Shown: piece after piece, positions 1-22,010 of the stretch
Numbering within the stretch: the stretch's first letter is position 1
How the letters are laid out: each line of letters opens with the position of its first letter
From: Nitrososphaeraceae archaeon
GTDB lineage: Archaea > Thermoproteota > Nitrososphaeria > Nitrososphaerales > Nitrososphaeraceae
NCBI GenBank assembly: GCA_044870765.1
Contig: JBIOZG010000020.1
Coordinates: 1-22,010, forward strand
Length of the DNA: 22,010 nucleotides
Direction: 5' to 3'
The notes under the pieces: model-generated
The model's database searches: none
What the model was told of the DNA's origin: nothing
The model's input: only the letters and a program-made list of their open reading frames with translations
Position numbers and translations under genes: made by a program

Positions 1-249
1 AATTGATTTTTAAATAATTGGCGTAATGTTGAACCTAGATTCTAGATATAACAAAATGTACATTATGTAGATTTGACATCCAATGATTCAATTCTGCGGC
101 CTTTAGCGCTTATTCAAACCTGGGTAAAAAAAAGATATGCTATTGTCAGCTCACATGACAATTTTGCACCAGAATTCAGCAGACAAGAATCTAAAGATAT
201 TCAACCGGTAGCATGTACTCCGGATAACACCCTGGCTTTAAATAAGGTC

Positions 250-266
250 AAGCAAACTTAAAGTAT
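250..266 (+). promoter_or_regulatory. Putative BRE/TATA promoter of the aIF2-alpha gene
   Basis: Purine-rich AAGCAAA followed by CTTAAAGTA (257-265), about 26-33 nt upstream of ATG 291, the usual archaeal spacing for a short or absent leader. Confidence 0.45.
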
Positions 267-290
267 AGTACTCAAGTGCGTATGTTCTAA

Positions 291-1091
291 ATGGCCACCG
301 ATATCAAACAACTTCCAGAAGCAGGTGATTTGGTAATTGCAACCATAAAGGAAGTCACAGGTCATGGAGCCTATGTATCTTTGGATGAATATCAAGAATT
401 AACCGCATTTCTGCATGTATCTGAAATTGCAACAGGGTGGATAAGGAACATAGAGAGATACGTGAGACCTAAACAAAAAACAGTGCTTAAGGTCATAAGA
501 GTAGACAAATCAAGAGTTGAAGTAGACCTTTCTTTAAAACAGGTATCGCGTGAAGAGAGAAAATCCAAACTTATCGAAGTAAAGAAGAGTGAGAAAGCAT
601 CTGCATTTATGCATATGATTAAAACCAAAACAGGCATGCCCGATGATAAGATTAAAGACCTTCAGGATGTTATATTACAAAAATTTGACTATCTTTATGA
701 TATGTTTGAAGCTGTTGCCTTTAAGGGAATTGACTCTATAAAATCACTTGAGATTTCTGACGAGACAAGAGCAGCGATAGCAGAGGAAAGCAAAAAGATT
801 CAAATTCCCAGTGTTGAGATTCGAGGAGTTATAGAACTTAACATAAACGAACCACAAGGGGTCGAAACCATAAAGAATGTTCTTTCATCAGCAGAACTAA
901 ATAAGAATAACACTTCAATCGAAATTTCATATATTGCCGCACCTCGCTATCGAATAATTGCAAAAGCAGAAAATTACAAAATTGCTGAAAAAACTCTTAA
1001 CAACGCTGTTGAGAAAATTTCAAATTCAGTAGGCAAAAAGGTGGGATTATTTAATTTTATTAGAGAAGACACTAAAAAAAATAGGAGGTAG
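291..1091 (+). CDS. eif2a: Translation initiation factor aIF2 subunit alpha
   Basis: N-terminal S1 domain (LPEAGDLVIATIKEV..GAYVSLDEY..FLHVSEIATGWIRNIERYVR..VLKVIRVD..VDLSLKQV), C-terminal YIAAPRYRI motif, 266 aa, followed by nop10 as in most archaea. Confidence 0.97.
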   Translation: MATDIKQLPEAGDLVIATIKEVTGHGAYVSLDEYQELTAFLHVSEIATGWIRNIERYVRPKQKTVLKVIRVDKSRVEVDLSLKQVSREERKSKLIEVKKSEKASAFMHMIKTKTGMPDDKIKDLQDVILQKFDYLYDMFEAVAFKGIDSIKSLEISDETRAAIAEESKKIQIPSVEIRGVIELNINEPQGVETIKNVLSSAELNKNNTSIEISYIAAPRYRIIAKAENYKIAEKTLNNAVEKISNSVGKKVGLFNFIREDTKKNRR

Positions 1092-1094
1092 GTG
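1084..1094 (+). promoter_or_regulatory. Shine-Dalgarno-like element for nop10, overlapping the eif2a stop
   Basis: GGAGGTAGGTG at 1084-1094; the AGGTG part ends 5 nt before ATC 1100. Confidence 0.6.
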
Positions 1095-1099
1095 TAGCT

Positions 1100-1264
1100 A
1101 TCAAACATCTTTTACGAAAATGCCATTCTTGCAAAACCTATACGCTTTATGAAAAATGCACGATTTGCAATAATACTACACTCGATCCACATCCTCCAAA
1201 GTTCTCCATGGAAGACAAGTACATAAGATATAGAATAGAAGAAAAATACTTAAATAAAGATTAA
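1100..1264 (+). CDS. nop10: H/ACA RNP protein Nop10, about 54 aa, apparent non-canonical ATC start
   Basis: Manual translation (I/M)KHLLRKCHSCKTYTLYEKCTICNNTTLDPHPPKFSMEDKYIRYRIEEKYLNKD*. It has the CxxC..YTL..CxxC zinc ribbon and the HPPKFSxEDKYxxYR Nop10 signature, directly after eif2a. There is an in-frame TAG at 1082-1084 and no ATG/GTG/TTG between it and the first Cys. Confidence 0.93.
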   Translation: MKHLLRKCHSCKTYTLYEKCTICNNTTLDPHPPKFSMEDKYIRYRIEEKYLNKD

Positions 1265-1273
1265 TCCTGGATT

Positions 1274-1297
1274 AAAAAAGTAAAATTATTTTTTTTT
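1274..1297. terminator. Bidirectional oligo-T terminator region between nop10 and the convergent 145-aa gene
   Basis: T9 on + at 1289-1297 and A6 at 1274-1279 (T6 on -), between convergent stops at 1264 and 1309. Confidence 0.55.
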
Positions 1298-1308
1298 AGG
1301 AAAACATC

Positions 1309-1746
1309 TCAAGATGTATTGTTACTTATATTGCTGATACTAATATTGGAACTCTGGTTATTCAATTCACTGCTTGCTGCATCAATGACTTGCTCAAGAG
1401 ATGAAGAGGACGAATTTCCATTACTTGCAGCGTCAATCACTTCTTGCAAAGAAGTAGATTGTCCTCCACCGATTGCTTGAATTACTTGGTCAACAACCTG
1501 CGATTTTGCGTCAGAGCTGTTCGTCACGTTCAAAACATACGGTATTGCATTCTTGGTATTTGAGTCACTAACATTTTGGGTTGCAGTTGCATTTGATAGA
1601 GAATTTGTATTATTATTAGATGTATTTTGTGATATCTGACCATACACCGTAATGTCAGAGTATGTATTTCCCATATAGCAAATTACAAACAAGGCCGACA
1701 GAGAGATAATAGCATATGTAAGATTCCCATTTCTTTGCATATTCAT
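1309..1746 (-). CDS. Secreted Asn/Ser-rich low-complexity protein with a short repeated helical motif
   Basis: Hydrophobic N-terminus (YAIISLSALFVICYM) with a likely cleavage site at VYG|Q; repeats SLQEVIDAAS and SLEQVIDAAS; many N-X-S/T sequons; TATA-like ATATAATAT about 25 nt upstream. Confidence 0.75.
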   Translation of the reverse strand: MNMQRNGNLTYAIISLSALFVICYMGNTYSDITVYGQISQNTSNNNTNSLSNATATQNVSDSNTKNAIPYVLNVTNSSDAKSQVVDQVIQAIGGGQSTSLQEVIDAASNGNSSSSSLEQVIDAASSELNNQSSNISISNISNNTS

Positions 1747-1834
1747 GGAGTATTGAAGGATTCTCTATATTATATGAATTTCGTAACAATATGAAATTTC
1801 CTTGAGAAAAACAAAACTTTAGATCGATTGAAAT

Positions 1835-1851
1835 ATTCTGAATTTCAGAAT
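1835..1851. promoter_or_regulatory. Perfect 8-1-8 palindrome, candidate transcription-factor site
   Basis: ATTCTGAA-T-TTCAGAAT; related TATGAA-T-TTCGTA at 1773-1785 and TGAAATTTC at 1792-1800. Confidence 0.35.
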
Positions 1852-2054
1852 TATTTCCAGATATTTTCTCCCAAGGTTATTTTTTTATTAAGAAATTGTC
1901 CACTTATTCTATACACGCAGCCTAAACTAATGATGTGGTATATTGCACATGCGAATATTTTACAAAAACAAATACGAGTGATAGCTGAATTGTTGCGTCC
2001 AGAGAACAAAGCGCAAAATATGAAAGGTATTGTCCCAGGACACGTCTAGAGGAT

Positions 2055-2308
2055 GCTATTTTTTTTAGGATAAGAAAAATCTGCATCAATAACAAGTATA
2101 TCTCCCTACTTGATGATTCTATCCCCTTTAAAATAGCATAAATGAGGCCTCCGTCTACCTTGAGGCCATTAATAATTGGATTAAATTTGCTATTAGTGCT
2201 TTTTGAATTCATAAACTCTTCAAATTTGATTTTGAATTAGAAGTAGCTTGAATCACACAAGAGATGTATTGAACTACTAATTAATTCAATTCCATCCGTG
2301 AAGTCATA
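2055..2308 (-). pseudogene. Decayed GT2 (dolichol/polyprenol-phosphate mannose synthase-like) remnant
   Basis: Minus strand reads YDFTDGIELI (2308 down), an in-frame TAA at 2237-2239, then GGLIYAILKGIESSS, then after a frameshift GDILVIDADFSYP (DADF at 2076-2087). This matches the GT2 motif order DDxSxDG ... GLxxAIxxG ... GDxxxxxDADxS. Confidence 0.6.
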
Positions 2309-2352
2309 TAATTAATGATGGCAGTTAATGTACAGATTCTTGTGTATTAATT

Positions 2353-2364
2353 AAAATAAAAAAA
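2353..2364 (-). terminator. Oligo-T terminator of the beta-helix gene
   Basis: AAAATAAAAAAA on + (TTTTTTTATTTT on -), about 40 nt downstream of the stop at 2406. Confidence 0.45.
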
Positions 2365-2405
2365 TAAGGTTTGTGGTTCTTAATCGAGCTGAATGGCTTT
2401 GTACC

Positions 2406-3185
2406 TTATTGAGGATTGCATCCGCCACTTGGCTGACTAACGAAGCAGTTGTTCTTGAGTAGTTCGTTTCCGTTAATGTTGAGAGGCAAGCCGTCAGCAT
2501 TGTTTATGTCGACATCATTCTTTAGTACATTGTTATACAGTATCGTATTCTTTGTACTTTGTGCATCTACGAATATCCCATTTCTGCTTCCGCCGATAGA
2601 ATTAGCATCTACTTGCCCTTTGTCAGTATTGACCAAGGTGACACCAGCAAGATCATTACCGGTCATCATATTGGCATGTATCTGAACTCCTATGGATGAG
2701 TGAGACGCCACGCCGATTGTATTGGGTCCGATAAAGTTCTGTTCAATGGTACTTCCAATTGAACCTGTCATGAAGATTGCTATTTTATTTCCTTCAAATG
2801 TGACTCTGTGGACATTCGTATTTTCAGAACCAGTTATCAAAACTCCTGCTTGGAAACTACGAATAGCGCCAGAACCCTCTATAACTACATTATTTGAATG
2901 AGGTACTGCTATTCCTACTTTGGAACTGTTGGCTCCTGGTCCGCTGATTGAGTATCCATTCAAATTAATGTTTGTGTTATCTCCTCCAACAATTAATCCA
3001 TCGCCCTCACAGACAAGATTTGCAGTTAACGTGATGTTGCCATGAACTACTTGACCGCATGCTGGACTTGATAATGGTAAGCCTTGTGCTAGTGCTACTT
3101 GCATTGAACTCTGTATATTTACTCCACTGATAGTCGCTAGTGCTACCAATATTGTTGCTAAGATGTATGACATTGTTTGTTGCAT
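2406..3185 (-). CDS. Secreted right-handed parallel beta-helix (pectin lyase/NosD-like) protein
   Basis: Signal peptide ending VALA|Q; CG..ITLTANLVC..DGLIVGGDNTNINLNGYSISG cap; repeated GI/V-x-I ... N-x-I-x-x-N coils; terminal Cys pair; CTTAAATA TATA-like box about 25 nt upstream. Confidence 0.88.
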   Translation of the reverse strand: MQQTMSYILATILVALATISGVNIQSSMQVALAQGLPLSSPACGQVVHGNITLTANLVCEGDGLIVGGDNTNINLNGYSISGPGANSSKVGIAVPHSNNVVIEGSGAIRSFQAGVLITGSENTNVHRVTFEGNKIAIFMTGSIGSTIEQNFIGPNTIGVASHSSIGVQIHANMMTGNDLAGVTLVNTDKGQVDANSIGGSRNGIFVDAQSTKNTILYNNVLKNDVDINNADGLPLNINGNELLKNNCFVSQPSGGCNPQ

Positions 3186-3507
3186 CCATAATAGGGCTAC
3201 ATAATTAACTATTTAAGTCGAACTCATCTTTCTATTGTAACTAAGTTGCAGTATAAGTAGTCCTTCTACTAGATGCAATAAATATTAAATTCTTTCATAA
3301 ATACTATACTTTTCCCAAATACTCTCAAACATTTGATTATTCCACAAAACTCTCCAGAATTCAATAGATTGAATCATGAGAGCGCAAAACCATAGAATCC
3401 ATACTCGTCATATTCGTCAATAAATTTTACTTTGAGATTGTTCTGGATAATCGAGAAAGAATTAGTCGTCAACAAGAAATATATTCAATTTTTATCTCAA
3501 ACATAAC

Positions 3508-4536
3508 GTGAAACTGGCTATCGTTGGTGCGGGAGTTGCAGGATCCTATCTAGGTAACCGTCTACAGGGAGAAGGACACCAAGTGGAAATCTTTGAGGCT
3601 TCAAAAAAGGAATCTCATTGGCCAGTGTGTGCATGGGGTGCATCAAGGAATATGCTTGAATCATTTTCAAAGAGTGCTGGATTAACGTTTGAGGATTATG
3701 TACTACATCGTGGAAAAAAATTGAGAATGGACCTTCCCGACGATAAGGTTGAATATTTGGATCTTAAGGGGTTGGTTACTTATGATAAATATAGCTGGGA
3801 GCATGACCTTTGCCGAGGAATAAAGATAAACTATGACTTTCATTGCGCCCCAGAATCAGAATTTCTTTCAAATTTTGACTATGTCATGGATTGTACTGGC
3901 CTGCATAGATCTCTTCTTCCTAAATCCCCTCATGATTTCATAATACCTTCATACGAATACCTTGTAGACAATGTCGATGGAATTGATGAATTTTATGTTA
4001 TAGGATACAAAGGAGCTAGAGGTTATTTCTGGTTTTTCCCCTTAGGTAATGGGCGAGCATATATCGGTGCGGGTGATATTGATCGTAAATATTACGGTAT
4101 ATCAGAATTCTTTGAGAAAAATCCTGGTGCAAAGACGCTTAGAAAGATAGGACGACCAATAAGACTTTCTCCTCCCAAGCGCATGCTACCTTTTCACAAT
4201 GGTAACATAATTGGAGTTGGTGAATCAATAGGCTGTGTATTTCCAATGCTAGGGGAAGGCATTATTCCTTCCCTAATTTGCTGCAATATTTTCTTAGAAG
4301 TCTTAAATAAAAATTCAAAATTTGATTCAGAACTTTACAAGAAAAGAATTCTCAAGCAATTCGGATATTATGACGATGTTTACAGGATAGTCAGGTTGAA
4401 AATGGACGGTAAGCTCAATTCTATAAAGCATTTGAAATTACTTTTAAGCATGTATAGAAATATGAAAAGAGAAGAAATGAGATTTGGGTTTGGTATTGAT
4501 TTTGAACAAATGAATAGGTTATTGAAAGCACTCTGA
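3508..4536 (+). CDS. FAD-dependent oxidoreductase, geranylgeranyl reductase (GGR)-like family
   Basis: GAGVAG dinucleotide-binding motif, GYFWFFP (GGR YxWxFP motif) and VGESIGCVFPMLGEGI (variant of GDAAG..P..GEGI); GTG start. Confidence 0.88.
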   Translation: MKLAIVGAGVAGSYLGNRLQGEGHQVEIFEASKKESHWPVCAWGASRNMLESFSKSAGLTFEDYVLHRGKKLRMDLPDDKVEYLDLKGLVTYDKYSWEHDLCRGIKINYDFHCAPESEFLSNFDYVMDCTGLHRSLLPKSPHDFIIPSYEYLVDNVDGIDEFYVIGYKGARGYFWFFPLGNGRAYIGAGDIDRKYYGISEFFEKNPGAKTLRKIGRPIRLSPPKRMLPFHNGNIIGVGESIGCVFPMLGEGIIPSLICCNIFLEVLNKNSKFDSELYKKRILKQFGYYDDVYRIVRLKMDGKLNSIKHLKLLLSMYRNMKREEMRFGFGIDFEQMNRLLKAL

Positions 4537-4775
4537 TATTGTAGGTACTGTGATAGTAGCCATTCAGACCCCCTCCTTAATCTTGATTTGACTTTGTATG
4601 AGGTTGACTTTGATAATATTTGGTGTCAAATTGGCGATTTTCTAATAGGTTGTACAGTGAATTGTACCTAATACAATATCCATTTTCTCTCACTTCTATT
4701 TTCGGTTTACCATGCTATTAAATAGGTTAAATTTGAACGGAATCTATTTGTAAAAGACAAACACTAAGTTCAACT

Positions 4776-5234
4776 ATGCCTTATTCAATTAGTTCAGACT
4801 GGTTCAGGAGACGCTGGCTTGACTTTCGGAATGGACATAGTATATACCTAGTTTTTGCAATGACTTTTGCCAATTTCATAACAATTCAGTATCAATTGTT
4901 AATAGACAGGCTGCCTTATCTGGGTGAGCTTTTTGATAGTATTTTGATTTTTGCAATAGTGTTTATTTTGGCGTATGTTCCGTTGAGTATAGTATTAGGA
5001 TATTGGCACAGGAAAAGTCAATGGAAAGTCGAACAAGATGCCTTGTTTAGGGAAAATAAAGTTGGAGCTATAATGTGGATGTATGTGATTGATCTTATTG
5101 AAGGTAATGTAAGTGAAGAGGACAAGAAATTGATGAAAGAATCTCTGCTTAAAATTACCAGAGGCGAAACACGATTATATGGAATCAAGAAATCAACTGA
5201 AAACCGAAAGAGTACTGACAAGAAAGACGAGTAA
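4776..5234 (+). CDS. Hypothetical two-TM membrane protein
   Basis: 152-aa ORF with a basic N-terminus (WFRRRWLDFRNGH), two hydrophobic segments and a charged tail; resembles a family I associate with Nitrososphaerota; function unknown. Confidence 0.8.
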   Translation: MPYSISSDWFRRRWLDFRNGHSIYLVFAMTFANFITIQYQLLIDRLPYLGELFDSILIFAIVFILAYVPLSIVLGYWHRKSQWKVEQDALFRENKVGAIMWMYVIDLIEGNVSEEDKKLMKESLLKITRGETRLYGIKKSTENRKSTDKKDE

Positions 5235-5358
5235 ATTGCAGTGTCTTGATATGCTGAAACTAGTACTATTATCCTAGCTTTCCAACTCTTGGTTCAAACT
5301 ATTTCGCTGAATTGTAATTAACAAAAGATGTTTATGGTCCGTTATTTCCATTATACCG

Positions 5359-6207
5359 GTGGGCAGTTATTATGCAATCGTGACCTGCAGGAATTCTGAA
5401 AATGAAATTGAAAATGCAATAATTTCGTTATTACAACAGACTACAAAGCCAAAATATGTTATAGTTGTCGACGATGGGTCAACAGACGGTACGGCTAATA
5501 TCTTGGAAGGATTAAAGTCAAAGAACGATGGATTCTATGTGATAACAAATCCCGATTTGGGATATGACATTGGAAGAGTAGTTAAAAATTGGAATAGTGC
5601 AATTAATCTTGCAAGAAAACTAAATTTGGAAAAAACAGATTATCATATGATAAGCACCGACGACACCCATTATGAGGAGTCTTATGCAGAGAAAATAATG
5701 AACAAGATGGACGCTGACAACAAAATAGCGATATCTTCGGGCAACTACGACAGCAATAGTTACGCCACTCCTCACGGGGCGGGTAGATTCGTCAGGAGTT
5801 CATTCTTCGAAGAATTTCTCGGTCTCTACCCTGAAAAAATGGGATACGAGTCTGTTATCTTACAAATGTCCTTACATCATGGGTTCAAAAATCTCGTCAA
5901 CAACGATGCACGCTTTTCACACACCAGACAATTAGGCGCTAATCACCATTTTTACGAATTTGGTGCTAGCATGAGGACACTAGGGTATCATCCGCTCTTT
6001 GTTTTAGGCAGGGTCGCACAATGCTTTCTAACAGGACAGCCAATAGGTAGAATGGGCGCAGTACATATGCTGTATTATTATTTGTCCTATAAACCAAAAC
6101 AAGATGGCTATGATAGCATGTATGATCCAGAAATCAGGAAAGCAATAAGAATAAGGCAGAGGAGGCGAATTAAGCAGATATTCAGATTGAGGAATACTAC
6201 TACTTAG
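5359..6207 (+). CDS. Glycosyltransferase family 2 (GT-A)
   Basis: IVTCRN.E..I..AI.SLLQQT, VIVVDDGSTDGT and a DxD-like STDDT; Arg-rich C-terminal helix; GTG start. Confidence 0.92.
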   Translation: MGSYYAIVTCRNSENEIENAIISLLQQTTKPKYVIVVDDGSTDGTANILEGLKSKNDGFYVITNPDLGYDIGRVVKNWNSAINLARKLNLEKTDYHMISTDDTHYEESYAEKIMNKMDADNKIAISSGNYDSNSYATPHGAGRFVRSSFFEEFLGLYPEKMGYESVILQMSLHHGFKNLVNNDARFSHTRQLGANHHFYEFGASMRTLGYHPLFVLGRVAQCFLTGQPIGRMGAVHMLYYYLSYKPKQDGYDSMYDPEIRKAIRIRQRRRIKQIFRLRNTTT

Positions 6208-6339
6208 GAACTACCATGATAGAATTAAATTCCAGTTTTTATTGTTGATTTGGAACGGACTTGAGTCAAGATTAAAGATTTAAAAGATGGATCGAAAACA
6301 AGTGGATATTTATATTTTAATTATGCTATTTCTTGATAA

Positions 6340-7422
6340 ATGAAAATAGCATCCATAGTAGGAGCTCGACCCAATTTTGTTAAATTAGGACCTGTTCATA
6401 AATCACTGAGGAGTTCAGGAATCGAGCATCTGATAGTTCACACAGGTCAACATTATGATTATGAAATGTCTGATATTTTCTTTTCCGATTTTGAACTTCC
6501 CAAACCCGATATTCACCTGGGAGTGGGATCCGGAAGTTCTTGTTTCCAGCTAGGAGAAATTATTAAACGCTTGGAGAATAAATTAACAGATAAACAAATT
6601 GATCTTGTTCTTGTTTATGGTGACACTAATTCGACCTTGGCTGGAGCCATAAGTGCAAATAAGTGTAATATAAAATTAGGACATATTGAAGCCGGATTGC
6701 GTAGTTACGATCCCTCAATGCCCGAAGAATACAACAGAATCTTAACGGATAATCTGAGCGATTATTTATTCACGCCAACTAGGAACGCTGTAAAAAATCT
6801 GAAAAATGAAAAAATAAGAGGAAAAGTATACTATACTGGAGATTTATCAGTCGAAATTATAGACAAGACTAGATCAATCTCTAAAAACTCAGAAATACTT
6901 GACGTATTGAATCTGAAATCAAAATCTTATTTACTCCTTACAATGCACAGAGCCGAAAATACAAGCTCAAGGGATTTATTTATTCAGCTCTTAGAGACAT
7001 TCGAAGTACTCAAGGACAATATTATAGTATTTCCAATACATCCCAGAACGAAAAAAATGTTTGAAACATTTGGGCTTTTAGATAGACTTTTGAATTGTTC
7101 CAATGTTAAAACGTTACTGCCAGTAGGATATATAGATTTTATAGCGCTGTTACAAAATTCCTTAAAAGTCGTTACTGATTCAGGGGGAATACAAAAAGAA
7201 GCGTACCTACTAAGGGTGCCTTGCATCACCATGAGAAAGAACACCGAGTGGATTGAAACTATCAAAGGACAATGGAATGTCCTTACGGGAGTTGATAGCA
7301 AGAAAATAGTTAAAGCCGTCAGAAGACCATCACCAATTTTTAGATACTCAAAATCGGTATTCGGTAGTGGTAGGACATCACAAGTTATTAGTGACCTAAT
7401 TTCTAGTATCATTTCGCATTGA
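6340..7422 (+). CDS. wecB: UDP-N-acetylglucosamine 2-epimerase (non-hydrolysing)
   Basis: GARPNFVK, HTGQHYD, VYGDTNSTLA, HIEAGLRS, MPEE.NR, TMHRAEN, FPIHPRT and TDSGGIQKEA motifs. Confidence 0.96.
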   Translation: MKIASIVGARPNFVKLGPVHKSLRSSGIEHLIVHTGQHYDYEMSDIFFSDFELPKPDIHLGVGSGSSCFQLGEIIKRLENKLTDKQIDLVLVYGDTNSTLAGAISANKCNIKLGHIEAGLRSYDPSMPEEYNRILTDNLSDYLFTPTRNAVKNLKNEKIRGKVYYTGDLSVEIIDKTRSISKNSEILDVLNLKSKSYLLLTMHRAENTSSRDLFIQLLETFEVLKDNIIVFPIHPRTKKMFETFGLLDRLLNCSNVKTLLPVGYIDFIALLQNSLKVVTDSGGIQKEAYLLRVPCITMRKNTEWIETIKGQWNVLTGVDSKKIVKAVRRPSPIFRYSKSVFGSGRTSQVISDLISSIISH

Positions 7423-7718
7423 AACTTTTTTGTTCGACTATAAAGTTGGATATGGTTATATATCCACATGTCACAGGTAGAAAGCATCTATTATTCCTAT
7501 TTCTTTTCCAATCTGATCACTATTGATACTTTCAATCGCATTATTTACGGTATTTTCATAGAGTTGCCTAAGAAACTTATCTCCGATTCTTTCTTCAGAC
7601 ATAATAGACTATCGACTTGATGTGCCTTTGTCTTTGTAATGAGTATGACTGCCGCAGGCCTGGGGAATAATTCAAAACCTTGTGGATTATAATGGTAATA
7701 AATACCAATTAATACCAA

Positions 7719-7730
7719 CATATATATGCC
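7719..7730 (+). promoter_or_regulatory. Putative TATA box of the 176-aa gene
   Basis: CATATATATG about 23-32 nt upstream of ATG 7751. Confidence 0.45.
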
Positions 7731-7750
7731 CTTGTGCATAATATAATAAC

Positions 7751-8281
7751 ATGGCATCAAACAAAGAAGTAAAAAATACAGAAAACATCAATATCGCTCT
7801 CGACGAAACAAAATCAATTGTTAAAAAGACAACAGATGAAGCAGTAAAGGAAATTCCACGGTTTACTAAAGCCGTTACCGAATATCAACAAGAGACCATT
7901 CAGGCAACAAAAGATATTGCAGATAATTTTCTAGATTCACAAAAAGAGGTTATCCATTCAATGCAATCCTTATGGGTTCCGTACATTGAAAATGTACAAA
8001 ATTCATATTTGTCATATTGGGTTTCTCCACAAAGAGTCACAGAAAATTATGCAAGAGCAGTAAGCAATATTACAGACAGTACAATAGTCGCAACCAGATT
8101 AGCAAATAACGCACTATTTGCATCTATGGACGCATGGAAAAATTCAATACAGCACGCAAGAGACAACGCAAAAGAATTTTCACGGCTGAATACTAATGTC
8201 GCAAATACATTCGAAAACGCTGCAAGAGACAATTTAAGAGATTTTTCAAAAGAAGTAGAAACACATTCAAGACGACAATAA
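7751..8281 (+). CDS. All-alpha amphipathic protein, phasin-like hypothetical
   Basis: 176 aa, no Cys and no Gly, rich in A/N/Q/T/E/K with helical periodicity (ALDETKSIVKKTTDEAVKEIPRFTKAVTEYQQETIQATKDIADNFLDSQKEVI); own promoter; T7 run at 8326-8332 downstream. Confidence 0.8.
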   Translation: MASNKEVKNTENINIALDETKSIVKKTTDEAVKEIPRFTKAVTEYQQETIQATKDIADNFLDSQKEVIHSMQSLWVPYIENVQNSYLSYWVSPQRVTENYARAVSNITDSTIVATRLANNALFASMDAWKNSIQHARDNAKEFSRLNTNVANTFENAARDNLRDFSKEVETHSRRQ

Positions 8282-8470
8282 GCGTTATTGTGATAGATAA
8301 TAAAGAATAATCTATTCACTCTTAATTTTTTTATAATAATAAAACTCCAATATTTTCATTTCATCCCTCCCATCAGATTAGATAAATTGCGGTAGAGAAA
8401 TCTCCTAAAATCGTTTTATACTTTTTCGACCTGGATTCATTATCAACACTGCATCAGCAACCCCGCTGGT

Positions 8471-8492
8471 GAGATACAGTGGAGATACAGTG
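8471..8492. repeat. Perfect 11-bp tandem duplication
   Basis: GAGATACAGTG at 8471-8481 and 8482-8492 in the convergent intergenic region. Confidence 0.9.
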
Positions 8493-8577
8493 GCAACTTG
8501 CATCTTATCAGGAAATCTTTTAGTCTACGTAACTTAGTTAAATTAGATATCATAAAGTGCATTCAGATTTTTAGTTC

Positions 8578-8781
8578 CTATATTTCATAGATAACTAGTG
8601 CAGAATAATTGACATCTGAATTTTGTTTAGCGTCCTGCAAAAATTTGGAGGCAGAGGAAAATTTAATGTCAATAAGTCTGAATGTGCTGCCATGTTGTTT
8701 CGTCAAGTCCTCCATAAATTTATCAATATTATCCGTTACCGAGATTATCTTGTCAGATTCAAAGCCTATTGTCCGTATCAT
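8578..8781 (-). CDS. Small protein, Cse60 (Spore_Cse60)-like
   Basis: 67 aa with ATG start; pattern of an N-terminal beta strand, I(D/N)xF(M/L), IDIK(F/Y)S and terminal YSALVIY, as in the Cse60 family. Confidence 0.65.
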   Translation of the reverse strand: MIRTIGFESDKIISVTDNIDKFMEDLTKQHGSTFRLIDIKFSSASKFLQDAKQNSDVNYSALVIYEI

Positions 8782-8883
8782 TTCGAATCTTTAGGATCTA
8801 GTGGTTAAATGCTTTATTTGTCTTGTCCCTCTCCCGCAGGTGATATATACATTAAATCAAATATCCCCTTCCACACAACCAAT

Positions 8884-9606
8884 ATGATGGGGTCACGCTA
8901 CGCTCCTCGCTTCGGAATATCACTTGGCTTGGGTATATTACGTGAGTCATGGGAGGCACTAATTCAAAGTAATATGGAATTTCCGGAAGTCTTTGAAGAT
9001 TATGAAAAATATCACTCCACTGTTAACACGGGTAATTTATCAAGGGCTAGGCTAGTGGAAGACTGGATTGAACCAGGTGCAACAGTACTGGACGTTGGAG
9101 TAGGAGACGGAACAGTTTCGGAATATTTGATAAAGAATAAAGATGTTAAAGTGACTGGACTGGATATTTCAGCAACAGCATGCGAAAAAGCAAGGCAGCT
9201 TGGAATAGCAACAGAAATACGAGATATTACAAATGGTCTGGGCCTTTCTGATGATACCTTTTATGATTACATACTGTTGTTGGAAGTAATTGAACATACG
9301 GCGTATCCGCAAAAGATTTTGAATGACGCAATCAATCATGCAACAAAAGGAGTAATTGTGACTATCCCTAATAGTGCGTATATTAAATGGCGCATTCAGA
9401 TGTTAAGAGGGTATGTTCCACGGCAATCTTTTACACATTTACACTTCTGGTCTGTAAGGGATTTTGAGATATTTTGTAAAGAAGCGAATATTAAAATATT
9501 AGAATTTAGAACTTTTCTGCCCAACCATCTGATGAAATTCAAAAACCTTTTGGCATGGCAACAATGCTGGTTGTTATCTCCGAAGAGGAACAATAATCAG
9601 CAATGA
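8884..9606 (+). CDS. MetW-like class I SAM-dependent methyltransferase
   Basis: WIEPGATVLDVGVGDG (motif I), GLDIS, YDYILLLEVIEH and VIVTIPNSAYIKWRIQMLRGYVP..HLHFWSVRDFE, typical of MetW-like proteins. Start moved from 8809 to ATG 8884 (or 8887) because the upstream extension spans the TATA-like ATATATACATTAAA of the divergent promoter region. Confidence 0.85.
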   Translation: MMGSRYAPRFGISLGLGILRESWEALIQSNMEFPEVFEDYEKYHSTVNTGNLSRARLVEDWIEPGATVLDVGVGDGTVSEYLIKNKDVKVTGLDISATACEKARQLGIATEIRDITNGLGLSDDTFYDYILLLEVIEHTAYPQKILNDAINHATKGVIVTIPNSAYIKWRIQMLRGYVPRQSFTHLHFWSVRDFEIFCKEANIKILEFRTFLPNHLMKFKNLLAWQQCWLLSPKRNNNQQ

Positions 9607-9685
9607 CAGTGCAATTACTCTAAAGTACAAGACTAGCAACGGGAATTATTTTCTATGAATTGAAGTACGCATTGGTTCATCAAAT

Positions 9686-10582
9686 TTAGAGATTTAGGAT
9701 GCCCAAATCACTGTAAATTTTGGACAATTGAGAAGCTACGTTTACTGCATCATGTTCGCTGGGCAGGCCGCGACGAAATTGTAATTTATAATCCAATACA
9801 CTTAGCCCGCAAGCTAGAGTTTGCAGTGCTGTGCTACTTAAATTCTCTAAAATAATATCGTTGACATATCTGATATCGACGTATGTCCTATATCCTCTTA
9901 TAAAATCAGGAATGCCAGAATACATTATTGGATTCTTGGTCCTGTCAATTACCTCTATATTGAGATTAACCTGGTTCGCCCTGCAAAGGTCCAGGGTCTC
10001 TTGTATGTTTGTTACCTCGGAATTTATAGTAAATGCATCTTTCAACTCTCTCTCTGAATCATTATTTGGACTAAAATGTTCTATGTCTATAGGAATAGGA
10101 ATGTGGATGCTGTCGCTTCTAACCAATGGTAACAAATCAGGTGTAGAGACACATACTGCATCAGCTAATTTCTGAGCTTTTCTATGTCCAATCTTTTTCC
10201 TATAAAACATCTTGAGTTTAATCATTGTATCTGATAGCAATGATCGGTGAGGAAGCTCTTGTTTTTTTAATCCGCGAATGTCGGTTCCATGATAATGCAA
10301 AATTATCTTCTTTTGTCTGTGGAATTTCTTTCGCAGCTCAAACAGTATATCTATGTAGCCATGCACGTGAATTACATCAGCAGTTTCCGCTTCTTGGAGA
10401 CATGTTTCAGTAAATTTCTCATAGGTTACATTAATTAAATAATCTCTATAGAAATCATAAATTCCATACTTATCAAAAACATCCCTGTTCCAGATAACCT
10501 TGGCATCATGTCCCTGCTTTCGTTGATATTTTGAGTAAATGCACGCGACGCCAGCTGCATCAAGTATGTGCAATATGCGCAT
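9686..10582 (-). CDS. Glycosyltransferase, GT-B/GT4-like (compact)
   Basis: MRILHI, ADVIHVH, ILHYHGTDIR, VCVSTPDL, IPIPIDIEHF and ENLSSTALQTLACG (variant of Ex7E-A-CG). Confidence 0.8.
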   Translation of the reverse strand: MRILHILDAAGVACIYSKYQRKQGHDAKVIWNRDVFDKYGIYDFYRDYLINVTYEKFTETCLQEAETADVIHVHGYIDILFELRKKFHRQKKIILHYHGTDIRGLKKQELPHRSLLSDTMIKLKMFYRKKIGHRKAQKLADAVCVSTPDLLPLVRSDSIHIPIPIDIEHFSPNNDSERELKDAFTINSEVTNIQETLDLCRANQVNLNIEVIDRTKNPIMYSGIPDFIRGYRTYVDIRYVNDIILENLSSTALQTLACGLSVLDYKLQFRRGLPSEHDAVNVASQLSKIYSDLGILNL

Positions 10583-10674
10583 GTTTATTGAATTAAACTA
10601 TCGTCTAATAATCTATTACTTGGCACTTGAGTAACAAATATTCTCATGATTAATTCTTGATAATTTTACAAAAC

Positions 10675-11552
10675 TCAATTAGATAAATCCTCAACAATTA
10701 GCCGTAATCCTTTTCTGATCTCAATAGTGGGCCTCCAATTAAACGCCTTTGAAAGCTTTGTGATATCGGCTCTCATATCTGAAATATCAGGAATGGCCGA
10801 TTTGGGAAATTGAATTTTTATTTTATTGCCAAGTAATCTTGCAAGAAGGTCTGCAACTTGGTTCAGATTGTAGCTCCTTCCATAACCTAAATTATAAAAA
10901 TTATATTCCTTGGGGAAGTTGTGTAAAATTTTCTCTATTAGATACACAAATCAGTAACAAAAAGAAAGTCTCTTTTAATTTCTTTTCCAGATAATTTAAC
11001 TTTACGATCTCTTTCCATTTGATTGATGATAGAAAGAATTAGGGAACGATCTCTAGAATCAAGCCCAATATACATAGAATGGACTCAAAGTTACTATTTT
11101 AATATTAAAGTGTTGCGAATAACTTTGGCAAATTTTTTCTGCAATTAATTTACTGGTATTGTAAGGAGAATGGGGGATTTACAACATGCTTTTCATCAAT
11201 CGGAAGATATTGAGGTTCACCGTATACATAGTTACTGGCATAAATCAATTTTTTGATATTCCTAATTCTTGCAAATTCAAGCAATTCAAGCACGTTGAGG
11301 GTTCTTATTACATTAGTAAAGTAAAGCTTTATGCGGTTCTCCAAACGAACCTGAAATAGAGGTCTTTGCAGCAAGGTAAACTACTGTATTCACATTTTCA
11401 ATTGTTGGGAACTGGTCGACATTGGTTAAATCGATAAGTTTTCGATTTTTGGCAGTAGTAACAACATGGAATCCAACTTCCTTTAAACTCCTAGATAATT
11501 GTCTTCCAACAAATCCTTTACTTCCAGTGGGAAGTACTTTTTTAATTTTAAT
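10675..11552 (-). pseudogene. Frameshifted NAD-dependent epimerase/dehydratase (extended SDR) pseudogene
   Basis: Reconstruction: KKVLPTGSKGFVG..VVYLAAKTS / YFTNVIRTLNVLE..YVYGEPQYLPIDEKH..NP / HSPYNTSK..VTLSPFYVY / GLDS..KRDFLFVTD / VYLIE..YNLGYG..RADITK..WRP. Frameshifts near 11320, 11174, 11067 and 10948; no canonical start codon. Confidence 0.92.
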
Positions 11553-11564
11553 TTGGAAAATTTG

Positions 11565-12527
11565 CTAATACAGCCATAACTCTGATTTGTAGTTTCTATA
11601 CCAATCGATTAGTAAAGCAAGGCCTTTCTCAAATTGTATCTTTGGTTTGAATTGTAATAGTTTCTTTGCTTTTGAAATGTCTGCAATTAGCCTTTGTACT
11701 TCAACTGGCCTGGGTTCGACGTGAATCGGTCGCAAGTTTTTGTCTCTTGCACCATGTTTGATAACCATGTCTGCAATTTCTTTTATGGATATTTCTTTAC
11801 CGCTACCAAAGTTTATCCCATTTTTACCTGGATTACCTTTGGATCTAAGTACAGTATCATAAGCATACACGGCATCCTTCACAAACATATAGTCCCTGGA
11901 TTGTTTTCCGTCACCGTAAATAATAGGGGGCTTGTTTTGTAATACTCTATTTATGAATATTGCTATCACGCCTCCGTAGCCTGTATCTTTTTGTCTGGGA
12001 CCAAAAAAATTGAAACATCGAATAATGTCTACTCCAAGATCATAAGTTTCATTATAGGTATAACATAATCTGTCAGCAGCAATTTTACTTACTCCATACG
12101 GATGTTTTGCAGATAGTGGGTGTGACTCGTCCATTGGAGCATATTCAGCAGATCCATAGACTTCGCTTGTTGAAGAAAATAATATCTTGTCAATATCATT
12201 CATTCTGGCAAACTCCAAAATTTTCAGGGTTCCACCGAGATTAATTTTAAAAGTCTCTTCCGGATTGACGATTGACCTATCGACATGGATTTGAGCTGCT
12301 AAATGAAAAATGGCATCAAAATCATTTGGTAGTTTAGAATATACTTCGTTCAGGGCGATGTCTCCACGAATAAATTTAAAATTCTTTTTGTGCAGAAGAG
12401 TGCGGACATTGTTGAGGTTTCCATTCATCAAATTATCCACTCCGTATACCAGATTTTTATCGAGAACATACTTTTCAGACAGGTGACTTCCCAGGAAACC
12501 CGCGGCACCTGTTATGAGAATTTTCAT
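11565..12527 (-). CDS. NAD-dependent nucleotide-sugar epimerase / 4,6-dehydratase (extended SDR)
   Basis: ITGAAGFLG, HLAAQIHVDRS, STSEVYG, YGVSK (YxxxK), RCFNFFGPRQ and GDGKQSRDYMFV motifs. Confidence 0.95.
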   Translation of the reverse strand: MKILITGAAGFLGSHLSEKYVLDKNLVYGVDNLMNGNLNNVRTLLHKKNFKFIRGDIALNEVYSKLPNDFDAIFHLAAQIHVDRSIVNPEETFKINLGGTLKILEFARMNDIDKILFSSTSEVYGSAEYAPMDESHPLSAKHPYGVSKIAADRLCYTYNETYDLGVDIIRCFNFFGPRQKDTGYGGVIAIFINRVLQNKPPIIYGDGKQSRDYMFVKDAVYAYDTVLRSKGNPGKNGINFGSGKEISIKEIADMVIKHGARDKNLRPIHVEPRPVEVQRLIADISKAKKLLQFKPKIQFEKGLALLIDWYRNYKSELWLY

Positions 12528-12770
12528 AACTTTTTTGTCTCCTTAACATCAAAAATGAATCTTTGCATTTAATCGCAGTAATACCTGTCTCTTTTAAAAA
12601 TGTAATATTCTAACCTGCGAAAGACTCGAGAAAAATTTAATTCAATTATCAATTATAGATATTTCGGTAAATTCTAATAATTGTAGTAATAAATCAAACG
12701 ATATATTTGTTATCGTACTGTAGACTTTTTCGCATACAAACTTGTACTGTATTAGCAATAGGATGATAGT

Positions 12771-13910
12771 ATGAAGATTCTTCACCTATCTGATGATGGA
12801 CTTCCGGATTGGAGGGTTGAAAAATCTGCTCTAACGGCAAAAAAAGCCGGCCATGAAGTATTTTTTGGTGGACGCCTGAACAATAATGCTAAATCTACTA
12901 TATTTTCGGAAATTCATCGGATCAATTGGACAGCCGGTGCGATGGTAGGGATTCCCTATTATTATCATCGTGTCAAAAGGCAGATTGAAAAGTTGGTGAA
13001 ACAATTGGTGCCCGATATTATACATTCACACAATATTGGTTCTGCCAAAATAACACAAGATCTTGGACTTCCTGCAGTGTTTGATGACCATGAGTACTTT
13101 GGGATGCTCTCACGAGTAAATGCGGAGAATATCAATTTCCAAAACAACCCGAATTTAAAGTCTGGATTTGACAGAATCAAGCAAAATATGAAAGTATCAT
13201 TCATCTCGCGGCAAAGCATTTCTAATTGGACAAACTGGGAGAAGGAATTGATTCTTTCAGTACCAACGATAACTGTTTCAGAACAGATTGCAAATGAATT
13301 GAGAGAAGTGGCTGATGGGAAAACCAAAGAGATAATTGTGGTACCTAATTTTCCTCTGGAAACAGAAATTTCGTTTAAAGAACCACAAGCACATGGACAT
13401 TTATCTTCTGTTTATGCGGGAGGTGACAGCAAATATAAACAGGTTACTAACAGGGATATCTCTGGATTAACCAATCTATTTGCAGACAATGACATTGGAA
13501 ATTTGACAATCATAGGATGGGAGAATGCGGAATCATCGGAAAAATACAAGGCAACTGGGTTTCTCACAAGGGACAAAATGTTTTCTGAAATGATCCAAAA
13601 CTCCATAGGATTGATACCTTGGAAGAAACACTGGTCTCATCCCTTTTTGAATCCAAACAAGGCATACGAGTATGCGCATGCAGGATTGTTTGTCATGTTG
13701 ACTTCCGATCTTAGATCTGTTGCTAGCACTTTGGAAGATAATTGTTTAACATTTGAAGATTATGATGACTTGGCTTCAAAATTAGAGTATTTTAGATCAA
13801 ACACTGATGAACTATATGAGAGAAGATTGAAAATATTCAACTATGCTAGAAAGAATCTATTCTGGGAGAAACATGAACAAAAGATTATGGATGCGTACAA
13901 ATTGATTTGA
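12771..13910 (+). CDS. Glycosyltransferase family 4-like (GT-B)
   Basis: MKILHL..DWRVEK.A, PDIIHSHN, VFDDHEY, ITVS, VVPNFP and PNKAYEYAHAGL (PNKxxEYxxxG). Confidence 0.87.
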   Translation: MKILHLSDDGLPDWRVEKSALTAKKAGHEVFFGGRLNNNAKSTIFSEIHRINWTAGAMVGIPYYYHRVKRQIEKLVKQLVPDIIHSHNIGSAKITQDLGLPAVFDDHEYFGMLSRVNAENINFQNNPNLKSGFDRIKQNMKVSFISRQSISNWTNWEKELILSVPTITVSEQIANELREVADGKTKEIIVVPNFPLETEISFKEPQAHGHLSSVYAGGDSKYKQVTNRDISGLTNLFADNDIGNLTIIGWENAESSEKYKATGFLTRDKMFSEMIQNSIGLIPWKKHWSHPFLNPNKAYEYAHAGLFVMLTSDLRSVASTLEDNCLTFEDYDDLASKLEYFRSNTDELYERRLKIFNYARKNLFWEKHEQKIMDAYKLI

Positions 13911-14003
13911 TTTTTCGTTTATATCGATATAGATCATGTATGACTGATGTTATAGTTTGAAGTTAAGAATTCAAAAAACAAACAAACTGATGAGCTGTGA
14001 GAT

Positions 14004-15209
14004 TCACAAGGAATATTTTGAACTTACTTCAAATGTTATGTACATTTTATACCATATTTCAAGACTTAATAGTTGTAACATTTTACTTATGTATCTGAGA
14101 TCACATGTCTCATCTATCCTTTTAATTGAGCGATCATAAAAATCACGGCTTATAATTTTGTCACGAAAAATACTGGCGCTGGACAAAGTCGATATCACAA
14201 TTTCTTTTGCATTAGTTATCCAAAGTTTTTTCAAATCCATACCAAAACCTATTTTTGTATCAGCTATATTCTTAGCTTCAAGACGTGATAGGATCTCTCT
14301 TAACGGTATTTTTCCTATGTTACTTTCCTTACTAAATTTGATTGAGGGAGGAATCCTGAATGACATGTCAATAATTTTATCATCCAAGATAGGGGACAGG
14401 CCAGTTACTCCAAAATAATTAAAAAACTTGTCATTGGTAGGAACAAAATCATAAGTTAGTTTACCACTGTAGTCTGCCAAGAAAACTTGGTCTAATGGGT
14501 TCAAATCATTATCAAAATAGATTTTTAAAATTTTATAGATTGAGGACCAATCGAATTTAATATTTTCTCCAAAAATTGTTTCTTGATCTGGAACCCAATC
14601 CCTCTCATGACATTCTAGATAATGACTCACACGTCGTTTCCAATCGTCTCCTTCATTAAATAATTTTAGAAATTTAGTATATCTAAAAGTATAACCACCA
14701 AATAGTTCATCTCCGCCATCACCTGTAAATAGAATGTTAGAGTATTTTTTGGACTTTTCTATGAAGTAGTATTGATACAAATTCCATCTTGGTTCTTTAA
14801 TTATGCTAATCAAAGATGGTAAATCTTTAAGTAGATTGTCTACAGTAACGTTATAAAAATCTGTATCCTTTGATTCAGCAATTTTCTTAGCATAGGTTGA
14901 TTCGCTCGTATCATCAAAACTAACAGAAATGCATTTGATATCTAGTTTAGGATATTCATCCCTTATTAAAGATAGCATTAGATTGGAATCAACACCTGTA
15001 CTTAATGCAAGTGAAATTGTTTTTGACTCAAATTTGGAAATATTATTGTTAATGATCCGTCTCAGTTCCTTTTCTATTTCTTTTGAAGATGGATAGGTCT
15101 TGTTTCTCTTGATTTTAACTTGGTCAGGGACAACTTTGGGGACTGATGTCTTAATTTCTATAGTAGGATCATATCTCAAAGTCAGCATATTTCGAATATC
15201 AATCAACAA
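14004..15209 (-). CDS. Asparagine synthase C-terminal (ATP-dependent amide ligase) domain protein lacking the glutaminase domain
   Basis: PP-loop ALSTGVDS, FTGDGGDELFGGY, SPILD, GKIPLR and KIGFG; only about 60 aa precede the PP-loop and there is no N-terminal Cys/Ntn domain; TTG start. Confidence 0.9.
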   Translation of the reverse strand: MLIDIRNMLTLRYDPTIEIKTSVPKVVPDQVKIKRNKTYPSSKEIEKELRRIINNNISKFESKTISLALSTGVDSNLMLSLIRDEYPKLDIKCISVSFDDTSESTYAKKIAESKDTDFYNVTVDNLLKDLPSLISIIKEPRWNLYQYYFIEKSKKYSNILFTGDGGDELFGGYTFRYTKFLKLFNEGDDWKRRVSHYLECHERDWVPDQETIFGENIKFDWSSIYKILKIYFDNDLNPLDQVFLADYSGKLTYDFVPTNDKFFNYFGVTGLSPILDDKIIDMSFRIPPSIKFSKESNIGKIPLREILSRLEAKNIADTKIGFGMDLKKLWITNAKEIVISTLSSASIFRDKIISRDFYDRSIKRIDETCDLRYISKMLQLLSLEIWYKMYITFEVSSKYSL

Positions 15210-15554
15210 AAAGTATGATATTTTCCTACAATAAATTACTTGGGTTACAGTTCTTAAAATCTTAATGGACTAATTCTTCAAGCTTTAGCAATTTTATTCA
15301 ATTAAAATGCAATCTTTAGAAATTCTAAAAATTCCGAAAAATAATTAAGAAATCTTAAATTAGCGATTCATGACCAAATTAGCTGATGCTACGGAGGCAT
15401 AGAGAGACTACTTTATCTTTGATCTCTAGTTTCGAACTTTGTCAAACGTTAATTGAGTTAGGATCGAGCTTGATAATAACAGTAAGAGGCGTAGCTTCTT
15501 GCATTATCTTTATGAATAAACTTAACCTAATGGAGAAAATAAATGAATAAGCCA

Positions 15555-15599
15555 AGACAACAAATGGACAGACTACAAATGGATAGACAACCAATGGAA
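15555..15599. repeat. Imperfect 15-bp tandem repeat, three copies
   Basis: AGACAACAAATGGAC / AGACTACAAATGGAT / AGACAACCAATGGAA. Confidence 0.85.
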
Positions 15600-15638
15600 A
15601 AGATAAAGGATCACAAACCGGAATAACTGAACAACAAA

Positions 15639-17066
15639 TTGACATACATTAACAAATATTCCTGTTTATTTGTTTTCTCAGCAGCACTAATCCTTAGACT
15701 TATTCCAGAAATATTAGCATATCCATATCCGATTGGATACGACGTAATTAACTATTATTTACCTATATTGAAAAATTTTAATGATTATTCATCAGCAATA
15801 TCAAATCAATTCCCATTGTACATATCATTACTTTACACAATATCATCAACAATGAAAATTGACCCAAGAATTGTTATAACTTCTGCAGTAGTACTCTTAT
15901 TCGGATTATTTTCGCTAGTTATATTTTCAATAGCAAATAAACTCTTACATCTTGATAATCTACAAAGTGTCTTCTTGTCAATATTTCTAATATTCCAGTT
16001 TTCAGTATTGAGAACGTCGTGGGATCTTCACAAAGACTTATTTGCCATTACTCTTGCGTTCTTGTGTTTTTACTATATTGAAAAATCTCAAAACTGTAGA
16101 AAGGTGTTAGCAGTCATTATGCCATTGGGTATACTTGCTGTACTTGCAGATAGAATGATTGGTTTTCTATTCTCTATCAGTCTCATAGTTTCTTCGATTA
16201 TGAGAAGAGATAGGATATTAGGATCTATTGCGATTTTCATTACAATAGTATTTGGTTTCTTTCTTATTACACATTTTGATCCTATTGCAATTAATTTACA
16301 ACAAGCAGGGAATAAAGATAAACTAAATGAAATCTATAATCCCGTAAATCTTATTGTACTGTTTTTGGTAATGAATGCTATTTTGTTACCAGCAGGAGTA
16401 GTTGGTCTATTGAAATCGAAATCAAAAATGAATATTTTCAAGATCCCCTTTTTTATTTCATTAGTGGCCTCATTTTCATGGGTCTTATTTCCAAATACAT
16501 CGGCATTTCTGCCTGATAGATGGATTACCATTTTCAGCATTTTTCTCTCTTTATTCTCTGGATATGGATTTGTATTATTAATTGAAAAAGGCTATATCGC
16601 AATTTCTAATAAAAAATTAATCAACTATCTCATGATTCTAATTCCGTTTATATTTCTCGGATCAGCTTTTGCAATGAGCCCAAATAATTCTTATCTTAAC
16701 ATCTACGGGGTCTTCCATCCTTATATAAGCCAGTACGGTCCATTGACAATGCAATCTAATTCGATATCTTTACCTGAATCAAGATCACTATTGTCGGCAA
16801 TTGAATGGATAAACAATCATACTCAGGAGGGTTCAGTAATAATGGGTAGCAAGCATTTGAGAGGTTGGATGGAGCTAGAATTAAAAGGAAGAACTTTTCT
16901 GTTCGCTGATAACAACAGCAGACTTTTAGACTCAAACAAATATCGCGAATTGTACTTGTTAGACTTAGATTCTAGGCAGGCAACAGAAATACCGGAAAAT
17001 TATTTGCAAGCATTATCTTACAATAACGCAGATCTCTCGCTTTATCATTTGAATCGGATTGAATAA
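15639..17066 (+). CDS. Polytopic membrane protein, probable GT-C-fold glycosyltransferase
   Basis: About 11-12 hydrophobic segments; acidic motif after TM1 (YPYPIGYD); SWDLHKD and PDRW loops; C-terminal soluble domain AIEWINNHTQEGSVI; TTG start; located in a glycosylation cluster. Confidence 0.75.
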   Translation: MTYINKYSCLFVFSAALILRLIPEILAYPYPIGYDVINYYLPILKNFNDYSSAISNQFPLYISLLYTISSTMKIDPRIVITSAVVLLFGLFSLVIFSIANKLLHLDNLQSVFLSIFLIFQFSVLRTSWDLHKDLFAITLAFLCFYYIEKSQNCRKVLAVIMPLGILAVLADRMIGFLFSISLIVSSIMRRDRILGSIAIFITIVFGFFLITHFDPIAINLQQAGNKDKLNEIYNPVNLIVLFLVMNAILLPAGVVGLLKSKSKMNIFKIPFFISLVASFSWVLFPNTSAFLPDRWITIFSIFLSLFSGYGFVLLIEKGYIAISNKKLINYLMILIPFIFLGSAFAMSPNNSYLNIYGVFHPYISQYGPLTMQSNSISLPESRSLLSAIEWINNHTQEGSVIMGSKHLRGWMELELKGRTFLFADNNSRLLDSNKYRELYLLDLDSRQATEIPENYLQALSYNNADLSLYHLNRIE

Positions 17067-17149
17067 TGATATTAATAATATTGATTTACTATTGACTTTT
17101 TTAAAGAAACAAAATGAATAATTGATGCGATTTCTTACGAGATCTGGCT

Positions 17150-18022
17150 TCAACTTTGATATTTTTCATCCATTTGCATAAATTTTGATAATTCTACAAG
17201 CTCATTGAATTCATTAAAATCAAGCATGATATTTCTAGAATTTCTTGTTGTCCCATTTTTTTTGAGGTAAGAAAATATTGTTTTCATTGCAAATGCAGAT
17301 GCATACAAACCAGAAAGAGGGAATACGACCATGCTATAACCCATAGATTTTAGCTCATCTGCAGAAAATGTAGGAGTAACACCATTTTCTATCATATTGG
17401 CCAGCAATGGGGCGTTAATTTTTTTAGGAATCTCTCTGAGCTCGTCTTCGGACTGGGGCGCTTCCACAAACACAACATCTGCTCCCTCTTTGTAATACAA
17501 TTTACCTCTTTCTATTGCCTCATCGAGACCTAGGGGTGCCCGAGCATCTGTTCTTGCAACTATGGTGAATTCCTTATTTGCGGAGGCTGCAAGCGCAGCT
17601 CGTAGCTTTTGGATATATTCATCGGCGGCAATTACTTCTTTACCTCGCATATGGCCACACCTTTTTGGCCAAACTTGGTCCTCGAGAAATATTCCAGATC
17701 CACCATATGCAATCAAATCGTTTACTACTTTCCACACAGTAAGGGGATTGCCATATCCAGTGTCCACATCAACTATTACTGGAACATCAACGGCTCTGAT
17801 TATTCTTCTGGCGTTGTCAATATTTTCACCTGCGTTTAAAAACCCAAAATCAGGCAAGCCCAATAGCGAAGCGGCAGATCCATACCCCGTCTGAAACATT
17901 GCTTCAAATCCAACATGCTGGGCGATTTTTGCACTTAGCGCATCAAATACGCCAGGAAGAACGATGATATCATCTCTTTTTTTTATTTTTTCCTTTAACA
18001 ACTTTTTGTTATCTAAATTCAT
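17150..18022 (-). CDS. Isocitrate lyase / PEP mutase superfamily enzyme (methylisocitrate lyase, OAH/DMML or carboxy-PEP mutase-like)
   Basis: PGVFDALSA, GLPDFG, VIVDVDTGYG, LEDQVWPKRCGH, IVARTDA, GADVVFVEA and LANM motifs. Confidence 0.93.
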   Translation of the reverse strand: MNLDNKKLLKEKIKKRDDIIVLPGVFDALSAKIAQHVGFEAMFQTGYGSAASLLGLPDFGFLNAGENIDNARRIIRAVDVPVIVDVDTGYGNPLTVWKVVNDLIAYGGSGIFLEDQVWPKRCGHMRGKEVIAADEYIQKLRAALAASANKEFTIVARTDARAPLGLDEAIERGKLYYKEGADVVFVEAPQSEDELREIPKKINAPLLANMIENGVTPTFSADELKSMGYSMVVFPLSGLYASAFAMKTIFSYLKKNGTTRNSRNIMLDFNEFNELVELSKFMQMDEKYQS

Positions 18023-18052
18023 AACCTTGTCTAAGGTTTGCAGATTTATTAT

Positions 18053-18226
18053 TTATTCTAACCTTTGTTCATTTCCTTGTTGAGTTATCTCATATGTGCC
18101 ATCCGACAGAGTATTTAATTTTATCTTGCAATTTCTACATTCATAGTAATTAATTTGCTGGTCGTGCATTATAGAACCATTCAACCATACCATCAGTGTA
18201 CCGCATTGCGGACAATTCATTGTCAT
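18053..18226 (-). CDS. 57-aa CPxCG-type zinc-finger microprotein (not in ORF track)
   Basis: Manual translation MTMNCPQCGTLMVWLNGSIMHDQQINYYECRNCKIKLNTLSDGTYEITQQGNEQRLE*; CPQCG plus YECRNC; AT-rich TTTAAAATAAATA about 30 nt upstream; stop lies 30 nt before the ICL-family start. Confidence 0.82.
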   Translation of the reverse strand: MTMNCPQCGTLMVWLNGSIMHDQQINYYECRNCKIKLNTLSDGTYEITQQGNEQRLE

Positions 18227-18380
18227 TACATTGGATTAGTTATTCTCACTAATATTTATTTTAAATACATGTCTTTGAAATACCGATATATGGTCACACT
18301 TTAACATATTTGATAATTGTCAAGTCCATTGTTTTTTTACTGTTTATTTGGCTCCGGTTCTTTAAGGTTTACTTTTTCTC

Positions 18381-19763
18381 TTAATTTTTGCCAGTGATCT
18401 TGCCATATCTTTCAACTATATTTCCAATGCATTTTGTCGTCTTCTTAATCAAATCTATTCGGGCAAATTCATTTGGCGAATGAATTCTACTATATTTGTA
18501 AGTACAACCAATACTCACGCATGGGCATCCCAATATTTTATTAAAATACCACATGGGTCCTGTTCCAGCTGAAGATATACTTTTGATAACTTTTCCATAT
18601 TCTTCTTTAGCACTGGCTTCGACTAGCTTTACAAATTCGTCATTTAGCGGAATCCTGCATGCAGGTTCCCCGCTCAAAAAATTCAATTGTATGTCACTGA
18701 ATCCATTTTTGTCAAGATGTTCTCTCAATAATTTAAATTGTTTTTGTGGTATCATATCAGGTACTAGTCTAAAGTCGAGTTTGGCCATGGCAGTACTTGG
18801 TAAAACAGTTTTCGAACCTTCGCCAATATAACCTGAAAACAAGCCGCTTATGTTGGATGTAACTCCTCCTACAAGTGCTTTCTTTATTTCCTCAATATTC
18901 TCCTGATTGAAAATGTAATTCAACCCATAACTTTTCCTGAACTCTGAAATATCGAATTCGTCTTGCCTAATACATTCGAGTTCTTCGGGTAAAAAATCCC
19001 TCACATCTTTATTCCATTTGTCGATTGTAATCTTTCCATTCTCATCGCGTATGGTCTTTAATGCATGAACGAGCCGCCACGCCGGATTTTCAACTATGAC
19101 TGCTAAGCTGGAATGCAGATCTGCATTGGAAGACTTGGCATGTAATTCTACACAAAGTAATCCTTTCATTCCAAGACTCATTACGGGTACATCATCTTCA
19201 TCTACATAGCCAAATTCCCAAATTGTTGCATCGCAGGAAAATTTCTCTTTATTCTTGGCCAAATATTCTTCAAGATGAGAGCTACCTATCTCTTCTTCGC
19301 CCTCAACTAGAAATTTGACATTGCAAGGAACGTCCCCTGATTCATTGAGAAAATACTCTATTGCCTTTATTCTAGTAATTAATTCACCTTTGTCATCAGA
19401 AGATCCTCTTCCAAAGATAAAATTCCCCTCAATTTTACCACTAAATGGATCATCATTCCACAATTCAATTGGTTCGGGTGGTTGAACATCGTAATGATTA
19501 TAAAATAAAATAGTCTTTCCGTTTGGATTACTTTTGGATTTTACCTCACCATATACTACTGGTGGGATTTGTTTCGAACTGTCTTCTGGCCTTATAATCT
19601 CTGTGCTTATCCCTGCTCTGGACATTATTTCAGAAACTAATTCTGCACATTTGATAATCGTCGGCTGTTTTTTTGCAGAGACACTAGGAACTCTAATCAG
19701 CTGCCGTAGCTGTGATAAGAGTACATCAATTTCCGAATCAACTCTAGATGCAATTATTGTCAA
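18381..19763 (-). CDS. M20/M25/M40 family metallo-hydrolase (ArgE/DapE-like, dipeptidase-like)
   Basis: YNHYDVQP, GRGSSDDKG, EGEEEIGS, DLHSS, DFRLVP and IHSPNE motifs; TTG start. Confidence 0.95.
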   Translation of the reverse strand: MTIIASRVDSEIDVLLSQLRQLIRVPSVSAKKQPTIIKCAELVSEIMSRAGISTEIIRPEDSSKQIPPVVYGEVKSKSNPNGKTILFYNHYDVQPPEPIELWNDDPFSGKIEGNFIFGRGSSDDKGELITRIKAIEYFLNESGDVPCNVKFLVEGEEEIGSSHLEEYLAKNKEKFSCDATIWEFGYVDEDDVPVMSLGMKGLLCVELHAKSSNADLHSSLAVIVENPAWRLVHALKTIRDENGKITIDKWNKDVRDFLPEELECIRQDEFDISEFRKSYGLNYIFNQENIEEIKKALVGGVTSNISGLFSGYIGEGSKTVLPSTAMAKLDFRLVPDMIPQKQFKLLREHLDKNGFSDIQLNFLSGEPACRIPLNDEFVKLVEASAKEEYGKVIKSISSAGTGPMWYFNKILGCPCVSIGCTYKYSRIHSPNEFARIDLIKKTTKCIGNIVERYGKITGKN

Positions 19764-19827
19764 ATTAGCATAAGAATCAATTGAACATGAAATTAAATAT
19801 TCTGTTTAAAATACAGTGTAAAAAAGA

Positions 19828-20799
19828 TTATTGTAATGTTCTAGAAATCTTCATGACCCTCGAAAACTTCTTGAGTACACTCTGATCTAAAATCAAAAAA
19901 TGAAATATGAAATGGCTAACACCGATATTGACATATTTGGATATTCCATTTATGATATCATCAATGGTCCCTACAGTCAGCCCACCAGCAATTGATTTCT
20001 TGAACTGTTCTACAGTCATTTTTTCTTTCTTTAATTTCTTTGTAATTTTTTTCAGGTCTTCACGTTCCCGAATGAGCATACAAGGAAGAACGATTGAATA
20101 TTCAATTTTTCTATTTTTGGTATTATAGTCTTTTAGAATGTTTATCTTTCTGCTCATTTCTTCAGGTGTTCCAAAATAAAGGTTATATCTGTCTGCATAT
20201 TTGGCGGCGACCTTTAACAAATATTTTTCGCCAGATCCTCCCACCATGATTGTGGGATGAGGTTTTTGGATGGGTTTTGGAAAACAGATTGCGTTATTAA
20301 TGGAATAATACTTTCCTTGAAAATTTGCCAATTCCATTGTCCATAATTTTTTTATAATTTGAAGGGATTCTTCCAACTGCAAAACACGAACTACATTTGA
20401 GAAGTAGGAATAACCGTAAGCGTTGTATTCTTCTTCATACCATCCTGCTCCTATTCCCAACTCAATACGGCCTCTTGTAATGACATCTAATGTGGATAGC
20501 ATTTTTGCCAGAAGCGCAGGATTTCTATAAGAATTACAAGTCACTATCTGCCCTATTTTTATCCTCTTTGTAAAAGTGGAAAGGGCGGATAATAGAGTAT
20601 AACATTCAAAAAAGTTACCCTTCGTTGGATATCTGTAGTGGGGGATAAAATGATCATAGGCATAGGCCGAGTCAAAGCCATTTTTCTCTGCAGCAATTAC
20701 AATATCTCTTGAATACTTGAATTGTTCTGGAACCGATTTAGGTGGTAGATCATTTCTCCAGCCTTGTGGAATAACTATACCGAATTTTATTTTCGACAA
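19828..20799 (-). CDS. LLM-class (luciferase-like), probably F420-dependent oxidoreductase
   Basis: GFDSAYAYDHF, YRNPALLAKMLSTLDVITRGRIELGIGAGW, PKPIQKPHPTIMVGGSGEK and AAKYAD motifs; TTG start. Confidence 0.93.
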   Translation of the reverse strand: MSKIKFGIVIPQGWRNDLPPKSVPEQFKYSRDIVIAAEKNGFDSAYAYDHFIPHYRYPTKGNFFECYTLLSALSTFTKRIKIGQIVTCNSYRNPALLAKMLSTLDVITRGRIELGIGAGWYEEEYNAYGYSYFSNVVRVLQLEESLQIIKKLWTMELANFQGKYYSINNAICFPKPIQKPHPTIMVGGSGEKYLLKVAAKYADRYNLYFGTPEEMSRKINILKDYNTKNRKIEYSIVLPCMLIREREDLKKITKKLKKEKMTVEQFKKSIAGGLTVGTIDDIINGISKYVNIGVSHFIFHFLILDQSVLKKFSRVMKISRTLQ

Positions 20800-20928
20800 C
20801 TAAATTCATTATGCATTAGAATCCATAGTTTATAATAATTATTTCGAGTCGATAGCAGTATAAATGTGCAGAATGTTTTGTTTACTAGTGGTAAGAATTT
20901 TTAATGGTTGTTATCTTCTTAATTATTA

Positions 20929-22010
20929 TTATCTTGATTTAAAAGGATCGCTATTATCTTTACCCATGGAAGTATCGCTACTTTCTATGTTTTTGGTCAA
21001 AACTCTGTCATGTCCGCTTACATAATTGTGCCAGTTTATGTCTATTACATTGTTTTCGTTTGGAATATATTTGACAGTACCAGAATTAGGATCAAAATTG
21101 AACAAGCGTCCTTCGGATGGAGGCGTTATTATTTCAAATTGTAATGGATCCTTGTTCTGATCCTTCCCTTTCAAAGTGATTTCTACTTCATGAGCTGAAT
21201 CTATTGATACACTTTTACCATTATCTTTTAAATTAGATTCATCGTTTGTGTTTGTATCAAGATTCACATCCACGGTGGCAACATTACTCTCAGCGCCCAT
21301 GTCGTCTACTGCTTTATACGTAAAACTATCGGTGGATGTAATTGTATTTTCCTTTACTGAAATTTCTGGCCTGTAAGATATTCCTTGGTTTCCACTCAGT
21401 TTTTGAGGGGTTGCAAAATCAGAACCATTATCGCTTTTAGTGTAGAATACAAAATTGTTACCTGGTGTTGTACCTACCCAAGTTACATGTGTGTCGTTAC
21501 CAACTGCAACTATATCGGGATTTCCGGATCCGCCAGGATCATTACTTATGTTCTCTGCCGCACTGAAGGACGCTCCATAATCTGAACTTTTTCTCAAAAA
21601 TATGTCTTGATTTCCAGTAGCAGATTGCCCCTGCCACACTACATAGACATTGTTACCAGATGATGAAACTTCAGGATTAAATACATTTGAACGACTACTA
21701 CCGCTCAAACTGAGTGGAGACAAAAATGACTTGCCTCCATCAGTACTTCGAGCAAAAAGAATATATCTATCTTCCTCCTCGCCTCCACTCCATACAACAT
21801 ATTTGTGAATATCAGAATCGGATTCATTAGTGCTCTGATCAAAAGCCAAGGGGGCTTGATTTGTTTGATTGTTTTCTTTCACCTCTACACTCACAGTTGC
21901 CACATTACTCTCCACTTCTTTATCATCAATTACCTTGAATGCAAAACTCTCATTTCCAATATAGTCTGTTTCCGGAACAAAAGTTAACGTCCCTTTTGTT
22001 GTGTCAAAAT
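20929..22010 (-). CDS. Surface/secreted protein with tandem-95/Big_9-type Ig-like modules and BNR/Asp-box propeller blades (5'-partial)
   Basis: The frame stays open beyond the called GTG at 21915 to the window edge (FDTTKGTLTFVPETDYIGNESFAFKVIDDKEVESNVATV); Asp-boxes STDGGKSF, SSDYGASF and SDNGSDF; Ig motif DSFTYKAVDDMGAESNVATV. Confidence 0.87.
   Translation of the reverse strand, partial: FDTTKGTLTFVPETDYIGNESFAFKVIDDKEVESNVATVSVEVKENNQTNQAPLAFDQSTNESDSDIHKYVVWSGGEEEDRYILFARSTDGGKSFLSPLSLSGSSRSNVFNPEVSSSGNNVYVVWQGQSATGNQDIFLRKSSDYGASFSAAENISNDPGGSGNPDIVAVGNDTHVTWVGTTPGNNFVFYTKSDNGSDFATPQKLSGNQGISYRPEISVKENTITSTDSFTYKAVDDMGAESNVATVDVNLDTNTNDESNLKDNGKSVSIDSAHEVEITLKGKDQNKDPLQFEIITPPSEGRLFNFDPNSGTVKYIPNENNVIDINWHNYVSGHDRVLTKNIESSDTSMGKDNSDPFKSR

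What the first reader, a model, noticed from the sequence alone, without database searches (positions are those of the whole stretch)
1082..1264. nop10 appears to initiate at a non-canonical ATC directly behind the aIF2-alpha gene
Seen: the Nop10 frame is intact, but between the in-frame TAG (1082-1084) and the first Cys (1121) the codons are GAG GTA GGT GTA GCT ATC AAA CAT CTT TTA CGA AAA, with no ATG/GTG/TTG. ATC 1100 lies 7 codons before the first Cys and 5 nt after a strong SD-like GGAGGTAGGTG that overlaps the eif2a stop. The only canonical start nearby is an out-of-frame GTG-TAG start-stop at 1092-1097. Known: Nop10 is a core H/ACA RNP subunit usually encoded after eif2a; aIF2 delivers initiator tRNA and takes part in start-codon selection; bacterial infC uses an AUU start for fidelity-linked autoregulation. 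Inference: Nop10 output, and hence rRNA pseudouridylation, could be coupled to initiation stringency or to re-initiation after eif2a, with the GTG-TAG acting as a competing site.
Basis: partly seen in the sequence, partly recalled or inferred. Interest (0 to 1): 0.75.

Follow-up and report, generated by a model that had tools for sequence, protein, structure and literature searches.

The report
Nop10 gene starting at ATC codon
A small ribosome-biogenesis gene in a soil ammonia-oxidising archaeon has no normal start codon and most likely begins at a conserved ATC, an unusual case that public protein records already imply and one of several weak-start genes in this genus.

Summary
The Nop10 frame (1085-1264) has no ATG/GTG/TTG before the zinc ribbon. 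ATC 1100-1102 is its only near-cognate codon there, and it aligns with Met1 of solved Nop10.

It is not an assembly error. ATC is present in 5 of 5 closest species genomes and 18 of 18 clade metagenome contigs. It is also kept in an independent DNA assembly and in contigs from two RNA libraries. The gene is single-copy and under purifying selection (pN/pS 0.06-0.16).

In this Nitrososphaeraceae genus, 12 of 34 nop10 genes lack a canonical start (ATC, ACG, ACT, CTG), while the adjacent eif2a keeps ATG in 33 of 33. The ATC/ACG clade carries the strongest Shine-Dalgarno match of the genus, within the top 0.43% of this genome's genes, placed for ATC and not for GTG 1092.

The most likely mechanism is Met-tRNAi initiation at AUC, helped by that SD and by eif2a termination 8 nt upstream.

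The proposed GTG-TAG competitor is dispensable. An aIF2-linked stringency sensor is not supported, because unrelated genes (DRG GTPase, PyrI) use conserved CTG starts.

NCBI protein records match the ATC-start reading (M, then identical residues 2-54). I rate it a new member of a known kind, of moderate interest.

The parts
258..267 (+). TATA-like box (TTAAAGTATA) about 28 nt before the eif2a ATG. It is a possible promoter of a leaderless or near-leaderless eif2a-nop10 transcript.
   Evidence: Read by eye and interpreted from general knowledge of archaeal promoters. Not tested. In relative L002 a 280-nt intergenic gap precedes eif2a.
291..1091 (+). eif2a (aIF2 alpha), 266 aa, ATG start, TAG stop at 1089-1091
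   Evidence: One search gives the ORF. One search gives Pfam EIF_2_alpha at 7.4e-23 and S1 at 2e-11. ATG is at the aligned Met in 33 of 33 genus loci.
1082..1084 (+). TAG in the Nop10 frame. It closes that frame upstream and rules out any N-terminal extension or a -1 fusion from the A8 run at 1074-1081.
   Evidence: It is present in all ATC/ACG loci except the 1-nt deletion variant L096.
1083..1094 (+). Shine-Dalgarno element AGGAGGTAGGTG. AGGAGGT gives 7 contiguous pairs with the genome's own 16S 3' end (...GATCACCTCCT).
   Evidence: The 16S 3' end was read. The predicted duplex is -12.9 kcal/mol, among the six strongest of 34 genus loci. Only 5 of 1155 G000 genes (0.43%) reach that value. 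Its 4-mers start at -16, -15 and -14 from ATC, inside the genome's enriched window.
1092..1097 (+). GTG-TAG start-stop in the eif2a frame. It is probably incidental, since GGTG is part of the SD-like element.
   Evidence: Not conserved and too close to the SD core.
1092..1099 (+). 8-nt non-coding spacer between the eif2a stop and ATC
   Evidence: Most substitutions here would change the residue if read in the Nop10 frame. One contig (L096) has a 1-nt deletion here while the frame from ATC onwards stays intact.
1100..1102 (+). ATC, the inferred near-cognate translation start of nop10
   Evidence: It is the only single-mismatch relative of ATG in the open frame before the first Cys. It aligns with ATG, GTG or TTG of relatives and with residue 1 of solved Nop10 2hvy_C. 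It is invariant in 5 genomes and 18 contigs.
1100..1264 (+). nop10 CDS, 54 codons plus TAA, with zinc-ribbon Cys at residues 8, 11, 20 and 23
   Evidence: translation; Pfam; solved structures; single copy; pN/pS 0.06-0.16 within the clade.
1289..1297 (+). T9 run 25 nt after the nop10 stop. It is a likely oligo-T transcription terminator, lying between nop10 and the convergent ORF 1309-1746(-).
   Evidence: Read and interpreted from general knowledge of archaeal termination. Not tested.

Best explanation
nop10 is a functional, single-copy gene whose translation starts at AUC 1100-1102. That codon is most likely read by initiator Met-tRNA, giving MKHLLRKC... It lies on a bicistronic eif2a-nop10 mRNA.

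Two local features would compensate for the weak codon. The first is an unusually strong Shine-Dalgarno element (AGGAGGT plus GGTG, 1083-1094) at the spacing this genome uses. The second is the arrival of ribosomes that terminate eif2a only 8 nt upstream, which allows translational coupling or re-initiation.

Shown: the codon, its conservation, the SD, the spacing and purifying selection. Inferred: that Met-tRNAi initiates there, the relative contribution of SD-led de novo initiation versus re-initiation, and co-transcription.

The ATC state is one outcome of a genus-wide tendency. The nop10 start has changed at least 8 times among 7 codon states. Other genes in the genus (DRG GTPase, PyrI) also have stable CTG starts.
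For: 1. No canonical start exists between TAG 1082 and Cys 1121, and ATC is the only near-cognate codon there.

2. ATC aligns with the start of relatives. Query residue 2 aligns with residue 2 of Pyrococcus-type Nop10 2hvy_C.

3. ATC is present in 5 of 5 clade genomes (one of them, G020, is unpublished) and in 18 of 18 clade metagenome contigs, although the 8-nt spacer varies and carries one indel. ATC is kept in independent DNA and RNA-library contigs.

4. pN/pS is 0.06-0.16 within the ATC/ACG clade, with pS up to 0.49. There is one copy per genome.

5. The ATC/ACG loci have the six strongest SD duplexes of 34 genus loci, at -12.9 to -13.1 kcal/mol, against -7.6 to -1.6 for the ATG loci. Relative to ATG sisters, the SD gain comes from changes that are silent for eif2a: AGA>AGG and TAA>TAG.

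6. In G000 only 5 of 1155 genes reach -12.9 kcal/mol. SD 4-mers peak at -17..-11, where those of nop10 lie.

7. The gap between the eif2a stop and the nop10 start is -4 to +9 nt throughout the genus. This is within the -8..+10 nt range that PMC10666635 (passages read) treats as predictive of termination-reinitiation.

8. The three lineages without a canonical start each have either a strong SD (ATC/ACG -12.9, ACT -9.1) or a stop-start overlap or 2-nt gap (CTG clade).

9. NCBI protein records P0010, P0013 and P0016 have M at residue 1 and are otherwise identical, residues 2-54, to the translations of L056/L060, L058 and L057, whose DNA has ATC. I could not see the records' own DNA.

10. There is precedent. 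An ATC start of Deinococcus dnaA was shown by N-terminal proteomics (PMC2830850, passages read).
Against: - There is no direct evidence of initiation: no N-terminal peptide and no initiation-site profiling.
- The SD core GGAGG ends 11 nt before ATC, at the long end of usual spacings. Only the extended duplex reaches closer.
- Most genes of this genome show no SD signal. The mean duplex is -3.25 against -3.42 for an in-gene control, so SD-led initiation is a minority mode here.
- Relative L017 (G017) has GTC ACT at the homologous place, with no single-mismatch codon at all in the open frame. Something other than simple near-cognate pairing may therefore operate in this gene family.
- RNA-library contigs that bridge the junction cannot prove a single transcript, and DNA may be present in those libraries.
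- No stable RNA structure supports an unfolding type of coupling (z = +0.96).
Confidence: 0.75

Rival explanations
1. The weak ATC makes Nop10 output a sensor of initiation stringency or aIF2 activity, with GTG-TAG as a competing start-stop site, by analogy with infC AUU autoregulation.
For: A near-cognate start is intrinsically sensitive to the fidelity of start-codon selection (general knowledge). The gene lies directly behind eif2a. GTG/ATG-TAG or GTG-TAA is present in many clade sequences: 3 of 5 ATC genomes, 14 of 18 ATC contigs, and the ACG-type loci.
Against: - GTG-TAG is dispensable. L003, L005, 4 of 18 contigs and the X20 strain lack it.
- The SD is 6-8 nt from GTG, outside the window this genome uses.
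- eif2a itself uses ATG in 33 of 33 loci, and Nop10 is not an initiation factor, so there is no feedback loop.
- The weak start is clade-limited, and sister species use ATG with the same gene order.
- Near-cognate CTG starts occur at unrelated genes that are not behind eif2a.
Confidence: 0.1
2. Recoding. Nop10 would be made by ribosomes that enter from another frame, either by a frameshift or hop from eif2a, or by initiation at GTG 1092 followed by a shift, so that ATC is just an Ile codon.
For: There is an A8 run at 1074-1081 and a GTG just upstream. In the ACT-type relatives L017 and L023, an ATGA overlap with the eif2a stop opens a 5-codon ORF that ends on the T of ACT plus the next two bases (read by eye). 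This hints that short-ORF events may matter in that lineage.
Against: - The Nop10 frame has TAA 1073 and TAG 1082 after or inside the A-run, so a -1 slip there terminates.
- No slippery site lies between 1085 and 1091.
- GTG is not conserved, and TAG follows it immediately.
- A 1-nt deletion in the spacer (L096) changes every upstream frame relation, yet the gene from ATC onwards is intact.
Confidence: 0.03
3. Initiation at another non-AUG codon of the open frame, upstream (GAG..GCT) or downstream (AAA..AAA) of ATC.
For: L017 shows that a locus can lack any single-mismatch codon. In ACT/ACG-type relatives the codon one position upstream is ATT or ATC, so the exact start can move by a codon within this family.
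Against: - None of the other 11 codons between 1085 and 1120 is a single-mismatch relative of ATG.
- The upstream codons vary mostly in ways that would change the residue and tolerate an indel.
- The downstream codons are conserved as coding and align with residues 2-7 of solved Nop10.
Confidence: 0.05
4. Start-loss pseudogene, so that no Nop10 is made from this locus.
For: There is no canonical start. A hexamer coding score for the ORF is about 0, although the gene is short and rich in Cys and basic residues.
Against: - pN/pS is 0.06-0.16, with an intact frame and all four Cys kept across 5 species and 18 contigs.
- It is the only copy in each genome.
- Nop10 is a core H/ACA RNP subunit (general knowledge).
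Confidence: 0.03
5. Assembly or sequencing error, with ATG in reality.
For: None was found.
Against: ATC is present in 5 independent species assemblies, 18 metagenome contigs, one independent DNA run and two RNA-library assemblies.
Confidence: 0.01

Closest known systems
Deinococcus dnaA ATC start and rpsL CTG start (Baudet et al. 2010, PMC2830850; passages read)
   Same: A conserved housekeeping gene has no canonical start. ATC sits at the position that restores a conserved N-terminus, and it is conserved among close relatives.
   Different: That case is bacterial and was proven by N-terminal proteomics. This one is archaeal, is an internal cistron 8 nt behind another gene, has a very strong SD, and has no protein-level evidence.
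infC AUU/AUA start autoregulation in bacteria (as described in passages of PMC2830850; mechanism details recalled)
   Same: A near-cognate start codon whose use depends on the fidelity of initiation.
   Different: In infC the weak codon sits on the gene of the very factor that discriminates against it and is conserved widely. Here the factor gene (eif2a) starts with ATG in 33 of 33 loci. The weak codon is on a neighbour with no role in initiation and is limited to a small clade.
Termination-reinitiation coupled gene pairs of Haloferax volcanii and E. coli (Huber et al. 2019, PMC6728339; the 2023 paper PMC10666635; passages read)
   Same: Co-directional pair, a gap within -8..+10 nt, and an SD inside the 3' end of the upstream gene. 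The order-level relatives show the classical NTGA overlaps, with a gap of -4 in L024, L026, L047, L052 and L054.
   Different: The pairs studied there use canonical NTG starts. Coupling is untested here, and eif2a and nop10 do not encode subunits of one complex.
Archaeal Nop10 of solved H/ACA RNPs (2hvy_C and 7 other PDB sequences)
   Same: Same family, same length, and the zinc-ribbon Cys and the hpp+fs block align. Residue 2 aligns with residue 2.
   Different: Only the start codon differs.

Membership tests
Nop10 (Pfam PF04135) | Profile score above the curated cut-off | tested here: met
   67.8 bits against a cut-off of 27.2, residues 2-49 on profile positions 2-49.
Nop10 (Pfam PF04135) | Archaeal-type four-Cys zinc ribbon and conserved C-terminal block aligned with solved Nop10 | tested here: met
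   Cys at residues 8, 11, 20 and 23. Alignment to 2hvy_C over residues 2-46, E = 3.6e-10.
Nop10 (Pfam PF04135) | Binds Cbf5 in the H/ACA RNP | not testable with these tools
   No complex job was run. It would add nothing to the start-codon question.
Gene with a near-cognate (table 11 alternative) start codon | No ATG/GTG/TTG between the upstream in-frame stop and the first essential residue | tested here: met
Gene with a near-cognate (table 11 alternative) start codon | Near-cognate codon at the position homologous to Met1 of relatives, conserved among close species | tested here: met
   ATC in 5 of 5 genomes and 18 of 18 contigs.
Gene with a near-cognate (table 11 alternative) start codon | Direct proof of initiation (N-terminal peptide or initiation-site profiling) | not testable with these tools
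   Only contigs of RNA libraries were available.
infC-type autoregulated weak start | The weak start lies on the gene of the factor that discriminates against it | tested here: not met
   eif2a has ATG in 33 of 33 genus loci. Nop10 is a pseudouridylation RNP subunit.
infC-type autoregulated weak start | The weak codon is conserved broadly across the group | tested here: not met
   In the genus the counts are ATG 16, TTG 5, ATC 5, CTG 4, ACT 2, GTG 1 and ACG 1 of 34. Outside the genus 19 of 20 loci are canonical.
Termination-reinitiation coupled pair | Co-directional genes with a stop-start distance of about -8 to +10 nt (criterion from PMC10666635) | tested here: met
   The gap is 8 nt in the window and -4..+9 nt in the genus.
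Termination-reinitiation coupled pair | Downstream translation depends on upstream translation | not testable with these tools
   Needs stop-codon insertion reporters.
Start-stop (minimal ORF) regulatory element, GTG-TAG | Conserved start-stop with an SD at working distance | tested here: not met
   Lost in L003, L005, 4 of 18 contigs and the X20 strain. The SD 4-mers lie at -8..-6 from GTG, against the genome's -17..-11 window.

The most novel reading that the evidence does not exclude
This soil Nitrososphaeraceae genus may run a relaxed or tunable start-codon regime. Evidence in favour:
- Conserved genes use CTG (DRG GTPase, PyrI), ATC/ACG/ACT-ATT/CTG (nop10) and still unidentified non-canonical starts (RNase HII, a DNA methylase, an AlkB-like oxygenase, TauE, a Na/H exchanger).
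- Weak codons are paired with an SD or a stop-start overlap.
- The regime coincides with a second, divergent aIF1/SUI1 paralog that lacks the N-terminal Cys knuckle. At least two SUI1 matches occur in 23 of 37 genus genomes against 3 of 24 outside it.

If so, nop10's ATC would be a dial that sets low Nop10 output relative to aIF2 alpha and ties it to aIF1-dependent stringency.
Probability: 0.2. Interest if true: 0.7.

Novelty: new member of a known kind. Interest (0 to 1): 0.4.

Why it matters
Gene callers that allow only ATG/GTG/TTG miss or mis-call this essential gene. The 5.8-billion-protein collection held no exact match to the window's Nop10, only NCBI records of relatives and a 38-aa mis-call. 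Completeness estimates and pathway calls for soil ammonia oxidisers can therefore wrongly report Nop10 as absent.

The locus is also a natural series in one genus: ATG, GTG, TTG, CTG, ATC, ACG and ACT at one position, with SD strength or stop-start overlap changing alongside. That series could be used to measure how archaeal ribosomes trade start-codon strength against SD pairing and coupling. Experimental data on this are scarce outside Haloferax and Sulfolobus (this last point is from my own knowledge of the field, not from a call).

Tried and rejected
- Frameshift fusion from eif2a: rejected because of TAA 1073 and TAG 1082 in the Nop10 frame.
- GTG 1092 as the real start or as a competitor: rejected as not conserved and badly spaced.
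- RNA structure masking the start: the fold of 1040-1160 is no better than shuffles (z = +0.96, 165 of 200 shuffles fold as well).
- The bacterial-type promoter and terminator scan gave nothing above shuffles and does not apply to archaea.
- An unusual initiator tRNA. aragorn found two G1-C72 CAU tRNAs, and a short pattern search found one initiator-like anticodon stem with CAU in contig C50. Nothing was odd, but aragorn's tRNA set was incomplete at 22-27 genes.
- Loss of aIF1: rejected, since two SUI1 genes are present.
- Genome-wide hexamer scan for startless genes. It is blind to nop10 itself (score -0.5), so it only gives a lower bound.
- Control scan of a 400-kb sample of another family's genome, G048. 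It gave 2 candidates per 441 genes, against 6 per 491 in a 420-kb G000 subsample. These numbers are too few to claim that G000 is enriched. One G048 candidate (a UPP-synthase-like ORF, named by eye) also lacks a canonical start.
- RNA evidence. Contigs from RNA libraries bridge the junction (X15 376-1122, X20 641-1147, X16 1-1800), but they cannot show a single transcript, a 5' end or expression level. For X16, 13 of its 34 differences were not listed, so its base at 1100-1102 is not certain.
- Literature. Searches for Nop10 + start codon + archaea returned 9 papers, none on this topic by title or abstract listing. Nitrososphaera + start codon + CTG returned 0 papers. A search for near-cognate initiation in archaea gave nothing specific.
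Full report
**What is there.** The window starts a contig of a 2.0-Mb, 96.65%-complete genome. Its relatives are titled Nitrososphaeraceae archaeon MAGs. Near-identical DNA occurs in soil and rhizosphere metagenomes.

The ORF at 291..1091 is aIF2 alpha (Pfam EIF_2_alpha plus S1). It ends AAT AGG AGG TAG. Eight nucleotides later, in the -1 frame, lies an open frame that Pfam recognises as Nop10 (67.8 bits against a cut-off of 27.2). That frame is closed upstream by TAG 1082-1084. It reads GAG GTA GGT GTA GCT ATC AAA CAT CTT TTA CGA AAA before the first zinc-ribbon Cys at 1121. It contains no ATG, GTG or TTG, and ATC 1100-1102 is its only single-mismatch relative of ATG.

ATG 1120-1122 and TTG 1129-1131 are further out-of-frame canonical codons nearby.

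**Is the C real?** I searched 61 related genomes and then all 40 genomes held for the genus. Of those 40, 34 have a nop10 match and each match is a single copy. The five closest species (G000, G030, G012, G016, G020; Nop10 94-100% identical) all have ATC. G020 is flagged unpublished, and four remain without it.

A scan of metagenome contigs returned 80 loci. Four were cut at the junction and one was misparsed because of an N. Of the other 75, 18 belong to the ATC clade and all 18 have ATC.

Contigs of an independent rhizosphere DNA run keep ATC (X3 record 16, 749-1399, sole difference at 1328). So do contigs of two RNA libraries. X15 record 1 covers 376-1122 and X20 record 6 covers 641-1147, and every counted difference in them lies elsewhere. 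An assembly error is excluded at the level of contigs. Raw reads were not available.

**Is ATC the start?**
- It aligns with ATG, GTG or TTG of relatives.
- In the alignment to solved Nop10 (2hvy_C), query residue 2 pairs with chain residue 2. ATC therefore occupies the place of Met1.
- The 8-nt spacer 1092-1099 behaves as non-coding. Within the clade it shows changes most of which would alter the residue in the Nop10 frame (GGT>AGT, GGT>GAT, GTA>TTA, GCT>TCT, GCT>ACT; GGT>GGC would be silent). Contig L096 has a 1-nt deletion there that changes every upstream frame relation. From ATC onwards the sequence is conserved, and the changes seen are mostly synonymous.
- The gene is under purifying selection. 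pN/pS is 0.06-0.16 within the ATC/ACG clade at pS up to 0.49.
- A -1 slip on the A8 run of eif2a would hit TAG 1082. GTG 1092 is followed at once by TAG and is not conserved. Recoding is therefore unlikely.

**What supports a weak codon here?** The genome's own 16S rRNA ends ...GATCACCTCCT. AGGAGGT (1083-1089) pairs with seven of those bases and GGT(G) extends the duplex. The predicted energy is -12.9 kcal/mol.

Among the 34 genus loci, the six ATC/ACG loci have the six strongest values (-12.9 to -13.1). The two ACT loci have -9.1, the ATG loci -7.6 to -1.6, and the CTG loci -3.0 to -5.6.

Compared with ATG-bearing sisters (..AGG AGA TAA..), the clade's SD arose by AGA>AGG and TAA>TAG. Both changes are silent for eif2a.

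In G000, only 5 of 1155 confidently placed genes (0.43%) reach -12.9. The average gene shows no SD signal at all: -3.25 against -3.42 for positions inside genes. SD-like 4-mers are enriched at -17..-11. Those of nop10 start at -16, -15 and -14 from ATC, but at -8 to -6 from GTG 1092. The element is therefore positioned for ATC.

The eif2a stop lies 8 nt before ATC. Across the genus the gap is -4 to +9 nt. This is inside the range for which termination-reinitiation was shown or predicted in Haloferax and E. coli (PMC10666635 and PMC6728339, passages read). No stable RNA structure is predicted.

**The wider pattern.** In the genus, the codon at this position is distributed as follows across the 34 loci:

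| Codon | Loci |
|---|---|
| ATG | 16 |
| TTG | 5 |
| ATC | 5 |
| CTG | 4 |
| ACT | 2 |
| GTG | 1 |
| ACG | 1 |

Twelve of the 34 have no canonical in-frame start. Outside the genus, 1 of 20 lacks one (L045, which has CTG).

On an eif2a DNA tree of 38 rows, the state changes at least 8 times. In contrast, eif2a keeps ATG in 33 of 33 complete genus loci.

Three separate lineages lost the canonical codon:
- the ATC clade with its ACG sister;
- an ACT/ACG lineage in which the preceding codon is ATT or ATC (L023, L117-L144), with L017 showing GTC ACT;
- a CTG clade in which CTG overlaps the eif2a stop (CTGA) or follows it by 2 nt.

Each lineage remains under purifying selection (pN/pS 0.13-0.36). 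Each combines the weak codon with either a strong SD or a tight stop-start junction.

**Is it special to nop10 or to aIF2?** No. A rough genome scan followed by Pfam found other G000 genes whose domain starts upstream of the first ATG/GTG/TTG. They are a DRG-type GTPase, PyrI, RNase HII, an N6/N4 DNA methylase, an AlkB-like oxygenase, TauE, a Na/H exchanger and a histidine kinase.

- For DRG, CTG GGA ATT CCT reads (M)GIP. CTG is present in 29 of 30 genus loci and TTG in one. A TATA-like box and a G-run at -13..-9 precede it, with a duplex of -10.2.
- For PyrI, CTG is present in most group-C loci, GTG in two, and ATG in three deeper-branching loci.
- RNase HII lacks any canonical start before its catalytic GVDEAGRG block in most of 30 loci. 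Its start is unresolved.

Some of these rows come from the unpublished genomes G020 and G034 (L180, L205, L210, L237, L238). The counts change by at most two without them.

A 400-kb control sample of another family's genome gave too few candidates to say whether G000 is enriched.

The genus often carries a second, divergent aIF1/SUI1 gene. At least two matches occur in 23 of 37 genus genomes against 3 of 24 outside it. This is a single phylogenetic correlation, and I list it only as a lead.

**Verdict on the interpretation.** The ATC-start reading is well supported. The GTG-TAG competitor and the aIF2-linked stringency sensor are not.
- GTG-TAG is lost in L003, L005, 4 of 18 contigs and the X20 strain.
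- eif2a itself is an ATG gene.
- Nop10 is not an initiation factor.
- Sister species with ATG keep the same gene order.

Coupling to eif2a termination remains plausible and untested.

**Novelty.** Near-cognate starts, ATC among them, are known. NCBI's start codon set for table 11 includes ATC (recalled, not checked in a call), and the Deinococcus dnaA ATC start was proven by proteomics (PMC2830850).

NCBI protein records of sister MAGs list 54-aa Nop10 proteins that have M at residue 1 and are otherwise identical to the ATC-start translations (P0010 on 68 contigs, P0013, P0016). A JGI record does the same for the ACG type (P0020). I could not see the DNA behind those records.

I found no paper that discusses this. 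I therefore file it as a new member of a known kind. The genus-wide series of start-codon states gives it some added value.

The rest of the window is an unrelated glycosylation and cell-envelope gene cluster.

Noticed in passing
L160 (G000:C5:89516-90625, minus strand); relatives L178-L207: The DRG-type GTPase gene starts at CTG (CTG GGA ATT CCT = MGIP). CTG is conserved in 29 of 30 genus loci and TTG in 1. A TATA-like box and a G-run at -13..-9 precede it. The first canonical codon lies inside the P-loop at residue 78.
   Followed up: yes
L170 (G000:C37:641-1102, minus strand); relatives L238-L267: The PyrI start is CTG in most group-C genus loci, GTG in L246 and L261, and ATG in L265-L267. 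The Pfam PyrI domain begins at residue 10, but the first canonical codon is residue 49.
   Followed up: yes
L173 (G000:C48:13407-14069, minus strand); relatives L208-L237: RNase HII has no ATG/GTG/TTG upstream of its catalytic GVDEAGRG block in most of 30 genus loci. ATT, ATC or ATA codons sit 2-3 codons before the block, and a conserved AAGGGATTAGAGTTC stretch lies upstream. The true start is unresolved.
   Followed up: partly
L159, L163, L174, L176, L164 (G000 contigs C54, C49, C4, C43, C54): Five more genes have a Pfam domain that starts upstream of the first canonical start codon. These are the N6_N4 DNA methylase, the AlkB-like 2OG-Fe(II) oxygenase, the Na/H exchanger, TauE and a histidine kinase. 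They were not checked in relatives. Some may be truncated genes.
   Followed up: partly
L168 (G000:C12:93847-97059) and about 70 nt upstream of it: carB (carbamoyl-phosphate synthase large subunit) appears interrupted. The N-terminal ..GSGAIKIGEAGE reads in one frame and ..FDYSGSQ.. in another, separated by about 22 extra bases. No ATG is visible before PKNETIKK. This could be an assembly fault or a real lesion or insert. It was read by eye.
   Followed up: no
L269 (G000:C12:169404-169616, plus strand) and L268 (G000:C28:41603-41815, minus strand): There are two aIF1/SUI1 genes. One has the N-terminal Cys knuckle (73.5 bits). The other is divergent and lacks it (52.3 bits). At least two SUI1 matches occur in 23 of 37 genus genomes against 3 of 24 genomes of other families of the order.
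   Followed up: partly
L017 (G017) and L023 (G019), eif2a-nop10 junction; metagenome loci L117-L144: In the ACT-type lineage, an ATGA overlap with the eif2a stop opens a 5-codon ORF whose stop (TAA or TAG) uses the T of ACT and the next two bases. Relatives read ATT ACG or ATC ACT. L017 reads GTC ACT and has no single-mismatch start codon at all. How Nop10 starts there is unexplained.
   Followed up: partly
L286:10013-10906 (minus strand; G048, another family of the order): A UPP-synthase-like ORF (named by eye from ..LDGNRRWAKK.., no Pfam run) has 73 open codons upstream of its first canonical codon. That codon falls inside the conserved block. Startless genes may therefore not be confined to the genus.
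   Followed up: no
protein P0009: The protein collection holds a 38-aa mis-call. It starts at the out-of-frame ATG inside nop10 and re-enters the Nop10 frame, which implies a 1-base insertion variant. No exact full-length match to the window's Nop10 was returned, which suggests that ordinary gene callers miss this gene.
   Followed up: partly
window 2406-12527: The rest of the near part of the window is an envelope and glycosylation cluster. It contains a NosD/beta-helix protein (2406-3185, minus), a GT2 glycosyltransferase (5359-6207), UDP-GlcNAc 2-epimerase (6340-7422), a MetW-like methyltransferase (8809-9606) and an NAD-dependent epimerase/dehydratase (11565-12527, minus). ORF 1309-1746 (minus), convergent with nop10, is Asn/Ser-rich and has no Pfam match.
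   Followed up: partly
L095 (metagenome contig), eif2a 3' end: One ATC-clade contig has an A9 run instead of A8. This ends eif2a early (..TKKK*), widens the gap to 15 nt, and turns GTG-TAG into ATG-TAG. It may be a homopolymer error.
   Followed up: no
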